Assembly: GCF_025362475.1 (NCBI RefSeq)
Contig: NZ_JANYGH010000024.1
Location: forward strand, 2,164 to 66,163
DNA from: Mucilaginibacter sp.
GTDB lineage: Bacteria; Bacteroidota; Bacteroidia; Sphingobacteriales; Sphingobacteriaceae
DNA length: 64,000 nucleotides
Direction of reading: 5' to 3'
Shown: one piece after another, positions 1 to 64,000 of the stretch
Layout of the letters: the number at the start of each line of letters is the position of its first letter
How positions within the stretch are numbered: the first letter of the stretch is position 1
Notes under the pieces: generated by a model
Database searches by the model: none
Seen by the model: the letters and a program-made list of their open reading frames with translations, nothing else
Told to the model about the DNA's origin: nothing
Program-made: the position numbers and the translations under genes

Positions 1-190
1 TTTTAAAAACTTCGGTTGTTGTATCTGTAGATGCAAGCAGGTTTTTATCGATGGTTTTTATAGCAGCATCTGCAGTACTGATGTTGGCATTGATGGTATT
101 AATTACATTTGTATTGTAAATATATCCCATTACAACACCAGAAATAAGAGCTATAAAAATATAGAGCGTTAGTTTGCTTTTTTTTTGCAT
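1..190 (-). CDS. Dicarboxylate/amino acid:cation symporter (GltP/DctA-like), 5' part, truncated by window edge
   Basis: Manual translation from ATG at 190: MQKKSKLTLYIFIALISGVVMGYIYNTNV...; resembles the hydrophobic first TM of the DAACS family; not in ORF track. Confidence 0.6.
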   Translation of the reverse strand, partial: MQKKSKLTLYIFIALISGVVMGYIYNTNVINTINANISTADAAIKTIDKNLLASTDTTTEVFK

Positions 191-240
191 CGATTTTATT
201 GAGGGTGTAAAAGTACAAAATTTACTGTTTTAAGAGTTAT

Positions 241-329
241 GAATCAGGACACAAGAATCAAAGCTTTTAAATTAAGCCGGTTTGCTCGGGAAAAACTTGT
301 CCGTGGCTTAATTCTTGTCTCTTGATTCT
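241..329. repeat. Imperfect inverted repeat of GAATCAA-type heptamers
   Basis: GAATCAGGACACAAGAATCAAAG ... TTCTTGTCTCTTGATTC with inner AATTAAGCC/GGCTTAATT pairing; same unit as 37337-37413. Confidence 0.7.
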
Positions 330-360
330 AATTAGTATTTTGCCCAACTTTTAACACAGT

Positions 361-888
361 ATGACGGTTACCACTTACGGATTACAGCACATAAAAAAAG
401 AAATTCAGCACATGCCGCTTGAGCAGTTGTCTGAGTTAATTCTTCGTTTGGCCCGTTATAAAAAAGAAAACAAAGAGTTGCTGGCTTATTTATTATTTGA
501 GGCATATGACGAAACCGCCTTTCTTGAAAAAGTGAAAGCTGAGGCTGGGTTTATGTTTAGCCAGTTACCGGCTTTAAGTTACCATGCAGCTAAGGGCATG
601 CGTAAAATTTTACGGTTACTCAGCAAATACACTAAATTTACAGGATCAAAAGGGGCCGAAATAGAATTGTTACTGAACTTTTGCAGCAATTACCTTGAAT
701 ATGCCGATAGGCGTACATCCTACAAACCTATCCGCTTAATTTTGACAAGAACAGTAGAGAAAATAAAAACGCTGATAAACAAGTTGCATGAAGATCTTCA
801 ATTTGATTACGCTGAGAATTACAACAATTTAATCACCGATGCAGAAAAAAAACTTTCCTGGTTTAAAAAGAGTGATTACTTGTTGTAA
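361..888 (+). CDS. Hypothetical protein (175 aa)
   Basis: Full ORF upstream of ECF sigma gene; no recognised motif. Confidence 0.75.
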   Translation: MTVTTYGLQHIKKEIQHMPLEQLSELILRLARYKKENKELLAYLLFEAYDETAFLEKVKAEAGFMFSQLPALSYHAAKGMRKILRLLSKYTKFTGSKGAEIELLLNFCSNYLEYADRRTSYKPIRLILTRTVEKIKTLINKLHEDLQFDYAENYNNLITDAEKKLSWFKKSDYLL

Positions 889-933
889 CATATTTAACCA
901 TCGTCAATCTAAACTATAAAAAATCTATTAATT

Positions 934-1431
934 GTGGCCAACAAAGAAGCAGCGTTCAAGCAAATATATGAAGCTAATTCTAAAAAGATATTCCATTTGT
1001 GCTATGGTTATACCGGCGATGATGATGCCGCGAATGATCTTTTACAGGAAACCTTTTTAAAAGTATGGCAAAACCTCGACAAATTCCGCAACCAGGCCAT
1101 GATCTCCACCTGGATATATCGCATTGCTGTAAACACGTGTTTAACCTACCTGCGATCGGAAAAGCGACAGGCAAAAGACGAACTTACTGATCAAATAGCT
1201 GAAACTAAGCGAGAGGAATTTTCTGAAAAGAATGAGCAGGTTGCTTTACTATATAAGTGTATATCAAAATTAGAAGAATCAGAAAGAATAATCATAACAT
1301 TGGTACTCGACGAAGTACCCTACCCCGAAATAGCAGATGTTTCGGGCATATCGGAAGGAAATTTGAGGGTGAAAATTTATCGTATAAAACAAAAGTTAAC
1401 AGAATTATATAACCAGTATGAAAGACTTTGA
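934..1431 (+). CDS. ECF RNA polymerase sigma-70 factor
   Basis: DLLQETFLKVW, STWIYRIAVN (region 2), YPEIADVSGISEGNLRVKIYRIK (region 4); GTG start. Confidence 0.92.
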   Translation: MANKEAAFKQIYEANSKKIFHLCYGYTGDDDAANDLLQETFLKVWQNLDKFRNQAMISTWIYRIAVNTCLTYLRSEKRQAKDELTDQIAETKREEFSEKNEQVALLYKCISKLEESERIIITLVLDEVPYPEIADVSGISEGNLRVKIYRIKQKLTELYNQYERL

Positions 1432-2008
1432 TCATTTGATGTCGGTTTGGCAGGGACAGCCAAAGCAAGATCAGCTTTCAGTGGATGAGGTGCTGAAGCA
1501 GGTAAAGAAGGGGATTCGCAGCATAACTAATAAGTTGTACTGGACTATAGTGGCTATGGTGGCTATCACCATATTTGCAGCCATTGTTACATTTTTTCTG
1601 GCATTTAAGTCGGGAGTTACTACGGCGGGTATATTAATTGTATTGGTTACCATGCTCATGTACCTTTCATTAACTGTAAGGCATTATCATATACTCAGCA
1701 AGCGCGATGCAACAATAAATCCAGCTGAGTACCTTGAAAGCTTAAAGGAATACCAAAAAAACCGGTCGAAAGTTATCGGCTGGTTCTATTACATTTATAT
1801 ATTGATGATAAGTGCCGGGCTTGCGCTTTACTTTATTGAAGTATTGGAAAGTTCATCGCTGATATTTAAAATAGTCACTTATGGCTCCATTATCATTTGG
1901 TTTTTATTCACTACGTTTTATTTAAAGCCAAGAATGTTTAAGAACGAGGAAGAAAAACTTAACCTGATGATAGATCGCCTGGTACGCCTGAAAGAACAAT
2001 TTGATTAA
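1418..2008 (+). CDS. Membrane protein, putative anti-sigma factor
   Basis: Overlaps the sigma stop; short N-terminal domain then about 4 hydrophobic segments. Confidence 0.7.
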   Translation: MKDFDHLMSVWQGQPKQDQLSVDEVLKQVKKGIRSITNKLYWTIVAMVAITIFAAIVTFFLAFKSGVTTAGILIVLVTMLMYLSLTVRHYHILSKRDATINPAEYLESLKEYQKNRSKVIGWFYYIYILMISAGLALYFIEVLESSSLIFKIVTYGSIIIWFLFTTFYLKPRMFKNEEEKLNLMIDRLVRLKEQFD

Positions 2009-2014
2009 TTATTA

Positions 2015-2566
2015 TTGTACCGAAATTTTCATTTTAAAATGACGGACAATTCTATTACACTTCAAAAAGTAACCGCGGCTGATGTTGACACCTTGCTGAC
2101 CATTAGCAGGGATACATTCTTCTATTTTTTTGCTCCGCTGAATAAGGCTGACGATATGGAAGCCTATGCAGTTAAAGCATTTACTACAGAACGAATACGC
2201 GCCGAGATCGAAAACTCCGGCTCTCAATTTTACTTTGCGCTGTTTAACGGCCAAATAGCCGGTTACCTTAAATTGAATTTTGGCGATGCCCAAACTGAAT
2301 TTAAAGAGCCCGATGCCCTTGAAGTAGAACGCATTTATGTATCAAAAGAGTTTCATGGTAAAAAGATTGGCCAGGTGCTTTTAAATTTCGCTATTAAAAC
2401 GGCAGTTGATCATCATTTTAAATACATCTGGCTTGGTGTTTGGGAACACAATCATAACGCCATCGGCTTTTATGAACACCATGGCTTTAAGGTATTTAGC
2501 AATCATGAGTTTTTATTAGGAAATGATTTGCAGAACGACCTGTTAATGAAGAAGGAATTAGCCTGA
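2015..2566 (+). CDS. GNAT N-acetyltransferase (PaiA-like)
   Basis: EVERIYV..FHGKKIGQVL, IWLGVWEHNHNAIGFYEHHGF. Confidence 0.88.
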   Translation: MYRNFHFKMTDNSITLQKVTAADVDTLLTISRDTFFYFFAPLNKADDMEAYAVKAFTTERIRAEIENSGSQFYFALFNGQIAGYLKLNFGDAQTEFKEPDALEVERIYVSKEFHGKKIGQVLLNFAIKTAVDHHFKYIWLGVWEHNHNAIGFYEHHGFKVFSNHEFLLGNDLQNDLLMKKELA

Positions 2567-2574
2567 AAAGCATT

Positions 2575-3273
2575 TTACTTCCCCTGATTGATCAACATAT
2601 ACATTACCTGCTCCCTTAATTGCCTGCTAATAGGGATTTGGTATTGCCCAACATTTAAAGTATTCCCCTCAATGGAGCTAACCTTATTGTAAGCAACGAT
2701 ATAGGATTTATGTGTTTGCAGAAACCTGCTTTGTGGCAGCTTATCGGCAAACGCTTTTAACGTACTATGGGTGATGATCTTTTTATTAAGGGTTTGTATC
2801 ACCACATAATTTTCCATGCCCTGCACAAAAAACACTTCATCAAAAATAACTTTCTCCAGTTTGCCTTCGCTTTTTACAAACAGGTAACCAGCCTCGCTCC
2901 CATTACTTTTTTGGTCAAAATAATCTTTAGCCTTAAAGGCAGCCTTCATGAAGCGTTCAAAAGAAATAGGCTTAAGCAGGTAATCCAGTATATCCAGGTC
3001 GAAACCATCGGTGGCATATTCTTTAAAAGCGGTAGTAAATATCACCTTTGGCGGATTTTGAAGTGACTTTAAAAAATCCACACCCGTTAAATGCGGCATT
3101 TGGATATCCAGAAAAAGCAGGTCGACCGGTTGTTGCTTCAACACATTGCTCAGCTCCATGGCATCTTCGCATTGGGCTTTCAGATCAAAAAAGCCTGCTT
3201 TTTCTATATATCCCTGCAGGCCTTTTCTTGCAAAAGGTTCATCATCGGTTATAATACAATTAATCCGGCCCAT
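2575..3273 (-). CDS. LytTR-family response regulator
   Basis: Receiver (DDE, FLDIQMP, LLKP) plus LytTR domain (FLQTHKSYIV). Confidence 0.93.
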   Translation of the reverse strand: MGRINCIITDDEPFARKGLQGYIEKAGFFDLKAQCEDAMELSNVLKQQPVDLLFLDIQMPHLTGVDFLKSLQNPPKVIFTTAFKEYATDGFDLDILDYLLKPISFERFMKAAFKAKDYFDQKSNGSEAGYLFVKSEGKLEKVIFDEVFFVQGMENYVVIQTLNKKIITHSTLKAFADKLPQSRFLQTHKSYIVAYNKVSSIEGNTLNVGQYQIPISRQLREQVMYMLINQGK

Positions 3274-3277
3274 CCTA

Positions 3278-4303
3278 TTAAAATTTCAATTCAACTTCGG
3301 CTATAAACCTATTTTCATGCCGGTTAACAACCAGCTTATTTTTATCGGGATAAAGTAATTGCAGGCGTCTTTTCAAATTTTCCAGCCCTATACCGGTATA
3401 ATTATCTTTGGCTTGTATTTGTGCCGGCACGTCATTATCAACAACAAAAATAAATACGCCATCTGTAATTTTTGCCGTGATATTAATTTCGTAGTCGCCG
3501 CCTGCATACTTAAACGCATTCTCAACCAATGGCAATAACAGCAATGGATATATTGACTGATCGGTCAGCTTCGTATCAAAACAAACATTTAAGCACAGCT
3601 TATTGCTTGCCCTTATTTTTTGAAACTCAATATAATTTTGCAGGTATTCCAATTCCTGCCTTATGGGTACCTGCTGTTGCTGATCATAAAGTTGATACCT
3701 AAGCAAACTGGAAAGCAATTCGGTACTCTTTTTGGCCGCCGGCACATCCTCATCCATCTGAAAATAAATGGTATTTAAAGCATTAAACAAAAAGTGCGGA
3801 TGATATTGGGCTTTCAAAAACTTAAGTTCGGTTTCCAACTGATCGGTAGTCAACTTTTCCAGTTGTACCTTGTTGGCAATGTAGGCCTTTAACCATGTGC
3901 TGCTACGCGCTATGCCATAATAAATAATGGCATATAAGGTTGGTATCATGGTGAGGTCTGCCAGATCACCCCAGGATAGGCCGTCGTCAGTCAATGCAGC
4001 CATTGGAGTAAATATCAGGTTCACCAAAACCAGGTTAGCAAACACCAGTATAATTAATTCTCTTACTACTCCCCTATAATTAAATTGCAGTGGCCAGCGC
4101 CTGTCATAAAACCGAAAGAGCCACTCAAATATATATATGCCTGCATAGCCCACCAATACACTGCAACTCATTTCAAGAACATTTAAACCCCAGTCTCTTT
4201 TCCAAAACATTTCATCATGTTCAGTGTCATGCAGCAGCCTTACGGTAAAATATACCAGCAGGCCATACAACGCGGGGGAAATATATTTCCGAAAGAATTT
4301 CAT
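3278..4303 (-). CDS. LytS/YehU-type sensor histidine kinase
   Basis: LKAQYHPHFLFNALNTI, LLPLVENAFKY, GIGLENLKRRL; N-terminal TMs. Confidence 0.92.
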   Translation of the reverse strand: MKFFRKYISPALYGLLVYFTVRLLHDTEHDEMFWKRDWGLNVLEMSCSVLVGYAGIYIFEWLFRFYDRRWPLQFNYRGVVRELIILVFANLVLVNLIFTPMAALTDDGLSWGDLADLTMIPTLYAIIYYGIARSSTWLKAYIANKVQLEKLTTDQLETELKFLKAQYHPHFLFNALNTIYFQMDEDVPAAKKSTELLSSLLRYQLYDQQQQVPIRQELEYLQNYIEFQKIRASNKLCLNVCFDTKLTDQSIYPLLLLPLVENAFKYAGGDYEINITAKITDGVFIFVVDNDVPAQIQAKDNYTGIGLENLKRRLQLLYPDKNKLVVNRHENRFIAEVELKF

Positions 4304-4312
4304 ATCATTAAA

Positions 4313-5536
4313 TTACAAGTCACATGCAGCAAGCGTTACAACCGGTTTTACTTCTTTAAGATCCATTTTCGTTACAGAATCGGCTTTATCCTTTGGTTTC
4401 ATGCCGAATAAAAAACGGGTTAAAGCATAGGGGCGTACCAATAAATGATAAATAAGAACCGTTATAAAAAAGGTGATCCCAACGGTATAAATATACTTAG
4501 ATAGGATGCTTTCGTTAGGTACCTGCACAATATAATAAACTATTAAAACTATTACCGTTTGGTGCAGAATATAAAAAGGATAAACGGCCTGGTTTAAATA
4601 GTTTAATGCTTTATGCGTACGGTTAAGGTATTGCTTGCCATAGCCAACCAGTGCCAACACCCATCCCCATGCAATTATTGGCCTTAAAGCAGTAAAAGCA
4701 TAGCTAAAGAGCACATTTTGAAAAGGCCAGCGGGCCTCACCGGGTTCAATTCCATTCCACCTTAAACATTCCCATAACATCAGGCTCAAAAAGCCAATGG
4801 TTAAAGCAAAGCGGCGGTTTCGTTGCAGGCTATCCATCAGTTTCGGCTGCACAATGCATATGAAACCCGCCAAAACAAAAAACAACCAGTAAACAAAATA
4901 GCAGCCATCATGTACCAGGTCATTGGTTTCGGGCAATTGCCAGCTCAATAAGGTAAACCAGACTACACCGGGCAGCATTAAAAGGTAAACCCATTTTCCG
5001 TTGGCTAATACAGCAAGCTTTTGTTTAAAACCATCACTTTTAGCTGATACCATCCAGGCAAATAGAGGGGCAAACATTAAATCGTAAATAAGCAGATATG
5101 CGATAAACCACAGGTGATGCCAGCTAAAACTGCCTTTAGGATAAGGTATAAAATTAAATACCGTTGGATAAAAATCCAAAAAGCTTCCTTTGTATCCATG
5201 CGCCAGCCGCTCCATATAGATCTGGGGTGGCACAATGATAAACATGCCCACCAAAAGCGGTATGAACAGCCTGCGGAAGCGTAAACCGATGAAGTTTAAA
5301 GTAGATCGCCGCTGCATCATGTAGTAACTCACAGTACCAGAAATAAAAAAGAGCAGCGGCATGCGAAAAAGGTGCAAAAAATGATTTGATTCCATCAGTA
5401 AGTTACTGGTCTCCGCATTTTTAATATGCCATCCATCTTCGGCAACATAAGGCATGGCCGAGTGAAAAAATAATACCCCCAGTATGGATAAGATCCTTAA
5501 CCAATCCAGGTAAGTTTGACGTTGTGTGGTTTCCAT
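4313..5536 (-). CDS. Acyltransferase-3 family membrane protein (OpgC/MdoC-like)
   Basis: LDWLRIL, FRMPLLFFISG, HHLWFIAYL, YPFYILHQTVI; about 10 TMs. Confidence 0.85.
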   Translation of the reverse strand: METTQRQTYLDWLRILSILGVLFFHSAMPYVAEDGWHIKNAETSNLLMESNHFLHLFRMPLLFFISGTVSYYMMQRRSTLNFIGLRFRRLFIPLLVGMFIIVPPQIYMERLAHGYKGSFLDFYPTVFNFIPYPKGSFSWHHLWFIAYLLIYDLMFAPLFAWMVSAKSDGFKQKLAVLANGKWVYLLMLPGVVWFTLLSWQLPETNDLVHDGCYFVYWLFFVLAGFICIVQPKLMDSLQRNRRFALTIGFLSLMLWECLRWNGIEPGEARWPFQNVLFSYAFTALRPIIAWGWVLALVGYGKQYLNRTHKALNYLNQAVYPFYILHQTVIVLIVYYIVQVPNESILSKYIYTVGITFFITVLIYHLLVRPYALTRFLFGMKPKDKADSVTKMDLKEVKPVVTLAACDL

Positions 5537-5591
5537 AAAGTTTTTCTTTTTTTATCAAAAGAAACAACTCAAACTGCCGCTATAAAATTAG

Positions 5592-5626
5592 TTTGACCAA
5601 TGGTATTAATGCTTTGACCAATGGTA
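5592..5626 (-). promoter_or_regulatory. Putative LytTR operator (direct repeat, 21-bp period)
   Basis: TTTGACCAATGGTA at 5592-5605 and 5613-5626, upstream of the acyltransferase-HK-LytTR operon. Confidence 0.65.
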
Positions 5627-5708
5627 AAAATTCCACTGAGGCAACCAATCGCAAAGCCGGCCTCCTCCCGCTTTCTCTATCAAAACAACAGCGGAGGCAG
5701 GTTAGTAT

Positions 5709-6893
5709 TCAGTCTTTCAAAAACGGATTGAAATTCCTTGTGCCAATTTCCATTCCGGCTGCCCGGCAAACTGTTTTATCGCCAAACTTAAAGTTGATAT
5801 TATCCATAGCCTGGTAAAGCCTGATGCGCTCTTCATTATCCTCAAACAGGTTAATCTGGTATTTCCCGGTACATAAATCACTTAATTTAATCCCTATCAA
5901 CCTGATGGGCCGGTGTTGATTCCAGGCTTTTTTAAGTAGATTTTTTACGCCGGGCAGTAATATATGCTCGGCTGCAGTAAAGGCTATTTTTTGTTGTTGC
6001 GTGTGTGTTTCAAAATTAGCATAACGGATCTTGATGGCTACGCACGAAGCGAGCTTATCCTCCCGGCGCAGTTTGGATGATAATTCTTCTGTCATAGATA
6101 CCAGGATGGTTTCTAACGTACGCAGGTCATTCACATTTACATCAAATGTGTGCTCGATAGATATAGATTTACGATCGCTATGCGGAATGATCTCACTGTG
6201 ATCAATACCATGGGCCTTTTCCCACAGATAAGTGCCCGCTTTACCAAAAACCGTTTCCAGGAAACGAATATTGGTACGTTGCAGGTCGCCAATTTTTTCA
6301 ATGCCGTACTGATACAATTTTTGGCTGGTGCTTTCACCCAGGCCGGGGATTTTGCCGATTGGCAGCGGGGCCAGAAATTGTATTTCTTCCCCGTGTTTAA
6401 TATAAAGCTGGCCGTTAGGTTTAGAGGCATTAGTAGCCATTTTAGCTACCGTTTTGCCAGATGCCATACCAAATGAGATAGGTAACCCTGTTTCCCTGAT
6501 CACCCTTTGGCGCAGATTACACGCTATCTGGTAACAATCATAAAAACGATCCATCCCGGTGAGGTCGATATAAAACTCATCAACGGACGACTTTTGGTAA
6601 AGCGGCACCGAGTCCCGGATAATCTCCGTTACCTCACGTGATGCCTCTGAATAGCGCCCATGCGTACCATGAACTATAATAGCATGCGGACAAAGCTTCA
6701 TAGCCTGTTTCATAGGCATGGCAGAGTGAATACCAAATTTACGCGCCTCATAACTGCATGAAGCCACTACTCCCCTTTCTGCCGAGCCGCCAATAAGCAC
6801 AGGCTTGCCAATGAGCGCCGGATTAAATTTGCGCTCCACAGATACAAAAAATGAATCTAGATCGATATGTACGATATGCCGCTTTTGATCCAT
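5709..6893 (-). CDS. dinB: DNA polymerase IV
   Basis: HIDLDSFFVSVE, ASCSYEARKFGIHSAMP, SVDEFYID, KMATNASKPNG. Confidence 0.95.
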   Translation of the reverse strand: MDQKRHIVHIDLDSFFVSVERKFNPALIGKPVLIGGSAERGVVASCSYEARKFGIHSAMPMKQAMKLCPHAIIVHGTHGRYSEASREVTEIIRDSVPLYQKSSVDEFYIDLTGMDRFYDCYQIACNLRQRVIRETGLPISFGMASGKTVAKMATNASKPNGQLYIKHGEEIQFLAPLPIGKIPGLGESTSQKLYQYGIEKIGDLQRTNIRFLETVFGKAGTYLWEKAHGIDHSEIIPHSDRKSISIEHTFDVNVNDLRTLETILVSMTEELSSKLRREDKLASCVAIKIRYANFETHTQQQKIAFTAAEHILLPGVKNLLKKAWNQHRPIRLIGIKLSDLCTGKYQINLFEDNEERIRLYQAMDNINFKFGDKTVCRAAGMEIGTRNFNPFLKD

Positions 6894-6903
6894 GAAACAA
6901 AAA

Positions 6904-6940
6904 TGCTAATAAATTTTGCATTTTACTAATTTAATTAGCA
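6904..6940. promoter_or_regulatory. Two tandem CTAA-N5-TTAG palindromes (putative SOS boxes)
   Basis: TGCTAATAAATTTTGCA (6904-6920, one mismatch) and TACTAATTTAATTAGCA (6924-6940) between dinB and the divergent gene. Confidence 0.7.
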
Positions 6941-6961
6941 TTTTTGAAAACACAAAAACAC

Positions 6962-7591
6962 ATGATTATGCGGATGTATGAGGACTATCTGATGCTGCTA
7001 TCACCGCCCGAAACGGTGAAACAGGAAATTGCCCGCTACAAAAAAGCATCGGCAAAACTTATAGGTGATTTCAAGAGCATGGATTCGCCGGCACATATCT
7101 CTATTATGCACATGGAACGCCAGAAGCCGTTTATGGAAGATAGAAGTATGCAGATGATGGAAAGCAGCTTAGCGGCACTCCCTCCTGTGCTGCTGCATGT
7201 AGATGGGTTTAACTATTTCCCTCACCTGCATAACAAAATGACCATTTACGCCCATATCCGTTCTACACCATCGGTTGAGCAGTGGTTCAGGCATTTAAAG
7301 GCCGTTCTGAAGATTAAAAAAACACTTTTGCCCCATATTACTATTGCCAGGAATATCCCGGAGGATGACTTTAATATCCTTTGGCCAAACTTTAGGCAAA
7401 GGCACATGGTAGAACCATTTTGGATCAACGAATTAAAAGTTAAAAAACGCGAAACTTTTGGCTATTCGCCCAAATGGGAAGATTTTAAAACATTCCGATT
7501 TAAAAACCCCATTGGGTTTGAGCATCAAATTGATACACTTATTAAAAAACATATTCAACCGGGAAATCAAAATCAAATCAATCTTTTTTAA
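6962..7591 (+). CDS. 2H phosphoesterase / 2'-5' RNA ligase family protein
   Basis: Two HxS/T motifs (PAHISI, LPHITI); ATG 6962 preferred to TTG 6944. Confidence 0.8.
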   Translation: MIMRMYEDYLMLLSPPETVKQEIARYKKASAKLIGDFKSMDSPAHISIMHMERQKPFMEDRSMQMMESSLAALPPVLLHVDGFNYFPHLHNKMTIYAHIRSTPSVEQWFRHLKAVLKIKKTLLPHITIARNIPEDDFNILWPNFRQRHMVEPFWINELKVKKRETFGYSPKWEDFKTFRFKNPIGFEHQIDTLIKKHIQPGNQNQINLF

Positions 7592-7667
7592 ACCTAAACC
7601 TTATTACTACCATTTAAACCTTATCCCTACCATTATTTATTTTATTACTTAACCCTAAAATCACAAA

Positions 7668-8201
7668 ATGAAAAAAGTTCACTTAACACTGATGTTATTA
7701 GCCGGCCTTACAACATCAGTACTGGCCCAAAAATTAGAGAAACCTGAAATTGACAAGATCAAAGGCGATACAACCTGGAGAACTTCAGATGAGCGTATCT
7801 ATACCCAGCTTGGCCTTGTTACGGGGCGCTTGCTTTACGTGTACACACAAAAAATAGGCAAAAGCTATGTGCTTGCATTCAGATTAGATAATGTGAACGG
7901 CCCGCGTGTATTTTCGATAGGTCCGGCTGACATAACCAACATTAAATTTACCGATAACAGCGTTCTTGACCTTTCACCAACTGTTGGCGGCGATCCTCAT
8001 GTAAGTTATAATACGGAGGCCAACCGGGTTATTACCCTGATATATTACGATCTGGCAAAAGAAGATATAGAGACTTTAAAAACAAAGTCGATATCAATTA
8101 TCCGGATTGCGACCGAAGGCGCCGGAAACTTCGATTATGAGATAAAACCTAAAAATTCAAATCTGGTAAAAAAAGATCTGGAGTTAATATTGACAAAGTA
8201 A
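7668..8201 (+). CDS. Secreted hypothetical protein
   Basis: Signal peptide MKKVHLTLMLLAGLTTSVLA-Q; no recognised domain. Confidence 0.75.
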   Translation: MKKVHLTLMLLAGLTTSVLAQKLEKPEIDKIKGDTTWRTSDERIYTQLGLVTGRLLYVYTQKIGKSYVLAFRLDNVNGPRVFSIGPADITNIKFTDNSVLDLSPTVGGDPHVSYNTEANRVITLIYYDLAKEDIETLKTKSISIIRIATEGAGNFDYEIKPKNSNLVKKDLELILTK

Positions 8202-8267
8202 AGCAATCAGCCACAATGATGGCTTTGAAATCGTAGGTGTTTGGAAGATATAAAAAGGCGGGGCAAT

Positions 8268-8395
8268 GTGCGATTCCTTCCTCGGGGGAAGGAGGAGGTA
8301 GGGGTTAAATCAGGCGTTCAAGCACCGTTGTATGAGGCATGTCGCCCCCCTCCCTACCATTGTGCACTTTTTAACCCCACCCTGCCATTTGGAGA
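8268..8395. repeat. Degenerate G-run/C-run REP-like palindrome
   Basis: CCTTCCTCGGGGGAAGG hairpin, GGAGGTAGGGG ... CCCCCCTCCCTACC; GC-rich patch in an AT-rich spacer. Confidence 0.4.
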
Positions 8396-8498
8396 GAATT
8401 AAAGGACTGTTAACAAACCTTACGAACACTGATGATTTGAAATCCATCCTTATGAAAAATATTGCCCTCGTATTTTAAAACGTTTTCACATATATACA

Positions 8499-8534
8499 AT
8501 AACAAATGCGGCTGAAATAAGCCGCATTTGTTAT
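8499..8534. terminator. Bidirectional intrinsic terminator-like hairpin
   Basis: 15-bp perfect stem ATAACAAATGCGGCT/AGCCGCATTTGTTAT. Confidence 0.7.
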
Positions 8535-8753
8535 CATCTTTTCTCTTTGTTCACACCGGATTCTCTCCAAGTAAATCATCCTAATCATACAAAGGCTCCT
8601 AAATAATCCCAGAAATGGAGTTTAAGGAAATAATAAAACATGATACACTTTCATCAAATGGTATTTTATTGGCGCAATTGAAAAACTATCAGCTTCACTA
8701 TCAGTAGCTAAGCTTTTTTTAACAATTTATTAACCAAAAACGTATCATTTTTC

Positions 8754-8761
8754 TATATTTG
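8754..8761 (+). promoter_or_regulatory. Bacteroidetes -7 promoter element for SRP RNA
   Basis: TATATTTG (TAnnTTTG) 5 nt upstream of the RNA. Confidence 0.75.
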
Positions 8762-8766
8762 CGCCG

Positions 8767-8862
8767 GGGTAAGTCTTTTACGGCCAGCTCCTCTTGAACT
8801 CCCCCAGGGTGGGAACACAGCAAGGGTAGAGAGTTGAGCGGCGCGATAAAAGTAGCTTACCC
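8767..8862 (+). ncRNA. ffs: Small bacterial SRP RNA (4.5S)
   Basis: Long hairpin GGGTAAG...CTTACCC with helix-8 signature CAGG-GTG-GGAA-CAC-AGCA; T-run follows. Confidence 0.9.
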
Positions 8863-8951
8863 TTTTTTATTTTTCTATTTTTGCCAATTGGCAACAGGCT
8901 TAAAACCTTTCCACAGGTTTTGCATTCTATCAAAGTCTTAATATAAATTAA

Positions 8952-9914
8952 ATGCTCGATATACTCATCATAGGTGGTGGCCCTATAGGCTTAGCTTGCG
9001 GACTTGCAGCACAAAAAGAAGGTTTAAGTTTTGTTATTATTGAAAAAGGCTGCCTGGTCAACTCACTGTACAATTACCCTTCAACCATGACATTCTTCTC
9101 CACATCAGAAAAACTGGAGATTGGCGGAGTGCCATTTGTAACTGTACATAATAAACCAACCCGTAATGATGCACTTGAATATTATCGCAGGGTGGCCCTA
9201 TCAAACCACTTACCCCTTAATTTATTTGAAGAAGTTACCAATGTAAAAGCCGAAGACAGCGGTTATACCATCACCACCAGCAAAGCAACTTACCATGCAA
9301 AAAAAGTGATTGTATCAACCGGCTTTTATGATATCCCTGTTAAGCTCAACATTACAGGTGAAGACCTGCCCAAAGTGAAACATTATTACTACGATCCGCA
9401 TTATTACACATCGCAAAAAGTAGTGGTTGTGGGTTCAAGCAATTCAGCAATAGATGTGGCTTTAGAAACCTACCGCAAGGGTGCCGAAGTAACGCTTGTA
9501 GTGCGTGGCCCGGAGATCAGCAGCAGGGTTAAATACTGGGTAAGGCCAGATATCATTAACCGGATAAAGGAAGGTAGCATCAAAGCATACTTTCACTCCA
9601 ACCTGGAAGCGGTACGGGAGCACGAGGTGGATATAAATACACCCGATGGCCTGATCACCATTCCTAATGATTTTGTGATGGCCATGACAGGTTATAAACC
9701 CAATTTTGATTTCCTAAAAAAGTTGGGCATCATTTTATCCGAAGACAAGTGCATCCCACAATATAATCACCAAACTATGGAAACCAATTTACCGGGCCTA
9801 TACCTTGCCGGTGTAGTTTGTGGTGGAATGGATACTCATTTATGGTTTATTGAAAACTCGCGCATTCATGCGGATATGATCCTGAATGATATTGTGCAAA
9901 AAGTGAATAGTTGA
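8952..9914 (+). CDS. ypdA: YpdA-family putative bacillithiol disulfide reductase
   Basis: GGGPIG, EKGCLVNSLYNYP, FFSTSEKLEIG, WFIENSRIHA. Confidence 0.9.
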   Translation: MLDILIIGGGPIGLACGLAAQKEGLSFVIIEKGCLVNSLYNYPSTMTFFSTSEKLEIGGVPFVTVHNKPTRNDALEYYRRVALSNHLPLNLFEEVTNVKAEDSGYTITTSKATYHAKKVIVSTGFYDIPVKLNITGEDLPKVKHYYYDPHYYTSQKVVVVGSSNSAIDVALETYRKGAEVTLVVRGPEISSRVKYWVRPDIINRIKEGSIKAYFHSNLEAVREHEVDINTPDGLITIPNDFVMAMTGYKPNFDFLKKLGIILSEDKCIPQYNHQTMETNLPGLYLAGVVCGGMDTHLWFIENSRIHADMILNDIVQKVNS

Positions 9915-9989
9915 TTAAGTGAAGCTTATTTCAGTTGTTTGCAGTTGCATTTGCAGCATTAAAGAGTCTTCTTAAAATGCCGTAATTAA

Positions 9990-10023
9990 TCTTCAAACTT
10001 TCAAATTCTCAAACCTTCAAATT
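9990..10023 (+). repeat. Tandem octamer repeat (YYTTCAAA-like x4)
   Basis: TCTTCAAA CTTTCAAA TTCTCAAA CCTTCAAA; single arm. Confidence 0.5.
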
Positions 10024-10118
10024 AACTTCCATCAACTAAATCATTTTTTTCTTGTATAAGTAAAAATTTATGCGATAATTTGCACCCAAATTAAAAACAC
10101 AGTAATACAATCGAAAAA

Positions 10119-10244
10119 ATGAATCAACCAAGCTTAAATAAGCCCGCAATAAGAGCAACATTTGCTCCGGTTGCCGCTGCTTTGGGTTCAACTGTTTTTT
10201 TATGCTGCCCTCCCCGACGAAGGCCCTATATGCCACGGGTTTGA
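10119..10244 (+). CDS. Putative arginine-responsive leader peptide (41 aa)
   Basis: MNQPSLNKPAIRATFAPVAAALGSTVFLCCPPRRRPYMPRV; CGA CGA AGG run plus CGG, 115 nt before the arg operon; below ORF-track cutoff. Confidence 0.6.
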   Translation: MNQPSLNKPAIRATFAPVAAALGSTVFLCCPPRRRPYMPRV

Positions 10245-10359
10245 ATTAATTTCTCGCACTAAGCCCTCACAAAAGAGTTATTAAACTTCTTTTAAGAAAA
10301 GCCATCTAATTATTAAGGCCTTTAAAAGCCAATTAATTTAACGGTAATCATCTATTTAA

Positions 10360-11001
10360 ATGACCATACAAGATTTTGATATTCAGGTTGCTACAGCACA
10401 GCATGTAGATTTTGCCCCAATGATATGTGATGAAATGGCCGAATCGGCCAAAGCGCGCGGAACGGGTATTGCACAACGTTCACCAGAATATGTTGCCAAT
10501 AAAATGCTGGAAGGCAAAGCAGTTATTGCCTTACATAAAGACGGTACCTGGGCCGGTTTCTGTTATATAGAAACCTGGAGCCATGGCGACTTTGTGGCCA
10601 ATTCCGGTCTTATTGTAAACCCGCAGTTTCGTAAAGTAGGTTTGGCGAAAGCCATTAAACATGCCATTTTCCAGCTTTCACGCAAAAAATATCCCAACGC
10701 TAAAATATTTGGATTGACCACAGGTTTGGCGGTAATGCGTATCAACTCAGAAATTGGGTATGAACCTGTTACCTATTCTGAACTTACCCAGGATGAAAAT
10801 TTTTGGGCCGGCTGCAAAAGCTGCGTTAACTACGATATCCTGATGAGCAAAGATCGTAAGAATTGCATGTGCACCGCCATGCTGTTTGATCCCGCCGAAA
10901 AACAAAAACAGGACGAGGAGAAAATGAAAAGAATTACGCACAAAGCTACCTTGCTTGAGCGAATTGAAAATGCCATTAAAAAGCGGATGGGGCAAGATTA
11001 G
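10360..11001 (+). CDS. argA: GNAT-type N-acylglutamate synthase (short ArgA)
   Basis: ARGTGIAQRSPEY, GFCYIETW, FWAGCKSCVNYDIL, CMCTAML; first gene of the arg operon. Confidence 0.75.
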   Translation: MTIQDFDIQVATAQHVDFAPMICDEMAESAKARGTGIAQRSPEYVANKMLEGKAVIALHKDGTWAGFCYIETWSHGDFVANSGLIVNPQFRKVGLAKAIKHAIFQLSRKKYPNAKIFGLTTGLAVMRINSEIGYEPVTYSELTQDENFWAGCKSCVNYDILMSKDRKNCMCTAMLFDPAEKQKQDEEKMKRITHKATLLERIENAIKKRMGQD

Positions 11002-11102
11002 GTGAAAGGGCGATAAGCCAGGTTGATAAATAAACTAATAAAAAGCACATACAAATTGAAAACATAAAAAGCTTTAAGCCTTTCGCTTTTAGCTTTAAGC
11101 CC
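11001..11102. repeat. Heptamer-armed junction element (no cargo)
   Basis: Right arm GCTTTAA GCCTTTC GCTTTTA GCTTTAA GCC just before argG ATG; degenerate left arm GGTGAAAGGGCGATAAGC at the argA stop. Confidence 0.6.
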
Positions 11103-11109
11103 ACAAAAA

Positions 11110-12306
11110 ATGAAAAAGAAAGTAGTATTAGCATACAGCGGCGGATTAGACACCTCATTTTGCTGTATATATTTAACACAGGACCTTGGTTACGAAGTTC
11201 ACTCGGTAATTGTTAACACGGGCGGCTTTAGCGACGAAGAGTTAAAAGGGGTTGAAGAACGCGCTTACCAAATGGGCGTTACATCGCACCACGTAGTAGA
11301 TGAAACTACTAATTTTTACAATACCTGTGTTCGTTTTTTGATTTATGGCAATGTTTTAAAGAACAACACTTACCCACTTTCTGTAAGTGCCGAGCGTGTG
11401 AGCCAGGCAACCGCAATTGCCAACTACGCAAAAGAAATTGGTGCTGAATTTGTAGCACACGGCAGTACCGGCGCCGGTAACGACCAGGTGCGTTTTGATA
11501 TGATCTTTAATATCCTGGTTCCGGAAGTAAAGATCATCACCCCTATCCGCGACTTGAAATTAAGCCGCGAAGCGGAGATCCAATACCTGAAAGATCATGG
11601 TGTGGAGATGAACTTCGAAAAAGCAAAATACTCTATCAATAAAGGAATCTGGGGTACGTCAGTTGGTGGTAAAGAAACGCTTACTTCAAACTTAGGTTTA
11701 CCGGAAGAAGCATGGCCTACACAAGTTACCGAATCGGAAGTTAAAAACCTGGAATTGGTGTTTGAAAAAGGCGAGCTGGTTGGCATTGATAATGAAAAAT
11801 ATGATCATCCAACCAAGGCAATCCAGGCATTACAGGCTATTGCGCAGCCTTATGGTATTGGTCGTGATATTCATGTTGGCGATACTATTATAGGCATTAA
11901 AGGCAGGGTTGGTTTTGAGGCAGCCGCGCCGATGCTTATTATCAAAGCCCATCATACTTTAGAGAAACATGTGCTTACCAAATGGCAGCTTTCATGGAAA
12001 GACCAGCTATCTGCATTTTATGGCAACTGGTTGCATGAAGGTCAGTTTCATGACCCAATTATGCGCAACATAGAAGCATTCCTGAGCGATACTCAGCTAA
12101 ATGTAACTGGCAAAGTGTTTGTACAATTGCACCCTTATCGCTTTCAGGTAATCGGTATTGAGTCTACTCATGACCTGATGTCGAATAAATTTGGCAGCTA
12201 TGGCGAAATGAACAATTCATGGTCTGGTGAAGATGTTAAAGGTTTCTCTAAAATATTTGGCAACCAGGTGATGATCTATCACAAGGTTAATCAAGATGCG
12301 AAATGA
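11110..12306 (+). CDS. argG: Argininosuccinate synthase
   Basis: VLAYSGGLDTS, AHGSTGAGNDQVRF, KGRVGFEA. Confidence 0.97.
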   Translation: MKKKVVLAYSGGLDTSFCCIYLTQDLGYEVHSVIVNTGGFSDEELKGVEERAYQMGVTSHHVVDETTNFYNTCVRFLIYGNVLKNNTYPLSVSAERVSQATAIANYAKEIGAEFVAHGSTGAGNDQVRFDMIFNILVPEVKIITPIRDLKLSREAEIQYLKDHGVEMNFEKAKYSINKGIWGTSVGGKETLTSNLGLPEEAWPTQVTESEVKNLELVFEKGELVGIDNEKYDHPTKAIQALQAIAQPYGIGRDIHVGDTIIGIKGRVGFEAAAPMLIIKAHHTLEKHVLTKWQLSWKDQLSAFYGNWLHEGQFHDPIMRNIEAFLSDTQLNVTGKVFVQLHPYRFQVIGIESTHDLMSNKFGSYGEMNNSWSGEDVKGFSKIFGNQVMIYHKVNQDAK

Positions 12307-12656
12307 TAAACACCATCTTTTCAAAAGGCGAATGTTTAAAGCATTATAAATGGGGCGACGACTGCTACGGGTGGACATTTATTGATACCGAAGAGCTATC
12401 TGTAAAACAGGAGTTGATGCCGCCTGATACTGCCGAGCAATTGCACTACCATGAAAAGGCTAAGCAGGTATTTTTCATTTTAAAGGGACGAGCGACGCTC
12501 CATATCAACGGGGAAACAACCGTTTTAAAGCCAGAGCAAGGCATCGAAATATTACCGGGTCAAAAACACTTCATCAGTAATAACGACAGAAGTGACCTGG
12601 AATTTATTCTATATTCTTATCCATCAACAAATAATGACAGGATCAACATTAAATAA
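12303..12656 (+). CDS. Cupin-domain protein
   Basis: EQLHYHEKAKQVFFILKG ... GQKHFISN; overlaps argG stop (ATGA) and argC start. Confidence 0.85.
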   Translation: MINTIFSKGECLKHYKWGDDCYGWTFIDTEELSVKQELMPPDTAEQLHYHEKAKQVFFILKGRATLHINGETTVLKPEQGIEILPGQKHFISNNDRSDLEFILYSYPSTNNDRINIK

Positions 12657-13632
12657 AGTACGGGCAGGTATCATTGGCGGGGCAGGTTATACTGGTGGCG
12701 AAATGCTGCGCATTCTTATCAACCATCCCAATGTAGATATTGCTTTTATTCATAGTAACAGCAATGCAGGCAATTACGTTTACGAGGTACATACCGATCT
12801 TTTTGGTGATACCGACTTAAAATTCGCGGCTGAGTTTTTTACCGATGTTGATGTGCTTTTTCTTTGCGTTGGTCATGGTGATGCTAAAAAGTTTTTAGAA
12901 GCGAATGACATCCCCGATGCAGTTAAGATCATTGACTTAAGCCAGGACTTTAGGTTAAGTCAAAATTCAAAATTTAAAACTAAAAACTTTGTATATGGCT
13001 TGCCCGAATTAAATCGGGAGGCGATTAAAACAGCTGATAACATTGCCAATCCGGGTTGTTTTGCTACCTGCTTACAATTAGGATTGCTTCCTTTAGCATC
13101 TAAAGGATTGCTGAATAACGAAGTTCATATCACAGCAACAACGGGCTCAACTGGTGCCGGCCAAAGTTTGGCCGCTACCTCGCATTTTACATGGAGAAAC
13201 GATAACCTTTCTGTTTACAAGGCCTTTAGTCACCAGCATTTAAATGAGATTGGGCAGTCATTAAAACAATTACAACCTGATTTTGGTAAAGCGATTAATT
13301 TTATTCCATATCGGGGCGATTTTACCCGTGGAATCATAGCTTCCATGTATACAGAAAGTGATTTGAGCGAAGAAGAAGCTTTATCACTTTACCAGGGTTA
13401 TTACGACGGGCATCCATTTACACATGTTACTAACCGCAATATTGATTTAAAGCAAATTGTAAATACCAATAAATGCTTTATTCAAGTTAAAAAACACGAT
13501 AATAAAATATTTATTATCAGCATAATGGACAACTTACTTAAAGGCGCTTCGGGCCAGGCTGTACAGAACATGAATTTATTGTTCGGTTTGGACGAGCGCA
13601 CAGGACTACGACTTAAGGCGACCGCTTTTTAG
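12634..13632 (+). CDS. argC: N-acyl-gamma-glutamyl-phosphate reductase
   Basis: GGAGYTGGE, IANPGCFAT, DNLLKGASGQAVQNMN; start uncertain. Confidence 0.95.
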   Translation: MTGSTLNKVRAGIIGGAGYTGGEMLRILINHPNVDIAFIHSNSNAGNYVYEVHTDLFGDTDLKFAAEFFTDVDVLFLCVGHGDAKKFLEANDIPDAVKIIDLSQDFRLSQNSKFKTKNFVYGLPELNREAIKTADNIANPGCFATCLQLGLLPLASKGLLNNEVHITATTGSTGAGQSLAATSHFTWRNDNLSVYKAFSHQHLNEIGQSLKQLQPDFGKAINFIPYRGDFTRGIIASMYTESDLSEEEALSLYQGYYDGHPFTHVTNRNIDLKQIVNTNKCFIQVKKHDNKIFIISIMDNLLKGASGQAVQNMNLLFGLDERTGLRLKATAF

Positions 13633-13662
13633 CTAAAAGCCGAAGGCTGAAAGCAAAAAGCT
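13631..13662 (+). repeat. Left heptamer arm of four-helix-bundle cassette
   Basis: AGCTAAA AGCCGAA GGCTGAA AGCAAAA AGCT, starting in the argC stop codon. Confidence 0.75.
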
Positions 13663-13681
13663 GTTGCCCTGAAAAATAACT

Positions 13682-14038
13682 ATGAGGGATTACAAAAAGT
13701 ATGAAGTATGGAAAAAAGCACATGAACTTAATATGTTCATTTACCTAACAGTACTTCCAAAATTCCCTAAAAGTGAACAATATGATTTAATGAGTCAAAC
13801 AAAACGAGCTTCGTATTCAATTCCCTTAAATATAGTTGAAGGGTGCGGAAGAAATACAGAGCGTGATTTTGCTCATTTTTTAGATCAGTCGTTAGGTTCG
13901 GCACATGAACTTGAATATTGCTGTTTAATGTGCAAAGATCTCTCGTACATCACTGAAGATTTGTTTCAGCAAACAAATAAGTCAATAAACGAAGTTAAGG
14001 CAATGCTGATAGGCCTGATTAAAATACTTAGAAAATAA
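13682..14038 (+). CDS. Four helix bundle protein (23S rRNA IVS protein / TIGR02436-like)
   Basis: VWKKAHEL, FPKSEQYDLMSQTKRASYSIPLNIVEGCGR, GSAHELE. Confidence 0.92.
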   Translation: MRDYKKYEVWKKAHELNMFIYLTVLPKFPKSEQYDLMSQTKRASYSIPLNIVEGCGRNTERDFAHFLDQSLGSAHELEYCCLMCKDLSYITEDLFQQTNKSINEVKAMLIGLIKILRK

Positions 14039-14039
14039 A

Positions 14040-14071
14040 GCTTTATGCCTTTGGCCTTTAGCTTTCAGCTT
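14040..14071 (+). repeat. Right heptamer arm of four-helix-bundle cassette
   Basis: GCTTTAT GCCTTTG GCCTTTA GCTTTCA GCTT, complementary to the left arm, ending 7 nt before argD ATG. Confidence 0.75.
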
Positions 14072-14078
14072 AAATGAT

Positions 14079-15206
14079 ATGAAACTATTTGACGTATATC
14101 CAATCAATCCAATAAATATAGTAAGAGGGCTGGGCAGCCTTGTTTATGATGCCCAGGATAATGAATATCTTGATATGTATGGCGGTCATGCCGTTATATC
14201 TATCGGCCATACCCATCCTCATTATGTAAAACGACTGGAAGATCAATTACATCAATTAGGGTTTTATTCAAACTCCATTGAGATCCCTATTCAAAAAGAG
14301 CTGGCGCAGAAACTGGGTAAGGTATCCGGTAAAGAAGATTACCAGTTATTTTTATGTAACTCAGGTGCAGAAGCTAATGAGAATGCTTTAAAACTGGCGT
14401 CTTTTTACAACGGCAAAAAGAAAGTTATCGCGTTTACAAAAGCCTTCCATGGCCGTACATCGTTAGCTGTGGCCGTTACAGACAATCCCAAGATTGTTGC
14501 GCCCATCAACCAAACCGACAACGTAATCTTTTTACCATGGGCCGATGAAGCCGCTTTAGCGCAGGCTTTTGCCGATAACGAAATTTCGTCTGTAATTATC
14601 GAAGGTATCCAGGGCGTTGGTGGTATCCAGGTAGCCCCTGAAAGCTTCCTGCAAAAGATCCGTTCGCTTTGTGACGAATGTAATGCTGTTTTTATTGCCG
14701 ACTCTGTGCAATGCGGTTACGGGCGTACCGGTAAATTCTTTTCCCAGGATTTTGCAGGTATTGATGCTGATATTTACAGTATGGCAAAGGGAATGGGTAA
14801 TGGCTTTCCGGTTGGTGGTATCATTATTTCGCCAAAAATACAACCTGCTTATGGCATGTTGGGCACCACTTTTGGTGGCAACCATTTGGCTTGTGCAGCT
14901 GGTTTAGCGGTGCTTGAGGTAATGGAGCAGGATAACCTGATGCAAAATGCTGCAACCGTTGGCGAATACCTGATAAAAGAGCTTAAAAAGCTGGAACAAG
15001 TTAAGGAAGTTAGGGGTCGTGGTTTGATGATAGGTATTGAATTGCCGGAAGAATTGGCGCATGCACGTAAAGAACTCTTATTTAAACATCATATTTTTAC
15101 CGGTGAGGCCAAGCCAAATGTGGTAAGATTACTGCCGGCACTTAACCTGACTAAAGCACATGCCGATAGGTTCCTGGAAGCATTTGTAAATGTTTTAAAT
15201 CAATAA
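14079..15206 (+). CDS. argD: Acetyl/succinylornithine aminotransferase
   Basis: NSGAEANENALK, AFHGRT, DSVQCGYGRTG, SMAKGMGNGFP, GTTFGGN. Confidence 0.93.
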   Translation: MKLFDVYPINPINIVRGLGSLVYDAQDNEYLDMYGGHAVISIGHTHPHYVKRLEDQLHQLGFYSNSIEIPIQKELAQKLGKVSGKEDYQLFLCNSGAEANENALKLASFYNGKKKVIAFTKAFHGRTSLAVAVTDNPKIVAPINQTDNVIFLPWADEAALAQAFADNEISSVIIEGIQGVGGIQVAPESFLQKIRSLCDECNAVFIADSVQCGYGRTGKFFSQDFAGIDADIYSMAKGMGNGFPVGGIIISPKIQPAYGMLGTTFGGNHLACAAGLAVLEVMEQDNLMQNAATVGEYLIKELKKLEQVKEVRGRGLMIGIELPEELAHARKELLFKHHIFTGEAKPNVVRLLPALNLTKAHADRFLEAFVNVLNQ

Positions 15207-15284
15207 GCTCTTTCTAAATCATCCCCTGTTGGCGGCGACTTTTAAATAAATATTAATTTGCTAAATCATTATTAAATAAGGCTC

Positions 15285-16232
15285 ATGAAATTATTTTCTT
15301 CTGTAAATGATGTTACTGATATCAACGCACTTGTAAAAGAGGCGTTGGCTCTTAAACAGAATCCTTATGCTCATCAGCAATTGGGTAAAAATAAAACACT
15401 GGCTTTAGTGTTTTTAAACCCAAGTTTGCGTACACGTATGAGTACTCAAAAAGCAGCGCTTAATTTGGGTATGAATGTGATGGTGCTTAATATAGATAAG
15501 GAAGGCTGGGCATTAGAGCTACGCGACGGCGTGATCATGGACGGATCAACAGTAGAGCATATCCGTGAAGCAGCCGGTGTTATGGGGCAGTATGCAGACA
15601 TTATAGGCGTGCGTTCATTCCCCGGCCTGCGCAACCGCGAGGAAGATTACAGCGAAATGATTTTTAATAAGTTTGTGGAGTTTTGCAAAGTGCCCGTGGT
15701 GAGCCTGGAATCGGCCACCCGCCACCCCTTGCAAAGCTTGGCAGATTTAGTCACCATAACAGAATTAAAAACTACTGAGCGCCCTAAGGTTGTATTAACC
15801 TGGGCGCCTCATATAAAACCATTGCCACAGGCTGTTCCTAATTCATTTGCTGAGTGGATGTGTAAAGCCGATGTTGATTTTACTATAGTTCAACCTAAAG
15901 GATATGAGCTTTGTGCCGATTTTACACAAGGTGCCAAAATAACCTATGATCAGGACGAAGCTTTAGCTGGCGCTGATTTTATCTATGTCAAAAACTGGTC
16001 GGCATATGAGCCTTACGGTAATATACTGGGTAAAAATGAAGAGTGGATGCTAACTACCGAAAAGCTGAAGGCAACCAATGATGCCAAAGTAATGCATTGC
16101 CTGCCTGTACGCCGTAACTTGGAGCTATCAGATGAAATATTAGATGGCCCAAATTCCATTGTTGTACATGAAGCCGGAAACCGCGTTTGGGCTGCACAAG
16201 CTGTGTTAAAGCAGATGTTGGAAAGTTTGTAA
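15285..16232 (+). CDS. argF: N-succinyl/N-acetylornithine carbamoyltransferase (ArgF')
   Basis: FLNPSLRTR, GSTVEHIREAAGVMGQYADIIGVRSF, HPLQSLAD, MHCLPVRRN. Confidence 0.92.
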   Translation: MKLFSSVNDVTDINALVKEALALKQNPYAHQQLGKNKTLALVFLNPSLRTRMSTQKAALNLGMNVMVLNIDKEGWALELRDGVIMDGSTVEHIREAAGVMGQYADIIGVRSFPGLRNREEDYSEMIFNKFVEFCKVPVVSLESATRHPLQSLADLVTITELKTTERPKVVLTWAPHIKPLPQAVPNSFAEWMCKADVDFTIVQPKGYELCADFTQGAKITYDQDEALAGADFIYVKNWSAYEPYGNILGKNEEWMLTTEKLKATNDAKVMHCLPVRRNLELSDEILDGPNSIVVHEAGNRVWAAQAVLKQMLESL

Positions 16233-16249
16233 TATCCTGTGCTGATTTT

Positions 16250-16618
16250 ATGAGTAAAGTTTATGATATCTTACTTGACAATATTAAAATCGGCACAACT
16301 GTATTTGAAAATGCGGATCCAACTATGGGAGTCGTTTTTGGTAGGATTAACTTTTTAAATATTGGATATGACTTTAATTTTTTTAGAGCGTATTGCTTAT
16401 TAAATGGCGTTGATTTTCAGAAATACATTGAAGATAAACTGATAACAACCAGTACAATTCCCGGTTTACGTGTATATAACCGAAGCGGGGATGAGGTTAA
16501 AGGAGATGCCTGTTCAATATCAGGGATGGACGGCGATTTTTTTGATGTAACTATCTCAGGAATACCATACCCGTTTTACGAAGAAGAGTTTCCTCAACAT
16601 CCCAAAGCAAAAGAGTAA
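16250..16618 (+). CDS. Hypothetical protein
   Basis: ATG at 16250 (MSKVYDILL...); no recognised motif. Confidence 0.65.
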   Translation: MSKVYDILLDNIKIGTTVFENADPTMGVVFGRINFLNIGYDFNFFRAYCLLNGVDFQKYIEDKLITTSTIPGLRVYNRSGDEVKGDACSISGMDGDFFDVTISGIPYPFYEEEFPQHPKAKE

Positions 16619-16663
16619 ATTTAAGGATTGGCATTTTGTAAATCCTAAAATCAACTTCATAAA

Positions 16664-17272
16664 ATGTATATTCCGTCTTTCAATAAATTCCCCAACCAGC
16701 AGGAAGCCATCAGCTTTATGCAACGGTACAGTTTTGCAGCCATAGTTACGGCAGAAGATGATGTGCCGGTAGCCTCACACCTCCCCTTTTTGGTTGAGCT
16801 TCGTGAAGATAAAATAGTTTTGCTCTCGCATTTTGCAAAAGCAAATCCCCAGGCTGGTCAAATTGTAGGTAAATCTATTTTGGTAATATTTACCGAGCCT
16901 CACGCCTATATATCACCCACAAATTACGAGAAAGAAACCAATGTACCTACCTGGAATTATTTAGCAGTACACGCCTATGGTAAAGCAACACTGATACCAG
17001 AGGGTGAAGAAACAGCTACCCTGCTTGCCAAAATGATAAGCAACTACGAGCCGGGCTACCTTCAACAATGGAATAGTTTGCCTGATGAGTACAAACAAAA
17101 GATGATGAAAGGCATAGTAGCTTTTGAAATTGTTGTTGATGACCTGCAGGGCAAACAAAAGCTAAGTCAAAATCGCTCGGCGATAGAGAGAGATAATATC
17201 ATTAATTCTTTAGATAAAAGTCCAGACACTAATGAGAGCGAGATCGCTAAATATATGTCAAAATTAAAATAG
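16664..17272 (+). CDS. PaiB-like FMN-binding negative transcriptional regulator
   Basis: ASHLPF, HFAKANPQ, HAYISP..Y, VPTWNYLAVHAYG, KLSQNRS. Confidence 0.9.
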   Translation: MYIPSFNKFPNQQEAISFMQRYSFAAIVTAEDDVPVASHLPFLVELREDKIVLLSHFAKANPQAGQIVGKSILVIFTEPHAYISPTNYEKETNVPTWNYLAVHAYGKATLIPEGEETATLLAKMISNYEPGYLQQWNSLPDEYKQKMMKGIVAFEIVVDDLQGKQKLSQNRSAIERDNIINSLDKSPDTNESEIAKYMSKLK

Positions 17273-17274
17273 GC

Positions 17275-18519
17275 TTAACCTATAAATTTGGCGGACCTGT
17301 TAATCATGGCATTAAGCGTTAATCCCTGCACAATTACCGAAAATATCACAATAAAATAACTGCCGGATAATATCAAATGGCGGTAAGGCGTATCGGGCAA
17401 TGTTAAAGCCAGCGCAATGGAGATCCCTCCTCTTAGTCCGGCCCAGGTCATTACATTGATATTGCTATAGTTTACCTTTAAAGAGTGGCGCAAAAAGGTA
17501 AGCGGCAGCATAATGCTTAACCAGCGCGCCAATAATATAAATACAATAGATATACTGCCCGTTACCCAATAATTATTTACAAATGGTAAGTTGATAAGCT
17601 GCAGGCCTATCATTACAAACAGGATGGTATTCAGCATTTCATCCACCAATTGCCAGAATTTCTCCAGCGACTCGTGTGATTTTTCTTTATTATCCTGGTT
17701 TATGGAGTGGCTGCCGGCAAACAGGCCCGCGGTTACTATCGCTAAAGGTATCGAGAAACTAAAAATAGTTGCCAATACCGATAGGCCCATAACCAGTGCC
17801 AATGAGATTAATACGATGGTTTGAAAATCTTTAACCGATTTCATTAATCGCTGGGCAACGTAACCCAGGAATGCACCGGCCAATATCCCCCCCAAAACTT
17901 CTTTAACGATGAGCAACAAAACTTGTGATGCCTCGATATTGCTCTCTCCAACTTTTGTTATCTCCAAAATAATTACAAACAGGATCAATCCTATACCATC
18001 ATTAAACAGTGATTCGCCCGAGATAATGGTTTCGAGGTGAGCCGGAAGTTTGGAGTTTTTTATGATTGCCGATACCGCCACCGGATCTGTTGGTGAAACC
18101 AATGCCCCAAATAACAAGCAATACATAAGGGGCATATGAATATGAAAAAAAGGCGCCAGGAAATACAGAAGAAACCCAAAAACAGCAGTTGATATGATTA
18201 CACCCAAAGTACTTAATACAAATACAGGGCGCATCTCTTTTTTCAGCTTTTTACCATCAAGGTTAAAAGCGCTTGAAAAAAGCAGGAAACCCAACATAAC
18301 ATTAAGTACTACTTTGGAGAAATCGATGTTCTTGGCGAGTGTAGTTAAATATTTAGCAGTATGAGGATCTAACTTATCAACAACCAATATAACTATCGAA
18401 ACAATGGTTGCTATCAAAACGGTTCCAATAGTACCTGGAAGTTTAACAAAGCGCGCATTTATATACGAGAAAAAGGCACTTACAATAACCAACAAAGTAA
18501 TTACAACAAACAGATCCAT
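17275..18519 (-). CDS. CPA1-family Na+/H+ antiporter
   Basis: ALVSPTDPVAV, ISGESLFNDG, WAGLRGGISIALAL. Confidence 0.92.
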   Translation of the reverse strand: MDLFVVITLLVIVSAFFSYINARFVKLPGTIGTVLIATIVSIVILVVDKLDPHTAKYLTTLAKNIDFSKVVLNVMLGFLLFSSAFNLDGKKLKKEMRPVFVLSTLGVIISTAVFGFLLYFLAPFFHIHMPLMYCLLFGALVSPTDPVAVSAIIKNSKLPAHLETIISGESLFNDGIGLILFVIILEITKVGESNIEASQVLLLIVKEVLGGILAGAFLGYVAQRLMKSVKDFQTIVLISLALVMGLSVLATIFSFSIPLAIVTAGLFAGSHSINQDNKEKSHESLEKFWQLVDEMLNTILFVMIGLQLINLPFVNNYWVTGSISIVFILLARWLSIMLPLTFLRHSLKVNYSNINVMTWAGLRGGISIALALTLPDTPYRHLILSGSYFIVIFSVIVQGLTLNAMINRSAKFIG

Positions 18520-18579
18520 AGGCGTTTACTTATTCAGTAAGAAAACAAAAGCCATAATGTTTTAAAAAATAATGCCTTT

Positions 18580-19878
18580 TTACTTCGACTCGGGATCTGT
18601 CATGCGGGTTTCTAAATTAAAATACCGCACTATCAACCTGTTATCGCTGTTCTTGGTGAAATAATTGATAGCCCAGCTAAAAAATACAGTTCCCTTATTG
18701 GTAAAACCGGCTAAGGACATTAAATGCACAAATCCCCAAAGTAGCCATGCAAAAAATCCCTGGAAATGAAGCCTCCCCAGATCGGCCACGGCCTTGTTAC
18801 GGCCTATGGTAGCCAGCGAGCCTTTGTCTTTATATTTAAACGGAACAGTGGGTTCATTTTTTAAAATTCGAACCAGATTTTTGGAAAGCCATTCGCCTTG
18901 TTGCATAGCCGTTGGTGCTACACCCGGATGCCCGTTTGGCGTTTCTGGAGTTATCATGGCGGAAACATCACCTATGGCAAAAATATTGGCATAACCATTT
19001 ACCTTGTTTATTTCATCTACTTGTATCCGGTTTCCCCTCACAATACTTTGTTCTGGCAAACCTGCAGGCACCTCACCCTTTACCCCGGCAGCCCATAAAA
19101 CGTTGCGGGTAAGTATGGTGGTGCCATCGTCTATTTTAAGCAGCGCACCATCGTAACTCTCTACGTGTACGTTGTTAAAAATAGTTACATCCATATCCTT
19201 CAGGAACTTTTTGGCTTTGGCAGATGCCGCGGGCGAGAAAGCAGCAAGTAACTCCGCCTTACCTTCTACAAGGTAAACCTTCATGCTATGTTTTCTTAAA
19301 CCATGGTAATCCTTCATCAGTATCAGCTGCCGCATTTCTGCCAGTGCACCAGAAAGCTCAACACCTGTGGGGCCTCCTCCTACTACTACAAAGGTCATTA
19401 GCGCCGCCTTTTCTTCCGGATCTTTGGTTATTAATGACATTTCCAGGTTTTGAAGAATCAGGCTGCGTAAGTTTAGCGCCTCGGGTATATTCTTCATGGG
19501 CATGGCAAAATGTTCAATTTCCTTATTGCCGAAAAAGTTGGTATTTGATCCGGTAGCTAAAACCAGGTAATCATAATATACAGTGCCCACATCGGTTGTA
19601 AGGGTATTGCTCTCAGGATGAATTTCCTGAACCTCAGTTAGCGCAAAACGAAAATTATCCTGTTTGGTAAAGATCCTGCGAATAGGGAAGCCGATAGAAT
19701 CGGCAGCAATTGAACCTGCAGCCACCTGGTAAAGCAAAGGCTGAAAAGTATGGTAATTATGTTTATCCAGCAATAAAACATCTACTGGCGCATTTTTCAA
19801 ATTTTTAGCTAATTCAAGTCCGCCAAATCCACCGCCAACAATTACTACACGGGGCTTGGCACTTTTCTTTTTATCCAT
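18580..19878 (-). CDS. ndh: Type II NADH:quinone oxidoreductase
   Basis: GGGFGG, FQPLLYQVA, GGGPTGVE, WAAGV, FAIGD, YKDKGSLATIGRN. Confidence 0.9.
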   Translation of the reverse strand: MDKKKSAKPRVVIVGGGFGGLELAKNLKNAPVDVLLLDKHNYHTFQPLLYQVAAGSIAADSIGFPIRRIFTKQDNFRFALTEVQEIHPESNTLTTDVGTVYYDYLVLATGSNTNFFGNKEIEHFAMPMKNIPEALNLRSLILQNLEMSLITKDPEEKAALMTFVVVGGGPTGVELSGALAEMRQLILMKDYHGLRKHSMKVYLVEGKAELLAAFSPAASAKAKKFLKDMDVTIFNNVHVESYDGALLKIDDGTTILTRNVLWAAGVKGEVPAGLPEQSIVRGNRIQVDEINKVNGYANIFAIGDVSAMITPETPNGHPGVAPTAMQQGEWLSKNLVRILKNEPTVPFKYKDKGSLATIGRNKAVADLGRLHFQGFFAWLLWGFVHLMSLAGFTNKGTVFFSWAINYFTKNSDNRLIVRYFNLETRMTDPESK

Positions 19879-20081
19879 AAGTAAATTTTACAACAAGTTT
19901 AATGCCTTAATTTCAAGTTTACTAATTATTTCATAATCAAATTGTAAACTTATAATACTGTAAGTAAATAATCATTTTTTAGTCATTTCAGTAAAAAATA
20001 CACGATAATTTCCTATTTTTAACAGATTTCTATTTAAAATGGTAGTAAATTGGCAAAGCTGGTGTTAAATTAATGTGAAGA

Positions 20082-20927
20082 ATGAACAAAAGTGTGACAG
20101 ATCCTATAAAATCGACTAAAATAACAACTAAAGAAAGCCTGTACGTTATAAAAATAGGCGGAAACGTTATAGATAACTCAGAAAACCTATATCATTTTTT
20201 AAAGGACTTTGAAAAGTTAGATGGTTTTAAAATATTGGTACATGGCGGCGGTAAAGTTGCTACCCAAGTTGCTGAGGATTTGGGCATTGAGGCACGACTG
20301 GTTGATGGCCGGAGAATAACTGATATTGAAACGTTAAGAGTGGTAACCATGGTTTATGGTGGCCTGATTAATAAGAATATAGTAGCTCAGTTACAACGCT
20401 TCGGCAATAACGCCATAGGTTTAACCGGGGCCGACGGTAATTTTATACGTGCCAAAAAACGCCCGGTAAAAACTATAGATTATGGTTTTGTAGGAGATAT
20501 CGACGAAAACTCCATCAATCCGGATAATATAAGTCGTTTGATGGAAGCAGGATTTACCCCTGTTTTTTGCGCGATAACACATGATGGCGAAGGCCAGCTA
20601 TTAAATACCAATGCTGATACAATAGCATCAGCGTTGGCGGTTAACCTATCATCATTATATGAAACAACCTTAATTTATTGTTTCGAAAAAAGAGGGGTTT
20701 TACAGGATATTGATGACGATGATTCGCTGATCAGGGAAATTAACCCCGCGCATTATGAAGAATTAAAAACACAACGGATTATACATAGTGGAATGTTGCC
20801 AAAACTGGATAATGCTTTTACCGCTATCGCATGCGGTGTACAGGCAGTTATCATTGGCAAAAGCGACGAATTAGGAAATTTAAAGAATAACAAACCATTT
20901 GGAACACGTTTAAGTAAAAACGCATGA
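20082..20927 (+). CDS. argB: Acetylglutamate kinase
   Basis: IKIGGN, VHGGG, GRRITD, NTNADTIA, GMLPKL. Confidence 0.95.
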   Translation: MNKSVTDPIKSTKITTKESLYVIKIGGNVIDNSENLYHFLKDFEKLDGFKILVHGGGKVATQVAEDLGIEARLVDGRRITDIETLRVVTMVYGGLINKNIVAQLQRFGNNAIGLTGADGNFIRAKKRPVKTIDYGFVGDIDENSINPDNISRLMEAGFTPVFCAITHDGEGQLLNTNADTIASALAVNLSSLYETTLIYCFEKRGVLQDIDDDDSLIREINPAHYEELKTQRIIHSGMLPKLDNAFTAIACGVQAVIIGKSDELGNLKNNKPFGTRLSKNA

Positions 20928-21745
20928 ATGCATCACAGCAAATAGCCATTTTAGGCTCTGGAAATATAGGGCTGTCATTAGCCAAAGGGTTGGTAAAAGC
21001 TGGCATCTGCAAGCCCCAGCAAATTACGCTTACACGCAGAAATGTGGCAGCACTGGCAGAATATGCACAAGAAGGCTATGCTACAACTGATAACAACTTA
21101 AAAGCGGTTAAAAAATCAGATATCATCGTATTGGCAGTACTTCCGCAACAACTTAACAAATTATTAGATGAAATAAGGCCATCTATAAAGCCCGAAAAAC
21201 AATTGTTGATATCTGTTATTTCGGGTGTGAGCTGTAATGATATCCGCCAGCAGCTTGATCTTAACGTACAGGTAATTCGCGCTATGCCAAATACAGCTAT
21301 AGCCATAGGGCATTCCATGACTTGTATTGCTACTGATAACGGCACCAATAAAAACATCAACCTGGTTAAATCACTTTTTGATACAGTTGGTGTAAGCATC
21401 CAGATCAATGAGGAACTGATGACATCAGCCACTGCGCTTTGTGCCTGCGGCATCGCTTTTTTCCTGCGCTCCATTCGCGCCGCATCACAGGGAGGTACCG
21501 AAATTGGTTTCCACGCGGGTGATGCCTTAAAAATGGCTGCTCAAACAGCCAAGGGTGCCGCCGACCTGCTGCTACAATTGTCATCACACCCCGAGCAGGA
21601 AATTGATAAAGTTACTTCGCCAAGCGGATGTACCATTGCAGGCTTAAATGAGATGGAACATAACGGTTTTAGCTCGGCAATGATAAAGGGTATTAAATTA
21701 TCCGCCGAAAAAGCCGGTGATCTTTACAAGAAGGACGTTCATTGA
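20924..21745 (+). CDS. proC: Pyrroline-5-carboxylate reductase
   Basis: GSGNIG, RAMPNTA, VTSPSGCTIAGL. Confidence 0.95.
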   Translation: MNASQQIAILGSGNIGLSLAKGLVKAGICKPQQITLTRRNVAALAEYAQEGYATTDNNLKAVKKSDIIVLAVLPQQLNKLLDEIRPSIKPEKQLLISVISGVSCNDIRQQLDLNVQVIRAMPNTAIAIGHSMTCIATDNGTNKNINLVKSLFDTVGVSIQINEELMTSATALCACGIAFFLRSIRAASQGGTEIGFHAGDALKMAAQTAKGAADLLLQLSSHPEQEIDKVTSPSGCTIAGLNEMEHNGFSSAMIKGIKLSAEKAGDLYKKDVH

Positions 21746-21830
21746 TTTTGATAACCAGTCTATCAATTTGATAACCCTCTTAAAATACTAACCAATTATA
21801 AAAATCTAATATTCAATTTCTTAAAAGTGC

Positions 21831-21863
21831 CTATACCAATGCTATCGCATTGGTATAGTTTTT
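21831..21863 (+). terminator. Strong intrinsic terminator between proC and aspartokinase
   Basis: 12-bp perfect stem CTATACCAATGC/GCATTGGTATAG plus TTTTT. Confidence 0.8.
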
Positions 21864-21897
21864 AGCACATACACTTATACAGTGTTTATTTTTTAGC

Positions 21898-23274
21898 ATG
21901 TTAACAGTAGAAAAAATCGGCGGCACATCAATGACCGCATTGGGCGATGTTATTAAAAACATCGTTCTGTTTGAACGCAGCGGGCAGCAATTGTACAACC
22001 GCATATTTGTAGTATCTGCATTTTCGGGAGTGACCAACCTCCTGTTGGAGAATAAGAAAACCGGTGCTCCGGGGGTTTATCACCGCCTGGCAACCTATAA
22101 GGATTTTCATAAGCCCTTAAATGCGCTTATTGTTAAGCTAAAACAGATCAATAAAAGTTATGAAAGCCTTGGCCTAAACATTGCCGAAGCCGATGCGTTT
22201 ATTGAGCAACGCCTTAAAGATGCACAAACCTATCTTGAAAATATAGCTAATATCCTGGCATCGGGTTATGTAAACAAGGATGATATTTTACTGGCGGCAC
22301 GGGAAATCCTGGCATCAATAGGCGAAAGTCATTCGGCTTTTAACTTTGCCAATATTTTGCAAAACATGGGCATCAATGCCACATTTGTGGATTTAAGCGG
22401 TTTTCATGACCACCGGTCTTTTACCATAGATCAACGGATCAAAAAAGACTTACAAAACATTAATTTTGAGGATACTATCTCCATCGTCACCGGTTACGCC
22501 AAGGGCACAGAAGGTATCATGCGCGAGTTTGACCGCGGCTACTCTGAGGTTACCTTTAGCAAAATCGCTGTAGCTGTAAAACCGCAGGAAGCCATCATCC
22601 ACAAAGAATATCATTTATGCACTGCCGATCCTAACCTGGTTGGTGTTGAAAACTGTTTTCCGGTAGGCAACACTAATTATGATGTAGCTGATCAATTAGC
22701 CGACGTAGGCATGGAAGCTATCCATCCAAAGGCGTCAAAGCCACTGGAGATTAATGATATAGACCTGCGTATCAAAAACACTTTCCAGCCAGAGCACCCC
22801 GGCACACTGATAACCCGCGAATACATTTGCGATAAAAAGCGTGTTGAGGTAATTACAGGTACCGAAAGAGTAATGATGATAGATATTTACGACCCATCAA
22901 TGGTGGGCAATGTAGGTACCGACTTTCATATCATGCAGCTGTTTTATAAATATGGCGTTAGCTACACCTTTAAGGCCACCAGTGCCAATAGTATCTCCAT
23001 TGTGATATGGGATAAGGACTATAACAAAAAACTGATACAGGAACTGGAAGATGATTACGAAAAGGTAACCGTTGAGAAGATGGCCATGGTTTGCCTAATA
23101 GGCTCCAACATGGATCAACCGGGCTTACTGGCCAAATCAGCAACAGCCTTGGCCAAGCATGGCATCAATATAAAAAGCTGTGGCTTTGCCCTGCGTAAAG
23201 TAAATATCCAATTCCTGGTAGCCCGTGAAGATTTTGCGGAGGCCATTAAAGCGTTAAATAAGGCGATGATATAA
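21898..23274 (+). CDS. Aspartate kinase, Ask_Ect-like subfamily
   Basis: TVEKIGGTSM, FVVSAFSGVTNLLLE, FDRGYSEVTFS, TNYDVADQLADVGMEAIHP; C-terminal ACT-like region. Confidence 0.9.
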   Translation: MLTVEKIGGTSMTALGDVIKNIVLFERSGQQLYNRIFVVSAFSGVTNLLLENKKTGAPGVYHRLATYKDFHKPLNALIVKLKQINKSYESLGLNIAEADAFIEQRLKDAQTYLENIANILASGYVNKDDILLAAREILASIGESHSAFNFANILQNMGINATFVDLSGFHDHRSFTIDQRIKKDLQNINFEDTISIVTGYAKGTEGIMREFDRGYSEVTFSKIAVAVKPQEAIIHKEYHLCTADPNLVGVENCFPVGNTNYDVADQLADVGMEAIHPKASKPLEINDIDLRIKNTFQPEHPGTLITREYICDKKRVEVITGTERVMMIDIYDPSMVGNVGTDFHIMQLFYKYGVSYTFKATSANSISIVIWDKDYNKKLIQELEDDYEKVTVEKMAMVCLIGSNMDQPGLLAKSATALAKHGINIKSCGFALRKVNIQFLVAREDFAEAIKALNKAMI

Positions 23275-23280
23275 GGCGTT

Positions 23281-23563
23281 GAAAGGCAAAGGGTAAAAGG
23301 CGAAAGGTAAAAGGTTGTTTAACATAATGCCTTTCACCTTTCACCTTTCACCTTTCACCTTTCACCTTTCACCTTTCACCTTTCACCTTTCACCTTTTAC
23401 CTTTTACCTTTCACCTTTCTCCTTTCTCCTTTCTCCTTTCACCTTTCTCCTCTCACCTTTCTCCTTTCTCCTTTCTCCTTTCTCCTTTCTCCTCTCACTT
23501 TCTCCTTTCTCCTTTCACCTTTCTCCTTTCTCCTTTCACCTTTCTCCTCTCACCTTTCTCCTT
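23281..23563. repeat. Inverted heptamer arms; right arm expanded to 33 copies of CCTTTCW
   Basis: Left GAAAGGC AAAGGGT AAAAGGC GAAAGGT AAAAGG (23281-23314); right 23330-23563 CCTTTCA/CCTTTCT/CCTCTCA array. Confidence 0.92.
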
Positions 23564-23618
23564 GTTTGTAACTTTCCCGTGGCTAATTTTAATAAACCGG
23601 CTATTTTGAGCATATTTA

Positions 23619-26447
23619 ATGCTTAACAAGGTTGATATGGGTAGAATTTTACTAATTATTTGTTTATCAGCAATCTGCTTTAATGCATCTGCCCAAAAGA
23701 CCTCTAAAAAACCATTAGATCATTCTGTATTCGACGGATGGCAAAGCATTAGCGATCAGCGCATCAGCAATGATGGTAAATGGATTTTATATGTGATAAA
23801 ACCGCAGGAGGGCGATGCCGAACTGGTGATCACCAGCTCAAAAAACACCGGCAATGTTCATATCCCAAGGGCTGATACTGCACGTTTTACCAGCGATGGC
23901 AAATTTGCAGTATTCCGCGTGAGGCCGTTTTATAAAGATACCCGCCAGGCTAAAATCAAAAAGAAAAAACAGGCAGAATTCCCCAAGGATACCCTGGGGT
24001 TTATCTCGCTGGCAACCAAAACCATTACAAAAATCCCCGCTGTGAGGAGTTTTAAAATTGCCGAGAATGCTGATGTTATCGCCTACCTCGCTGTAGGCGA
24101 TACGTTAAAAAAGCCGTCATCAAATGATACTTCAAAAAAAGCGATAAGTACAACAATTACGCCGCCTACCCGCGAGGGTACTGATCTCACCGTAAAACAA
24201 TTAACGGGCAACATAATCCATACGTTTAAATATGTTACCGACTACCAAGTAAGTAAAAATGGCAAACTGGTAGTATTTGCCATTACTGCTCCGGTAAAAC
24301 AAAAGGAAATTATCTCGGGATTATATGTGTTTGACATTGATAAAAACAAAGTTAAAGCCATCAGCACAGGCAGGGGCAATTATCATAGTATCGCTATTGA
24401 TGATGCCAGCCGGCAGGTAGCTTTTGCGGCAGAGAAAAATCCAGAGAAAGCCCTGGTGAAACCATTTAAACTATATTACTATAACTTAACCAGGGACAGC
24501 GCTACGGTGATTGCCGCTGAAGGCCTGGAAACTATGCCCGCCAAATGGGCGGTGAGCGGAGACGGAAAGGTTTATTTTAGTAAAAGCGGTGCCAATTTAT
24601 TCTTCGGCACTGCCCCTATCCCCAAACCTGCGGATACCACCATTGTTGATTTTGAAGTGGCCAAACTTGATATCTGGAATTACAAGGATGATTACCTGCA
24701 GCCGCAACAGCTTAAAAACCTCCAAACCGAACTGAAGAGAAGTTACCTGGCAGTTATCCGTCCCGAAGATCCGGAATCTAAACAAGTGCAATTAGGCAGT
24801 AAGGCCATACAGGAAGTTTTTGTAGCCGAAAATAAAAACGCCCGGTATGTTTTAGGAGTAACCGATACCGGCGCACGTGTACAATCGCAATGGGAAGGCG
24901 ATACCAAACAACAGGCCATTTTAATAGATACAAAAAGCGGCAATAAGAGATTAATCAGTTCGGGGGTAAAGGCCCGATACAGAATCTCCCCGGATGGCCG
25001 GTATGTAATCTGGTTCAATTTTAATGACCAGCAATGGTACAGTTATACCATCAGTACCGGTACCAAAACCAACCTTACAAGTTCAATCGCCACCAAACTG
25101 GGCGATGAATTGAATGATGTTCCCAATTATGCCTCTGATTATGGTTTGGCCGGATGGACAAAGGACGACAAAGCGGTACTGATATATGACAGGTATGATA
25201 TCTGGAGTATTGACCCTGCGACTGGTGTTGCAACCAATTTCACAAATGGCATCGGTCGTAAAAATAAATTGATCATCAGGTATAACATGACCGATCCAGA
25301 ACAAAAATTCATTCCCTCAAAACAGGTAATGTGGTTATTGGCCCAGGATGAGGAAACCAAACAATGGGGATATTTTGTAAAAACTCCCGAAAGCAAAAGT
25401 GCCTCCGAAAAGGTGAACATGGGTAAATTAAGCTATAGCGATTTAACCCGGGCTAAAAATGCAGCCATTTACATCTACACTAAAAGCAACTATGAGTTGC
25501 CTCCCGATCTTTATGTATCAACCGACTTAAAAAAGGAGATAAAGCTAAGTGACATCAACCCCCAACAGGCCCAATACAACTGGGGTACAGCAGAGCTGGT
25601 AACGTGGACTACTCCAAAGGGCTATAAATCAAAAGGCATTTTATATAAACCAGAGGATTTCGACCCAAATAAAAAGTACCCGATGATCGTTTATTTTTAT
25701 GAAAAACTATCTGAGGGCCTTTATAATTATATAGCTCCTGCCCCAACCCCTTCGCGTTTACCTATTTCTTTTTTTGTGAGTAACGGGTATTTAGTTTTCG
25801 CACCGGATATCAGCTATGAAAACGGCCATCCAGGCGCGTCAGCGGTTGAATTTATTAACTCGGGTGTTGAATCATTAAAGAAAAATGCATGGGTTGATGG
25901 CGCCCATATTGGCCTTCAGGGACAAAGCTGGGGAGGTTACCAGGTGGCATACCTTATCACCCAAACCAATATGTACGCCGCGGCATGGGCAGGTGCACCA
26001 GTGGTAAACATGACATCAGCATATGGGGGCATCAGGTGGGAATCGGGCGTTAACCGGCAGTTCCAGTACGAAAAAACACAAAGCCGCATAGGTGCTACAC
26101 TTTGGGAAAAACCAGAACTATATATTGAAAACTCACCGTTGTTTCAGTTACCCAAAGTGCAAACCCCGGTCATGATTATGAGCAATGATGCCGATGGCGC
26201 AGTTCCGTGGTACCAGGGAATAGAAATGTTTACTGCCTTGCGCCGCCTTAATAAGCCTGTTTGGCTATTGCAATACAATGGCGAAGCCCATAACCTGGTA
26301 CAACGCCAAAATCGTAAGGATATCACTATTCGCGAGCAGCAGTTTTTTGATCATTACTTAAAAGGCGCGCCTATGCCGGTTTGGATGGCTAAAGGTGTGC
26401 CCGCCGTGGATAAAGGGAAAGATTGGGGATTTGAGTTAGTGAAATAG
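23619..26447 (+). CDS. S9-family (prolyl oligopeptidase/acylaminoacyl peptidase) secreted peptidase
   Basis: Signal peptide, propeller region, GQSWGG nucleophile, D..VP and EAH catalytic residues; start may be 23637. Confidence 0.92.
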
Positions 26448-26490
26448 TATGGCAAATAGAGTGTTGCGGACACTTTTAACAAAAGCTCTA

Positions 26491-26531
26491 TAATGCAAAA
26501 AACAGGCTGATTTAGCCTGTTTTTTGCATTA
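26491..26531. terminator. Bidirectional terminator
   Basis: 18-bp perfect stem between convergent genes. Confidence 0.85.
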
Positions 26532-26545
26532 TAGATAGTGATGAA

Positions 26546-28093
26546 TTATATCTCTCTGTTCAAATCCCATTTCTCAAGGTAATCGGCAACTCTGCGAACA
26601 AATGACCCGCCCAATGCACCGTCAACTACACGATGATCGTAGGATAACGACAGGAACATCATATGCCTTATTGCGATAACATCACCCTCGGGAGTTTCAA
26701 TTACAGCCGGTTTTTTCTTGATGGCGCCAACAGCCAGGATAGCTACCTGCGGCTGATTGATAATTGGGGTACCCATCACATTACCAAACGAACCTACGTT
26801 TGTAATAGTAAAGGTTCCGTCTCTTACATCATCCGGTAACAGCTTCCCGATCCGGGCCCTGTTTGCAAGGTCATTAACCGCTTTGGTTATTCCAAGCAGG
26901 TTTAATTGGTCGGCCTTTTTTATTACAGGCACAATAAGGTTACCACTTGGCAAGGCCGTTGCCATGCTGATATTGATATTAGCCTTTTTTATGATCTGCG
27001 TACCACTTACCGTAATATTGATCATCGGAAAATCCTTGATCGCTTTAACAACAGCTTCAATAAATATCGGGGTAAATGTTATTTTTTCGCCCTCCCGCTT
27101 TTCAAAGCTGTTCTTTACTTTTTCGCGCCACAACACCAGGCTGGTTACATCAGCCTCAACAAAAGAGGTAACATGCGGCGAGGTTTGCTTACTCATTACC
27201 ATATGATCGGCAATAAGGCGGCGCATCCTATCCATTTCAATTATTTCATCACCACCCGAAACCGAAGTTGCCGGCAATGACTGGGCTATACCAGCTTTTT
27301 CTGTTTCAGGTTCGGCAGCTTTTTGCGGCGTTGCAACTGGTGCCGGTTCATTTACAGGCAAAGTTTCCCTTTTGGGTTCAACAGAACCATTGGCACTGAT
27401 GCCTTGAATTAATTCCGCAGGCCGTTCTGTATTTTTAGCTGTTGCAAATACATCTGGCTGTATCACAGTTTGCGCAGCAGGCGATTGCTTATGTTGAATA
27501 TAACTTAACAGATCATCTTTAGTTAACCGGCCTTCCGAACCAGTTCCGGGTATACGATCAAGTTCATGAACGCTAATACCTTCCTGGCTGGCAATATTGC
27601 GTACCAGTGGCGAATAAAATCTGCCTTCGCTTTTGAACGTTTGCTCCTGGGCCGAAGTGCTTAATTGCTCCAACTGAGCAATACCAGGTATATCAATAGG
27701 TGTATTGGATTCTTGTTCTGGTGCTACAGCCTCTTGAACTTCAACAATCGGAGTTACGGGAGCTTGCTCAGTTACTGTAACAGATGGGGCTAAAGGGGCT
27801 TCATGAACCGGCGGCGCAGGAGCTATTTCAGGCTCAGCGGCCACTTCTTTTTCTTCAGTTTCTATAATTGCAATTACCGCACCTACCTGCACTACATCAT
27901 CAACCTGGTAAAATTGTTGAACCAATTTACCAGATACCGGGGAGGGCACATCTGAATCAACTTTATCAGTTGCAATTTCCATTACTGCTTCGTCGGCATC
28001 AACATGATCTCCTGGGCTTTTATTCCATTTAATTACGGTTGCTTCCGCAACGCTTTCACCCATTTTTGGCAATAACAGTTGGTATTTGGCCAT
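26546..28093 (-). CDS. 2-oxoacid dehydrogenase E2 (dihydrolipoamide acyltransferase)
   Basis: Lipoyl EIATDKVDS, E3-binding YSPLVR..GTGSEGR, LSYDHRVVDG; long P/A/E linkers. Confidence 0.93.
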   Translation of the reverse strand: MAKYQLLLPKMGESVAEATVIKWNKSPGDHVDADEAVMEIATDKVDSDVPSPVSGKLVQQFYQVDDVVQVGAVIAIIETEEKEVAAEPEIAPAPPVHEAPLAPSVTVTEQAPVTPIVEVQEAVAPEQESNTPIDIPGIAQLEQLSTSAQEQTFKSEGRFYSPLVRNIASQEGISVHELDRIPGTGSEGRLTKDDLLSYIQHKQSPAAQTVIQPDVFATAKNTERPAELIQGISANGSVEPKRETLPVNEPAPVATPQKAAEPETEKAGIAQSLPATSVSGGDEIIEMDRMRRLIADHMVMSKQTSPHVTSFVEADVTSLVLWREKVKNSFEKREGEKITFTPIFIEAVVKAIKDFPMINITVSGTQIIKKANINISMATALPSGNLIVPVIKKADQLNLLGITKAVNDLANRARIGKLLPDDVRDGTFTITNVGSFGNVMGTPIINQPQVAILAVGAIKKKPAVIETPEGDVIAIRHMMFLSLSYDHRVVDGALGGSFVRRVADYLEKWDLNREI

Positions 28094-28115
28094 TTTTACA
28101 GTTTATACTTTTGCT

Positions 28116-28123
28116 CAAAATTA
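28116..28123 (-). promoter_or_regulatory. -7 promoter element for the E2 gene
   Basis: TAATTTTG on minus strand, 22 nt upstream of ATG. Confidence 0.55.
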
Positions 28124-28136
28124 TGAATTTTGAGCC

Positions 28137-29384
28137 TTAATCTGCAACTTCTGTTAGTAAAGTATTCAACATTGATAAAGCCATTACAGCACTCCGTTCA
28201 ATGTTTTGTTGCCTTTTATTGCCGAATGTGTATTTCTTTATTAACATTTTACCCATGCCAGAAACCGCAATCCACACTGTACCAACGGGTTTATCAACAG
28301 TACCTCCATCCGGCCCCGCCACTCCTGTTACGGATATGGCAAAATCCGACTTGAAATTTAATAGCGCGCCGTCTACCATTTCTTTCACGGTTTGTTCACT
28401 TACGGCCCCAAATTGCTCAATCGTTTGGTGTTTTACCCCCAGTATATGTTCTTTTAATCCGTTGGAGTAAGTAACTCCACCGCCCAAAAACACTTTTGAC
28501 GAGCCTGGGTGCTGTGTAAATAAATGCGAAATATATCCGCCGGTACAACTTTCGGCAATGGATAAGGTGAGGCCTCTTTCGGTCATCTTATCAAGGATAG
28601 CTTTTTCTAAGGCAATATCCTTATCAACCACAAAAACAGCACCTATCCGTTCAATGATCTTACCGGCAAAAATATCAACTTGCTTTTGAAGTGATTCCTC
28701 ATCTTCGCCAAAAGCGCTTAAACGCAGTCTAACCTGACCTAATTTAGGCAGATAAGCCAATTTAATATAAGGGGGGAGCTCGTTTTCGATATCGGCAATC
28801 CGTTCGGCTAAAAATGATTCCCCCTCGCCCACTGTTAAAAGTGTTGTATGAATGATGGATGGCAGCTTAAAATTAGCCATTATTTTAGGTAACACCTCAC
28901 CTTCCATCATGTACATCATCTCGAAGGGTACGCCGGGCATTGAAATATAAATAACACCTTCATGGTTAAACCACATACCCGGTGCTGTGCCGTTCTTGTT
29001 TAATATGATCTCGCAATTAGCAGGAACCTGAGCCTGCAGCCTGTTAACATCAAGTAAAGGGCGGTTGTATTTAGCAAATATGCGCTCCACATTTTCAAGC
29101 GCCTCCTTGTTTTCAACAAAACCAACACCAAAATATTCGGCCAGTGTTTTCTTGGTGATATCATCCTTTGTTGGCCCTAAACCACCGGTAATAAATATGA
29201 TTTTTGCACGTGTGGCAGCTTCGGCCAGGGCTTTCAGTATATGATCTTTATCGTCAGATACCGATGAAATTTGTTTAACCCTGATACCTATTTTATTCAA
29301 CTCCCTGGCCATCCAGGCCGAGTTGGTATCAACAATTTGCCCAATAAGTATTTCGTCGCCAATGGTTATAATCTCTGCCAGCAT
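28137..29384 (-). CDS. cinA: CinA-family protein (MoCF domain + NMN deamidase)
   Basis: IGDEILIGQIVDTN, GGLGPTKDDIT, AESCTGG, TGVAGPDGG. Confidence 0.95.
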   Translation of the reverse strand: MLAEIITIGDEILIGQIVDTNSAWMARELNKIGIRVKQISSVSDDKDHILKALAEAATRAKIIFITGGLGPTKDDITKKTLAEYFGVGFVENKEALENVERIFAKYNRPLLDVNRLQAQVPANCEIILNKNGTAPGMWFNHEGVIYISMPGVPFEMMYMMEGEVLPKIMANFKLPSIIHTTLLTVGEGESFLAERIADIENELPPYIKLAYLPKLGQVRLRLSAFGEDEESLQKQVDIFAGKIIERIGAVFVVDKDIALEKAILDKMTERGLTLSIAESCTGGYISHLFTQHPGSSKVFLGGGVTYSNGLKEHILGVKHQTIEQFGAVSEQTVKEMVDGALLNFKSDFAISVTGVAGPDGGTVDKPVGTVWIAVSGMGKMLIKKYTFGNKRQQNIERSAVMALSMLNTLLTEVAD

Positions 29385-29389
29385 ATTTA

Positions 29390-32239
29390 TTAATAAAAAT
29401 TCCTGCTACTTGAATAATCGTTTCGTTTGCTCAGTTTTAAATCCTGTAAAATAGTTGATTTAACCTTTAAGGTAACATTATATGATTTTAAGTAACCAAA
29501 TGGCACCCATTGAAACGAAAGATCCCAGCAATGCAAATCGCGATAAATAGAAAATGATGTTGCGCTGCTTAATTTGGCCGCCTTAAAATCATAGTTAGTA
29601 GAGTACTGTATTTTCCATTTTTGCGTGATACTTACATCACCGCTAATCATAAGCGTATTACTTGTTGATACCTGGTTAAGAAAATTACTATAGCTGTAGC
29701 TATAATTTAAGGAGATATTCCATGGCACATTAAAATCCACATAGGAGTTAGGATCGCTGTTAATCAATGCTAACCGTTGAGCTTGTTGCGCGCCTATATT
29801 TTGCAAGGTGTTAACATTAGGCGTTCCCGGAGCTTTTGCCGAAGTGGAATTTAAACTGCCGCTCATAGAAATACTAAGCGCGTTTAATTGCGGAAACTGA
29901 CCGTTAGACCATCTGTACTTATTAACAAGAGTGCTGGTACGTACTATAGTATTATTTGAAATAGAATCACGAACGTTAACCACATAGGGGTTAAATGAAC
30001 CGCTGAAACTAACATTCACCTTTTGTTTAAACAATGCGGTGTGACCAGAAAATTGAATATTTGACAGTTTAAGTGAATCCGCAGCGAAGTTATAAAAGGT
30101 TGAAAAAGACAAACCCTGCAGCAGCGTTATCTTCCTATCTGTACCTGATGTATCGGTACTTTTAGCTTTTAATTTGGCCTCAATGGTGTTATCCAATGCA
30201 AAGCTGATACCAGCCTGCTTACCGCTTGATGGATAGCCGTAAACCCCGTTTTCAAAAATAGAGTATTTTTGATAGGTGTAAGGATAAGGGATACTTGCCG
30301 TACTTACAGCGGTTTTATAATATCCATAACTTGGGTCCGAAAAATCGGGCGTATAGCCAAACCCGAGGGATGGCGTCATTACGTGCCTGATAGCTTTTAA
30401 ATTACCATGCTTAAAATTCATGGTTCCGTATAACTTGGTTGATAAGCCGGTGCTCAGGCTGTAATTCCCGGCACGTTTAAACCCTTGCAAGGTATCAACA
30501 AGCAGCACATCTGAGCTGGAAATACTGCCACGCTCAAATCTTTTGTTAACTGATTGAAAATACCAGCGTTCGGTATAATTTACACTACTGTTAAACTGAA
30601 AATATTTAAGCACATTTAAACCCAAACTTACCGGGATCTGATGTTGAAAGCCATTTTGCAAACGCTTGGTAACCGTGCTTTTAAACAACTCCGATTCGGG
30701 AATATCATTTACTTTATTGGTAGCATTTAAATTATAGCTAACGGTTATTTTTTGATACCATTTTTGTTCTCCCACCCTATCTTTTGAATCGAACGGGTTG
30801 ATTGACGACATACCAAAGGCTATTGTAGGTAACTCAATGGTAATTGTTTTACGGGCAATATCCTGGCTGTGCCCGATACCTACACTTAAGTTAAAAGGCG
30901 TACCGGCCCATGTTTTCCCGTAAGATATACTTGAACGCAAACTGCTTTGCGCGGCAGTCACCACGTTATAATTTGAGGTTGACGGGTTGCGGGAAAAATA
31001 ACCCGAAGTACCTGCATTTACCGATGCGCTGAATGTTGAACCGGGATTGGCATTAGGATCCTGTGAATGGGTCCAGTCAATATGAATATCCTTCACCGGG
31101 GGATCGCCGGGCAACTGGTAGTTATGCGAGCCATAACTCAATGATAAATTACCAGTATATTTATAACGTACCAGGTATCTTGCAGTGGAGTTTACTTCAT
31201 ATGACCCTTTGGAGTAAATTGTACCCGTTGTGGTTAAATCCATATAATCGCTAAGGCCCAGGTAATAACCAAAACCCGCCAGTTTAAAGCCCAGCTTGGC
31301 ATCTTCGCCAAAAGTAGGTAATATAACCCCGGATGTTCGCTGGTTGGGCTTTGGAAAAAAACCGAAGGGGATGGCCAAAGGCAGGGGTACTCCCTCGATC
31401 TCCAGGTAAGCCGGACCGGATATGATCTTGTTTTTTTCGCCAATACCCTTGGTTATCACAATACCAAAGTGTGTATCGGGATAAGGCAAATCGCAGGTAC
31501 TGAAAATCACATTGCGATAAGCAACCTCGGTTTCATTTAATTTTTTTGCCTGCCCGCCAGATATAAAGTTACCTTCCTGCTCTGATGCGGGATTATAAAG
31601 TTTCCCTTTTTTGGTTGTGTAATTAAATAACAACGAATCTGATGCTATAGGCTTTTCGTTTTTTGATTTGGATAATGGCCTGCCAACGTAACGCTTGGTG
31701 CGGGGATCAATACTCCCGCTTGCAAAAATCAGGTGATTTTTCTGATCAACCCTTATATAATCTGCATCCAGCTCAAAATCTTCATAGGTTACCCTGGCCC
31801 GGCCATACAGGTATAAAATATCATGCTCGTTGTCAACAACGGTTGAATCCTCGGCTACAGCCTTAACTTCTGATTGTATGCCCCCACTTTTTTTAGTGGT
31901 ATCATTTGCCGGCAACGCGCCTTTGCCTACAGGTGCAAGTTGCTTTCCATCTGCCTTTTTAATTTTAGGCGTATCTGCTTTACGAACGGTATCACCCGCG
32001 GGGGTTATATTGAAGGTATTGTTTAAGCCCTGGCCGTCGGCATTTTGAGTTGCCTTACTTTGCTTAGATTTCTTAACTTTAAGAAGTTTCCTATCTCTTG
32101 CCTTATTAGTGTCAAGTTTGATAATAGTATCTGCTACAGATTTGTGGCTATACCTGTTATATGTACCTTTGCTTTCAGCAACAAGTACATTTACCGTCAA
32201 AATAATTGCAAGCAGAAAAAAAAGAGATATGAATTTCAA
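29390..32239 (-). CDS. LptD-like outer-membrane LPS assembly protein
   Basis: Signal peptide, OstA-like LYGRARVTY, STCD, barrel ending YRDLHCW; divergent from the amidase. Confidence 0.8.
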   Translation of the reverse strand: MKFISLFFLLAIILTVNVLVAESKGTYNRYSHKSVADTIIKLDTNKARDRKLLKVKKSKQSKATQNADGQGLNNTFNITPAGDTVRKADTPKIKKADGKQLAPVGKGALPANDTTKKSGGIQSEVKAVAEDSTVVDNEHDILYLYGRARVTYEDFELDADYIRVDQKNHLIFASGSIDPRTKRYVGRPLSKSKNEKPIASDSLLFNYTTKKGKLYNPASEQEGNFISGGQAKKLNETEVAYRNVIFSTCDLPYPDTHFGIVITKGIGEKNKIISGPAYLEIEGVPLPLAIPFGFFPKPNQRTSGVILPTFGEDAKLGFKLAGFGYYLGLSDYMDLTTTGTIYSKGSYEVNSTARYLVRYKYTGNLSLSYGSHNYQLPGDPPVKDIHIDWTHSQDPNANPGSTFSASVNAGTSGYFSRNPSTSNYNVVTAAQSSLRSSISYGKTWAGTPFNLSVGIGHSQDIARKTITIELPTIAFGMSSINPFDSKDRVGEQKWYQKITVSYNLNATNKVNDIPESELFKSTVTKRLQNGFQHQIPVSLGLNVLKYFQFNSSVNYTERWYFQSVNKRFERGSISSSDVLLVDTLQGFKRAGNYSLSTGLSTKLYGTMNFKHGNLKAIRHVMTPSLGFGYTPDFSDPSYGYYKTAVSTASIPYPYTYQKYSIFENGVYGYPSSGKQAGISFALDNTIEAKLKAKSTDTSGTDRKITLLQGLSFSTFYNFAADSLKLSNIQFSGHTALFKQKVNVSFSGSFNPYVVNVRDSISNNTIVRTSTLVNKYRWSNGQFPQLNALSISMSGSLNSTSAKAPGTPNVNTLQNIGAQQAQRLALINSDPNSYVDFNVPWNISLNYSYSYSNFLNQVSTSNTLMISGDVSITQKWKIQYSTNYDFKAAKLSSATSFSIYRDLHCWDLSFQWVPFGYLKSYNVTLKVKSTILQDLKLSKRNDYSSSRNFY

Positions 32240-32255
32240 AATTGATTATGAATAG

Positions 32256-32263
32256 TATTTTTG
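32256..32263 (+). promoter_or_regulatory. -7 promoter element for the amidase
   Basis: TATTTTTG 28 nt upstream of ATG. Confidence 0.55.
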
Positions 32264-32291
32264 CAGATATAGTTAACAGCGTTCAAAAATA

Positions 32292-33197
32292 ATGAAAAAT
32301 AGGGCATTGAAAAGATTCATTTATAGTTTATCGGTTTTGCTGGCACTTGTTTCATGTTTTCCGGTTACATCTTATGGTTTTATAAAAGCAGATACTGTTA
32401 TTAATAGCGGTTTTAAAATAAAAACTATTGTTATTGATGCGGGGCACGGTGGCAAACCTTCAAGCACAGAAGGTCATTTCTCTCATGGTGCATCCGGCTC
32501 TTTTTCTTCAGAAAGAAATGTAACGCTTGCCATTGCCTTAAAATTGCAAAATGCCATAGAAAAAGATATGACGGGCGTAAAAGCAGTTTTAACCCGTACA
32601 ACAGAAGATGACGTTTCTTTTGAAAGACGCGCGGAAATTGCCAACGAAAACAAGGGAAATATTTTCATATCCATACACTGCAATTCATTATCTGACAGGC
32701 GCGTAAGGGAACAGGTGGGCACCAAACATCATAAACCAGTTTACCGAACGGTTAGCTTACCAGACCGTTCTGGCAAAGGGGTTTTATTATTGGTGTACGG
32801 ATTGCACCGTTCTAAAGAGGAAGAAAAGACGATTATACACAACCAGGTTGAAGAAGACTCTGGAATGGATGCCGGCTTAGACCCCGATGACCCTATCACC
32901 ATCATTTTAACCAATGAGTATAAAAGAAAATTCAGGCAGCAAAGCATAAAGCTGGCCACGTTAATTAACAACGAGTTTGTGCAAACAGACGGCCGCCCAA
33001 GTGAAGGCTTAAGGGAGCAGGGTATATATGTGTTATGCCATACCGCAATGCCCTCGGTTTTAGTAGAAACCGGTTATATAAATAACCCTAAAGACGAAGA
33101 ATACTTAAACTCGGAAGATGGACAAAATGAAATTGTAAGTTCAATAGTACGCGCTTTATTAAACTATAAAAACGAAGTTGAAAAGGTATCGCAATAA
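32292..33197 (+). CDS. N-acetylmuramoyl-L-alanine amidase (Amidase_3)
   Basis: IDAGHGG, ERNVTL, SIHCNS, LVETGY. Confidence 0.93.
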   Translation: MKNRALKRFIYSLSVLLALVSCFPVTSYGFIKADTVINSGFKIKTIVIDAGHGGKPSSTEGHFSHGASGSFSSERNVTLAIALKLQNAIEKDMTGVKAVLTRTTEDDVSFERRAEIANENKGNIFISIHCNSLSDRRVREQVGTKHHKPVYRTVSLPDRSGKGVLLLVYGLHRSKEEEKTIIHNQVEEDSGMDAGLDPDDPITIILTNEYKRKFRQQSIKLATLINNEFVQTDGRPSEGLREQGIYVLCHTAMPSVLVETGYINNPKDEEYLNSEDGQNEIVSSIVRALLNYKNEVEKVSQ

Positions 33198-33328
33198 TAA
33201 AAGCATTTACTTTGCGTTTTCTGCCAAACTTAAGTAGCAGGTTAAACGTATATTAAAAGTTAACAAATATTGCTCCTGGTACAAGCAAGTGCCCTCAAAG
33301 AATTTAAACAACATCACAATCTTACTTA

Positions 33329-34273
33329 ATGAAAATTTCAAACGAAACAAAAATTGGAGCACTTACGGTAATTTCCATTACTATACTTATTTTAGGATAT
33401 AGTTTTTTAAAGGGTAACGATGTTTTTTCGGGATCAAATAAATTTTATGCAGTTTATAACAGTGTTGAAGGCTTAGGCGTATCAAAACCTGTGCTGGTTA
33501 ATGGATTCCAGATTGGTAGGATCTCTAAAATGGAACTTCAACCAGATGGCCGCACCATCGTAGAATTTAAAATTGAAGAAAAATACGATGTACCAAACAA
33601 CACCCTTGCAAAGCTGGAAAGCACCGACCTGTTGGGGAGTAAAGCTATAGTTTTTGAACTGGGCAACAGTAAAATACTTGCCGAAAACAAAGACACCTTG
33701 AAGGCTGATATACAGGGAAGCCTGGCCGAAAGCCTGCAGCCAATTCAAAAAAAGGCCGAACAGTTAATGACAAAGCTGGATTCATCCCTGGCAGCTATCA
33801 ACAAAATATTGAATCCAAACTTTCAAAAAAATGTTGACCGCAGCTTCATGAGTATTGCAAACTCATTGCAAACATTAGAAGGTGTTACCAAAAAGATCGA
33901 TAATTTGGTGGGTACGCAAACAACCCACATTGATGCCATACTTTCAAATGCCGAAGTTGTATCTGCTAATTTAAAAACCAGCACGATACACGTAAACGGC
34001 ATCACATCCAATTTTGAAAAGGTTAGTAATGATGTTGCCGCATCAAACATTAAAAACACACTGGATAACGCTAACAAAGCCATGGCCGATTTGCAGGCTG
34101 CTATTGCAAGGATAAATACCAACCAGGGTACACTTGGTTTGTTAATGAATGATGATAAGGTTTATAAAAACCTGGCTGATGCATCAAACAACCTGAATAA
34201 CCTGTTCATTGACTTGAAAGCGCATCCAAAACGCTATGTAAGTTTCTCTGTTTTTGGTGGTAAAAAGGACTAA
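33329..34273 (+). CDS. MlaD/MCE-family protein
   Basis: N-terminal anchor, VEGLGVSKPVLVNGFQIG, GTLGLLMND, DLKAHPKRY. Confidence 0.9.
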   Translation: MKISNETKIGALTVISITILILGYSFLKGNDVFSGSNKFYAVYNSVEGLGVSKPVLVNGFQIGRISKMELQPDGRTIVEFKIEEKYDVPNNTLAKLESTDLLGSKAIVFELGNSKILAENKDTLKADIQGSLAESLQPIQKKAEQLMTKLDSSLAAINKILNPNFQKNVDRSFMSIANSLQTLEGVTKKIDNLVGTQTTHIDAILSNAEVVSANLKTSTIHVNGITSNFEKVSNDVAASNIKNTLDNANKAMADLQAAIARINTNQGTLGLLMNDDKVYKNLADASNNLNNLFIDLKAHPKRYVSFSVFGGKKD

Positions 34274-34295
34274 AAACAATATCGCGATATAAGAT

Positions 34296-34330
34296 AAAAA
34301 GCTGAACAGACGATATCTGCTCAGCTTTTT
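34296..34330 (+). terminator. Intrinsic terminator after mlaD
   Basis: AAAAAGCTGAACAGA/TCTGCTCAGCTTTTT. Confidence 0.75.
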
Positions 34331-34466
34331 ATTTTTTAGTTATAGGCTGTATGGGCCTCTTTTACAAACAACTTTATAAAAGAAGGCTCTGGGACTTTGC
34401 AGGGTCAGGATTGTTAGCAAGAGTCAAGATTGCTTTTTTAATAAATCAGTGGCGTAGCCACGGCTC

Positions 34467-34671
34467 ATATTGTAACAACGGATTTTAATCCGTTGAAAAA
34501 GAAGCAGCACATAAAAAGAACCATAGCTTCGGCCCATATACTCTGCTGTTAACTGTTATTTAGCATATAATCAATGGGAAATTCCGGTATCTACTTAAAT
34601 ATGCACCGTGCCTACGGCACTCATTTTTATTTGGTTTATAAGCAACGGATTAAAATCCGTTGTTACAATAT
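34467..34671. mobile_element. MITE/REP-like element with 29-bp perfect terminal inverted repeats
   Basis: ATATTGTAACAACGGATTTTAATCCGTTG (34467-34495) and its exact reverse complement (34643-34671); internal GTGCCTACGGCAC hairpin; no ORF. Confidence 0.7.
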
Positions 34672-34752
34672 CTTTGAGCCAATGGCTCTTTAAAAAAGAT
34701 AATTAACCGGGCATTCGAATCTTAGAGGCTGTCTAAAAACAAATAAATAGAT

Positions 34753-34853
34753 CGTCATTACTGTAAGGTACGAAGCAATCTCTACATAGGCAGATTGGCC
34801 CTGTAGAGCCCCTCTGTACAGCTTAGAGATTGCTTCGTGCCTCAGCAATGACG
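34753..34853. repeat. REP-like palindrome (GTCATT...GAAGCAATCTC type)
   Basis: CGTCATTACTGTAAGGTACGAAGCAATCTCT ... AGAGATTGCTTCGTGCCTCAGCAATGACG. Confidence 0.75.
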
Positions 34854-35026
34854 TGTAGATATGTGCTTCATTAGAAGTATAAAAACATTAATAAATCAAA
34901 TTTAAACAGCTTCTTAGAGCCCGTTAAAGAATGACTTTTAATGTCCAACTTTCAAACAGTTGAAAAGGGCGGATTAAAGTTTAATTTTTAGATTTCCCTG
35001 ATTGTGCGAGAGCCGTTTCAGGTCTG

Positions 35027-35938
35027 TTATATATTAAATATTCTTCCTTCAATGGCCAGTTCAGTTTCGGGGAAAACGCTCTTAGCTTCATCCAATAACT
35101 CATTCAGGGTTTTATACCGGGCAGAGAAGTGGCCAATCACCAATCTTTTGGCATTTGTTTTTAATGCAACTTCACCGGCCTGTAATGCGGTAGTATGATG
35201 GGTATCATTTGCCCTATCCAACATATCATTTAAAAAGGTAGCCTCATGGTATAGCAGTGTAGCGTTCGCTATCTGTTTAAAATATTGCTCACCGTACAAA
35301 GTATCTGAACAATAAGCATAAGATTTAGGCTCGTCAGAATCAATGGTTAGGTCCTCATTCTTATAAACCTTCCCGGATGGTGAAGTATAATCGGCACCTT
35401 TTTTTAGGGCAGTAAAATACGGCACCGGGATCTTTATTTCTTCTATTACCTCCTTACGCAGCTTCCTTAACCGTTTCTTCTCTCTGAAGACAAAACCGGT
35501 GCAATCGATGCGGTGATTTAGCGGAATTGTTTCTACAACGATATCATTATTATCTACAATAACTTCGGCTTTTTGAGCGTTGGTTTGTGTAAACACCAAA
35601 GGGAAATGCAATGTAGTTTCTGAATATTTTAATTGCAGATCAATGATCTCCATTAAATGCGGAGGGCCAAAAAGATAAAGATTTTTTTTTCGTCCGTTTA
35701 GATGCATGGACGACAGTAGTCCTACCAGGCCCAGGTAATGGTCGCCATGCAGGTGGCTTATAAATATATAATCGATACGGCTTGCTTTGATATCAAAACG
35801 CAGCATTTGCTGTTGAGTACCTTCGCCGCAATCAACTAAGTACAAGTGCTCATTAATATTGAGCACTTGTGCTGAAGGATTTCTGTTAAAAATGGGAGTG
35901 GCCGAACTGCTTCCAAGTATTGTTAACTCAAATTTCAT
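35027..35938 (-). CDS. rnz: Ribonuclease Z
   Basis: DCGEGTQ, SHLHGDH, SDT, HEATF, HFSARY. Confidence 0.95.
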   Translation of the reverse strand: MKFELTILGSSSATPIFNRNPSAQVLNINEHLYLVDCGEGTQQQMLRFDIKASRIDYIFISHLHGDHYLGLVGLLSSMHLNGRKKNLYLFGPPHLMEIIDLQLKYSETTLHFPLVFTQTNAQKAEVIVDNNDIVVETIPLNHRIDCTGFVFREKKRLRKLRKEVIEEIKIPVPYFTALKKGADYTSPSGKVYKNEDLTIDSDEPKSYAYCSDTLYGEQYFKQIANATLLYHEATFLNDMLDRANDTHHTTALQAGEVALKTNAKRLVIGHFSARYKTLNELLDEAKSVFPETELAIEGRIFNI

Positions 35939-35959
35939 ACCCGGGAAACAATCATTGGA

Positions 35960-36337
35960 TTATCTTGATTCTTTTTTTAGTTCCTTTTCAATCTCTTCCA
36001 TAAAAATAAGGTCGATGCCTTCTTCAGAAGTTGGAACTATAGTGAGTACGTTATCCAGTTGAGATATAGTTATTAAACGCGAAACAGCGTCATTTAAACC
36101 AGCGAGTATAAAAACGCCGCTGGCGTTTTTACATAAACGATGACCTACCAACAAGCTGCTTAAGCCGGATGAATCCGCAAATTTTACTTGTGAAAGATCA
36201 AGAATTATATTTCTTTGTCCTTCCGTATTGATCAATATCAACTCGGATTTCAACTGAGGAGTTACTAATGAATTCAATTTTGATTCATTGAGTTTCACCA
36301 AAATGTATTTCTCGTGTTTATCGACAGCAAATTTCAT
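35960..36337 (-). CDS. STAS-domain anti-sigma factor antagonist
   Basis: ILDLSQVKFADSSGLS. Confidence 0.9.
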   Translation of the reverse strand: MKFAVDKHEKYILVKLNESKLNSLVTPQLKSELILINTEGQRNIILDLSQVKFADSSGLSSLLVGHRLCKNASGVFILAGLNDAVSRLITISQLDNVLTIVPTSEEGIDLIFMEEIEKELKKESR

Positions 36338-36389
36338 TCTTCCTGGGATTATTAAGCTAAGATAAGATTATTTTACGTGGAAATAAAAA

Positions 36390-37334
36390 TTACATATTAT
36401 TAAGCGCGAGCTTTATAGCCCCTTCAACCCTGGCTAAAACATTCTCCGTGTCTGATTTTATGAAGGCCTCGCCTGTAATTTGCTCGTATAGCTCAATGTA
36501 CCGTTCAGATATAGACTCTACAATTTCTTCCGTCATAACAGGAACAACCTGCCCGTCTTTACCCTGAAAACCGTTTTCTATAAGCCACTTCCTTACAAAC
36601 TCTTTTGAAAGTTGTTTTTGCGGCTCTCCTTTTTGCTGCCGCTCCTCATACCCTTCCTTGTAAAAATACCTCGAAGAATCGGGCGTGTGGATCTCATCAA
36701 TCAGATAGATATCATCACCAATCTTACCAAATTCATATTTGGTATCAACCAGGATCAATCCTTGCTTCGCTGCTATTTCGGTTCCGCGTTTAAACAGCGC
36801 TTTGGTATAGGCTTCCAGCTTTTCGTAATCATCTGCGGCTACAATATGCTGAGCCAGTATTTGCTCTTTTGAAATATCCTCATCATGCCCTACTGATGCT
36901 TTAGTGGTTGGGGTGATGATAGGCTCAGGAAGAATATCATTTTCCTTTAAGCCTTCTGGCAATGCCTCACCACAAACCTGCCTGCGGCCGGCAGCATATT
37001 CGCGCGCGGCATGGCCGGCCAAATATCCACGAATTACCATCTCTACCTTAAAAGGCTCGCAAATACGACCGATGGTAACACTTGGGTCTGGAACGGATAT
37101 AACCCAATTGGGTACAATATCACTTGTTGCCTCTAAAAAACGGGCTGCTATCTGGTTAAGCACTTGTCCTTTATAAGGAATAGCTTCTGGCAGTACAACA
37201 TCAAATGCCGATATCCTGTCAGATACCACCATAGCCAGGTACTTATTATCAATAGTATAAACATCCCGTACCTTGCCTTTATAGTAGCCGGTTTGCCCGG
37301 GGAAATTAAAATGTGTTTCTTTTATTGCGTTCAT
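36390..37334 (-). CDS. purC: SAICAR synthase
   Basis: [35 protein letters not shown]. Confidence 0.96.
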
Positions 37335-37336
37335 AT

Positions 37337-37413
37337 GAGAGTCAAGAATTTAGAATCAAGAATCAAGACAGGAAATTGCAGCTTCTTGATTCTTGACTCT
37401 TGATTCTTATCTC
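37337..37413. repeat. Heptamer-armed hairpin at phoH|purC junction
   Basis: GAGTCAA GAATTTA GAATCAA GAATCAA GAC ... TCTTGAT TCTTGAC TCTTGAT TCTTATC; ends 2 nt from the purC ATG. Confidence 0.8.
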
Positions 37414-37435
37414 TTTATTTTATTGGATATCCCTT

Positions 37436-38395
37436 TTATTGTATATCTCCGTAAGCTGCTAATATTTTACGTACCAGTTTATGGCGAACTACGTCTTCGC
37501 CGCTTAGGTATACTATTTCTATTCCACTTATATCCGTTAGTATGCGTAACGCGGTATGTAAGCCCGATTGTTGTTTTTTTGGTAAATCTATCTGGGTAAC
37601 ATCGCCTGTTACTATAAACTTAGCCGATGGCCCCATACGTGTCAGGAACATCTTGAGCTGCATATCGGTAGCATTTTGGGCTTCATCCAATATCACAAAA
37701 CAATTATCAAGTGTACGGCCACGCATAAATGCCAGTGGTGCTATTTCAATGGTTCGGTTCTCCAGGTAAAACTTCAATTTCTCCGCCGGAATCATATCAT
37801 CCAAGGCATCGTACAGCGGCCTTAAATACGGATCAATCTTTTCTTTAAGGTCGCCGGGTAAAAAGCCGAGGTTCTCCCCTGCCTCAACAGCCGGCCGGGT
37901 TAAAATAATTCGTTTTATCTCTTTGTTTTTTAGTGCGCGCACGGCTAAAGCTACCGCGGTATAGGTTTTACCGGTACCTGCGGGCCCAATGGCAAAAAGA
38001 ATATCGCTCGTATTAATACTATCAACCATTTTGCGCTGATTGGCTGTACGGGCTTTCACCATTACGCCATTCGGGCCAAAAACAATTACCTCGCCACTGG
38101 CAAATTTATCGGCTACCTGGTCTGTAGATGGCCCGGTATTAACTTTTGATCCTAAAATACGTTCAAGATCGGTAATGTTCAGGTTCTCGAATTTTTCTAC
38201 ATGTTGCAGCAGATGCGAGAATTTTTCCTGGAAAACATTTAGTTCGTGATCATCACCCAAAACTTTTATTTCATTGCCTCGTGCAACTAATTTAAGCTTG
38301 GGATATTGTTTCTTAATGATCTCAAAATGATCATTATTAGGCCCCCACAATACGGCTGGATTTACGTTTTCAATTGATAGCTTAAGTTCGTTCAA
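37436..38395 (-). CDS. phoH: PhoH-family ATPase
   Basis: GPAGTGKT, LTRPAVEAGE, LAFMRGRT, LDEAQN, DVVRH. Confidence 0.95.
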   Translation of the reverse strand: MNELKLSIENVNPAVLWGPNNDHFEIIKKQYPKLKLVARGNEIKVLGDDHELNVFQEKFSHLLQHVEKFENLNITDLERILGSKVNTGPSTDQVADKFASGEVIVFGPNGVMVKARTANQRKMVDSINTSDILFAIGPAGTGKTYTAVALAVRALKNKEIKRIILTRPAVEAGENLGFLPGDLKEKIDPYLRPLYDALDDMIPAEKLKFYLENRTIEIAPLAFMRGRTLDNCFVILDEAQNATDMQLKMFLTRMGPSAKFIVTGDVTQIDLPKKQQSGLHTALRILTDISGIEIVYLSGEDVVRHKLVRKILAAYGDIQ

Positions 38396-38495
38396 TACTA
38401 ATTGATTTTTTAGTTACAGATTTTTATGAATTAAAAATTGAATATTTGTAGCTTCAAATGCTATTACAAGATTAGCAATAAATATTATAAAATTA

Positions 38496-39272
38496 ATGGC
38501 AATAATAACATTAACTACTGATTTGGGCGATAAGGACATTTATCAAGCTACTTTAAAAGGAAGCATCTATAAATTATTGCCTACAGTGAATATTGTTGAT
38601 ATTACCAACAGTGTAGCGGCATTTAACGTACAACAGGCTGCGTTTATATTAAAAAATAGTTTTTATTACTTCCCCGAGGATACTGTGCATCTTATTGGTA
38701 TTGATACTGTTTATAGTGATCATACAAAGTACCTGGCAGTAAGGTACAAAAAACATTATTTTGTAGGGGCCGATAATGGAATTTTCTCGCTGATGTTTGA
38801 TACCGACCCTGAAGAGATTGTAGAGATCAACATTATGCAGGACCTTAAATTTCTTCATTTTCCGTTGGCTGATATTTTTGTTAAGGCGGCGTGTCACCTG
38901 GCAAAAGGTGGAAAACTTAACGAGATTGGCATACCTACACACGAAATTGAAAACAAAATGAACCTACAGCCTGTTATCGAGAAAAACCTGATAAAAGGCG
39001 TGGTTATTTATATCGATTCGTTCCAAAATGTGATCACCAATATTACCAAGGAATTTTTTAATAATGTGCAACAAGGCCGGCGTTTTGTACTCAATTTTAA
39101 GCGGAACGAAACCATTAACCACCTCAGCTGGCATTATAATGAAGTCCCTATCGGTGAAAAATTATGCCTTTTTGGCATCAGCGATCATTTAGAAATTGCT
39201 ATAAACAAAGGCAACGCGAGTGGTTTATTAGGTTTAAACCTTAATGACAAAGTGATCATTGAATTTCAGTAA
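38496..39272 (+). CDS. SAM hydroxide adenosyltransferase (DUF62; chlorinase/fluorinase superfamily)
   Basis: ITLTTDLG, VDITNSV, ADNGIFS, YIDSFQNVITN, LEIAINKGNAS. Confidence 0.88.
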   Translation: MAIITLTTDLGDKDIYQATLKGSIYKLLPTVNIVDITNSVAAFNVQQAAFILKNSFYYFPEDTVHLIGIDTVYSDHTKYLAVRYKKHYFVGADNGIFSLMFDTDPEEIVEINIMQDLKFLHFPLADIFVKAACHLAKGGKLNEIGIPTHEIENKMNLQPVIEKNLIKGVVIYIDSFQNVITNITKEFFNNVQQGRRFVLNFKRNETINHLSWHYNEVPIGEKLCLFGISDHLEIAINKGNASGLLGLNLNDKVIIEFQ

Positions 39273-39282
39273 AGTATAATAT

Positions 39283-39792
39283 ATGAAGAAACTAATACTG
39301 CTTGGCTTGCTGTGTTTTTTTGCAGTGGGCGATCTTTTAGCGCAATCTCAGTTTAATGCAGATTCAATTGCATACCAGCTTCAGCGCAAAAAAATTAATT
39401 CCATGCTGGCCGTACGCAAACAAAAATTTGGGCAGTACAGCCAAAGTTTAAGTCAGCATACCGGAATCTTCGGTTTACAAACCAAAGATGATATCCGCCG
39501 GTCAAACAGTATTTTGATGGACATCGTAAAAACGGACGATAACATTTATAAAGAGCTAAAGATATTACTGGAGTACCGCGCTTTTCAGCAAAGGCAGATT
39601 CAAAGCCACAGCAAAGAGGCAGAAACCATAAACCAGGGTTTTATAGCTACCATAAAAAAACTTAGCGCGCAAAATGCGCAGCTTAAAGCCGCTGCAGAGC
39701 AAAAGGGAACCTCAAACTTTATCTATATAACTATAATTGCGCTCATGCTTGCGTCAATTTTATATCTTATTTACAAAAAAAATAAAGTTTAG
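39283..39792 (+). CDS. Hypothetical membrane-anchored helical protein
   Basis: Signal peptide, helical body, C-terminal TM. Confidence 0.7.
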   Translation: MKKLILLGLLCFFAVGDLLAQSQFNADSIAYQLQRKKINSMLAVRKQKFGQYSQSLSQHTGIFGLQTKDDIRRSNSILMDIVKTDDNIYKELKILLEYRAFQQRQIQSHSKEAETINQGFIATIKKLSAQNAQLKAAAEQKGTSNFIYITIIALMLASILYLIYKKNKV

Positions 39793-39826
39793 GTGTAATT
39801 TCGCGCTCGTAACTATAAAACTATAA

Positions 39827-41659
39827 ATGGCAAGAGGACGACTGAACAGTGGCGCTAAGACCGAGACCGAATTACCTAAAGCAAAAATAAACAGGCAAAG
39901 CATCCAAAACATACGGAAACTGCTCACCTACATAAAACCTTACCGGGGTAAATTTATAGCCGGTATGCTATTCTTATTTATATCAAGCCTGGTTGGCCTC
40001 GCATTCCCCGCTATACTGGGTGCTTTGATTGATGCAGCACAGGGCAAATTTAAATACCCTTATTTACCGCACAGCTTAAATGCAATTGCCATTGCCGGTT
40101 TTATCATATTGTTTGGGCAGGCATTTATATCTTTTTTTAGAGTGGTATGGTTTGTACAGGTTGCCGAGCGCTCACTGGCCGATATCAGGCGGGATACCTA
40201 TTTTAAGCTGATCACCCTGCCTATGAACTTTTTTGCCAACCGCCGCGTTGGTGAATTGAACAGCCGTATATCTGCCGATCTTTCACAAATACAGGATACC
40301 TTAACAACTACCATTGCCGAGATCATCAGGCAATTAGTGATCATGGTGGGCAGTGTTATTTTACTGGCAATAGTATCTATTAAATTGACCCTTGCCCTGC
40401 TGGCTATTTTGCCATTCCTGGTAGCATTTGCAGTATTTTTCGGAAAATTTATTCGTAAACTTTCTCGCCAGGCCCAGGACAAGCTCGCCGAATCAAACAC
40501 CATTGTGGAGGAAACACTTCAGGGTATTGCCAATGTAAAGGCATTTGTAAATGAGGCGTATGAAGCCACGCGCTATGATAAAATTTTGCGAAACGTTGTT
40601 GACATAGCTGTAAAAGGGGCCAAATTCCGCGGAATTTTTGCCTCATTTATTGTATTTTGTTTGTTTGGTACATTTGTGGGCGTTATTTGGTATGGCTCGG
40701 TATTGGTTAGTCATGGCGAAATTCTGGTAGGTGATTTAACCACGTTTATCATGTACTCCATATTTGTAGGTGCAGCCATGGGTAGTTTCCCTGATCTTTA
40801 TGCCAACCTGCAAAAGGCCGTAGGCGCAAGTGAGCGTGTGCTGGAGATATTGGCCGAACATGGCGAAGATATCTCAATGGTTGAAAACAACAACCAGGTT
40901 GATCAACTAATCAAAGGCGATCTATCTTTCAACAATGTGGTGTTTGCCTACCCTTCCAGGTCAGAACTTACTATTTTAAAAGGTATTTCTTTTGATGCCT
41001 CTGCCGGACAAAAAGTGGCTATTGTTGGTCCAAGCGGCTCGGGAAAATCAACTATGGCTTCGTTGATCCTGCAGTTTTATCATCCGCAAAACGGCACAAT
41101 TTTATTTGATGGCCGGCCGGCAGCAGATTATTCTATTACCGATATCCGTAACCAGGTGGCCATTGTTCCGCAGGATGTATTGTTATTTGGCGGATCGATA
41201 ATGGAAAACATCGCCTACGGAAGGCTCAATGCTTCAAAAGAAGATATTATACAGGCTGCTAAACGTGCAAACGCGCATCAGTTCATTACATCTTTTCCGG
41301 AAGGCTATGAAACCATTGTTGGCGAGCGTGGTGTAAAACTTTCTGGCGGTCAGCGCCAGCGGATTGCCATAGCGAGGGCATTATTAAAAAACCCATCAAT
41401 ATTGATTTTGGATGAGGCCACGTCATCATTAGATTCTGAATCAGAACGCCTGGTTCAGGAAGCTCTTGAGGAATTGATGAAAGACCGAACTTCCATTATC
41501 ATTGCCCACCGCCTGTCAACCATCCGCGAAGCTGATAAGATCATTGTGCTGGAAAAAGGCGAAATCATCGAGAGCGGCAGCCACCAGGAACTGATTGGCA
41601 ACGAGCAGGGACTTTACCGGTATTTAAGCCAGCTGCAATTTGAATCGCAGAGTAACTAA
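39827..41659 (+). CDS. ABC exporter, fused TMD+NBD (MsbA-like)
   Basis: GPSGSGKS, LSGGQRQR, LDEATSSLD, IAHRLST. Confidence 0.95.
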   Translation: MARGRLNSGAKTETELPKAKINRQSIQNIRKLLTYIKPYRGKFIAGMLFLFISSLVGLAFPAILGALIDAAQGKFKYPYLPHSLNAIAIAGFIILFGQAFISFFRVVWFVQVAERSLADIRRDTYFKLITLPMNFFANRRVGELNSRISADLSQIQDTLTTTIAEIIRQLVIMVGSVILLAIVSIKLTLALLAILPFLVAFAVFFGKFIRKLSRQAQDKLAESNTIVEETLQGIANVKAFVNEAYEATRYDKILRNVVDIAVKGAKFRGIFASFIVFCLFGTFVGVIWYGSVLVSHGEILVGDLTTFIMYSIFVGAAMGSFPDLYANLQKAVGASERVLEILAEHGEDISMVENNNQVDQLIKGDLSFNNVVFAYPSRSELTILKGISFDASAGQKVAIVGPSGSGKSTMASLILQFYHPQNGTILFDGRPAADYSITDIRNQVAIVPQDVLLFGGSIMENIAYGRLNASKEDIIQAAKRANAHQFITSFPEGYETIVGERGVKLSGGQRQRIAIARALLKNPSILILDEATSSLDSESERLVQEALEELMKDRTSIIIAHRLSTIREADKIIVLEKGEIIESGSHQELIGNEQGLYRYLSQLQFESQSN

Positions 41660-41777
41660 TTCGTAATTATCTTTCACGGATTATCATTATTTAAATAAAA
41701 GTTCGGATATTAAACCGAAAACCCAAAAAGGTATTTAGAGGCTATGGTATAATGATCATTGCCCATGGACTTATAAA

Positions 41778-43175
41778 ATGAAATTAACCATACACGGGGC
41801 AGCCCAACAGGTAACCGGAAGCATGCATTTGCTGGAGGTTGACCAATATAAAATATTAATAGATTGCGGGCTGGATTATGAGAAGGACCGCAGCATACAA
41901 TCAAACGAGAACTTCCCTTTTCGCGCCGAAGAGATTGACGTTGTAATACTTACACATGCACATATCGATCACTCCGGAAATTTGCCTACCCTGGTAAGGT
42001 TAGGATTTAACGGACAGATCCTTTGCACCCCTCCTACTGCCGATCTTACCGAATTGCTTTTACTTGATTCTGTAAGTATCTTCATGAACAAGGCTAAAGG
42101 TAACCGGAAACGTGGTAAAGGGAAATTTAACTCCGGCAACGGCCAGCAACCCCTATACCTGCAAAAACACGTAATGGATACGGTTGACCGCTTTGTTACC
42201 ATAGGCTTTAACCGCCCTTTCAGGATAAACGGCAATATCGAACTTACTTTTATCCCGGTTGGGCACCTGTTGGGTGCAGCAGCAGCAGTTTTAAAAGTGA
42301 TCGAGAATGGCGAAGAAAAATCTATTGCCTTTACCGGCGATATTGGCAGGAAAAACTACCCGGTATTAAATGATCCGCAGGAATTACCTCCTGTTGATTT
42401 CCTGGTATCAGAATCAACCTATGGCGGTCGTTACCACACCAAAGGTAAATCGGTAGAGGAAACATTGATAGAGGTTATTGATAAAGCCTGTGTAAGAGAG
42501 CAAGGACGTTTAATTATCCCGGCTTTTAGCATAGGGCGCACCCAATCATTAGTATACTCTTTAAACAAGATCTTTAGCGAAGGCTTGTTGCCCCAGGTTA
42601 AGGTTTTTGTTGATAGCCCTATGGCTACCATAGCAACCGGCATCTTCAGAAAATATCATAGCCTGGTAAACCAGGAAGCTCAGGATTTTTATAAGGATAA
42701 AGGCGATGAGTTTGAATTTGATAATCTTACCTACGTTGAAAACCTGAAAGATAGCCGGCAGATCTCGAACTACTACGAACCCTGTATCATCATCTCATCA
42801 GCTGGAATGCTGGAAGGTGGCCGTATCCAGGATCACCTGTTTTATAACATCCAGAATTATTACTGTACTATCCTCTTCATTGGCTATTGCGCCAAGGGAA
42901 CTTTAGGCCACCGTTTATTGCGCGGCGATCCCATAGTTCACATTAAAGACCGCGAACTGGCCGTTTACGCCACCATTAAACAAACGGATGTACTAAGCGC
43001 CCACGGTGATCACCAGGACCTGTTAGACAACGTAAAACAGCAGAATAAAGCCAAATTGAAGAATGTATTCCTTGTCCATGGCGAAGGCGAAAGCATGAAA
43101 CTACTGGCTAACTCATTGGAAGAAGAAGGATATACGGTTACGATACCTGAGAAGGATTTGACTTACGTCCTCTAA
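41778..43175 (+). CDS. MBL-fold beta-CASP ribonuclease
   Basis: THAHIDHSG, GHLLG, ESTYG, SAHGD, VHGE. Confidence 0.92.
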   Translation: MKLTIHGAAQQVTGSMHLLEVDQYKILIDCGLDYEKDRSIQSNENFPFRAEEIDVVILTHAHIDHSGNLPTLVRLGFNGQILCTPPTADLTELLLLDSVSIFMNKAKGNRKRGKGKFNSGNGQQPLYLQKHVMDTVDRFVTIGFNRPFRINGNIELTFIPVGHLLGAAAAVLKVIENGEEKSIAFTGDIGRKNYPVLNDPQELPPVDFLVSESTYGGRYHTKGKSVEETLIEVIDKACVREQGRLIIPAFSIGRTQSLVYSLNKIFSEGLLPQVKVFVDSPMATIATGIFRKYHSLVNQEAQDFYKDKGDEFEFDNLTYVENLKDSRQISNYYEPCIIISSAGMLEGGRIQDHLFYNIQNYYCTILFIGYCAKGTLGHRLLRGDPIVHIKDRELAVYATIKQTDVLSAHGDHQDLLDNVKQQNKAKLKNVFLVHGEGESMKLLANSLEEEGYTVTIPEKDLTYVL

Positions 43176-43241
43176 TACACTATGTCGTTGCTGTAAGTTT
43201 TACTATCCGGGGACACTGAAAGGAAAATGACGTTTGAAAAG

Positions 43242-43337
43242 TTTGTCATCCTGAGGAACAAAGGATCTATTTGCAGACTGTACAGGGCGAAAAAGTATAG
43301 CGAATAATAGATCCTTCACTATCGTTCAGGATGACAA
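43242..43337. repeat. REP-like palindrome (GTCATCCTGAG...GGATCT type)
   Basis: TTTGTCATCCTGAGGAACAAAGGATCTATT ... AATAGATCCTTCACTATCGTTCAGGATGACAAA. Confidence 0.75.
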
Positions 43338-43361
43338 AAAGTTTTTTTAGACATTCTGTTT

Positions 43362-43450
43362 AACACAAATGGCACGAACTCTTTAGGAATTCGTGCCATT
43401 CGTTTTTATTCGTGAAATTCGTGCCCGAATCAATTCGGGCTATTCGTGTC
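43362..43450. repeat. Nonamer (ATTCGTG-core) tandem/inverted repeat after serA
   Basis: ATTCGTGCC ATTCGTTTTT ATTCGTGAA ATTCGTGCC ... ATTCGGGCT ATTCGTGTC with opposite arm ACACAAAT GGCACGAA. Confidence 0.7.
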
Positions 43451-43452
43451 AA

Positions 43453-44403
43453 TTATTTCTTAAAGTGATCTATGATCAGATTAGCCAATTCAACACCTAT
43501 TCTTTCCTGGGCCTCGTTGGTGGCAGCACCAATGTGAGGAGTTAAAGAAATTTTAGGGTGCTTTAATATTTCTTCACGGGGAGTTGGCTCGTTATCAAAT
43601 ACATCTAAAGCAGCAAACGAAACCTGACCGCTGTTTAAGGCGTCGATCAAAGCAAGCTCGTCAATTAAACCACCACGTGAAATATTTACCAGGCCAACAC
43701 CTTTTTTAGTTTGAGCCAATTCTTCGGCGCCAAAAAGAGCTTTGTCGATAAATGGAGTATGCAGAGTAATAAAATCAGCGGTTTTGATGATCTCATCTAA
43801 GGTTGAAGTTTTAACAGCTACTTTTACTGTTGTACCACCACCTAAAACAATATCCAACTCAGGGTTAAAAGGGAACAAATCGTAAGCCAAAACTTCCATA
43901 CCTACGCCAATAGCTATTTTAGCTACTTCTTTGCCAATACGGCCAAAGCCAACAATACCTAAAGTTTTACCACGCAGTTCAATACCTTTTGCATAAGCTT
44001 TCTTCAGATCGTTAAATTTGGCACCACCTTCAACAGGCATTTTACGGTTGCTATCTGGCAAAAATCTTACCGCGCTAAATAAACTTGCAAAAACAAGTTC
44101 GGCTACTGATAATGATGAAGATGCAGGCGTGTTATAAACGCTAAGGCCTTTTTCCCTTGCGTATTCAACATCAATGTTATCCATACCAACACCACCACGA
44201 CCGATTACCTTAAGATTAGGGCAAGCGTCAATTAATGCTTTACGCACTTTGGTAGCACTACGCACGGTAATGGCATCGTACTCTTGTAATTTAACAGATA
44301 GTTCATCCTGTGGGATGTTATTAGTATCAACAAAGAAACCAGCTTCTTCTAAAAGTTGTTTCCCAATTGGGTCGATACCGTCATTAGCTAATATTTTGAT
44401 CAT
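43453..44403 (-). CDS. serA: D-3-phosphoglycerate dehydrogenase
   Basis: VRSATKV, RGGVGMDNID, GFGRIG, NISRGG, LDVFDNEP, TPHIGA; follows serC. Confidence 0.9.
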   Translation of the reverse strand: MIKILANDGIDPIGKQLLEEAGFFVDTNNIPQDELSVKLQEYDAITVRSATKVRKALIDACPNLKVIGRGGVGMDNIDVEYAREKGLSVYNTPASSSLSVAELVFASLFSAVRFLPDSNRKMPVEGGAKFNDLKKAYAKGIELRGKTLGIVGFGRIGKEVAKIAIGVGMEVLAYDLFPFNPELDIVLGGGTTVKVAVKTSTLDEIIKTADFITLHTPFIDKALFGAEELAQTKKGVGLVNISRGGLIDELALIDALNSGQVSFAALDVFDNEPTPREEILKHPKISLTPHIGAATNEAQERIGVELANLIIDHFKK

Positions 44404-44408
44404 CTTGT

Positions 44409-44584
44409 TAGTTCATTGGTTCATTAGTTCATTGGTTCATTGGTATGTTGCGTTAAATATTTAACAACCTGATGAACGAACGGGGAACTAATAAACGATT
44501 TAGAGTTAATTTATTTAGTTTAATAGTTCACCGGCCTTATTCATCAAGTCCTAATGAACTAATGAACCAGTGAACTAATGAACG
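44409..44584. repeat. Octamer-armed inverted repeat at serC|serA junction
   Basis: (A/G)GTTCATT x4 near the serA start and AATGAAC(T/C)-type x4 at the serC stop, with degenerate nested units. Confidence 0.8.
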
Positions 44585-44588
44585 ACGA

Positions 44589-45656
44589 CTACTTATTTAA
44601 TTCAGCAAACTCCTGCATTACATCAATCAGCGCGTAAACGCTGGTTATTGGCAATGCGTTATATATTGATGCTCTGAAACCACCAACACTTCTGTGGCCT
44701 TTAATACCAACTATCCCTCTTTCGTCGCATAGTTTAAGGAATGGTTTTTCCAATTCTGGATTTTCCATTACAAAGGTAACGTTCATGTGTGAGCGGTCTT
44801 CAACAGCACAAACAGGTTTAAATATAGGGTTGCGCTCAATTTCTTCATACAACACCCTTGCTTTGGTAATGTTTTCCTGCTCAATAGCTTCAACACCACC
44901 TTTGGCCTTTAACCAGTTTAAGGTAAGCATAGAAACATAGATAGCAAATACCGGTGGAGTATTGTACATAGAACCACCTTCAATTTGTGTTTGGTAATTC
45001 AACATAGCCGGGATCTTACGATCAACTTTGCCCAGGATCTCATCCTTAACAATTACCAAAGTAACACCTGCAGGGCCCATATTTTTTTGAGCACCGGCAT
45101 AAATCAAACCGAAATCGGCAACGTTGATTTTGCGGCTAAATATATCTGACGACATATCGCAAACAACCGGGATTGGTGATTTAGGGAACTCCTGTAACTG
45201 TGTACCATAAATGGTATTGTTTGATGTAATGTGGAAGTAAGCCGCATCAGCAGGGATAGTATAATCTTTAGGGATGTAAGTAAAGTTGCTTGCTTTTGAT
45301 GAGGCAACAATCTCCACTTCGCCAAAATATTTAGCTTCTTTTAAAGCTTTGTTTGCCCATACGCCTGTTTCAAGGTAAGCAGCTTTGCCATTCGATGGCA
45401 GCAGGTTATAAGGAGCCATTGCAAATTGTGTACTTGCGCCGCCCTGTAAAAATAATACCGAATAACCTTCTGGTACACTGAATAATTCTTTTACCAATGC
45501 AACAGCTTCATCCAAAACTGCTTCAAATTCTTTTGATCTGTGAGAGATCTCCAGCAATGATAATCCTGTACCATTAAAATCAATAACCGCCTCTGAAGCT
45601 TGTTTTAAAACTTCGTGAGGTAAAATGCCTGGTCCGGCACCAAAATTATGTTTCAT
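44589..45656 (-). CDS. serC: Phosphoserine aminotransferase
   Basis: [42 protein letters not shown]. Confidence 0.96.
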
Positions 45657-45840
45657 ATAATTAACGAATTGTAGGTTCTGAATACTTGATTAGGAACTTT
45701 GTATTTAGTTGGGCCGAAGTTAATTAATTTGACAAAATATATAGAGATTATTTACATTTTTTGAAAAAATATACAATTAATCAACAAAAGCCTTTTTGAT
45801 TGCAAATTTTAAATTAATCCTATTGGGTTAGTAGTAATTA

Positions 45841-46509
45841 TTACAATTGTAATAACTTTTCGGGGTATTTAAGGTTTGATATAGCACCCAGCTGATTGGC
45901 CGAGGAGAACACAGAATTGCCTGCAACCAGCACATTTGCACCAGCATCTAACAATTTTGTTACATTATGCTCACCAACTCCGCCATCAACTTCTATCAGT
46001 AAACCTGGATTTTTCTTTTGGCTAAGTTGTTTTAAGTCGTTGAGTTTCTTGTAGGTATTATCAATAAATTTCTGTCCGCCAAAGCCTGGGTTTACAGACA
46101 TGATAAGCACCATATCCAGGTCGGCGATGATATCCTCAAGCAAGGCAACCGGAGTATGCGGGTTAAGGGCCACTCCTGCCCTGCAGCCAAGTTCTTTGAT
46201 GGCTTGTATAGTACGGTGCAAATGAGGGCATGCTTCATAGTGAACGGTCATACCATCCGCGCCGGCATCCTTAAAAGCCTTCAAATAACGGTCGGGATCA
46301 ACAATCATTAAATGTACATCCAGCGGTTTGGTGGCGTGCTTTTTAGTGGCTGCAACAACCGGGAAACCAAAGGAGATGTTTGGCACAAACATGCCATCCA
46401 TAACATCAACGTGCACCCAATCGGCATCGCTTTTATTGATCATTTCAATATCACGTTGCAAGTTGGCAAAATCGGCAGCTAAAATTGATGGTGCTATTAG
46501 GTGGTTCAT
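45841..46509 (-). CDS. rpe: Ribulose-phosphate 3-epimerase
   Basis: IAPSILAADF, HVDVMDG, DVHLM, MSVNPGFGGQ, EVDGG; start at ATG 46509. Confidence 0.96.
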   Translation of the reverse strand: MNHLIAPSILAADFANLQRDIEMINKSDADWVHVDVMDGMFVPNISFGFPVVAATKKHATKPLDVHLMIVDPDRYLKAFKDAGADGMTVHYEACPHLHRTIQAIKELGCRAGVALNPHTPVALLEDIIADLDMVLIMSVNPGFGGQKFIDNTYKKLNDLKQLSQKKNPGLLIEVDGGVGEHNVTKLLDAGANVLVAGNSVFSSANQLGAISNLKYPEKLLQL

Positions 46510-46512
46510 ATG

Positions 46513-46520
46513 CAAATATA
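46513..46520 (-). promoter_or_regulatory. -7 promoter element immediately before rpe ATG
   Basis: TATATTTG-CAT-ATG on minus strand. Confidence 0.5.
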
Positions 46521-46571
46521 TAAAACCCAAGGTCGGCAAAAAGTAATTATTTGTAAAGTTTTTGGCAGCCC

Positions 46572-46716
46572 GTCCGCCTCAACTTGTTTCAGGATCACAC
46601 AGGGCTAGTGTCAGCATGAAATATACCTTACAAGGGGGGATGCCGAAATAAATCGGCATGATTGATCTTTATGAAAGAAATATGCTTATCATTCCCCCTT
46701 TAGGGGGTTAGGGGGC
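46572..46716. repeat. Composite degenerate REP-like elements
   Basis: AACTTGTTTCAGGATC ... GATGCCGAAATAAATCGGCATGAT pair and CCCCCTTTAGGGGGTTAGGGGG. Confidence 0.5.
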
Positions 46717-46719
46717 AAC

Positions 46720-46992
46720 TTAATCACAGTTAAGCAACAGATCATAGTATTTTTTCATCAGTACCGTATCGTAATTAACTAAGGAGCCATAAGCCTCTGC
46801 TACCAGCTCATTCAAAATTGACGAGCCAAGCTGACCACCTCCATTGGGAATGGAATCGTAGTACAGTATTAATTCTTTAACGCGGATGATCTCATATAAT
46901 AATTGCTGGACCAGATCGGTATGTGCACCTGACTGCTTTCCATGCGGATTATTGTTGAGAAAATCTAAAGGATCGTTAGTAGCAGGAGTCAT
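46720..46992 (-). CDS. Hypothetical protein (90 aa)
   Basis: Clean ORF downstream of the pnp terminator; no recognised motif. Confidence 0.65.
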   Translation of the reverse strand: MTPATNDPLDFLNNNPHGKQSGAHTDLVQQLLYEIIRVKELILYYDSIPNGGGQLGSSILNELVAEAYGSLVNYDTVLMKKYYDLLLNCD

Positions 46993-47110
46993 GTTTTTTA
47001 CAAGCAGGATCGAACTTTAAGGTTTTATCAACTATTTATTAACTGATATAAAGTTTAAATAAATGCCTTTTGTTTTAATTTATTTAAAAAAAGTGTAAAA
47101 AACACAAGTT

Positions 47111-47146
47111 AAATAACAAAACCCTCATAAAGAGGGTTTTGTTATT
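47111..47146 (-). terminator. pnp terminator
   Basis: 16-bp perfect stem AAATAACAAAACCCTC/GAGGGTTTTGTTATTT. Confidence 0.85.
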
Positions 47147-47161
47147 TATTTAAAACTGGAA

Positions 47162-49297
47162 TTATTTATCTGTTTTTGGAGCTTCTGGTCTTGGCAATAA
47201 TGCCTTACGGGATAACTTTAATTTACCTTGTTTATCAACATCAAGTAACTTAACCCTTACCTCATCACCTACTTCAAATATACCATCCATTTTCTCAATC
47301 CTGCGGTGATCTATTTCAGAGATGTGCAACAAACCATCTTTACCTGGCATGATTTCAACAAATGCACCAAACGGCATAATTGATTTCACTTTACCTTCGT
47401 ATATCTCGCCAACTTCTGGTTTAGAAGCAATATTGCGGATACGTGATAAAGCCTGATCGATAGATGCTTTGTTATCGGCAAAAATTTGAACGATACCCTG
47501 GTTATCTTTTTCTTCGATAGAAATAGTTGCACCGGTTTCACGTTGCATTTCCTGGATAATTTTACCACCGGGCCCGATAACAGCACCAATAAATTCTTTA
47601 TCAATTTTGATGGTAACGATACGCGGAGCATGTGGTTTTAAATCAACACGTGGCGCAGTAAGGGTCTTAGACATTTCGCCTAAGATATGTAAACGACCAT
47701 CTTTTGCCTGGTTTAAAGCGTTAGTTAACACTTCGTATGAAAGGCCATTGATTTTCAAATCCATCTGTACGGCAACAATACCATTAACAGTACCTGTTAC
47801 TTTAAAGTCCATATCACCTAAGTGATCTTCATCACCAAGGATATCAGACAGGATAGCGTATTTAGTACCCATTTCATTGGTGATCAATCCCATCGCGATA
47901 CCTGATACCGGCGATTTGATCTTTATACCCGCATCCATCAAAGCCAATGTACCGGCGCAAACCGTAGCCATTGATGATGAACCGTTTGATTCTAAAATAT
48001 CAGAAACGATACGGATTGTGTATGGGTTTTCATCCTCAGATGGCAATACTTGTTTTAATGAACGCATGGCCAGGTTACCGTGACCAATTTCGCGGCGACC
48101 AGCACCCCTGTTTGGACGAACCTCGCCGGTTGAGAAACCTGGGAAGTTATAGTGCAACAGGAATTTTTGGTAACCGTTGATGAACGCGCCATCAATCATT
48201 TGCTCATCATCCTTAGCACCTAATGTTACGGTGGTTAATGCCTGAGTTTCACCACGGGTGAATACTGCAGAACCGTGAGCAGATGGTAAATAACTAACTT
48301 CGCTCCATATAGGGCGAATCTGGGTAGTTGTACGACCATCTAAACGTTTGCCTTCATCTAATACAAGGTTACGGATAGCATCATACTCTACATCATGATA
48401 GTATTTTTTAGCAAGGAATTTAGTGATATCATCAATCTCGCCTAAAGTAGCGATATAAGCATCACGAACTTCTTTGAACTTGGCAGAACGCTCATCTTTT
48501 GCAGATGCAGAAGATGCGATAGCGTAAACCTGGTCATAAGTAGCAGCGTAGATAGCTTTTTTCAAATCTTCATTGCTGTGCTCATGGCTGTAAACACGTT
48601 TTTCGGTTTTGCCAACTTCAATGGTTAATTCTTTTTGAGCTAAACACTGTAATTTAATAGCAGTGTGTGCAAATTTAATGGCTTCAACCAATTCAGCTTC
48701 CTGAATCTCTTTTGATTCACCTTCAACCATGTTGATGTCATGCTCGCTACCTGCTACAATAAATTCTAAAGTAGCACGCTCAAGCTGGCTTAACGTTGGG
48801 TTGATCACTAACTCGCCATCAATTTTAGCAACACGTACTTCAGAGATAGGGCCATTAAATGGAATATCAGATACAGCCAATGCTGCTGATGCTGCCAAAC
48901 CGGCAAGGCAATCAGGCATGATGTCCTTATCTGCCGAAATTAAAGAAATCATCACCTGTGTATCAGCGTGATAATCTGAAGGGAACAACGGACGTAAAGC
49001 ACGGTCAACCAAACGCGAGATTAAAACCTCATAGTCTGATAAACGCGCCTCACGGCGTAAAAAACCACCCGGGATACGTCCGGTGGCAGCGTATTTTTCC
49101 TGGTAATCAACAGAAAGAGGTAAAAAATCAACTCCTTCTTTTGCTTCCCGTGATGATACTACAGTAGCCAATAACATGGTATCACCCATTTTAATAACTA
49201 CAGAGCCATCTGCCTGTTTAGCCAGTTTACCTGTTTCGATCTCAATGGTGCGGCCGTCACCTAAATCAATAACTTTTTTAATTACGTTTAAACTCAT
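47162..49297 (-). CDS. pnp: Polyribonucleotide nucleotidyltransferase
   Basis: [39 protein letters not shown] and S1 domains; start MSLNV at 49297. Confidence 0.97.
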
Positions 49298-49433
49298 CTT
49301 CTTTTGTTTGTGGTGCACTTTTCATCTTTCGGAGCACACCGGTTTTTTATGTGTGTAATATTAGTTTCAGTATATAATTGCCTGTTACCGGCAATGATTT
49401 ATAAGCTTTTTAACAGGTGGCCTATAATGTATG

Positions 49434-49441
49434 CAAAAGTA
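49434..49441 (-). promoter_or_regulatory. -7 promoter element for pnp
   Basis: TACTTTTG on minus strand directly downstream of the rpsO terminator. Confidence 0.55.
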
Positions 49442-49442
49442 A

Positions 49443-49473
49443 AAAAGCCATCCCCAAACTTGGGATGGCTTTT
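49443..49473 (-). terminator. rpsO terminator
   Basis: AAAAGCCATCCC/GGGATGGCTTTT stem with T-run on minus strand. Confidence 0.8.
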
Positions 49474-49491
49474 AAATAAAAAAGGAGAGAA

Positions 49492-49770
49492 TTACTTAAT
49501 GATATCCCTTAGCTGTAAAGCTTTGATGATAGCACGATATCTTTCAATGTCTTTTTTGAATAAGTATGCCAGCAATGCACGGCGTTTACCTACTAATTTT
49601 TGTAGTGACAACTGGGTTGAAAAATCATGTTTGTTCTTTTTCAGGTGACCAGTTAAATGTGCAATACGGGTGGTGAATAATGCTACTTGTCCTTCTGCAG
49701 ATCCTGTGTCTGTAGCACCTTTACCGTGTTTTGCAAAGATCTCAGCCTTTGCTTCTTTACCTAAATACAT
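49492..49770 (-). CDS. rpsO: 30S ribosomal protein S15
   Basis: DTGSAEGQVALFT, HLKKNKHDFS, LVGKRRALLAYL. Confidence 0.97.
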   Translation of the reverse strand: MYLGKEAKAEIFAKHGKGATDTGSAEGQVALFTTRIAHLTGHLKKNKHDFSTQLSLQKLVGKRRALLAYLFKKDIERYRAIIKALQLRDIIK

Positions 49771-49816
49771 TACTTGAATAATATTAAAGCGTTAAATATT
49801 CTGTTAATTGTGGGTG

Positions 49817-49824
49817 CAAAGATA
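49817..49824 (-). promoter_or_regulatory. -7 promoter element for rpsO
   Basis: TATCTTTG on minus strand. Confidence 0.7.
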
Positions 49825-49886
49825 GCGTGAATGTTTCATATATGCAAGGGAAATGACAAGATGCTTTTAGGATAAAACCATAATAT

Positions 49887-51632
49887 TTAGCCTGCCTTTT
49901 GATAAGGGATATTGAAGTAAAAACAGCTACCTTTTCCTGCGTCACTCTCCACGCCGATGTTTCCTTGTTGCAACACAAGAAGCTGGTGGCAAATATAAAG
50001 ACCAAGGCCGGTACCCGGTTTACCCATTGAACGATCGGCCTGGTAATATCTTGTAAATAACTTGGCTTGTTTTTCTTTAGGGATGCCTGTTCCGGTATCT
50101 ATTATACGCACTAACAGTTTTTGCTGCTGTTCGTCAATCGACCGCAAACTAACCTTAACGGTTACGCCTCCGCTTTCTGTGTATTTAATGGCGTTACCCA
50201 ATAAATTAATCATCACCTGTTTTAGCCGGAAAACATCTCCAAGAACCAATACTTCTTCATTCCCATCAAATTCTGCAGTTAAATAAATTTGTTTATTCTC
50301 TGCAAGAAAGCTCATGGCCGCTATCGCCTGGCTAATTTCCAGGCAGGGGTTAAACTCAGATAAGTTAAGTACTTCATCTTTCTGATGATCTATCTTACTG
50401 GCATCCAAAATATTATTAATGGTTTCCATCAGCATTTGCGCCGCGTGATTCATGGAAGCCAATCGTTTTTGCTGATCAGGTGCGCGAATGGTCTTGTTTA
50501 AAATATAAATTGTTCCTGTAATGGTTGTGAGCGGATTACGGATTTCATGACTCATAATGGCCAGCAACTCAGATTTTTGCTCGGCAAGAGCAACGGCTCT
50601 TTCATTTTCTGAAAGATAAAGATCTTCTGCCCTTCCTGCTTTGCGGATGTAAATAAGCAACAGGATGATAAAAACAAGGACCATAATAATGGCCACACCT
50701 GTAAAATTATTAAGCTCGCCCGTTGCCATCTGGTATTGCGCCAGTGCTTCATTCCGGCTTATATCCCAGGCGTTAATGTGCATATCCTTCAATTCCTGTA
50801 TGAGCTGATGAAGCTGGATAACCAGGTCAAGATTAGCACCAATCAGCTGTTTGTTTGATTGGGTAAGATGATTGTTTTCTTCATTGAGTTCCTTCACCAG
50901 TTGTTCAACCGATAAATTCTGCTTTTTAACCAATGATCGCGTCACAGAATCGCTGATCTGTTTTACCCGGTTAACTGTAATCACCCTAACGGTATTACCC
51001 GCCTGGTTTTTATTGCTAAAGGCATCCCTAAGCCGCTTAAAGAACCCTTTTTTACTGCCGGGCGCTTTTATATCTTTTACCAATGTATCAGCTTTGGCTT
51101 TTGTTATATTAGTATGGTGCCGGTGTTGATAAGCAGCCACAATAGTTTTATTGCTCTCCCCTTGTATGCCCCTAATGGTTGTTACCGTTAAAAGAGAATC
51201 AAACCGGTGTTTAAGTTCTAATACCTCTTTTGATATTTGTAATTTACGGTTAAATGCTTTTTCAAGCTGCCCCTTACCCTGTGGAAAATATTGAGGGATA
51301 TTAGATTTATACTTATCGAGTATGATATTGATCTGGCTAAAAACATTGGTGAGTTTTGTTTTATAGGTTTCCAGTTTATCGCTGCCACCATATAAACTTG
51401 CCTTCTGAAAATCATTTTCTGCGCTGTTTAAATCCAACAGAATATTATTGATTTCCTGTGCCTGCAGCGGGTCTTTGTAGTGCTGGCCTACGTATTGCAG
51501 TTTTTCTGAAATGGAGTTTCTCAAAAACAGCGAGCCAGAAGTGAGGAGGAAAATAAATACCAGGAATATAATAAATATCCTACGGAGATAATGTGTTGAT
51601 CCCGCTTTTGTAATTCCCGTATTTATCAGCAT
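49887..51632 (-). CDS. Orphan sensor histidine kinase
   Basis: 2 TMs, large periplasmic domain, MSHEIRNPL, NLLGNAIKYT, DTGTGI, GTGLGL; no receiver. Confidence 0.9.
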   Translation of the reverse strand: MLINTGITKAGSTHYLRRIFIIFLVFIFLLTSGSLFLRNSISEKLQYVGQHYKDPLQAQEINNILLDLNSAENDFQKASLYGGSDKLETYKTKLTNVFSQINIILDKYKSNIPQYFPQGKGQLEKAFNRKLQISKEVLELKHRFDSLLTVTTIRGIQGESNKTIVAAYQHRHHTNITKAKADTLVKDIKAPGSKKGFFKRLRDAFSNKNQAGNTVRVITVNRVKQISDSVTRSLVKKQNLSVEQLVKELNEENNHLTQSNKQLIGANLDLVIQLHQLIQELKDMHINAWDISRNEALAQYQMATGELNNFTGVAIIMVLVFIILLLIYIRKAGRAEDLYLSENERAVALAEQKSELLAIMSHEIRNPLTTITGTIYILNKTIRAPDQQKRLASMNHAAQMLMETINNILDASKIDHQKDEVLNLSEFNPCLEISQAIAAMSFLAENKQIYLTAEFDGNEEVLVLGDVFRLKQVMINLLGNAIKYTESGGVTVKVSLRSIDEQQQKLLVRIIDTGTGIPKEKQAKLFTRYYQADRSMGKPGTGLGLYICHQLLVLQQGNIGVESDAGKGSCFYFNIPYQKAG

Positions 51633-51948
51633 CGTTTAATCATTATAATAAGGAAAAATTAATTGGTTTAGGAGCTTATTAGTAACAGATTACCTACAGA
51701 TGCCTTGCCATTTTAAATAGCCAATAAAATTTTCCAAATATAGGAATTTCATCCTTATTCATTTTTTAAAATAAGTTCAAATAAAAGTAAAATCAATTAC
51801 AAACGATTGCGTTGTGTGATAAACAATTGAAAATAAATAACATATACCTACATCACAAAATAAGCGCTGCCGGTCATAAACACTTTTACACGCAGTTTAA
51901 AGAATGAACTGAAGTATTTTTATAGATAATGGTATAAGGGAAATACTT

Positions 51949-52422
51949 TTATAAATGTACAGGATAAGCGGTTTCCTGCTTTGTTTCCGACAATACAAAA
52001 AAGCTTTGCATATTCAATACATCAGGCAACCCTGTTAGCTTTGTCATGAGCAATACATTATATTCGTTCATATCACTTATGGCTATCCGGAGTAAAAAAT
52101 CAAAGTTCCCGGTCATATGGTAGCATTCCATAATTTCGGGCAACTTAACCACCTCCAGCTGAAAGGCCAGCAAAGCATCCCGGGAGTGCTCTTTTAACTG
52201 TACGTGGGTATAAGCGATAAGCCCGCGGCCAACCTTTTTAGGATCAACAATGGCCACATAGCGCTTGATGTATCCTTCATCCTCCAGGCGCTTTATCCGC
52301 AGATGGATGGGCGTAACACTTTTGTGCAGCAGGTAGCCTATTTCTTTATGCGTTATTTGCGCATCCTTCTGCAATAATTCTATAATAGCAACATCTGTAT
52401 CGTCAAGTTGATTGTTCTGCAT
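51949..52422 (-). CDS. Lrp/AsnC-family regulator
   Basis: LQKDAQITHKEIG, RIKRLEDEGYI, ECYHMTGNFDFLL. Confidence 0.93.
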   Translation of the reverse strand: MQNNQLDDTDVAIIELLQKDAQITHKEIGYLLHKSVTPIHLRIKRLEDEGYIKRYVAIVDPKKVGRGLIAYTHVQLKEHSRDALLAFQLEVVKLPEIMECYHMTGNFDFLLRIAISDMNEYNVLLMTKLTGLPDVLNMQSFFVLSETKQETAYPVHL

Positions 52423-52433
52423 GGAAATATAAG

Positions 52434-53480
52434 CTATACTTTAATTAAAAATGGTTCAGCTTCATTAAAAGAAAGTACACCCGCTTCCAGCATAAAGTGC
52501 TCGGCCTGTTTTACCATATTTACCGAACCAATAAAAATTGGTGAACGCTGGTGTAGTTCCATTACATCAAGCTCCAAAATCCTGTAGTTGCCATTAGTTG
52601 CCCTACCCCCAGCCTGTTCTATAATAAATGCCATTGGGTTACACTCATAAACCAGCCGTAGTTTGCCATTGGGAGCGGCGGCGGTAACCGGGTAAATAAA
52701 GATGCCTCCCTTAATGAGGTTACGGTGCAGATCGGCCACCATGGAACCGATGTACCTTGAGGTGTAGGGCCGTTTAGTACTTTTATCCTCCACCTGGCAG
52801 TACTTAATGTATTGCTTTACCCCTTTAGGAAAATGCACATAATTCCCTTCGTTAATGGAGTAAATGAAACCATCTTCGGGGATCTGCAAGTTGGGGTGCG
52901 ATAAGCAAAACTCACCAATGGATGGATCAAGGGTAAAGCCATTAACGCCTTTTCCCGTAGTGTAAACCAACATGGTTGATGAGCCGTAAATTACATAGCC
53001 TGCCGCCACCTGGGCCGTACCCGACTGCAGTACATCAGCCAGCGTGGCAGGCCCCTCCTGCGATAATCTGCGGTAAATTGAAAAAATAGTACCTATGGGC
53101 ACATTTACATCAATATTAGAAGAACCATCCAAAGGATCAATGGCCACAATATATTTGGCGTTATTTGCCACCGCCGCATCTATCCTGATGATATCTTCAT
53201 TTTCTTCTGATGCTACTATGCAACATTCGCCACCGCTCGCCAGTGCAGATATGAATTGCTCATTGGCAAAAACATCCAGTTTCTGCTGACTTTCTCCCTG
53301 GATATTTATGCTCCCGGCTTGCCCCAGGATATCCATCAGGCCCGCTTTGTTCACCTCTCTGTTGACAATCTTAGCCGCGATTCCAATGTCGCGCAGCAGC
53401 CTGGAAAGCTCTCCTTTGGCGTACGGAAAATCGGCCTGTTTTTCAATAATAAACTGGCCCAAAGTTTTAACTATCGGCAT
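52434..53480 (-). CDS. fbp: Class I fructose-1,6-bisphosphatase
   Basis: [39 protein letters not shown]. Confidence 0.95.
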
Positions 53481-53861
53481 ATACTTAGTGTAAAGTTTAC
53501 GTTTTAAATAATAATAATTGGTGCTTCCAAGTTAAGTACTTAAATCCTTAAAAAACAACATTTAAGTATAATTTTTTTATAAATCGTCAAAATATGCGCA
53601 TTATGCAAAAGATACTAAGTGTAAAATAGGCCAATTTTCAAACCTGTTATTTTGACATTAAACAGCGGGCAATAGCCGTTTTTTTTAAAAGCGATACAAA
53701 TTGCCCCTTCTTTTAATCTTATCAATCACCAATTGCTGCATTTTTAGTTCTTTTTTCTAAATACTGCCAATCCTATAGTTTCAGAAACTAAATACACCAA
53801 CCTTTACAGTATTCAGGATGACCAACATCCTCAGCTAACCAATTATAACAATTATAAACCA

Positions 53862-54872
53862 ATGAAGCCTGTAAAAATCCTGGTGATTGGTGCCTGCGGA
53901 CAGATCGGCACCGAACTGACCCGTGCCTTAAGATTAAGATATGGCAGTAACAATGTCATTGCGGCCGACCGTTTTTTCCGTAGTACGGATGATGGTCTTT
54001 ACCGGCAACTGGATGTTTTAAATATTGACGCATTAACGCATCTCATCCGCGAGGAGCATATAACGCAGATATACCTATTGGCTGCCATGCTCTCGGCAAG
54101 CAGTGAGCAACATATCCATACCGCGTGGGAGCTTAACATGAATGGCCTGCTAAATGTGCTTAAAGTAGCGGCTTCCCAAAAGCTGGACAAAGTTTTCTGG
54201 CCAAGCAGCATTGCCGTATTTGGCCCCGGATCTCCTAAACACCTTTGCCCGCAGGAACCAACTACAGAACCAAACACGGTTTATGGGATCAGTAAACGGG
54301 CGGGCGAGTACTGGTGCCAGTATTATTTTGATAAATACGGACTTGATGTACGCAGTCTCCGCTATCCCGGTCTTATCTCTTACTCATCGCCTCCGGGCGG
54401 CGGCACCACCGATTACGCGGTTGATATATTTTACCAGGCCGTTGAAAAAGGCCATTATACCTGTTTCCTGCAGGAGGACGCCTGCCTGCCGATGATGTAC
54501 ATGCCCGATGCTGTGCGCGCCGCGATAGAGTTGATGGAAGCTCCCGCCGAACAGATTAAAATACGCACCTCCTATAATCTTTCCGCATTAAGCTTTTCAC
54601 CATGCGATTTAGCCGCAGCAATTCAAAAATACATACCGGCTTTAGAGGTTACGTACCAGCCCGATAGCCGGCAGGCTATTGCAAGTAGCTGGCCGGCCAG
54701 TGTTAATGACCAATGCGCCCGCACCGATTGGGCCTGGCAGTCACGGTTTGATCTTAATATGATGGTAAGAGATATGCTAAAAAACCTGAAACACAAAAAA
54801 AAGGCAACTGAAGCAGCGCAGATCTGGCTCAACGATGATAATTGTGTTTTTACAAGAATAGATGAAGCATGA
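53862..54872 (+). CDS. tdh: SDR-type L-threonine 3-dehydrogenase (NAD-dependent epimerase family)
   Basis: GACGQIGTEL, PSSIAVFG, YGISK, GGGTTDYAVDIF, PMMYMPDA. Confidence 0.8.
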   Translation: MKPVKILVIGACGQIGTELTRALRLRYGSNNVIAADRFFRSTDDGLYRQLDVLNIDALTHLIREEHITQIYLLAAMLSASSEQHIHTAWELNMNGLLNVLKVAASQKLDKVFWPSSIAVFGPGSPKHLCPQEPTTEPNTVYGISKRAGEYWCQYYFDKYGLDVRSLRYPGLISYSSPPGGGTTDYAVDIFYQAVEKGHYTCFLQEDACLPMMYMPDAVRAAIELMEAPAEQIKIRTSYNLSALSFSPCDLAAAIQKYIPALEVTYQPDSRQAIASSWPASVNDQCARTDWAWQSRFDLNMMVRDMLKNLKHKKKATEAAQIWLNDDNCVFTRIDEA

Positions 54873-55705
54873 GAGAACTGCAAATAACCCAAACCATTAC
54901 CAACCGGGAAACCCGCGCGGTAGAAACCTATCTTCAGGAACTTGGCAAAGTGAACCTCATCAGCTCTGAGGAAGAGGTAACGCTAGCCAAACAAGTGAGG
55001 CAGGGAGATAAGGCAGCACTTGACAGGTTGGTTAAAACCAACCTGCGTTTCGTAGTTTCTGTAGCCAAAAAGTACCAGCATCAGGGTATGCCCCTATGCG
55101 ACCTGATTAGCGAGGGCAACCTTGGCCTAACCAAAGCGGCCAAAAAGTTCGACGAAACCAGGGGCTTTAAATTCATCTCTTTCGCGGTATGGTGGATAAG
55201 GCAGAGTATCCTTGCGGCCCTTACAGAAAACTCACGCATGATAAGGTTACCGATGAACAAGATTCACGATATATCAAAAATCAACAAAGCGATGGCCGTG
55301 GTTGAACAGGAAACCTTACGCAAACCTTCTGCAGAACAGATTGCCGAATACCTGGATATATCACCCGAAAAAGTTAATGAAGCTTTGTCTGTAGCGCCGT
55401 GGATAACCTCACTGGATAAGCCATTTGGGGATGACGATGACTATTCGCCTTATGAGCGGCTTTACGAAAAAGACAACAGAACTGATGCGACCCTTATGGC
55501 AGAGGATGCGTCATTGGAGATAACCATGCTCCTATCCCGTTTAAGCGAACGGGAACGTTCCGTAATCGATATGTCTTTTGGGCTTTCGGGAGATGGAGAA
55601 GTGCCCGCAGCAGAAATAGCCCGGTGTTTGGGACTCAGCAGGGAACGGGTAAGGCAAATCCTGAATGAAGCCCTTTATAAACTACGCAACATAAAATCCA
55701 CATGA
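54869..55705 (+). CDS. RpoD/SigA-type sigma-70 factor, divergent paralogue
   Basis: ITNRET, YLQELGK, NLRFVVSVAK, DLISEGNLGL, FDETRGFKFISFAVWWIRQS, LSRERVRQI. Confidence 0.9.
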   Translation: MRELQITQTITNRETRAVETYLQELGKVNLISSEEEVTLAKQVRQGDKAALDRLVKTNLRFVVSVAKKYQHQGMPLCDLISEGNLGLTKAAKKFDETRGFKFISFAVWWIRQSILAALTENSRMIRLPMNKIHDISKINKAMAVVEQETLRKPSAEQIAEYLDISPEKVNEALSVAPWITSLDKPFGDDDDYSPYERLYEKDNRTDATLMAEDASLEITMLLSRLSERERSVIDMSFGLSGDGEVPAAEIARCLGLSRERVRQILNEALYKLRNIKST

Positions 55706-57276
55706 AAAAGGTAAATGATATTGTTCAGAACCTATCACTGAAAAACAGGATTAATTACCAGTTGCCAACTGCAAAATTGGTGGAACAATGCCTGCAAAGG
55801 CAGGAAGGCGTATTAAATGATACAGGGGCCCTGGTGATATGTACCGGTGAGTTTACCGGCCGCAGTCCGGCTGATAAGTTCATTGTGAAAGATACACTGA
55901 CGGATAAAACGGTTAACTGGAATAAATTCAACAATCCAATATCTGAGGCATCTTTTCTAATTCTCCGCCGGGATATGACTGCCTACCTCAACCAGCAAGC
56001 CGAGGTATGGGTAAGGGACGGCTACGCCTGCGCCAACCCTGCATTTCAAATCAGCATCCGGATAGTAAATGAATGCCCTTCATCAAACCACTTTGCAGCT
56101 AACATGTTTATTGCGCCGGTTGCTGATGAGCTGAAAACCCTGCAACCCGACTGGACCATCATCCAGGCTGCCGGCTTTAAAGCAAACCCTGCAAAGCATG
56201 GCACCAGGCAAGGCAATTTCACCATTGTTTCCTTTACCCATAAAACCATCCTTATAGGCGGTACCGGGTATACCGGCGAAATCAAAAAAGCTGTATTTAC
56301 CGTGCTTAATTTTATTTTACCTGTTAATCACCGGGTGTTAAGCATGCACTGCAGCGCCAATGAAGGGCCGGAAGGCGACACCGCCCTGTTTTTCGGCTTA
56401 AGCGGAACCGGTAAAACAACGCTAAGTTCAGACCCATCCCGCAGACTGATAGGTGATGACGAACATGGCTGGGATGATACGGGTATTTTTAATTTTGAAG
56501 GGGGCTGCTATGCAAAAGTCATTAACCTTTCCGAAGAGCATGAGCCGGATATTTACCGGGCTATCCGCAAAGGGGCATTGGTTGAGAATACCTGTTTTAC
56601 CAGCGATACTAACCGGATTGATTTTGCAAACAAAACGATCACTGAAAATACAAGGGTAAGTTATCCATTAAATTTTATACCAAATACCAAAGCTCCTGCC
56701 CTATCCGGCATCCCCCAAAACGTGTTCTTTCTTACCTGCGATGCCTATGGTGTATTCCCGCCGGTGAGCAGACTAACCCATGAGCAGGCCATGTATTATT
56801 TTATCAGTGGATACACAGCCAAAGTTGCCGGTACAGAAGAAGGAGTAAAAGAACCGCAGGTTACTTTTAGCACCTGTTTTGGCGCACCTTTTTTGCCACT
56901 GCACCCTAACCTTTATGCCTCACTGCTGCAGGAGAAACTCGAAAAACATCAAACCAAAGTATGGATGATAAACACCGGCTGGTCTGGCGGACCTTATGGA
57001 ACCGGTAGCAGGATAAGCCTGGCATACACCCGGGCAATGATCTCTGCCGTTCTCGCTGGGCAACTGGAGAAGGTAGCTTACCGCTCGCACCAGGTTTTTG
57101 GTGTTTTTATTCCTGAAAGCTGTCCCGGCGTTCCTTCTGCTATTTTGAACCCAAGAGATACCTGGGCAAACAAACAGGATTACGATTTTATTGCGGGCAG
57201 ATTGGCCGATAAGTTCAGGGAGAATTTTAAACCATACCAGGATCAGTTACCCTCATCATTGGCGCATGCTATGTAA
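55702..57276 (+). CDS. pckA: PEP carboxykinase (ATP)
   Basis: TGRSPADKF, YTGEIKK, SMHCSAN, GLSGTGKTTLS, GDDEHGW, NFEGGCYAK, NTGWSGG. Confidence 0.96.
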   Translation: MKKVNDIVQNLSLKNRINYQLPTAKLVEQCLQRQEGVLNDTGALVICTGEFTGRSPADKFIVKDTLTDKTVNWNKFNNPISEASFLILRRDMTAYLNQQAEVWVRDGYACANPAFQISIRIVNECPSSNHFAANMFIAPVADELKTLQPDWTIIQAAGFKANPAKHGTRQGNFTIVSFTHKTILIGGTGYTGEIKKAVFTVLNFILPVNHRVLSMHCSANEGPEGDTALFFGLSGTGKTTLSSDPSRRLIGDDEHGWDDTGIFNFEGGCYAKVINLSEEHEPDIYRAIRKGALVENTCFTSDTNRIDFANKTITENTRVSYPLNFIPNTKAPALSGIPQNVFFLTCDAYGVFPPVSRLTHEQAMYYFISGYTAKVAGTEEGVKEPQVTFSTCFGAPFLPLHPNLYASLLQEKLEKHQTKVWMINTGWSGGPYGTGSRISLAYTRAMISAVLAGQLEKVAYRSHQVFGVFIPESCPGVPSAILNPRDTWANKQDYDFIAGRLADKFRENFKPYQDQLPSSLAHAM

Positions 57277-57329
57277 AGCATATACAAATTAACTGCGGCC
57301 CGGCCGTTGTTTACTAATTGATAATGATT

Positions 57330-57695
57330 TTAAAATGTCCGTCTTGGACGTTTTTTCTTTACAGAACCGTCTGGCTTCTCCACTTTGTGATAACCGGGTG
57401 ATTCAAAAGAGGGTTTGCTTGCAACAGGCGATGGCTTTTGCGCAGACGCTCTTTTATCCTCGGCTATCCTCACACTGAGCTGCCTGGTTTCTATCTCCAT
57501 ACCGTCAAAAGCGGCGATAGCCCTGTCTGCACCCGCCTGATCGGTCATATGAACAAAGGCATAGCCCTTGCTTTCACCTGTATCTATATCCGTAACAATC
57601 TTCACCATTTCTACCTGGCCTTCAGCCATAAACAACTCCAGCAGTGCAATTTCCTGCATAGTTCGTGGTATACCCACAACAAATAATTTTACCAT
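57330..57695 (-). CDS. RRM-domain RNA-binding protein
   Basis: RNP2 KLFVVGI, RNP1 KGYAFVHM, basic tail KKKRPRR. Confidence 0.9.
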   Translation of the reverse strand: MVKLFVVGIPRTMQEIALLELFMAEGQVEMVKIVTDIDTGESKGYAFVHMTDQAGADRAIAAFDGMEIETRQLSVRIAEDKRASAQKPSPVASKPSFESPGYHKVEKPDGSVKKKRPRRTF

Positions 57696-57838
57696 ATTAT
57701 AATTTTAGGTATTTTACCATATAAATCTACTCAAATAACGGAGAATAGTTTCCGGCAGTCAGAAATTGTGCAACGTGCACACCCCTTTTGCCTTTTAGCA
57801 CATGTATACCAAAACATGTTTTTAAAAAAATTCACCGT

Positions 57839-58220
57839 TCAAATTGTTTGCCCGTTGATGGTTTTTACAAAATTTTTGCCGCCATCATCCAAAACCAACA
57901 TCCAGTCTTATCCGTACCCGTTTGTCGGCGGTATAACCTTTTTAGTTACGTTTGGCATGTTGCCAATAACTGTTGTTTAACCATCGCGCGGGTTATACCA
58001 GTAAGCGTATAAATTACCTAACCATATAATGTTAGTTCTGCTTTTATAACGCCTGGCTAACCATGCGGCAAATATAGCAGCATTATTATCATTAAAAACC
58101 TCCGGACCAGCGCCCCAGGTATTTTTATATAATTTATCGCCCCATGTTGGCAAAACAGCAATATTCAAGTGATACTTTTCTGCCCGGTTAATAAAAACAC
58201 ATTTCCGCATGAACGAAGAT
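57839..58220 (-). pseudogene. Relic of a DUF4038/GH140 (apiosidase-like) gene
   Basis: AVLPTWGD...RYKSRTNIIWL joined directly to C-terminal AYWYNPRDG, then frameshifted PPTNGYG*DWMLVLDD. Confidence 0.7.
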
Positions 58221-58611
58221 AGGTAAAACGCTAATTACTAAGCCTTTATTTATTCAACCAACAGCGTAGCTTAAACCCCCATAAAAATACTTATAGTCAA
58301 TAAAATAATAACCAATCACCTCATCAGTATACTCCCTAACAATTAATTGAAAGAAACCGTCGCCAACCTAAAAATACCTCTGCCATATAGGGGCAATTGA
58401 CTGTGGCCCTGGCCTGATGTTTGCCTAAAGCAGAAAAATTTAAGAATGCAATCTCATGCCTAAAAAAGAAACTTCCACTACTAATAAATAAATTTATTTA
58501 TTAAGAAATATGAAATGACTTAATAGTATACAAATTATAAATTTGGCAATTTTTCATCCATAACGATGGCCGTATTTTGATTTTTACAATTTGATTTTAT
58601 ATACTTACAAA

Positions 58612-58698
58612 ATCTATTAGGTAAGCATCCTGCTTACCATTGTGATAAGGTTTAGGTTTAAAGTCCCCGGCGGCGAGCGCTTAGGGGACTTTTATTTT
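58612..58698 (+). ncRNA. Candidate small RNA (hairpin - unpaired core - terminator)
   Basis: GGTAAGCA-TCC-TGCTTACC stem, core ATTGTGATAAGGTTTAGGTTT, AAAGTCCCC/GGGGACTTT stem plus TATTTT; TATACTTA -7-like box upstream; ends approximate. Confidence 0.55.
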
Positions 58699-58896
58699 GA
58701 TTTCGAATATTCTGCAATATGGTGTTGCCACAAAACCTTGTATTATTACACTTACTTTCAACAGAAATAATAAATACTGATCACATAAATTACCCGGTTG
58801 TTTTCGTAATTATTTTTTTTAAAAAAATTCGCTTTCCTGCCAGCAATAAAAAGTAATTTCGCCATCTGTTCATTCAGGATACTACTTAATTAATTT

Positions 58897-59169
58897 ATGT
58901 CTGCAGATAATTCCATTTCACCCGTTCAAGCTGACCTTGTCCAAATTATTTCTAAATATATTTTACTTGAAGAAAGCCGCAAACACTTAAAAGGGCGGTG
59001 CCCCTTTCATAAGGACCTGGCAACCTCATTAATGGTTTCTCCTGATAAAAATATTTTTCAATGCTTTGGCTGCGGCAAAGGTGGTGGCCCCGTTGAGTTT
59101 GTAATGGCAATAGAAAATAAAACACGCGAAGAAGCGATACATCTTATCGCCACACAAAAACCTTTTTAA
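58897..59169 (+). CDS. Stand-alone CHC2 zinc-finger (DnaG ZBD-like) protein
   Basis: CPFH...CFGC, GGGPVEFVMAIEN; stop after 90 aa, no TOPRIM continuation. Confidence 0.8.
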   Translation: MSADNSISPVQADLVQIISKYILLEESRKHLKGRCPFHKDLATSLMVSPDKNIFQCFGCGKGGGPVEFVMAIENKTREEAIHLIATQKPF

Positions 59170-59257
59170 AGGCGGCGGGTAGCTAAATATCATCCATATT
59201 TCCAGCCCACGTTCTCCGGCCATCCGAGAACTCCCCCTTTTTAATGAAATAAAAAAA

Positions 59258-59289
59258 GAGGCTGTATCAATTTTACATGATACAGCCTC
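59258..59289 (-). terminator. Terminator of the fadL-SGNH operon
   Basis: GAGGCTGTATCA/TGATACAGCCTC stem with A-run upstream on + strand. Confidence 0.75.
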
Positions 59290-59330
59290 GTTAATTAAAG
59301 GCTTTAAAAAGCAGCTATCGGGCCCTGCTA

Positions 59331-60659
59331 TCAGGGGAATTTAACACTGTTATATGAAGATATATCAGCCGAAGGAATATTAGCATTGTATTGTTTATTA
59401 ATAGCGCTTATAAACTGATTAGCCACAACGGCATAACCCCTTGGCGTTAAATGTATCCCATCCAACGAAAAAATGCCCCCGCTAATATAATTGGAGTTTA
59501 AACTTACTCCATTAATAAGCAAGCCCGATTGTTTTATGTTATTCAGGAAAGTAAAAGCATCAAAAACAGCCAGGCCTTTTGCGGCCGCAACAGATTTAAT
59601 GGTTCCGTTATAAGAATTAACATAATCAAGCGTCATAGCGGCTTCTGCTTGATCAAGTACATATTTATTATCTATAGGGGTATAAGGCGTTAGTCCGTAA
59701 GGCAGGTTGCCAAATGGCGTTGATACAGGTGTCCCAATCATACTTGTTGGAAAAGTAAGTATGATTAAATCAGACGCTGTAGCGGCCCGCGGCGCATAAG
59801 TGGTACCAGACACCAGCGCGTTTATATAAATTGCTGTAACAGCCGGATTAACCTTCTTAACCCCCGCCAAAATTGCATTCACGGTTATTGTGGTAAAGTA
59901 AGGTACCGAAGTAACATCTGGTATAGTAGCCACCACACCTTTTGCGCCACCTGCGGTAAGCTTACCAATAAGCAGGTTATATAGTTGTGCAAAGGTATTT
60001 TTATCTGTCAAAACATCACCTACACCACCGGCTGTTGCATATCCAAGGGCATCGTTATTACCAAGCCAGTTGGAGAAAAAGGTAAAAGGCTTCGCGGTAA
60101 CAAAATCAAGATACGTAGTATTGTTAGTAGGCGCGTTACCGGGCAGCAAACGTTCAAAGTACCCATTTAGATTACCGTATGGGGCATAGGTGATGTGAAA
60201 TAATTTTATGCCCGGTACTCCATAATTATTAAGTTCGCCGGCATATTTGGTATATAAAGTAACGTTACCGAAACCAGGTACCGTTAAAAAACCTCTTATA
60301 GCCAGGTTTGTTGTTACCGGCGTAGTCATAGGAGTTCCATCTGCATTAAACCCGCCCAGTTTCAAATAACCAGAGCCATTTGCCTGCTCTGGGGTAAAAA
60401 GTGGTTGCGTAAATGCCCCTCCTCCTACGCTTAACATTTGTTTGGCAATGATACTTGGATACGAGTTTAATTGTCCTTCGCGGTAAAGGCCACCATCAGC
60501 ATAACCGGCGGTTAATGAATTACCCACGGATATATAGCGCGTAAAATCTGCGGATCCTTTGGATGGTTTAAAGGTATTAATCTCTGGCTTACAGGCTGCA
60601 AAGCCCAATACACCAAGGATAAATAAGTAGCGATAGCAATATTGTTTAAAAGTCTTCAT
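59331..60659 (-). CDS. SGNH/GDSL hydrolase lipoprotein
   Basis: Lipobox FAAC, GNSLTAG, WLGNND, DGIH. Confidence 0.88.
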   Translation of the reverse strand: MKTFKQYCYRYLFILGVLGFAACKPEINTFKPSKGSADFTRYISVGNSLTAGYADGGLYREGQLNSYPSIIAKQMLSVGGGAFTQPLFTPEQANGSGYLKLGGFNADGTPMTTPVTTNLAIRGFLTVPGFGNVTLYTKYAGELNNYGVPGIKLFHITYAPYGNLNGYFERLLPGNAPTNNTTYLDFVTAKPFTFFSNWLGNNDALGYATAGGVGDVLTDKNTFAQLYNLLIGKLTAGGAKGVVATIPDVTSVPYFTTITVNAILAGVKKVNPAVTAIYINALVSGTTYAPRAATASDLIILTFPTSMIGTPVSTPFGNLPYGLTPYTPIDNKYVLDQAEAAMTLDYVNSYNGTIKSVAAAKGLAVFDAFTFLNNIKQSGLLINGVSLNSNYISGGIFSLDGIHLTPRGYAVVANQFISAINKQYNANIPSADISSYNSVKFP

Positions 60660-60678
60660 CTGTTTTGTTGTTTAGGAT

Positions 60679-61902
60679 TTACCAGTGGTAAGCAAGAGAA
60701 ATGCCGGGGATGTATACGTCGGTTTTAAATGTGCCTGATAGTTGCGATTGAGTATTGGTTTGCGTGCGCGACATCAGGTGCTCATATTCAAAACTAAAGT
60801 CAATATCAATGTGTCTGGTGGCATGATAGCCTAAACCTGTTGTTAAAAAAATACGATTAGCATCGGGCGCTTCCGGGGTAACATAGCCATCACGAACGGC
60901 GGTGCTGGCATAACCGCCGCCGGCGCGGATATCAAATTTGTTATTTGCCTTGTATTGTGCCCCTGCCCTTAAAGAAACCGCATTTTTATAGTTACGCTGA
61001 GAATAAGTATCCTGCAATTGGGCAGTGTTGGTTGCATAATTAAAAGCAAGTTGCTTGTAAACACTCCAGTTTACATAATTAACGTCAAATGCCAGCATCA
61101 GCTTTTTGTTGGGATATATACCAAAACCGATTGATGCTGTTGCAGGCAGAGGTAAAGAGGAACTAAAAGTATTAGGCTGAGGGAAACTGCTCTGAAGGGA
61201 AGCAGGAACGGTAAATATTGCGTCTCCTTTTTTAATGGTGGTATTTATTTTTGAACGATAAGATAAGCCCACGGTAAACATCTCCGATGGTTTATAATAA
61301 ATACCCGCGTTCCATCCGTATCCGTTACCACTTCCTTTTATCTCGGCTTGTCCGTCCTGCCCGTTTTGATTTGATATTGGGATGGCCTGGGTTAAATCAA
61401 CCGTGCTACGGTTATAAACAAACCCTGCACCTATGCTTAAATTATTAGCCAGTTTAACGCTCAATGTAGGCTGAAAATAAAAGGCTTTAAGATTAAGGCT
61501 TTCCAGCGAATATCTCCCAGCCCAATCATGGCCCCAATCGGTTAGCCCGCCAAAAGGCGTATAAACGGCCAGTCCAAGTTTCCACCAGGATGATTTGGGG
61601 CCTACTGCAGCGTAAACGCTAAATGGAGTGGCAACCTTGTTGGTGGTGTGGTACTGAGCCGATGTACCATTTGGGTTAAAAACGGATTTAAATACAAGCG
61701 GGCTTATTCCGGCCTGGATGTAATTACCGGGCAACATAACAACCGCGCCGGGGTTAAAAAATACAGAAGCTCCATCCTGCACCACCCCGGTGCCGGTGTG
61801 CCCCATCCCGATCTGTTTCTGACCTTCAAGGTTAACCTGAAATCCCTGGGCGAACGCCAGAACCGGTAATAACGCGAACGCTAAGAGTAATAGTTTTCTC
61901 AT
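60679..61902 (-). CDS. OmpP1/FadL-family outer-membrane transporter
   Basis: GFQVNLEGQKQIGMGHTG, ASVFFNPG, YTPFG, terminal aromatic AYHW. Confidence 0.9.
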   Translation of the reverse strand: MRKLLLLAFALLPVLAFAQGFQVNLEGQKQIGMGHTGTGVVQDGASVFFNPGAVVMLPGNYIQAGISPLVFKSVFNPNGTSAQYHTTNKVATPFSVYAAVGPKSSWWKLGLAVYTPFGGLTDWGHDWAGRYSLESLNLKAFYFQPTLSVKLANNLSIGAGFVYNRSTVDLTQAIPISNQNGQDGQAEIKGSGNGYGWNAGIYYKPSEMFTVGLSYRSKINTTIKKGDAIFTVPASLQSSFPQPNTFSSSLPLPATASIGFGIYPNKKLMLAFDVNYVNWSVYKQLAFNYATNTAQLQDTYSQRNYKNAVSLRAGAQYKANNKFDIRAGGGYASTAVRDGYVTPEAPDANRIFLTTGLGYHATRHIDIDFSFEYEHLMSRTQTNTQSQLSGTFKTDVYIPGISLAYHW

Positions 61903-62002
61903 AATATAATTGGTATAATTTAGGCCGCAGTTTGGGATTGCGCCTATTGTTTATTAAAAATTAAAATTACTTCGTTAAACAATCAAAAAAAGGGCTATAA
62001 TG

Positions 62003-62026
62003 CGGAGATATTAGTCAAAAAGTCGG
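62003..62026 (-). promoter_or_regulatory. 24-bp site, left copy (oriented toward fadL)
   Basis: CGGAGATATTAGTCAAAAAGTCGG, exact reverse complement of 62977-63000. Confidence 0.7.
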
Positions 62027-62059
62027 TTATGAAATATTTAAACCTTTTTAAGCTTTAAA

Positions 62060-62944
62060 ATGAAGAAGATAGGACAACTCAGTTTATCAAAGTTTGCGGA
62101 CCTATATGCGGACAAGCTGGTAGGCCCTGATTTTTTTATTACAGACGAAAAACAACTCCTCTCCCTTAGTGAATACCCTTACCGCTCAGATGGTTATATT
62201 ATAGGTATCTGTACGCGCGGAACCGCGTTAGTAGAAGTAAACCTGCAGGTTTACGAAGCTAAGCCTGATGCCATGCTGCTGGCTACCCCTTTTCATGTAT
62301 TAAGGATATACCAAAGCAGCCCCGATTTTTTGTGCAGGTTTATTGTTTTTTCGAAAGCCTTCCTCATTGAGAATAATGTAAATAGTCATTTCCTTGAATC
62401 TTTCAGTTATTTTAAAAGTGCATCCTTGCCGGTAATCTATCCCGATCATGAGGACGCTAAAATGCTGCTTGAAATTTATGTCCTGCTTCAGCAAAAACTC
62501 GACAGGCAGGATCACCCCTACCGCATGGAAATTTCCAGGAGTATCCTTATTACACTATTATATGAAGTAGGATCTATTTATGAAAAGCAGCATGTGATGG
62601 TTAAAGGAAAACTAAACCGCAAGCAGGAGCTGAATGTACTTTTCCAGGATTTAGTGTTTCATCATTATAAAGAGCACCGTAATGTGCAATATTATGCCGA
62701 TGCTTTATGCGTATCATCAAAACACCTTACCGAAACCATAAAAGATGTAACCGGCCGAACTGCCGGCGAATGGATAGATGACGCCGTGATTCTTGAAGCC
62801 AAAGTTTTGTTAAGGAACCAGGAGATCAGTATAGCTAATATCGCGTATGTAATTCATTTTCCAGACCAATCATCTTTTGGCAAGTATTTCAAAAAACAAA
62901 CAGGCTTATCACCTTCAGATTACCGGATGGCTATTCCCCGTTAG
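62060..62944 (+). CDS. AraC-family transcriptional regulator
   Basis: YYADALCVSSKHLTETIK, FPDQSSFGKYFKKQTGLSPSDYR. Confidence 0.93.
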   Translation: MKKIGQLSLSKFADLYADKLVGPDFFITDEKQLLSLSEYPYRSDGYIIGICTRGTALVEVNLQVYEAKPDAMLLATPFHVLRIYQSSPDFLCRFIVFSKAFLIENNVNSHFLESFSYFKSASLPVIYPDHEDAKMLLEIYVLLQQKLDRQDHPYRMEISRSILITLLYEVGSIYEKQHVMVKGKLNRKQELNVLFQDLVFHHYKEHRNVQYYADALCVSSKHLTETIKDVTGRTAGEWIDDAVILEAKVLLRNQEISIANIAYVIHFPDQSSFGKYFKKQTGLSPSDYRMAIPR

Positions 62945-62976
62945 TTAAAGCCCTACTTTAGCCAATATTCTTCTTT

Positions 62977-63000
62977 CCGACTTTTTGACTAATATCTCCG
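62977..63000 (+). promoter_or_regulatory. 24-bp site, right copy (oriented toward etfB)
   Basis: CCGACTTTTTGACTAATATCTCCG. Confidence 0.7.
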
Positions 63001-63137
63001 TACTGCCGCCCTTTGCGGCAGTAGCCTTCACTTCTAATTTTACCCCCTGATTATATAACCGGATGGCGCTTGCTATCAAAACAAATGGGGGCCGGTAAAG
63101 CCTTGTAAATTTTACCAGATTTAACATAATAACCTAT

Positions 63138-63881
63138 ATGAAGATATTAGTATGCATTAGCCAGGTGCCAGATACTACCACCAAAATAATATTAAAAGAT
63201 AATGACACGGCCATTAATAGCCAGGGTACTACCTATATAATTAATCCCTATGATGAGTGGTACGCACTGGTTCGTGCTATTGAATTAAAGGAAAGCGGGA
63301 TTGCTACTGAGATCCACCTGGTAACTGTTGGCAAAGCTGATATTGAGCCAGTAATACGCAAAGCACTCGCATTGGGAGGTGATGAGGCTATCAGGATTGA
63401 TGCCGAAAGTATCGACCCATACCAAACCGCAGTTTATATTGCTGATTACACTAAAAGTGCGGGGTACGACCTGGTATTGTGCGGTAAAGAGTCAATAGAC
63501 TATAACAACGGCACTACAGGCGTTTTGCTTGCCGAACTGCTTGACATGGATTATATAGGTTTTGCCACAAGTGTAAAAATTGAAGGTAATGTGGCCATAG
63601 TAAATCGTGAAATTGAGGGTGGTGAAGAAACCGATAGCTGCAACCTCCCGGTTGTAATTGCCTGCCAGAAAGGAGTAGCCGAAGCACGCATACCCAATAT
63701 GAGGGGCATCATGGCCGCACGCACACGCCCGTTAAAAGTAATTGCTCCATCAGCCATAACTCCTCTCACTGCTATCCTATCATACGAGTTACCACCTGCC
63801 AAAGCAGGGGTAAAATTGGTAAGCGCAGATAATATGGATGAACTGGTAGCCTTACTGCATACCGAAGCCAAGTCGATTTAA
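63138..63881 (+). CDS. etfB: Electron transfer flavoprotein beta subunit
   Basis: CISQVPDT, INPYDEWY, ALALGGD, GKESIDYNNG, ARIPNMRGIM. Confidence 0.95.
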   Translation: MKILVCISQVPDTTTKIILKDNDTAINSQGTTYIINPYDEWYALVRAIELKESGIATEIHLVTVGKADIEPVIRKALALGGDEAIRIDAESIDPYQTAVYIADYTKSAGYDLVLCGKESIDYNNGTTGVLLAELLDMDYIGFATSVKIEGNVAIVNREIEGGEETDSCNLPVVIACQKGVAEARIPNMRGIMAARTRPLKVIAPSAITPLTAILSYELPPAKAGVKLVSADNMDELVALLHTEAKSI

Positions 63882-63924
63882 ATAGTTATTAGTACTGTAA
63901 AAACATCAAACTAAATTAAAACAC

Positions 63925-64000
63925 ATGTCTGTAATTGTATTGGTAGAACATACCGGAGGAAATATAAAAAAGAAAAGCTTTGAAGCCGTGCAGTATGCAG
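63925..64000 (+). CDS. etfA: Electron transfer flavoprotein alpha subunit, 5' fragment
   Basis: MSVIVLVEHTGGNIKKKSFEAVQYA directly after etfB; truncated by window edge. Confidence 0.8.
   Translation, partial: MSVIVLVEHTGGNIKKKSFEAVQYA

Follow-up and report, generated by a model that had tools for sequence, protein, structure and literature searches.

FopS and GibS of Bacteroides thetaiotaomicron provide the closest worked example of the type of regulation proposed here. These RNAs are multicopy paralogous sRNAs of ~65–80 nt with a common seed and terminator 3′ ends, described together with the RRM protein RbpB, and their targets are mRNAs for exported and outer-membrane proteins, with which they pair at the start codon or close to it and the translation of which needs an unstructured leader rather than a Shine–Dalgarno sequence (PMC11697453). 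The family described below belongs to the same phylum, Bacteroidota, and likewise consists of multicopy sRNAs with a common seed, but its taxon is the Sphingobacteriaceae, its seed is internal and follows a 19-nt 5′ hairpin, whereas that of FopS/GibS lies at the extreme 5′ end, and its best predicted target is the mRNA of a small secreted protein, paired at several long sites, rather than a SusC start region. A search with the Bacteroides sRNA models of Rfam 15, a release that may not include FopS itself, gave no significant match, and a gene for an RRM_1 protein is located 0.9 kb from the sRNA copy considered here. To our knowledge, the regulatory RNAs so far characterized in Bacteroidota are few, and essentially none is from outside gut Bacteroides.

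Other features of the locus have counterparts among well known sRNA systems. The intercistronic region of chbBC in Salmonella and Escherichia coli is a trap for the sRNA ChiX (MicM). The present locus resembles it in having a seed-complementary site in the spacer of two genes (here predicted to be co-transcribed), an arrangement that would let the mRNA affect the sRNA, but there are two or three sites instead of one and a further block of complementarity reaches the downstream start codon. GcvB of enterobacteria is a single-copy sRNA with a C-free, G/U-rich and highly conserved seed (R1), and its targets are C/A-rich, enhancer-like sites in leaders that can lie far upstream. A C-free, G/U-rich, conserved single-stranded seed and C/A-rich leader sites recur in our family, but without homology to GcvB, an Hfq context or an evident amino-acid transport regulon. 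RybB, MicA, MicL and CpxQ are envelope-stress sRNAs tied to σE or Cpx; an sRNA located beside an ECF sigma operon, as in the present family, resembles such a 3′-end-derived or sigma-linked arm that would lower the synthesis of exported proteins, although here the sigma promoter motif is absent at the paralogues and the enrichment of exported targets is weak. Finally, the sibling sRNAs Qrr1–5 of Vibrio share with this family near-identical siblings and an invariant ~20-nt stretch for pairing with a small number of mRNAs, but promoter type, chaperone and targets are unrelated. The sRNA family and its secreted-protein target are new; the kind of system is already known.

The window (the whole stretch of 64 000 nucleotides of Mucilaginibacter sp. 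that was analysed) contains a gene of the 2H phosphoesterase/2′-5′ RNA ligase superfamily and, after a spacer of 76 nt and on the same strand, a gene for a small secreted protein (Table 1). No significant match was found for the 177-aa product of the second gene in Pfam, in a PDB sequence search or in a Foldseek search against the PDB using its AlphaFold model (pLDDT 71). A terminator was looked for between the two genes and none was found. Judging from this arrangement, the genes are most likely co-transcribed, and the short spacer, the common strand and the lack of a terminator indicate that sites within the spacer should belong to an mRNA; we infer that this mRNA and the sRNA described below are both transcribed.

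The preliminary description of this DNA had reported an 18-bp complementarity between the spacer and an element at 58.6 kb, its extension to 22 bp by G–U pairs, a second copy of the motif and a related copy at the next start codon. Sequence comparison confirms that TTTAAACCTAAACCTTAT at 7587–7604 on the forward strand is the exact 18-nt reverse complement of 58645–58662, and duplex prediction extends the pairing to 21–22 bp when G–U pairs are allowed. The resulting site 1 overlaps the TAA stop codon (7589–7591) of the 2H gene. The other copies are present as described: a shorter, 11-nt version of the motif, TAAACCTTATC, is found at 7615–7625, and AACCCTAAAATCACAAAATG stands directly 5′ of the ATG at 7668 and continues into it. 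Site 2 derives from a tandem duplication with the consensus unit TAAACCTTATCACTACCATT. Site 3 is an interrupted complement of the core, in which ATCACAA pairs with UUGUGAU and AACCCUAAA with UUUAGGUU. The leader is predicted to be nearly without structure (MFE of −4 kcal/mol over 141 nt). When the core was compared with the leaders of 5119 crudely called genes, no predicted duplex was stronger than that of site 1, at −27.8 kcal/mol; the runner-up reached −23.8 kcal/mol.

Table 1. Features of the predicted target region and of the sRNA genes. Positions are those of the window unless preceded by a contig label.
Feature	Position	Strand	Basis and remarks
2H phosphoesterase/2′-5′ RNA ligase superfamily gene, 215 aa	6944–7591	+	PF13563
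Pairing site 1 (distal)	7586–7608	+	Duplex prediction; 60–82 nt 5′ of ATG
20-nt tandem duplication, gave rise to site 2	7595–7634	+	TRF: 2 copies, 90% matches
Pairing site 2, TTTAAACCTTATC	7611–7626	+	−15.7 kcal/mol, 14 bp; second unit of 20-nt tandem duplication
Start-codon-proximal site 3, TTAACCCTAAAATCACAAA + ATG	7646–7670	+	−14.6 kcal/mol; paired part 7646–7667
Secreted-protein gene, 177 aa, N-terminal signal peptide, β-rich	7668–8201	+	Sequence
sRNA paralogue with complementary core	58620–58698	+	Covariance model, 82 bits
sRNA 5′ hairpin	58620–58638	+	Structure prediction
sRNA single-stranded core, AUUGUGAUAAGGUUUAGGUUUAAA, 24 nt	58639–58662	+	Structure prediction
sRNA terminator hairpin	58663–58689	+	Structure prediction
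sRNA U-tail	58690–58698	+	Sequence
Full sRNA copy	C6:1581–1671		
Full sRNA copy	C52:750–840		
Full sRNA copy	C57:41860–41952		
Full sRNA copy	C44:58503–58593		
Full sRNA copy	C8:205333–205423		
Full sRNA copy	C71:60773–60863		Window 58610–58700
Weaker sRNA copy	C52:240755–240845		

The element at 58.6 kb is one of six full copies of an sRNA gene of ~80 nt in this genome, which also has one weaker copy. The copies follow a common plan, consisting of a 5′ hairpin, the single-stranded stretch AUUGUGAUAAGGUUUAGGUU(U/G/A)AA, a G+C-rich terminator hairpin and a U-tail. The sequence of the 5′ hairpin varies between copies, the C-free and G/U-rich core is common to them, and the terminator hairpin and U-tail are present in all. 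The same picture emerges from the homologues, 33 of 36 of which have a hairpin of 7–12 bp and of varying sequence 5′ of the core (median z = −4.5), and the terminator shows compensatory changes in six of its 11 pairs. The unpaired core is among the best conserved parts of the family, with stems that vary freely: the 19 nt of UUGUGAUAAGGUUUAGGUU are constant in most aligned copies, and in an alignment of 37 copies drawn from about 20 genera, 34 share an identical TTGTGATAAGGTTTAGGTT (19 nt). An invariant single-stranded core combined with freely changing stems and a covarying terminator typifies trans-acting sRNAs whose seed is under constraint, and the comparison supports assigning the anatomy of a trans-acting sRNA to the putative RNA at 58.6 kb.

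No family of Rfam 15 matched the sRNA at either gathering or permissive thresholds, the best match on 58450–58760 scoring 19.7 bits against a threshold of 50. The sole Rfam 15 match in the window is the SRP RNA at 8760–8866. ARAGORN gave no tRNA or tmRNA beside the sRNA copy on C8. Literature searches by organism, by topic and with the literal core sequence returned no description of this RNA, the core being found just as unrelated primers.

A covariance model (R1) built from the six full copies of this genome matched all of the 24 Mucilaginibacter genomes, with 2–14 copies each, and 20 of 37 genera of Sphingobacteriaceae, where most matches were single copies. A second expansion, with 7–18 copies, was found in another genus of this family. 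A search with the same model in 16 other families of the class yielded nothing save one marginal match. Flanking genes and their orientations vary among 47 of the 50 tabulated sRNA loci (the three that lack an exact core were left out), and L075 contains five copies in tandem.

In at least ten other genera and on C44 of the present genome, an ECF sigma/anti-sigma operon is followed at 30–150 nt by an sRNA copy in the same orientation; this sigma-linked copy is presumably the ancestral one. The operon encodes an ECF sigma factor (Sigma70_r2 and r4_2), located at C44:58741–59822 in the present genome, and an anti-sigma-like membrane protein of ~165 aa, and DUF2911 comes next. No terminator was seen between the operon and the sRNA in the other genera. 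The sigma gene has a clear ECF-type promoter, TGTAACC-N16-CGTCA, and inspection by eye of the region 5′ of the sRNA in other genera revealed AAAAC(T/A)-N16–17-(C)GTT(T/A), which is similar in type but not identical to the motif of the sigma gene. Neither the sRNA paralogues of this genome nor the target showed the motif of the sigma gene when searched for it; that seen by eye is likewise absent at the dispersed paralogues of this genome. The linkage to the sigma operon suggests that the sRNA family may form the non-coding arm of a stress response of the envelope type.

Eight close orthologous leaders keep AAACCTAAACCTTA 40–90 nt 5′ of the ATG: those of the window, of three genomes (M. flavus, FT3.2 and G046) and of four metagenome contigs (L095, L096, L097 and L098). 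As close orthologues, they are not independent samples. The flanks have diverged around the retained motif, and a ninth close leader (L099) contains it with one mismatch. The other conserved island in the leaders of the eight orthologues, TTAAC.CTAAAA..TCACAATG, is start-proximal and is complementary to the core as well. Two orthologues with 50–55% identity (L043 and L044) lack the distal site. In a homologue with 41% identity that is located behind ssb (L048), AACCTAAACCTTAT lies immediately 5′ of the ATG; the complete spacer is ~24 nt there, so that the site must sit in the mRNA. A second distant homologue linked to ssb (L052) has the motif at its ATG with one mismatch. Overall, a score of −16.7 or better is reached by six of 16 homologue leaders; across all leaders, 2.8% reach −16 or better.

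The site has been duplicated independently in three lineages. The window has a period of 20 nt, L095 one of 39 nt, with two 23-nt sites of −30 kcal/mol each, and L098 one of 29 nt. Given that these duplications are independent, the presence of several sites appears, from the sequences, to be under selection. A 2H paralogue is found upstream of the secreted-protein gene in all close orthologues, an arrangement that by itself would fit a site serving either gene. Behind ssb, where the upstream gene is not 2H, the motif still stands at the downstream ATG. The site thus goes with the downstream gene, and by this comparison the secreted-protein gene is likely to be the one regulated. The preliminary description had placed a multi-site sRNA target or sponge both at the 3′ end of the 2H mRNA, which it supposed to be SOS-linked, and in the leader of the secreted-protein gene. 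The latter part is supported, as the leader sites are conserved and are multiple in several lineages, but the former is the weaker half, since the ssb-linked homologues keep the motif at the ATG.

A fortuitous match had been judged improbable at the outset, and the genome-wide figures agree. The 18-mer occurs four times exactly in the genome of 6.45 Mb, three times in sRNA genes and a fourth time at 7587–7604, whereas, by our estimate from base composition, the whole genome should contain ~0.01 matches to any 18 contiguous nt of the 24-nt core; shuffles of the window gave 0.21 matches even with up to three mismatches allowed. The motif is not a high-copy UTR element, as the 14-mer AACCTAAACCTTAT has eight copies in the genome, six of them within sRNA genes. 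Site 1 excepted, long matches to the core are at chance level across the genome. The complementarity of site 1, the unstructured leader, the conservation and the duplication together make it most likely that the contact is real and not a chance match.

Evidence for a wider set of targets in this genome is equivocal. An energy scan gave 3–5 times as many strong duplexes as shuffles, with target ends peaking 2.7-fold between −5 and +5 of the start codon, but one of five shuffles of the core used in the positional test almost equalled the real core (257 versus 280 duplexes), and exact target-sense k-mers of up to 12 nt were not above shuffles in leaders. The predicted start-region targets include surface and secreted proteins, without a clear SusC set, and signal-peptide-like N-termini are modestly enriched among the predicted targets (odds ratio of 1.3–2.2). 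These data from a single genome are not taken to define a regulon. Sequence support for start-codon targets is better in other genera, where complements of 14–19 nt abut the start codons of unrelated genes, in sense orientation, in five of 13 inspected non-sRNA loci that contain the 14-mer; by our estimate, less than 1% of such loci would be expected to abut a start codon at random.

Taken together, these observations lead us to propose, with a probability of roughly 0.7, that the spacer at 7586–7670 is the leader of the secreted-protein gene and serves as a multi-site sRNA target; pairing would probably repress this gene and possibly titrate the sRNA as well. The leader would offer three docking sites: a strong distal one, its duplicated copy and a weaker one that reaches the start codon. 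As the six or seven paralogues expose the same C-free core, all of them can pair with this leader. It is established that the ribosomes of Bacteroidota do not rely on a Shine–Dalgarno sequence (PMC11697453). Pairing with the sRNA would cover the unstructured A/C-rich leader that is needed for ribosome loading, and the expected outcome would be repression of the translation of the 177-aa protein; the duplex of 21–22 bp would probably be cleaved. The mRNA, having long and multiple sites, would in return use up sRNA. Several points count against this reading: site 1, at 60–82 nt 5′ of the ATG, is outside the zone in which pairing blocks the ribosome directly, the start-proximal site is weak and interrupted, the genome-wide statistics are equivocal, and L043 and L044 lack the distal site.

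The titration may instead be the main function. The intercistronic array would then act chiefly as a decoy that captures and destroys the sRNAs when the joint transcript of the 2H and secreted-protein genes is induced, thereby de-repressing their other targets, with control of the downstream gene being secondary. The unusually long and perfect duplexes (18–23 nt), present twice each in the window, L095 and L098, the intercistronic position of the sites and the status of site 1 as a single outlier among the core complements of the genome all agree with a decoy, as do target-sense motifs in a 3′ UTR-like position just 5′ of terminators (G000 C48:21858–21891, with two sites, C32:26668 and L094). 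We nevertheless regard a predominant decoy function as unlikely, in that the start-proximal complementary block is conserved too and the sole site in L048 and L052 is at the ATG, which fits control of the downstream gene. The decoy overlaps with the target that we propose, differing in which partner is regulated, and the data do not separate the two. A more specific version, in which the dinB-linked 2H operon is the trap and DNA damage, for example, induces a transcript that soaks up and destroys the whole ECF-sigma-linked sRNA family, seems less probable still. If it were true, a signal of genome stress would be coupled to the de-repression of genes for exported proteins, a cross-talk of two stress systems mediated by RNA only. 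We know of no sRNA sponge in Bacteroidota.

Control at the level of DNA would make the motif a binding site for a transcription factor or for an RNA-guided complex of the dCas12f–σE type (PMC13472631) that acts on a promoter of the secreted-protein gene. The distal sites, 40–90 bp 5′ of the ATG, are at a promoter-like distance, and the presumed ancestral sRNA copy adjoins an ECF sigma/anti-sigma operon. On the other hand, the distance between site and ATG varies from overlap to about 90 nt, the spacer of L048 is too short for a promoter 3′ of the site, and an operator for a protein would leave unexplained why an RNA carries the complement in its single-stranded part. The guide RNA of the dCas12f–σE system has a constant scaffold and a variable guide at its 3′ end and is encoded beside dcas12f (PMC13472631). 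The present family, with a conserved 'guide' and a variable 'scaffold', shows the opposite, and a guide RNA of this type was rejected on the grounds of this reversed architecture, in which the invariant would-be guide is followed by a terminator. A gene resembling Cas12f or TnpB was sought among the conserved neighbours of the sRNA (within about 1.2 kb) and none was found, the neighbours being the sigma factor, the anti-sigma factor and DUF2911. A DNA-level element is accordingly very improbable.

We attach equally little weight to a role of the site in regulating the upstream 2H gene through its 3′ end, whereby pairing at the stop codon or in the 3′ UTR would alter the stability or termination of the mRNA. 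Site 1 overlaps or soon follows the 2H stop codon in the window, FT3.2, L095, L098 and G046, but in M. flavus and L096 it is found about 112 nt past the stop codon and 39–57 nt 5′ of the ATG, and L048 and L052 have ssb as the upstream gene and nevertheless keep the motif at the downstream ATG. A non-functional relic of an inverted sRNA-gene fragment or a low-complexity coincidence, suggested by the A/C-rich and internally repetitive motif (TAAACC occurs twice) and by exact k-mers of up to 12 nt that are no commoner in leaders than shuffled ones, is hardly credible in view of the genome-wide expectation given above, the retention of the motif between diverged flanks in eight orthologous leaders, the three independent duplications and the motif at the ATG of distant homologues. 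Two related candidates were rejected: a decayed minus-strand sRNA gene, because there is no hairpin or terminator at the site, and a repeat for site-specific inversion, because the site accompanies the same gene in other species.

The multi-site target proposed here relies on a conventional mechanism and is thus a solid lead rather than a new kind of system. It represents the first concrete, experimentally testable target for an undescribed sRNA family that is distributed across the Sphingobacteriaceae and has an invariant 19-nt seed. The distal position of the main site and its repeated duplication make this leader a good case for studying control by far-upstream pairing without a Shine–Dalgarno sequence, and also for asking whether mRNA leaders serve as sRNA sponges in Bacteroidota.

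One copy of the sRNA in the window's own genome is located directly 3' of, and on the same strand as, genes for an ECF sigma factor (193 residues) and a membrane protein of ∼165 residues (contig C44). The membrane protein resembles an anti-sigma factor; its zf-HC2 match falls under the Pfam cut-off. The same placement of the sRNA behind this gene pair recurs at further loci (L018, L020, L022, L026, L030, L034, L061, L062, L067, L069 and L072). A DUF2911 gene usually comes next, and a conserved promoter-like motif, TGTAACC-N16-CGTCA, is found upstream of the sigma gene. The sRNA copy at this operon is presumably the ancestral one.

In most genera other than Mucilaginibacter, where the sRNA is single-copy, a second motif that looks like an ECF promoter, AAAAC(T/A)-N16-17-(C)GTT(T/A), recurs 40-60 nt 5' of the sRNA's 5' hairpin (L058-L073). 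The motif was read by eye and is unscored; it is absent at the sRNA paralogues of the window's genome. Another genus carries five sRNA genes head-to-tail with a period of ∼157 nt (L075; G185:C16:191200-192900), which the covariance model missed because the terminator loop of these genes is longer. A variant subfamily (L089-L092, all from one genus, together with L078 and L088) retains AUAAGGUUUAGGUU, with a different 5' sequence and 3' hairpin; its members may be paralogues that have diverged and whose seed has changed at its edge.

Within the window, the sRNA gene has an RRM_1 RNA-binding protein gene as a neighbor (see table). Bacteroides has RRM proteins (RbpB) that bind the FopS sRNAs and work against them (PMC11697453); the proximity seen here may be coincidental. 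On the target side, homologues of the 177-residue secreted protein always lie behind same-strand genes of the DNA/RNA-repair type (L048 and L050-L053 compared with the window, L037, L038 and L042). The preceding genes are either 2H paralogues, numbering one to three and situated next to dinB, or ssb.

Features located in and outside the window
Feature	Location	Strand	Remarks
Small SRP RNA, Bacteroidales-type (RF04183)	window 8760-8866	+	97.6 bits; ∼560 nt downstream of secreted-protein gene
RRM_1 RNA-binding protein gene	window 57330-57695	-	121 aa; 0.9 kb from sRNA gene
ORF with only a DnaG-type CHC2 zinc finger (PF01807)	window 58897-59169	+	90 aa; ∼200 nt downstream of sRNA terminator
ECF sigma/anti-sigma-like/sRNA locus	G000 (own genome) C44:58503-59865		outside window
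Target-sense motif directly 5' of intrinsic terminator	G000 C48:21858-21891	-	
Target-sense motif directly 5' of intrinsic terminator	G000 C32:26668-26681	+	
Target-sense motif directly 5' of intrinsic terminator	L094		

The complement of the sRNA core also occurs elsewhere. In two Mucilaginibacter genomes (L084 and L086) the 14-mer falls within a coding sequence, close to its 3' end, and is read in frame as N-L-N-L-I; judging by sequence, the product is an outer-membrane efflux protein of the TolC-like kind. The occurrence might be a coincidence of the coding sequence or a site internal to the gene. On contig C48, two copies of the motif lie 8 nt past the stop codon of a gene encoding 96 residues, and the terminator-adjacent copies there, on C32 and in L094 could be target sites in 3' UTRs or could belong to transcripts that resemble sponges.

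Follow-up and report, generated by a model that had tools for sequence, protein, structure and literature searches.

The leader attenuators described in enterobacteria include those of trpL, hisL, leuL, thrL, pheL and ilvL, whereas arginine is the textbook example of a pathway placed under a protein repressor, ArgR, and not under a leader peptide. A leader-like element for arginine is known from fungi, where the arginine attenuator peptide (AAP), encoded by a uORF of arg-2/CPA1, is eukaryotic and scanning-dependent, with free arginine stalling the ribosome at the stop codon and thereby repressing expression when arginine is high. In the speF leader of Salmonella, consecutive Arg codons in orf34 (SpeFL) report arginine availability, and the signal is passed on through alternative mRNA conformations and Rho-dependent termination, with no intrinsic terminator (PMC6386406; bioRxiv 10.1101/604074). 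SpeFL belongs to the gamma-proteobacteria, controls ornithine decarboxylase, and with it polyamine synthesis, and captures ornithine in the exit tunnel (PMC6386406; bioRxiv 10.1101/604074). In mycobacteria, polycysteine leaderless short ORFs serve as amino-acid-specific sensors before the matching biosynthetic genes (bioRxiv 10.1101/834739). For the Bacteroidota, flavobacterial and Bacteroides transcriptome papers contain general remarks on clues to leader peptides, and the Flavobacterium psychrophilum transcriptome paper notes such clues upstream of amino-acid operons, with arginine unmentioned in that passage of its main text. In full-text literature searches, no report came up of arginine biosynthesis being controlled by an arginine leader peptide.

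Here, we describe a short ORF that precedes an arginine operon in the window, by which we mean the whole 64,000-nucleotide stretch of Mucilaginibacter DNA that was analysed. It is likely, in our judgement and in the absence of experimental evidence, that this ORF is a translated regulatory leader gene for the operon, sensing arginine through a tandem pair of CGA codons, with a stalled ribosome leading to expression, in a family that lacks ArgR. The sensor part of this proposal is well supported; the route by which the signal reaches the operon is inferred and remains unresolved.

The leader ORF and its operon

The first-pass annotation had drawn attention to a 41-codon ORF containing the run CCT CCC CGA CGA AGG CCC and a further CGG near its end, and to its stop lying 115 nt before the next gene. 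Both statements agree with the sequence in coordinates and content (Table 1): the run makes up codons 31–36 (10209-10226), and the spacer between the leader stop and the first operon gene, which starts at 10360, is 115 nt.

Table 1. Features of the leader region and of the operon downstream, in window coordinates.
Feature	Position	Strand	Remarks
Promoter-like block, CTTGTATAAGTAAAAATTTATGCGATAATTTGCA	10051-10084	+	Conserved; putative, by resemblance
Leader ORF, 41 codons + TGA, peptide MNQPSLNKPAIRATFAPVAAALGSTVFLCCPPRRRPYMPRV	10119-10244	+	ATG at 10119, TGA stop at 10242-10244; unannotated; conserved in family and genus loci
Sensor codons CGA CGA AGG (Arg33-35)	10215-10223	+	CGA-CGA pair invariant
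Peptide tail P-Y-M-P-R-V, with fourth Arg codon CGG (10236-10238)	10224-10241	+	Conserved
Hairpin P1, GGGUUUG (last codons and UG of the stop) paired with UAAGCCC	10237-10243 with 10260-10266	+	Predicted, -6.5 kcal/mol
Hairpin A, AAAAGAGUU-AUUA-AACUUCUUUU, then U4	10271-10293	+	9 bp, one bulge; predicted, -4.4 kcal/mol
Hairpin B, irregular and AU-rich; base GCC/GGU, middle AAUUA/UAAUU, tip GGC/GCC	10301-10345	+	Tip alone predicted at -3.7 kcal/mol
Regulated operon, seven genes	10360-16232	+	NCBIfam and Pfam matches
GNAT-like acyltransferase, 213 aa	10360-11001	+	Pfam E = 0.003, below threshold
argG	11110-12306	+	NCBIfam/Pfam
Cupin gene	12303-12656	+	NCBIfam/Pfam
argC	12592-13632	+	NCBIfam/Pfam
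Four-helix-bundle gene (TIGR02436 family)	13682-14038	+	NCBIfam/Pfam
argD	14079-15206	+	NCBIfam/Pfam
argF', N-acetylornithine carbamoyltransferase-like	15285-16232	+	NCBIfam/Pfam

The name argA, which had been given to the gene after the spacer, survives only in part: the product is weakly GNAT-like on a sub-threshold Pfam match (E = 0.003), and the name itself is an inference from operon context. This gene has no NCBIfam hits at all, yet it is conserved at arg loci across the phylum, and a paralogue of 53% identity lies elsewhere in the genome (contig C1:34643-35152). The cupin and four-helix-bundle genes are inserted among the arg genes of the operon. On the other side of the leader, the gene for a YpdA-like reductase ends at 9914, and a Bacteroidales small SRP RNA (Rfam RF04183, 97.6 bits; 8760-8866, plus strand) lies just upstream of it. 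The leader is also overlapped by a TTG-started ORF of 40 codons in the +1 frame (10162-10284, plus strand), which ends with UAA (10282-10284) in the loop of hairpin A; a ribosome slipping by +1 at CGA-CGA would find itself in this frame.

Within the 6.45-Mb genome, CGACGA placed 3–7 codons before a stop occurs in just 28 small ORFs, the conserved tail is present in the leader ORF alone, and no second copy of the leader was found. On such sequence grounds, the leader is more than a chance ORF. Four exact leader peptides gave zero matches in a collection of 15 billion predicted proteins, and it follows that the ORF has been overlooked by gene callers. A search against Rfam returned nothing at gathering threshold for the leader in the window, with only chance-level matches (E <= 10) in 9000-12000.

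Conservation and coding signature

Of a family sample of 121 genomes searched with the GNAT protein, 93 were positive, and an equivalent upstream ORF occupies the same place before the operon in 87 of 89 family loci. An upstream ORF with an Arg-rich tail was present at all 29 loci fetched first, once minus-strand loci had been corrected for orientation, and at 58 of 60 further ones. These ORFs span ~40–48 codons, with a few reading longer or shorter, and end ~100–150 nt before the GNAT start. It had been proposed in the first-pass annotation that arg-operon leaders be aligned across the Sphingobacteriaceae for a conserved frame and RRR; the frame and the Arg codons are indeed retained in the family, in no fewer than 27 of its genera. 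Within the same genus, the leader ORF was recovered at 33 of the 34 loci scanned (27 of 28 new loci, and six earlier ones); at the sole failure of the ORF scan, locus L178, the leader RNA model still matches.

In 25 distinct 41-codon ORFs from the genus, site entropy at codon positions 1, 2 and 3 is 0.48, 0.57 and 0.79, respectively. Pro31 and Pro39 are invariant in the genus and each is written with all four Pro codons (counts of 12/7/4/2 at Pro39), while Arg40 is encoded by CGG or AGG in the genus, and by CGG, AGG, AGA or CGA across the family. Changes in the middle segment, F-A-P-V-A-A-A-L-V-S, are mostly synonymous in the genus. Judged by this coding periodicity and amino-acid-level conservation, the leader ORF itself is under selection.

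The tail of the peptide follows the family consensus [LF]-R-x-R-R-P-[FI]-[ML]-P-R-[VA]-stop, and the Arg run keeps a fixed distance to the stop from genus to genus. Pro31, the aromatic position 37, Pro39 and Arg40, which belong to the part of the peptide near the proposed stall site, are conserved with synonymous variation. The Pro-Pro of CCPPRRRP, to which a role in stalling had been attributed, is not conserved as such; what is retained is a Pro two codons before the Arg run, together with a Pro three codons before the stop. Within the genus, codons 36 (10224-10226) and 38 (10230-10232) are perfectly associated, Pro or Thr at position 36 going with Met38, and Val or Leu with Ile38. RNAalifold reads part of this association as a 3-bp mini-hairpin (GGC/GCC versus GGG/CCC), and whether the peptide or the RNA is the cause is undetermined.

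Absence of ArgR and distribution in the phylum

The ArgR C-terminal domain (PF02863) had no matches in the window's genome and was found in none of the 121 family genomes, whereas control genomes, including Bacteroides thetaiotaomicron, were positive. Ribosome-based sensing of arginine had been called unusual against a background of ArgR repression; this now has to be refined, since there is no ArgR here and the leader therefore does not act on top of it. In a family without the arginine repressor, the ribosome itself probably senses arginine shortage, and the absence of ArgR makes the leader the likely main arginine control.

In a sample of the phylum, ArgR was detected in 164 of 401 genomes, and 60 GNAT loci were fetched from 27 other families. 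All five ArgR-positive loci among these carry argR directly upstream of the GNAT gene, and the leader is absent from them. A strict criterion, which required an ATG-started ORF of 10–80 codons with at least three Arg in its last 12 codons and a stop 55–175 nt upstream, was passed by 23 of the 55 ArgR-negative loci, representing at least nine families, whereas control positions yielded 0.014 hits per locus under the same criterion; several further leaders emerge when the scan is relaxed. The tails in other families are very different, and the Arg codons are the sole common feature.

At loci L073–L076 (family f31) and L031 (family f2), the Arg codons are found at the extreme end of the leader (RIPRRR-stop and VRR-stop). 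In the predicted fold of L074, from f31, these codons pair with a distal C-rich arm ahead of a U-rich stretch, and in that of L031 they pair with a distal UUCGUUCAC-like segment. As far as such folds can be trusted, the leaders of f31 and f2 represent a different expression platform attached to the same kind of sensor.

Sensor codons and their tRNA

CGA is used at both central Arg positions in all 25 genus sequences, the third Arg being AGG, CGG or CGA, and the central pair is CGA CGA nearly throughout the family, with CGA CGG occurring rarely. This is the rarest Arg codon of the genome (4.4% of Arg codons, 1.65 per 1000 codons), in which CGT and CGC together account for 52% of Arg codons. As the CGA-CGA pair stays unchanged next to synonymous sites that are saturated, selection acts on the codon, and not merely on the residue.

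Under the established decoding rules, A34 is converted to inosine, and the resulting ICG anticodon reads CGU, CGC and CGA, the last through a weak I:A wobble. The draft assembly is without a gene for tRNA-Arg(ACG); a complete genome of the same genus (G530) contains exactly one each of tRNA-Arg ACG, CCG, CCT and TCT, and none with TCG. From these rules, and from the lack of tRNA-Arg(TCG) in the complete relative, it can be deduced that CGA is readable only by tRNA-Arg(ACG = ICG), the major isoacceptor, by means of the weak I:A wobble. It is plausible, although an inference, that the tandem CGA reports the charging of tRNA-Arg(ICG) with high gain.

In the course of translating the leader, a ribosome would have to decode two consecutive CGA codons and then one or two more Arg codons. 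Were arginine scarce, the charged pool of tRNA-Arg(ICG), a tRNA shared with CGU and CGC, about half of all Arg codons, would drop and the ribosome would stall at CGA-CGA. It would then sit just upstream of hairpin P1, whose span includes the final codons and, for the majority of genera, the stop codon too. Were arginine plentiful, the ribosome would traverse P1 to the stop and then leave. Ribosome position would in this way set operon expression, with the stall inferred to be the state that leads to expression. The first-pass proposal of a translated, Arg-sensing leader peptide is thus supported in its sensor part by the conserved frame and Arg codons, the coding periodicity, and the selection on CGA-CGA, translation itself being unobserved.

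The amino-acid conservation of the tail makes a nascent-peptide component possible. Carried further, this would make the leader a metabolite-sensing arrest peptide comparable to TnaC, SpeFL or the AAP: free arginine, or an intermediate of the pathway, would act jointly with the nascent chain (P-x-R-R-R-x-[YF]-[MI]-P-R-[VA]) to stall the ribosome at or near the stop and set expression from there. Such an arrest would account for a tail that keeps its amino acids while its Pro codons change freely among synonyms, for the fixed distance from the Arg run to a stop that is embedded in P1, and for the conserved Pro, aromatic and Met/Ile positions, which a hungry-codon sensor alone leaves unexplained. 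However, the strict invariance of the CGA codon, and not just of the Arg residue, points to tRNA-level sensing and against the codon independence expected of an arrest peptide; from the stop, a ligand-induced stall would need to act across 115 nt to repress the gene, and folding found no structural route for this; and the tails of other families have little beyond the Arg codons in common with this one. Overall, we consider an arrest peptide improbable, though it is not to be set aside lightly.

It is also conceivable that the product of the ORF is a functional small protein, perhaps a membrane peptide in view of the hydrophobic segment FAPVAAALVSTVFL, which is co-transcribed with the arg operon and is not a regulator. 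The amino-acid conservation of the middle segment in this genus and a sister genus would fit such a protein, and is, like that of the tail, of no use to a pure hungry-codon mechanism, but in most other genera the segment is neither conserved nor even hydrophobic, unlike the Arg-codon tail. Moreover, the element goes with arg operons and is missing from loci that have ArgR, and the invariance of the CGA codon would be left unexplained, making this possibility very unlikely.

The region upstream of the leader

The block at 10051-10084, which we take to be a promoter from its resemblance to the Bacteroidetes -33/-7 consensus, combines a -33-like TTG (10052-10054), an imperfect palindrome and a -7-like TAATTTG (10076-10082). 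It is nearly invariant in 27 same-genus sequences, and in relatives the palindrome takes the form TGCAT-N12-ATGCA, positioned between the -33-like and -7-like elements. A position weight matrix of the block finds one site in the whole genome, and with the palindrome unique in this sense no regulon is visible for it. The palindrome may be the operator of an unknown regulator, forming a second control layer beside the leader.

Such a regulator could also be imagined as the whole explanation, with an unknown arginine-responsive factor acting at the palindrome as a promoter operator, or a protein or RNA binding the leader RNA at its hairpins, and with the ORF merely incidental. The strong conservation of the promoter block and palindrome, and the covariation of the hairpins described below, are what this would predict; on the other hand, coding periodicity and amino-acid conservation mark the ORF as selected, and a palindrome that is unique in the genome has no visible regulon. 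There is very little to recommend this as a replacement for the leader, although a factor of this kind could still act alongside it.

RNA structures downstream of the Arg codons

Across the family, hairpin P1 is formed by the last three or four codons pairing with the sequence right after the stop, which places the stop codon in the loop. Compensatory changes are many (CUGCCUCG/CGAGGCAG, AUGCCCC/GGGGCAU and ACCGCGAGU/ACUCACGGU, for example), and within the genus double changes are seen at two of the six pairs. Hairpin A corresponds to the weak AT-rich stem to which the first-pass annotation had pointed. It exists and covaries, with compensatory changes at eight of nine pairs in the genus, and its weakness is evident from a predicted -4.4 kcal/mol, as against -17.7 kcal/mol for a canonical terminator in the same window. 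The U-run that follows it is restricted to the window's subclade (11 sequences). Hairpin B ends 14 nt before the start codon; its tip pairs covary at three of three positions, and the C-G pairs at its base are conserved. In 16 other sequences of the genus and sister genus, hairpin B is followed by U4–U6, which is not the case in the window.

Of 33 distinct leaders, 11 have a run of at least four U after hairpin A and 16 have one after hairpin B; no leader has both, and six have neither. This pattern hints that one terminator-like element may be needed, but it is essentially a matter of one clade versus the rest, and so amounts to a single evolutionary event.

A covariance model of the P1/A/B structure was fitted to 35 leaders from the genus and sister genus. 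In this model, 81.6% of cells are paired, compared with 75.6 ± 0.6 in shuffles (none of 500 shuffles reaching the observed value), 16 pairs show double changes, and the covariation score is 0.207, against no more than 0.098 in slid controls. Fitting the alignment to the model biases it towards the structure; even so, the slid controls speak for a genuine signal. RNAalifold applied to MAFFT alignments gave almost no consensus because the hairpins were misaligned, and the covariance-model alignment was therefore required.

Elsewhere in the window, a strong canonical hairpin (21831-21858, plus strand; 12 bp, -17.7 kcal/mol, z = -6, then U5) lies between an argB-like/proC pair and an aspartokinase-like gene with ACT domains, which starts at 21898. 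It either terminates transcription of the genes before it or belongs to an attenuator of the kinase gene.

Least credible of the alternatives is a hungry-codon +1 frameshift at CGA-CGA, through which ribosomes would pass the 0-frame stop and run into hairpin A, melting the weak terminator: in 12 of 12 window-subclade sequences the +1 frame does stay open for 37–76 nt past the stop, reaching or crossing hairpin A, but those 12 are close relatives, the U-tract hairpin is reached by only ~8 of the 19 +1 frames from elsewhere in the genus, and the +1 and -1 frames have no common end point in the family, their stops being scattered.

How the signal could reach the operon

Returning to the stalled-ribosome reading, a consensus terminator scan of 9800-10360 found none, and both hairpin A and the tip of hairpin B (-3.7 kcal/mol) are far weaker than the canonical terminator at 21831-21858. 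Constrained folding found no antiterminator, and candidates for long-range pairing in the genus are without co-evolution. The first-pass annotation had left the choice open among intrinsic attenuation, Rho and translational control, and the doubt that it had cast on an intrinsic terminator was justified, given the weakness of hairpin A and the failure to find an antiterminator.

Several more specific arrangements were considered and rejected. A classical switch was not supported, as masking a ribosome at CGA-CGA or at the stop, or leaving it out, left the downstream hairpins and the accessibility of the start codon unchanged (12 representatives by MFE, and 100 sequences by partition function). 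Pairing of the stop-codon region with the region 20–40 nt before the start, evaluated in the genus, gave -7.94 kcal/mol for cognate and -7.89 kcal/mol for non-cognate combinations. Pairing of the Arg-codon box with a distal segment was not found in this genus, bar a palindrome-driven match in the window alone, and a T-box-like reading of CGU in a hairpin loop of some genera proved on inspection not to be conserved across genera. By the geometry of the ribosomal footprint, a ribosome whose A site is occupied by CGA would extend no further than the foot of P1.

In one group of other genera of the family, the Arg-codon box CGACGACCY has a complement, RGGUCGU, located between -18 and -6 relative to the start of the first gene (loci L028, L096, L097, L100-L103, L115, L123, L127, L130, L137 and L138). 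There is one compensatory difference, CCU/AGG versus CCC/GGG, and an 'ILPRA'-group form, CGACGACCC:GGGUCGU. This complementarity suggests that, in these genera, the stalled ribosome might bring about an erm-like translational unmasking.

The RNA downstream of the leader had been characterised as C-rich and G-poor. This is correct to the extent that C exceeds G in the spacer (18.3% versus 9.6%), but the spacer stands merely at the 84th percentile of the genome's upstream regions. The family means are 19.4% C and 13.4% G, and in the first 45 nt after the stop they are 25% and 15.5%. A C-over-G spacer is compatible with Rho loading, without being diagnostic of it, and a simple Rho model predicts regulation in the wrong direction, except where the loading site is hidden by P1.

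With structures and pairings varying among genera and families, the sensor seems to be conserved while the expression platforms differ. For the leader in the window, premature termination at a weak, non-canonical terminator (hairpin A with its U4, in this subclade) is a possible route, though a doubtful one, and Rho-dependent termination on the C-over-G, weakly structured 115-nt spacer, for which Rho dependence is itself inferred, is no more and no less likely. A stalled ribosome that controls the start of translation, or the stability of the mRNA, ranks slightly behind these two, and the remaining probability, no smaller than the share of either, is left to something else. As a more general but still tentative proposal, which we would not yet call probable, ArgR-less Bacteroidota may possess a ribosome-based sensor that reads tRNA-Arg(ICG) charging through tandem I:A-wobble CGA codons, with the signal in Sphingobacteriaceae being relayed without a classical terminator/antiterminator pair. 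Such a non-classical output might be one in which the stalled ribosome unmasks the region around the first gene's start, as the CGACGACCY:RGGUCGU pairing of several genera would allow, governs the access of Rho, or protects the mRNA.

Significance and comparison with known systems

These observations suggest that the ribosome serves as the arginine sensor throughout the family and, it seems, in many other Bacteroidota without ArgR, which would fill a gap among the known attenuators. The strict CGA-CGA pair, if read only by an inosine tRNA, would provide a clean and testable case of codon-specific, wobble-based sensing. With no recognisable terminator or antiterminator, the locus also offers an entry point to the coupling of leader translation to expression in bacteria that do not use Shine-Dalgarno sequences, and an output logic lacking this pair, if true, has not yet been described for amino-acid leader peptides. 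From a practical point of view, the leader ORF is missed by gene callers and the leader RNA is absent from Rfam. Our verdict, for which experimental evidence is still lacking, is that the element represents a real arginine-specific variant of leader-peptide control.

Like the enterobacterial attenuators, the leader is a short ORF just upstream of a biosynthetic operon, with its cognate codons clustered near the ORF end. Its last codons and stop are held in a covarying hairpin, in the manner of the trpL 1:2 structure, and its use of a rare codon as the sensor recalls the CUA of leuL. It departs from these attenuators in its amino acid, arginine, in the greater length of its ORF (41 codons), and in having only 2–4 sensor codons; in addition, the GC-rich terminator and mutually exclusive antiterminator that they possess have not been identified here.

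The leader resembles the fungal AAP in being a uORF that precedes a gene of arginine biosynthesis, in the conservation of its peptide sequence and in the importance of the context of its stop codon; the AAP, however, is without a run of Arg codons, and there is no sequence similarity between the two. A parallel may be found in TnaC of the tna operon and in the Pro-codon leaders mgtL and mgtP, to which the arg leader can be likened: there, a ribosome stalled within the leader ORF or at its end governs how Rho gains access to, or how the RNA folds in, the long spacer of weak structure that precedes the first gene. TnaC differs in sensing free tryptophan via its nascent chain and in inducing a catabolic operon (PMC8429421, PMC8450073), and for the arg leader neither a rut site nor Rho dependence has been demonstrated.

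SpeFL and the Bacteroidota leader have Arg codons in common, but the latter is directed at arginine biosynthesis, and no sequence similarity connects them. The mycobacterial polycysteine ORFs, recognised only recently, are likewise sensors outside the classical set, with a different amino acid, a different phylum and a leaderless transcript. Against all of these, the arginine leader senses by a classical principle, but departs from the classical pattern in its amino acid, in the wobble-specific choice of codon, in standing in for ArgR and in its output.

Follow-up and report, generated by a model that had tools for sequence, protein, structure and literature searches.

An arginine-operon cassette in Mucilaginibacter

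The window analyzed here is a 64,000-nt stretch of DNA from Mucilaginibacter sp. (contig NZ_JANYGH010000024.1, positions 2,164 to 66,163, RefSeq assembly GCF_025362475.1). In its arginine operon, argC (N-acetyl-gamma-glutamyl-phosphate reductase, 12634-13632, + strand, Pfam Semialdhyde_dh / Semialdhyde_dhC_1) is followed by an argD-type class-III aminotransferase gene (14079-15206, + strand, Pfam Aminotran_3, E = 2.3e-98). The sequence and the ORF list show that the 446-nt spacer between the two host genes is spanned by an inverted repeat and one enclosed gene. The left arm (13627-13662, + strand) consists of about 4.5 heptamers of the AAAGCNN type with a purine-rich sense strand, and the argC stop codon TAG (13630-13632) falls within it. 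The arm units read GCTAAAA GCCGAAG GCTGAAA GCAAAAA, and the same left-arm unit type recurs in the orthologous cassettes of three relatives. The right arm (14039-14074, + strand) is made of NNGCTTT heptamers complementary to the left arm. It begins directly 3' of the stop codon of the enclosed gene and ends at 14071-14074, 4 to 7 nt short of the argD ATG (14079). In the repeat search the arms are 36 nt each and 78% complementary, with 376 nt between them. The sole ORF between them (13682-14038, + strand) encodes a 118-aa four-helix-bundle protein (PF05635/TIGR02436) and runs in the same direction as the operon. The energy of the arm-arm RNA duplex is -35.3 kcal/mol, compared to -12.2 +/- 3.6 kcal/mol with the right arm shuffled. 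A shuffled copy of the whole 6.45-Mb genome contains seven inverted repeats of the cassette's score (16). It was concluded that the argC-argD spacer is a self-contained cassette whose arms are flush with the upstream stop and the downstream start. An earlier note on this DNA had described a discrete cassette between co-transcribed genes, with complementary arms that start in the argC stop codon, end 7 nt before the argD ATG and enclose only the 118-aa ORF; that description holds.

No rRNA gene was matched in positions 10000-17000, so the insertion is not in a 23S rRNA helix (9, 25 or 45) and the site is the argC/argD junction. An Rfam family search gave no match at the cassette. A consensus scan for sigma-70-type promoters, which does not cover Bacteroidota promoters, found none at the cassette gene. 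A terminator scan for a compact G+C-rich stem followed by a T run did not flag the arms, which lie 376 nt apart. No target-site duplication is visible at the cassette borders in a comparison of the argC-argD relatives and of a Pedobacter cassette pair described below. A MITE or IS-type element was rejected on the lack of a target-site duplication and of a transposase ORF, and on the mostly unique loops of the gene-less hairpins (see below). An inverton was rejected as well: among the arginine-clade cassettes with host genes identified (at least 75 of 79, plus 12) there is no inverted copy, all being co-oriented with their operon.

The 118-aa protein matches PF05635 with E = 3.6e-34 (117.6 bits, cut-off 33.8) and TIGR02436 with E = 6.9e-31 (106.7 bits, cut-off 24). 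By phmmer it is related to PDB entry 2GSC (E = 1.5e-13), and its fold relatives are 2GSC and 2RLD, both with five chains. A pentamer has been reported for this protein family (Lin et al., 2006, as cited in retrieved passages of PMC3936711). The dN/dS ratio of the cassette protein is about 0.05 (range 0.02-0.10) at dS of about 1-2, which by this estimate shows that strong purifying selection acts on it. Pfam and NCBIfam returned four-helix-bundle families only, with no recognizable catalytic domain, and PADLOC found no defense-system match. A database search found no close relatives on plasmids or phages. The Avd model of diversity-generating retroelements (DGRs), NF033474, scored 26.6 bits, under its cut-off of 80, and RVT_1 had no match anywhere in the 95%-complete genome. 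The missing reverse transcriptase match makes DGR membership unlikely, and it was rejected on that ground.

Inverted heptamer arms accompany the gene family and travel with it

In this genome, inverted repeats scoring 12 or more flank 7 of 7 four-helix-bundle genes and the one GxxExxY gene, compared to 13 of 729 other genes of 90-150 aa. Across 25 Mucilaginibacter species, arms are present on 99 of 107 such genes, with a best period of 7 in 71 of them and of 8 in 21. With 8 of 8 genes versus 13 of 729 in the genome and 99 of 107 across the genus, the arms around the gene are not a product of chance. The seven four-helix-bundle paralogs of this genome each have arms built from a different unit family. 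Sister paralogs of the same design are found in unrelated operons, at rplY|pth, metH|metF, gmk|nadD and miaB|regulator.

For three protein types of the genus, the arm unit is fixed by the type at any junction (AAAGCTN for type A, AAAGGTN for type B and AAAGTTN for type C). Since heptamer arrays align in several registers, arm pairing was scored in a cross-complementarity matrix instead of by counting base-pair covariations. For types A, B and C, the two arms of one cassette gave a cross-arm complementarity of 18.0; with arms of the same type at another locus the score was 19.0, and with arms of another type 9.4. Genus-wide, with sites assigned imperfectly by blastn of ~490-nt flanks (one cluster was over-merged), protein pairs at least 70% identical but located at different sites gave 16.5, compared to 17.3 when the site was shared and 5.4 when the pairs were unrelated. 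In a permutation test, the observed value was reached in none of 1000 shuffles. One Pedobacter operon carries two cassettes at neighboring junctions, with 88% DNA identity over a stretch that begins at the upstream stop and ends 2-6 nt short of the downstream ATG. Two cassettes in a single operon are also recorded for P. borealis DSM 19626. Taken together, these sequence comparisons show that the gene and its two arms form one block that is passed on, duplicated and lost as a unit. At the same junction, a cassette type was also seen to have taken the place of another whose arms differ; arm homology cannot serve for such an exchange.

Junctions occupied by the arginine-operon lineage

At least 75 of the 79 closest homologs are found in arginine operons, where they are distributed among four junctions and always point in the direction of the operon. 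They come from Mucilaginibacter, Pedobacter, Chitinophaga, Ferruginibacter and others. The genomes compared thus show that the arginine-operon lineage spans two classes, Sphingobacteriia and Chitinophagia, and uses four stop-start junctions, sometimes two at once. The cassette lineage is old; its age, its confinement to the arginine operon and the strong constraint on the protein are absent from the earlier note. The same protein type occupies argC|argD in 8 loci and argD|argF' in 12. Both junctions are filled in three of the loci, with one decaying copy in two of these three. The acetyltransferase|argG junction carries a four-helix-bundle cassette in five relatives. Of 25 species in the genus, 14 lack a copy at the two arginine-operon junctions examined. 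The earlier note had proposed a catalog of such genes with flanking repeats and a comparison of filled with empty sites. The catalog gave the gene-arm association described above, and the junctions of relatives were found in filled, hairpin-only, right-arm-only and empty states.

Fidelity to one operon was rejected as a general rule for the family. The metH|metF clade keeps its site in 5 of 6 cases within the genus and in 1 of 22 across the class, and other four-helix-bundle clades are found at 7 to 9 sites in the genus. Resolution of the protein tree is poor (123 columns, with 40 of 81 inner branches open). The hairpin-only junctions were considered as remnants of gene deletion and this was rejected, their loops having no homology to cassette interiors. 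Empty argC|argD spacers, considered as decayed left arms, show only weak resemblance to the left arms when aligned to them.

Gene-less heptamer hairpins

The genome contains at least 142 gene-less heptamer hairpins, which share unit families with the cassettes. Three clear examples are found in the window. The first is an AAAGGTN hairpin (23280-23563, + strand) between a stop at 23274 and a start at 23619, with a right arm expanded to ~33 heptamers. The other two lie between co-directional minus-strand genes: a hairpin of the AAGAATC/AAGAGTC family (37335-37415, - strand) and one of the GTTCATTG octamer family (44408-44583, - strand). A further AAAGCNN hairpin (11000-11102, + strand), located between the acetyltransferase gene and argG in the arginine operon, has a degenerate left arm and a right arm at 11066-11102. 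The earlier note had counted at least six such cargo-less elements in the window; three clear ones and one degenerate one were recovered, and the count of six was not.

The median arm length is 27-31 nt, or about four units. By placement, 83 of the hairpins lie between co-directional, 27 between convergent and 12 between divergent genes, although divergent spacers make up 26% of the intergenic length. The hairpin starts within 20 nt of the upstream stop in 64 of the 83 co-directional cases. Hairpin polarity relative to transcription is nearly constant within a family (29 of 32, 8 of 8, 7 of 7 and 4 of 4), and the cassette arms have the same polarity as the gene-less hairpins of the matching family. 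The polarity, the abutment to stop codons and the depletion between divergent genes point to a constraint at the RNA level or one coupled to transcription.

Only 18 of 101 gene-less loops resemble another loop, so MITE-like copies were rejected. The loops are also unrelated to the cassette interior. A dependence of the AAAGCNN arrays on the type A gene was not seen either: their number per genome ranges from 0 to 59, with 21-40 where the arginine operon lacks a type A gene and 12-59 where it carries one, although paralogs with similar arms are possible in the former. AAAGGTN hairpins are numerous in this genome, from which the type B gene is absent. The idea of full and non-autonomous copies of one family, put forward in the earlier note, thus survives in part. 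Unit families and polarity are common to hairpins and cassettes, but the loops are unrelated and AAAGC/AAAGG arrays abound without a matching gene.

RNA- or DNA-level pairing and alternative explanations

In the minimum-energy fold of the 481-nt region, local hairpins form and the long-range stem is not used (z = -2.1). G.U-type and A.C-type sense-strand mismatches in the arms numbered 40 versus 70 in the cassettes, which are phylogenetically non-independent, and 68 versus 71 in the gene-less hairpins. The lack of a G.U excess argues that the arms are held complementary by correction at the DNA level and not by selection on sense-RNA pairing.

This bears directly on the possibility of an RNA-level element, the equivalent in mRNA of a 23S rRNA intervening sequence (IVS), in which a ~30-bp stem is cut by RNase III, the four-helix-bundle mRNA is freed, argC is parted from argD and spread occurs via an RNA intermediate. 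The gene family and the stem and heptamer design are those of the Coxiella IVS, which is excised by RNase III (PMC4990558). The stable arm duplex, the co-orientation of every cassette with its host operon, the fixed polarity of hairpin families located in transcribed 3' regions and depleted between divergent genes, and hops restricted to junctions within one transcript all fit such an element. Nevertheless, we consider it rather unlikely, given the missing G.U excess, the modest z score of a fold without the long-range stem, a genome without reverse transcriptase, and a protein that is strongly conserved here while the Coxiella ORF is decaying (PMC4990558). It is likewise doubtful that each paralog is a master gene that binds, maintains or mobilizes the hairpins of its own unit in the manner of RAYT and REPIN, with the gene-less hairpins as non-autonomous copies. 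Such a master would explain why seven paralogs have seven unit families, most of which recur as gene-less hairpins, why polarity agrees within a family, and why the arm unit co-varies with the protein clade across sites. Arms of about four units (median 27-31 nt) next to solved relatives that crystallize as five chains would also suit it, and the decay of redundant duplicates fits a function in trans. Yet the co-variation is explained by the physical linkage of gene and arms alone, the protein has no recognizable catalytic domain, the mostly unique loops are not those of copies of one element, and AAAGGTN hairpins without a type B gene here, like the AAAGCNN arrays of genomes with no arginine-operon type A gene, speak against a need for the supposed master.

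A domesticated arginine-specific gene is improbable. Here the protein or the hairpin would regulate the arginine genes without meaningful mobility, in agreement with a lineage found almost only in arginine operons in two classes, under strong purifying selection and always in the orientation of the operon. However, more than half of the species in the genus lack a copy at the two junctions examined, four junctions are used with duplicates and pseudogenes among them, sister paralogs of the same design lie in the four unrelated operons named above, and other clades are spread over 7-9 sites in the genus. Least credible of all, and close to excluded in our view, is a coincidence of an ordinary small gene with common terminator-like hairpins. 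Hairpins are indeed frequent in this genome and mostly located right after stop codons, but the counts for this gene family (8 of 8 and 99 of 107) are far from those of other small genes, the arms are split around the gene instead of forming a compact hairpin at its side, they follow the protein clade to new sites and they escape the terminator scan.

Comparison with known systems

No gene-plus-arm cassette of this kind was found described in the literature searched, and the closest element in print is the ORF-bearing 23S rRNA IVS. The IVSs of Leptospira and Coxiella have a PF05635 gene in the loop, a length of ~430-450 nt, terminal inverted repeats and a stem of ~28-36 bp (PMC4990558). The Coxiella IVS also has tandem heptamers (GACAGAT) in the stem region and is inserted in sense orientation in a transcribed unit (PMC4990558). 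The host differs: an rRNA helix for the 23S IVS and an operon junction of protein-coding genes for the cassette. In Coxiella burnetii, RNase III excision of the S23p IVS has been demonstrated, and its ORF is in decay with apparently no protein produced (Warrier et al., 2016, PMC4990558), whereas the cassette protein is strongly conserved (dN/dS ~0.05). Block duplication between neighboring junctions and filled/empty alleles are seen for the cassettes, in distinction from the 23S IVS.

REPIN-RAYT systems share with the cassette a small, usually single-copy and vertically inherited gene located between inverted hairpin repeats, with long persistence in a lineage (Bertels and Rainey, 2011, PMC3116915; bioRxiv 10.1101/2021.07.10.451892). 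In both, the flanking repeat is also dispersed without the gene between other genes, and paralogs pair with different repeat families (PMC3116915; bioRxiv 10.1101/2021.07.10.451892). Unlike RAYT, the cassette gene encodes no Y1 (IS200-like) transposase and no recognizable catalytic domain. The cassette repeats are tandem heptamer arrays with unrelated loops, whereas REPINs are conserved palindromes, and for the cassette the repeat population was not seen to depend on the gene (paralogs with similar arms are possible). True RAYT-like genes with their own palindromes occur in this genome too.

Heptamer arrays with the units GGGAATC (Xanthomonas) and GGGGAYT (Nostoc) were interpreted as G-quadruplex formers in the retrieved passages of Rehm et al. 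(2015, PMC4692102). As described there, these arrays resemble the hairpins reported here in having 7-nt units, a preference for about four of them and frequent convergent inverted pairs. They also lie between co-directional ORFs near stops, are rare between divergent genes and are transcribed. The units here are not G-rich, and unlike those arrays they bracket and co-vary with one gene family; the passages of that paper on S23, inversion and hairpins contain no link to any gene family. DGR Avd has a homologous four-helix-bundle fold and is pentameric in solved structures, but it works with a reverse transcriptase partner that this genome lacks, and the cassette protein scores far below the Avd cut-off. 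Genes annotated as 23S_rRNA_IVP have been found in cas operons, e.g., between cmr3 and cmr2, and interpreted as having a CRISPR-associated function (Zhang and Ye, 2013, PMC3936711, retrieved passages). As portrayed there, a gene of the same family is wedged between two genes of an unrelated operon, as in the cassette. The passages on these cas-operon genes make no mention of flanking repeats or mobility.

Proposed mechanism and significance

The explanation we favor, and which on the whole is probably correct despite appreciable doubt, is a cassette copied at the DNA level that carries a constrained gene within hairpin arms and belongs to an arginine-operon lineage. Its spread would be mostly short-range copying of DNA, either by template switching during replication or by gene conversion into a neighboring junction; the cassette encodes no enzyme for either of these candidate routes. 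Correction at the DNA level, and not selection on pairing of the sense-strand RNA, would uphold the complementarity of the arms. The hairpin would make an insert of 450 nt tolerable in the transcript by looping the insert out and bringing the host stop and start together, and by analogy with the 23S rRNA intervening sequences it may be an RNase III substrate. Transcription of the cassette gene probably relies on read-through from the operon. The protein would function in trans and, on the model of its solved relatives, is probably a pentamer that binds nucleic acid. The hairpin polarity, the abutment to stop codons and the scarcity between divergent genes are not predicted by a purely DNA-level model.

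A bolder reading, offered as a speculation that we think unlikely to hold, is that pentamers of PF05635 recognize their own heptamer arrays, with each subunit contacting one 7-nt unit. The family would then be a bacteria-wide, transposase-less symbiont of stop-start junctions and rRNA helices, with each clade a vertically inherited 'master' that maintains or spreads one hairpin family. If true, the reading of arrays by pentamers would account for the unexplained excess of 7-nt repeats in bacterial genomes as well as for the intervening sequences of 23S rRNA.

Since 1993 there has been no explanation for the ORFs of 23S rRNA intervening sequences, and the heptamer-repeat excess of bacteria lacks one too; the locus described here and its relatives connect the two outside rRNA. 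With junctions in the filled, hairpin-only, one-arm and empty states, and with both recent duplicates and copies in decay, they offer an experimental series in culturable soil bacteria. If blocks of this kind do spread without an encoded recombinase, they would represent a mode of gene mobility wholly overlooked by annotation pipelines. The operon associations of the family, such as the reported cas one, would then be artefacts of where cassettes are tolerated.

A gene-bearing hairpin in the arginine operon

The Mucilaginibacter genome studied (6.45 Mb, 79 contigs, 41% G+C) has an arginine operon at window positions 10360–16232, which comprises an acetyltransferase gene, argG, a cupin gene, argC, the cassette, an argD-type aminotransferase gene and a carbamoyltransferase gene. 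The argC–argD spacer is 446 nt long. An inverted-repeat search placed a left arm at 13627–13662 and a right arm at 14039–14074 (36 nt each, 78% complementary to one another). The left arm is a run of heptamers (GCTAAAA GCCGAAG GCTGAAA GCAAAAA) that takes in the stop codon of argC; the right arm carries their complement and ends 4 to 7 nt upstream of the argD ATG. The sole ORF between them (13682–14038, 118 aa) matched PF05635 (E=3.6e-34) and TIGR02436 (E=6.9e-31) in profile searches. Solved relatives of the protein are 2GSC and 2RLD, with five chains per deposited entry. The earlier note had described complementary arms at the argC stop and just before the argD ATG, enclosing only a 118-aa four-helix-bundle ORF; the repeat search, the sequence, the ORF list and the profile matches confirm this. 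An ORF of approximately 120 to 143 aa with no Pfam match follows the carbamoyltransferase gene (16250–16618).

The arm-arm RNA duplex is calculated at -35.3 kcal/mol, versus -12.2 ± 3.6 kcal/mol with shuffled right arms. The long-range stem is absent from the predicted fold of the whole cassette region. The left arm and the last argC codons can form an alternative local hairpin (13617–13668, -26 kcal/mol) that competes against this stem.

The genome carries seven PF05635 genes and one GxxExxY gene. Inverted arms flank all eight (flanking inverted-repeat score 13 to 31.5), against a score of 12 or more in only 13 of 729 other genes of 90–150 aa. The association anticipated in the earlier note thus holds genome-wide, and the argC–argD cassette is a real, non-random element. 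The seven paralogues share only 25 to 44% identity and each has a different arm unit family (AAGGAGC..., TATCAAG, GGTTGCG, GCTGAAA, GTTCATTG, AAGAGTC and CAGTTTG). They depend on host orientation: 7/7 are co-directional with their housekeeping neighbors, at rplY–pth, ABC ATPase–methyltransferase, metH–metF, argC–argD, CBS protein–nadK, miaB–regulator and gmk–nadD. PF05635 genes are present in each of the 25 Mucilaginibacter species sampled (2 to 12 per species). Of the 107 with the best scores, 99 have arms; 71 give a best arm period of 7 and 21 one of 8, and 11 of the 107 contain internal stops.

In the genome studied, the copy between miaB and the sigma-54-type regulator gene (contig C54:68445-68836) is apparently frameshifted near its 5' end, with the N-terminal 21 codons in another frame. 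Two complete hairpins, not one, flank the cassette at C17:40278-40957, and a loop segment of some 60 nt (ending ...tacgccacacaagtgcagctg) occurs in duplicate, once on either side of the gene. Similar multi-arm layouts were found in loci L031 and L038 and in genome G011.

Gene-less hairpins

A conservative genome-wide scan gave 1571 inverted-repeat matches, compared to 111 in a shuffled genome. Clustering yielded at least 142 hairpins of 7- or 8-nt units in about a dozen recurrent unit families; this is a minimum, since four of the seven cassettes escaped the scan. The gene-less hairpins have arms of about 31 nt and a median loop of 64 nt. Fully intergenic hairpins lie in co-directional (83), convergent (27) and divergent (12) spacers, the last class making up 26% of intergenic length. 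The hairpin starts within 20 nt of the upstream stop in 64 of the 83 co-directional cases. Polarity relative to transcription is fixed per family. The A-rich arm comes first in AAGAGTC/AAGTATC (29/32) and AAAGGT/AAAGCT (8/8) hairpins, and the T-rich arm in GTTCATTG (7/7) and CAGTTTG (4/4) hairpins. Cassette arms have the polarity of the matching hairpin family. Loops are mostly unique (only 18 of 101 resemble another loop), and therefore the hairpins are not copies of one MITE-like element.

The earlier note counted at least six cargo-less elements in the window; three clear elements and one degenerate element were recovered, short of six. In one gene-less AAAGGTN hairpin (window 23330–23563), one arm has grown to about 33 tandem heptamers (CCTTTCA/CCTTTCT) and the other has about five, so the arrays are prone to slippage.

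Occupancy of arginine-operon junctions

The 79 closest homologs (58 to 91% identity) come from Mucilaginibacter, Pedobacter, Chitinophaga, Ferruginibacter and other genera in two classes. Arginine operons house at least 75 of these, all co-oriented with the operon: 30 at argC–argD, 32 after argD, eight at argG–argC and five at acetyltransferase–argG. On the weakly resolved protein tree, at least 13 changes of junction label are needed, several of them forced by well-supported branches alone. The lineage therefore shifts often among neighboring junctions and almost never out of the operon; the target junctions are 1–3 kb away. Confinement to one operon does not hold in general. Across 12 genomes the miaB clade keeps to a single site, the metH–metF clade is site-faithful in 5/6 cases within the genus and 1/22 across the class, and three other clades use seven to nine sites each within the genus.

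We surveyed two junctions in 25 Mucilaginibacter species. At argC–argD, seven species have a cassette, three a heptamer-armed gene-less hairpin, one a lone right arm and 14 no heptamers (several of these 14 spacers contain unrelated hairpin repeats). The comparison of filled and empty sites proposed earlier thus revealed the cassette and the loss states (hairpin only, one arm, heptamer-free) at a single junction. At acetyltransferase–argG, five species have a cassette, which in one of the five is a pseudogene, and a gene-less AAAGCNN hairpin is present in the genome studied and its relative G018. G007 has cassettes at both junctions. Comparison with the cassette gene found no gene remnants in the hairpin-only loops. 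On alignment, the heptamer-free argC–argD spacers resemble left arms weakly, and they may be decayed arms. The argC–argD junction of G005 (locus L114) has a 1433-nt insert without a four-helix-bundle match. The two junctions carry other hairpin repeats in G001, G002, G004, G008, G013–G016, G020 and G021, for example of the GTAGAGACGCGATA...TATCGCGTCTCTAC and GTCATGCTGAAC...GTTCGGGATGAC types. Such stop-start junctions seem to admit or tolerate inserts in general.

Gene and arms are inherited as one block

The twelve arginine-operon copies in Mucilaginibacter fall into three protein types (45 to 62% identity between types), and the arm unit follows the type at any junction. Type A (AAAGCTN arms; copies 75–90% identical) is found at argC–argD in three species and acetyltransferase–argG in one, type B (AAAGGTN; 77–98% identical) four times at acetyltransferase–argG and twice at argC–argD, and type C (AAAGTTN) twice. 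The arm pairing score is 18.0 within a copy, 19.0 with the same type at other loci and 9.4 with other types. Genus-wide, mean own-arm complementarity is 21.3. Cross-arm complementarity at the same and different sites is 17.3 and 16.5 (71 different-site pairs) at protein identity of 70% or more, 12.6 and 8.5 at 55–70%, and 5.9 and 5.4 below 40%. In a permutation test of different-site pairs at least 55% identical, the observed mean was reached in 0 of 1000 shuffles.

A Pedobacter protein type with TAAGGNN arms occupies argC–argD in eight loci and argD–argF' in 12. Three loci are filled at both junctions; the paired copies are 86 to 91% identical in protein, with stops in one copy at two of the three. 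The two P. borealis cassettes are 88% identical in DNA. Homology extends from the upstream stop to 2–6 nt before the downstream ATG, with both arms within it and no visible target-site duplication. This pair is direct sequence evidence of block duplication. In Pedobacter loci L060 (1279–2496) and L058, the cassette after argD supplies, in its left arm, the final argD residues and stop (...KGVGHKA*), so the insert remodeled the C-terminus of the argD protein.

Type A copies show dN/dS of 0.02 to 0.10 with dS of about 1–2, i.e., synonymous sites near saturation; judged from these sequences, the cassette protein is functional. The decay of redundant duplicates agrees with function in trans. Despite this divergence the type A arms retain unit type and complementarity, and therefore they are constrained or continually homogenized.

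Possible mode of propagation

The cassette encodes no enzyme, and no reverse transcriptase was found in the genome. G.U-compatible pairs on the sense strand are not in excess among arm mismatches. Because of these observations and the 1–3 kb hops of the arginine lineage, we favor DNA-level, short-range copying, which would proceed by replication template switching or gene conversion, with the arms also corrected at the DNA level. The hairpin would make the insert tolerable within the transcript. DNA-level copying is weakest in explaining why all hairpin families show such strong transcription-linked polarity and lie close to stops. Both features favor a constraint of some kind at the RNA level or coupled to transcription and thus keep alive a rival in which RNase III would excise the cassette RNA, as with the Coxiella IVS (PMC4990558). 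We regard such excision as less likely than DNA-level copying; the missing stem in the whole-region fold and the lack of G.U excess speak against it.

Co-variation of protein type and arm unit would also fit a master gene whose protein reads its own heptamers, as would the arm length of about four units beside the five chains of the solved relatives. However, AAAGGTN hairpins are present in the genome studied, which has no type B gene, and AAAGCNN arrays are abundant in genomes without type A in the arginine operon. Both observations weaken the master-gene reading, to which we give a low probability. DNA-level copying and correction remain our preferred reading.

Relation to known systems

Of the objects described so far, ORF-bearing 23S rRNA IVSs come closest, with gene family, size, stem and heptamers in common; however, they are defined by residence in rRNA and the cassette lies between argC and argD. 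A DGR Avd was rejected (no reverse transcriptase, Avd model score under the cut-off), as were a MITE or IS (no target-site duplication, no transposase, mostly unique loops), an inverton (inverted copies not found among the arginine-clade cassettes with identifiable host genes) and an intrinsic terminator (arms not flagged in a terminator scan). REPIN-RAYT systems (PMC3116915) have a similar population structure, but the cassette has no transposase. As described in PMC4692102, heptamer arrays of Xanthomonas and Nostoc have four units, lie between aligned ORFs and often form inverted pairs; the cassette arms are the same kind of array. Searches of that paper's text found no link to the PF05635 family. 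A PF05635-family gene inside cas operons is reported in PMC3936711 and is probably the same phenomenon. In full-text literature searches, no description of the cassette class turned up.

Seven small genes in the genome studied lie in long non-heptamer inverted repeats (C19:28942-29505, C49:45245-45843, C52:181809-182423, C57:89739-90358, C63:41665-42438, C13:32842-33510 and C73:5290-6031). By motif, inspected by eye, two resemble DUF559-like endonucleases, three GIY-YIG proteins and two IS200/RAYT-like genes. Within its apparently undescribed class the argC–argD cassette is ordinary; what makes it unusually informative is its set of relatives. The layout of a single small gene enclosed in a hairpin may extend more widely in this genome.

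Follow-up and report, generated by a model that had tools for sequence, protein, structure and literature searches.

Why would a sigma factor gene of the RpoD type lie between two metabolic enzyme genes, joined to both by overlapping stop and start codons? We address this question in a 64,000-nucleotide stretch of DNA from a Mucilaginibacter species (the window), where an Lrp/AsnC-family regulator gene (lrp) and fbp diverge from tdh, a sigma factor gene and pckA. A reading made from the sequence alone had described these genes as a self-contained gluconeogenesis module with its own Lrp and sigma factor. Our analysis upholds a real, conserved unit that has a common control region, is under purifying selection and carries an accessory sigma factor; the unit's partners, the rank of its regulator and its self-containment had to be corrected. 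The explanation that we prefer, with moderate confidence and on the strength of sequence comparison, is that the locus is a Mucilaginibacter-specific, Lrp-controlled switch for amino-acid use and gluconeogenesis that would make its own primary-like alternative sigma factor. Roughly one Mucilaginibacter species in seven has the same wiring, a recurrence that points to a nutrient-switch circuit not described before.

The five genes and their products

All five open reading frames and both ATGA overlaps lie exactly where the sequence-only reading had placed them (Table 1). Gene identities were assigned using NCBIfam and Pfam profiles, plus solved structures. The fbp product is a class 1 fructose-1,6-bisphosphatase by its equivalog profile (NF006778, 537.5 bits against a cut-off of 368), with both Pfam FBPase domains present, and the pckA product likewise exceeds its equivalog cut-offs (TIGR00224, 685.4 against 590.05 bits; NF006820, 792.1 against 636). 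By sequence criteria, the tdh product is classed as an SDR-type L-threonine 3-dehydrogenase; it matches the Flavobacterium enzyme 2yy7 with E = 2.8e-117, the best natural TDHs in the PDB (7epr, 2yy7 and 3wmw) give E = 1e-110 to 1e-122, and engineered TDHs give still lower values. Its motifs GACGQIG (GxxGxxG) and YGISK (YxxxK) are intact and conserved across module Tdhs. The regulator combines an N-terminal AsnC-type helix-turn-helix with a C-terminal AsnC/RAM ligand-binding domain (PF13404 HTH_AsnC-type, PF13412 HTH_24 and PF01037 AsnC_trans_reg, all above cut-offs) and belongs to the Lrp/AsnC family. The earlier call of Lrp itself went too far, as the protein falls below the cut-off of the Lrp equivalog NF008370 (102 against 233 bits) and is no demonstrated Lrp orthologue. 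All five genes are under purifying selection, with dN/dS ratios of 0.035 to 0.087 (fbp 0.035, compared with locus L029; sigma 0.082; tdh 0.087).

A search for second fbp and pckA copies, proposed along with the sequence-only reading, found another fbp on contig C73 (75% identical) and a 91-aa fbp remnant; pckA is the only copy in the genome. The window pckA is only 55–62% identical to its counterparts in congeners, about half of which lack the gene. In some Bacteroidota, PckA is able to work as a carboxylating enzyme, a point against a gluconeogenic role. Two further tdh copies are present. The module is not metabolically self-contained: kbl, the second fbp and a PpsA/PPDK-type enzyme are all encoded elsewhere.

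The borders of the block were also inspected. An integrative mobile element or genomic island was rejected for the block, since the integrase, direct repeats and tRNA target expected at its borders are missing. No tRNA gene lies between 44 and 64 kb in the window, no convincing direct repeats flank the block, and the one match between its flanks is an inverted pair, AT-rich, 31 nt long and 81% complementary. A consensus scan found a weak terminator-like hairpin 3′ of pckA; the count of such sites in the region is not above shuffled expectation.

Table 1. Features of the locus, in window coordinates.
Feature	Position	Strand	Remarks
Lrp/AsnC-family transcription regulator (lrp)	51949..52422	-	157 aa; 11 nt 3′ of fbp, same strand
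Class 1 fructose-1,6-bisphosphatase (fbp)	52434..53480	-	348 aa; second genomic copy
Divergent control region, AT-rich	53481..53861		381 nt, 28.9% GC
TACACTWAG-type box, first copy, TACACTAAG	53484..53492	-	directly 5′ of fbp start codon
TACACTWAG box, second copy	53615..53623	-	about 130 nt upstream of first, fbp direction
Two CTAAATA direct repeats, 53757-53763 and 53788-53794	53757..53794	+	31 nt apart, flank box 1
Box 1, TATAGTTT	53774..53781	+	-33-like element, predicted tdh-operon promoter
Box 2, AACCTTTAC	53799..53807	+	-7-like, without canonical first T of TAnnTTTG
6-bp hairpin in predicted tdh 5′ leader	53815..53831	+	ViennaRNA, -6.5 kcal/mol
SDR-type (UDP-galactose-4-epimerase-like) L-threonine 3-dehydrogenase (tdh)	53862..54872	+	336 aa
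ATGA stop/start overlap tdh/sigma	54869..54872	+	read directly in sequence
Primary-like (group-2-like) alternative sigma-70, by sequence	54869..55705	+	278 aa; regions 1.2, 2, 3, 4
ATGA stop/start overlap sigma/pckA	55702..55705	+	read directly in sequence
ATP-dependent phosphoenolpyruvate carboxykinase (pckA)	55702..57276	+	524 aa
Weak terminator-like hairpin 3′ of pckA	57295..57307	+	consensus scan only

A constant core, variable partners and a shared promoter

Six further genomes or contigs carry all five genes in this layout between unrelated flanks. Its core, an lrp gene divergent from tdh and the sigma gene, is present in 31 of the 229 Mucilaginibacter species genomes; in the 36 other genera of the family that were surveyed, neither the core nor a profile match above threshold was found. 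The arrangement recurs, so the objection that gene order is not conserved fails. What stays invariant is tdh followed by the sigma gene, usually with a 4-nt overlap, together with a divergent Lrp-family gene. Each of the 19 main-clade loci, and each type D locus examined, has tdh directly upstream of sigma (type D covers 14 genomes counted by sigma similarity; of these, two genomes and ten named loci had their tdh junction checked). Among 25 locus entries, the tdh/sigma junction measures −4 nt in 14 and −1 to +12 nt in nine more, and the sigma/pckA junction ranges from −26 to +164 nt in the other type A loci. Almost every related locus has an Lrp-family homologue divergent from the sigma operon; M. 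corticis carries the tdh–sigma pair without lrp.

The same core has been recombined with fbp, pckA, a serC paralogue plus DUF1015, or kbl, the last directly after the core in M. paludis, and these variants show that the module evolves in a modular manner. In genome G023, pckA and fbp diverge from a DUF1015 gene, sigma and lrp, an arrangement in which the same functions were joined independently. Some loci do without fbp or pckA, and on the sigma tree those of type A do not form a single clade; the tie to gluconeogenesis is thus recurrent, not obligatory. The name of gluconeogenesis module therefore fits in part: fbp and pckA are frequent partners, but the constant ones are tdh and the Lrp-family gene, and the theme of the module takes in Ser/Gly/Thr metabolism as well as gluconeogenesis. 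FecR-type genes occur near some loci, where they pair with a neighboring ECF sigma gene.

The control region carries a second conserved signature. In all 21 loci having a divergent control region, TATAGTTT is followed after 17 nt by AAcCTTTaC, and the first position of this second box is A or C, never T, whereas the sigma-A −7 consensus is TAnnTTTG (PMC9723704). Two CCAAATA-type repeats, 31 nt apart, accompany the promoter in the same 21 loci (aligned consensus CcAAAta ... aCcaAAa), and we infer that the window's CTAAATA repeats are candidate binding sites of the Lrp-family regulator. On the opposite strand, a TAnnTTT-type −7-like box precedes the TACACTAAG box in the fbp direction, and the two together may form the fbp-side promoter; in most loci a TACACTAAG-type box lies next to the start codon of fbp or lrp, with a second TACACTWAG copy at 110–135 nt in loci of types A, B and C. 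Leader hairpins differing in sequence are found in other loci with predicted leaders of at least 41 nt and are absent from short-leader loci.

A genome-wide PWM scan scored the tdh-operon promoter at 30.6 and a decayed paralogous locus on contig C51 at 25.2, and only three other genomic sites, all doubtful, exceeded 20. In this genome the motif is essentially confined to the module, and it reveals no regulon. No covariation of sigma residues with the promoter boxes was seen across loci, and the conserved promoter could simply be an activator-dependent sigma-A promoter.

The sigma factor and what it is for

This genome encodes three RpoD-like sigma factors, and the window sigma is 53–54% identical to each of the other two, the 286-aa universal type on contig C74 and a paralogue on C67. 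The 286-aa type appears at a near-constant score in 226 of the 229 genus genomes, while the window type outscores the housekeeping level in only 19, and no homologue of the window sigma above about 54% identity was found in 24 sampled congeners. On the tree, a tight housekeeping clade (support 100, branch lengths of about 0.02) stands apart from the long-branched tdh-linked sigmas, and the window sigma falls outside it. Pfam regions 1.2, 2, 3 and 4 all exceed their cut-offs; region 1.1 and a C-terminal tail are lacking. The RpoD equivalog profiles fail (NF004208, 220.9 against 555 bits; NF006666, 219.8 against 572; TIGR02393, 202.7 against 354). An identity as RpoS was considered and rejected, the scores being too low (NF004207, 241 against 394; TIGR02394, 239.9 against 378.7). 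A group 1 factor (RpoD/SigA) has one orthologue in each genome of its lineage, which the window sigma does not; like group 2 factors, it retains regions 1.2 to 4, with regions 2 and 4 closely resembling those of the primary sigma, and its presence in only some genomes marks it as dispensable for the genus. By these sequence traits, it is classed as a primary-like (group-2-like) alternative sigma-70. The module does have its own sigma factor, as first proposed: the homologue survey and the tree identify an accessory paralogue, not the housekeeping factor.

Compared with the housekeeping group, the 22 tdh-linked sigmas carry clade-specific substitutions at positions that align with DNA-contacting residues of E. 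coli sigma-70 (window residue numbering). The housekeeping Q at position 116 is A, S, F or E, never Q; the Q at 121 becomes N, H or K and is kept by none of the 22; IV at 124–125 becomes MI; and D or E at 266 becomes N. The invariant R at 258 is gone in 20 of the 22, the window copy being one that keeps it. The core recognition helices of the window sigma, WWIRQ and ERVRQ, are the same as in sigma-A, so a distinct specificity is not demonstrated.

Helices so similar to those of sigma-A would suit an accessory fitness cassette, whose genes are transferred and lost together within the genus and whose sigma backs up sigma-A redundantly, serving the same range of promoters, with no dedicated sigma–enzyme logic. 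The patchy distribution of the core and the low identity of pckA to congeners' copies are in keeping with this account, as is base composition: the block is modestly GC-richer, as had been judged by eye (45.2% against a genome mean of 41.3%, with an sd of 2.2% in 5.3-kb windows, 2.3% of which reach the block's value), and the GC3 of its five genes lies at the 84th to 94th percentile among ORFs of at least 300 aa. Flanks also vary by genome. Integrase-family and Arm-DNA-binding genes adjoin the cluster in sp. SMC90, the only case of integrase-family adjacency, and Mrr and Fic genes flank it in locus L034. However, co-transfer leaves unexplained why tdh constantly stands right before sigma, usually with a 4-nt overlap, while all other partners vary, why loci whose sigmas are only 51–82% identical to the window's retain a non-canonical promoter with a spacing of exactly 17 nt, and why substitutions specific to the clade gather at positions aligned with DNA contacts. 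Type D flanks are conserved across many species and so look vertical rather than mobile, and the window locus yielded neither flanking direct repeats nor a tRNA gene. On balance, we consider a mere cassette unlikely.

The close tie between tdh and sigma admits another account, in which Tdh, a trigger enzyme in place of an anti-sigma factor, would bind the sigma or let it go depending on threonine or NAD(H) state. Stop/start overlaps often accompany stoichiometric complexes, and tdh is the sole invariant neighbor, overlapping sigma in most loci. No anti-sigma-like gene was recognized beside sigma in loci with domain-annotated neighbors, and other tdh copies remain in these genomes to serve plain catabolism. 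Yet the module Tdh retains all catalytic motifs and no conserved extra domain or tail was seen, the sigma start in G023 is overlapped by the DUF1015 gene instead of tdh, and the M. corticis pair fits simple co-expression equally well. Such gating strikes us as quite improbable, and so does its extension, in which Tdh, made in fixed ratio to the sigma through the stop/start overlap, would serve as its sensor or partner and the sigma, through its altered residues, would read its own T-less −7 box, the two forming a self-amplifying amino-acid-growth switch. There is practically no chance that the window sigma is the housekeeping RpoD/SigA with incidental metabolic neighbors, a reading that draws on its short Bacteroidota primary-sigma architecture and on one source's label of close homologues as 'RNA polymerase primary sigma factor', but is refuted by the separate C74 sigma, the orthologue of the near-universal type, by the low identities in congeners and by the tree, and opposed by every RpoD cut-off.

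The proposed switch and known systems

In the Lrp-controlled switch that we prefer, the Lrp-family protein would bind phased CTAAATA/ACCAATTAT-type sites in the control region and, on an amino-acid signal, set transcription from the non-canonical promoter (TATAGTTT, 17 nt, AACCTTTAC). A single mRNA would then yield Tdh, sigma and PckA, with co-transcription, induction and the transcription start all predicted. Tdh, working with Kbl, would convert threonine to glycine and acetyl-CoA, and PckA and Fbp, the two committed gluconeogenic enzymes, would push carbon towards sugar phosphates. The sigma would compete with sigma-A for core RNA polymerase, moving global transcription towards growth on amino acids with little sugar. 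The T-less −7-like box, together with sigma substitutions aligned with the −12-reading residues of E. coli sigma-70, suggests that the sigma may also read its own promoter, creating positive feedback. Elements of this scheme have precedents: the E. coli kbl-tdh operon is Lrp-regulated, and there are group 2 sigma factors, Synechocystis SigE among them, that govern central carbon metabolism.

Described Bacteroidota sigma repertoires comprise sigma-A, sigma-54 and many ECF sigmas, and our literature search found no paper that describes an enzyme-coupled sigma module or deals with primary-like alternative sigmas of the phylum. A conserved sigma lineage wired to tdh and an Lrp-family gene, often with fbp and pckA, would add a global layer to carbon-source switching, and its hosts are abundant, polysaccharide-producing soil bacteria. 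With one regulator, one promoter and one sigma in about 5 kb, the module offers a test case for how metabolic state reaches RNA polymerase. If the sigma's specificity is shifted, it could supply a sigma/promoter pair for Bacteroidota genetic tools; if its activity were gated by Tdh, it would be a new kind of sigma system that reprograms soil Bacteroidota for amino-acid growth.

Among known systems, the window sigma most invites comparison with the group 2 sigma-70 factors (RpoS of Proteobacteria, SigB-SigE of cyanobacteria and SigB of actinobacteria). It shares their full region 1.2-2-3-4 architecture, helices near those of the primary sigma, restriction to some genomes and, judging by gene context, a probable tie to nutrient state and central carbon metabolism; cyanobacterial SigE activates sugar catabolism. 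Unlike these examples, it derives from the short sigma-A type inside Bacteroidota, is no orthologue of RpoS, and has its gene locked into an enzyme operon by overlapping stop and start codons, a wiring that we do not know for any of them. With Bacteroidota sigma-A, it has in common the short architecture without region 1.1, 53% identity, and a nearly identical region 2.1-2.3 and ERVRQ helix (region 4.2). It differs from sigma-A in occurring in a minority of genomes, lacking the C-terminal tail, evolving much faster and carrying clade-specific substitutions at residues 116, 121, 124-125, 258 and 265-267. Sigma-A reads −33 TTTG and −7 TAnnTTTG elements, and described Flavobacterium sigma sets, with Flavobacterium psychrophilum as one mapped example, contain only sigma-A, sigma-54 and ECF sigmas (PMC9723704).

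The pairing of an Lrp-family regulator with threonine dehydrogenase resembles the E. coli kbl-tdh operon, all the more so in the M. paludis variant, where kbl is adjacent. In contrast to E. coli, the regulator gene is divergent at the locus itself, the Tdh is of the SDR rather than the zinc-ADH type, and a sigma factor is embedded in the operon. Closer to home, fbp diverges from pckA in genome G012, and pckA diverges from fbp and lrp in G015; these pairs link the same two enzymes, and in the latter an Lrp-family gene is included, but unlike the window locus they have neither tdh nor sigma. By gene order, the type A locus of the window looks like the union of such a divergent fbp/pckA pair with the unit in which lrp diverges from tdh and sigma.

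The five-gene block and its surroundings

The sequence-only reading had described five ORFs, three of them coupled by two ATGA overlaps, and we found all five ORFs and both overlaps exactly where it had placed them. The GACGQIG and YGISK motifs are unbroken in the window Tdh and retained in the other module Tdhs, and the Lrp/AsnC-family regulator scores 102 bits, below the 233-bit cut-off of the Lrp equivalog. The block had also looked GC-richer by eye; the rise is real and modest, with a GC content of 45.2% against a genome mean of 41.3% (s.d. 2.2%, same-size windows), a value reached by only 2.3% of same-size genome windows, and the GC3 of the five genes lies between the 84th and 94th percentiles. 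When the window is compared with a locus whose sigma is 82% identical, dN/dS ranges from 0.035 to 0.087 across the five genes (0.082 for the sigma gene), and by this measure all five are kept by selection. At a dN/dS of 0.08, we dropped the reading of the sigma gene as a decaying duplicate. The reading of the module as a chance adjacency was dropped as well.

Features of the block, its control region and its surroundings (window positions)
Feature	Position	Strand	Remark
Lrp/AsnC-family regulator, 157 aa	51949-52422	-	HTH_AsnC and AsnC_trans_reg domains
Class 1 fructose-1,6-bisphosphatase (fbp)	52434-53480	-	537 bits, cut-off 368
SDR-type L-threonine 3-dehydrogenase (tdh)	53862-54872	+	matches solved TDH structures, e.g. 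2yy7, E = 2.8e-117
Sigma-70, 278 aa	54869-55705	+	regions 1.2, 2, 3, 4
ATP-dependent PEP carboxykinase (pckA)	55702-57276	+	TIGR00224, 685 bits, cut-off 590
ATGA overlap tdh/sigma	54869-54872	+	read in sequence
ATGA overlap sigma/pckA	55702-55705	+	read in sequence
ACCAATTAT-type inverted pair	53501-53522 and 53838-53859		brackets control region
Terminator-like hairpin and T-run	53664-53680	+	between second TACACTWAG box and tdh promoter
Two CTAAATA repeats, 31 nt apart	53757 and 53788	+	window sequence
Box 1	53774-53781	+	part of architecture common to 21 loci
Box 2	53799-53807	+	part of architecture common to 21 loci
31-nt AT-rich inverted pair	51642-51672 and 57673-57703		81% complementary; encloses block and RRM gene
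Single-RRM RNA-binding protein, 121 aa	57330-57695	-	convergent with pckA
Orphan ORF, 90 aa	58897-59169	+	solely a DnaG-type CHC2 zinc finger (PF01807, 79.5 bits)
Fourth-best PWM match, 21.9	63070-63104	-	between araC-type gene and etfB, antisense to araC

Second copies of fbp and pckA had been raised as a possibility; that of fbp exists, on contig C73 of the same genome, and pckA is single-copy. Congeners either lack pckA (about half of them) or have one that is only 55-62% identical to the window's. A PpsA/PPDK-type enzyme is encoded in the same genome, and kbl is located on another contig, C46. The module supplements core metabolism and does not replace it.

The RRM protein encoded beside pckA matches the NCBIfam model 'Rbp_regulator' at 64 bits, under the 100-bit cut-off, and is of the same general kind as the Bacteroides regulator RbpB (PMC11697453). 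Its gene adjoins the module in the window and in the closest metagenome relative only. The inverted pair that encloses both is probably due to chance, because the module occurs without the RRM gene in other genomes. The orphan zinc-finger ORF is also present in the metagenome relative.

Conserved gene order, distribution and origin

Gene order, on which the proposal of a dedicated module had been made to depend, is conserved across contigs with close homologues and regions from the species genomes. The constant core is tdh immediately 5' of the sigma gene; the two genes overlap by 4 nt in 14 of 25 locus entries, and nine others have a junction of -1 to +12 nt. A less likely rival explanation for the module is a sigma that is gated by Tdh.

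Locus layouts around the core (slash, divergent control region; G numbers, species genomes of Mucilaginibacter; L029, closest metagenome relative)
Layout	Gene order	Occurrence
Type A	lrp<-fbp / tdh->sigma->pckA	window, L029, sp. SMC90, M. aquaedulcis, second metagenome contig, G071, G050
Type B	lrp<-fbp / serC-paralogue->DUF1015->tdh->sigma	six loci
Type C	as type B, without fbp	six loci
Type D	lrp / tdh->sigma	M. rubeus/gossypii group, flanks conserved
Single	lrp<-fbp / tdh->sigma	G044
Single	tdh->sigma, no lrp	M. corticis
Single	pckA<-fbp / DUF1015->sigma->lrp	G023

The sigma of the type A metagenome contig that shares the window's flanks is 82% identical to the window's. In M. paludis (type C), kbl directly follows the sigma gene. 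Carriers that can be cultured are M. paludis, M. aquaedulcis, M. gotjawali, M. lappiensis and sp. SMC90. The divergent DUF1015 gene of G023 (locus L054, 9001-10194) overlaps by 4 nt the start of a 45%-identical RpoD-like sigma gene, and DUF1015, whose function is not known, thus recurs as an immediate neighbour of such sigmas. Two tdh-linked sigma loci are found in the one genome of sp. SMC90. One (L030/L090) is of type A and has an integrase-family gene and an Arm-DNA-binding gene as neighbours; the other (L101) is of type D, and its flanks are those conserved in the M. rubeus group. The ORFs 3' of the sigma gene in many type B and C loci resemble an ECF sigma, a FecR-type anti-sigma, a SusC-like TonB receptor and a SusD-like protein, as assigned from domains at locus L032 and from ORF size and order at six others (L036, L037, L039, L040, L048 and L050). 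These downstream ORFs suggest that the module is linked to a nutrient-uptake system.

A profile of the sigma clade scored above the housekeeping level in 19 of 229 genus genomes, with tdh 5' of the sigma gene in all 19. Sigma similarity assigned type D to 14 of the 229, and a type A locus is present as well in two of these. The junction with tdh was inspected for two of the 14, and for ten named loci of type D. Altogether, 31 of the 229 genomes carry a module. Among 401 genomes from 37 genera of the family, no profile match above threshold fell outside Mucilaginibacter, in a search that can miss divergent members such as the type D sigmas, which score below the housekeeping level. The named close homologues of the sigma, and 12 of 12 named loci of the species-genome collection, are likewise Mucilaginibacter, and tdh adjoins a sigma gene in none of 16 genomes of other families.

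On the sigma tree, the type A loci do not form a single clade. In addition, two species genomes (G012, locus L016; G015, locus L018) contain a divergent fbp/pckA pair without tdh or sigma, accompanied in G015 by an lrp-family gene, so that the gluconeogenic linkage is itself recurrent in the genus. Taken together, these two observations make the window layout look like the union of an lrp/fbp/pckA unit with an lrp / tdh->sigma unit. A decayed paralogous locus lies outside the window on contig C51 (195133-198534), where a 64%-identical lrp-family gene and a 91-aa fused fbp remnant are divergent from a serC paralogue and DUF1015, with neither tdh nor sigma. A second rival explanation, likewise less likely, is that the genes are transferred together as a cassette whose sigma is redundant. 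We compared the window with candidate empty sites using its neighbouring histidine kinase gene, whose best genus homologues are 57% identical and have neighbourhoods with nothing in common with the window's; since these homologues are likely paralogues, no insertion boundary could be placed.

A divergent accessory sigma and a shared promoter-like architecture

The 6.45-Mb genome has three RpoD-like genes, in the window (contig C71) and on contigs C67 and C74. We take the 286-aa sigma of C74 to be the housekeeping factor; orthologous sigmas occur in 226 of 229 genus species genomes, with almost the same score throughout. The C67 sigma falls within the tight housekeeping clade of the tree. The window sigma is 53-54% identical to both, and no homologue above 54% identity was found in 24 sampled congeners. 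A housekeeping role for the window sigma is excluded by the separate C74 sigma, by the lack of closer homologues in the sampled congeners, by scores below every RpoD equivalog cut-off, and by its place in the tree, where long-branched sequences surround it and the housekeeping clade (support 100) does not include it. The RpoS equivalog cut-offs are not reached either. Genus genomes contain one to six RpoD-like matches, indicating that accessory primary-like sigmas are common in the genus, and the window sigma is a member of one particular lineage of them.

In region 2 and in the ERVRQ helix of region 4.2 there is little difference from sigma-A, the housekeeping primary sigma. The tdh-linked clade has no C-terminal tail. 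The 22 tdh-linked sigmas differ from the 20 housekeeping-type sigmas at several residues (window numbering): F at 105 in 16 of 22 versus Y in 20 of 20; Q at 116 in none versus 17 of 20; N, H or K at 121 versus an invariant Q; MI at 124-125 versus IV; and N at 266 versus D or E. The invariant R at 258 is gone in 20 of the 22, and is retained in the window sigma. Residues 115-116 align to T440 and R441 of E. coli sigma-70, near the -12 contact, and residue 258 aligns to R584 of its -35 helix. Across 22 loci, of which few are independent, sigma residues and promoter boxes showed no covariation.

Wherever a divergent control region is present (21 loci), the first operon gene is preceded by one and the same promoter-like architecture: TATAGTTT, exactly 17 nt and AAcCTTTaC. 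It is common to loci whose sigmas share only 51-82% identity with the window's. Box 2 is like the Bacteroidota -7 element TAnnTTTG (PMC9723704), but its first base is A or C in 21 of 21 loci and T in none. Next to the fbp start codon lies a TACACTAAG box, with a second copy ~130 nt away; as read from the sequences, a TAnnTTT-type box precedes it. Conservation of the control-region hairpin extends to the closest metagenome relative and stops short of the more distant loci; the hairpin could terminate a short transcript or act as an insulator between the two promoters.

In a genome-wide PWM scan, the tdh promoter scored 30.6 and the decayed C51 locus, which keeps the motif in its upstream region, 25.2. 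Only three sites elsewhere exceeded 20, all doubtful, being antisense or inside ORFs. With hardly any matches beyond the module, the motif is module-specific and not a general promoter class; the two boxes alone hold ~18 bits, which is not enough for regulon prediction in a genome of 6.45 Mb. There is no Rfam match to a riboswitch or other known RNA in the block, and a promoter and terminator scan gave counts within shuffled expectation, its promoter consensus being that of E. coli sigma-70, which is not applicable to Bacteroidota.

Proposed regulation and relation to known sigma factors

The module is conserved, genus-restricted and under selection, and it links a primary-like alternative sigma to tdh. 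A divergent Lrp-family gene accompanies the tdh-sigma unit nearly always, its loci have a non-canonical promoter in common, and the unit is frequently joined to fbp and pckA. We propose that the Lrp-family protein, on an amino-acid signal, would set transcription of the operon, and that a single mRNA would then yield Tdh, the sigma and PckA. When cells grow on amino acids or starve, the sigma would redirect transcription on a global scale, and it may also act back on the T-less promoter of its own operon.

We found no literature on a tdh-linked sigma, or on a primary-like alternative sigma in Bacteroidota, in a search whose coverage is incomplete and does not prove absence. The mapped sigma set of Flavobacterium comprises sigma-A, sigma-54 and ECF sigmas only (PMC9723704). 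The closest known kind are the group 2 sigmas, which include RpoS, cyanobacterial SigB-SigE and actinobacterial SigB. The window sigma is orthologous to none of these named members. It conforms to group 2 both in its structure and in its dispensability.
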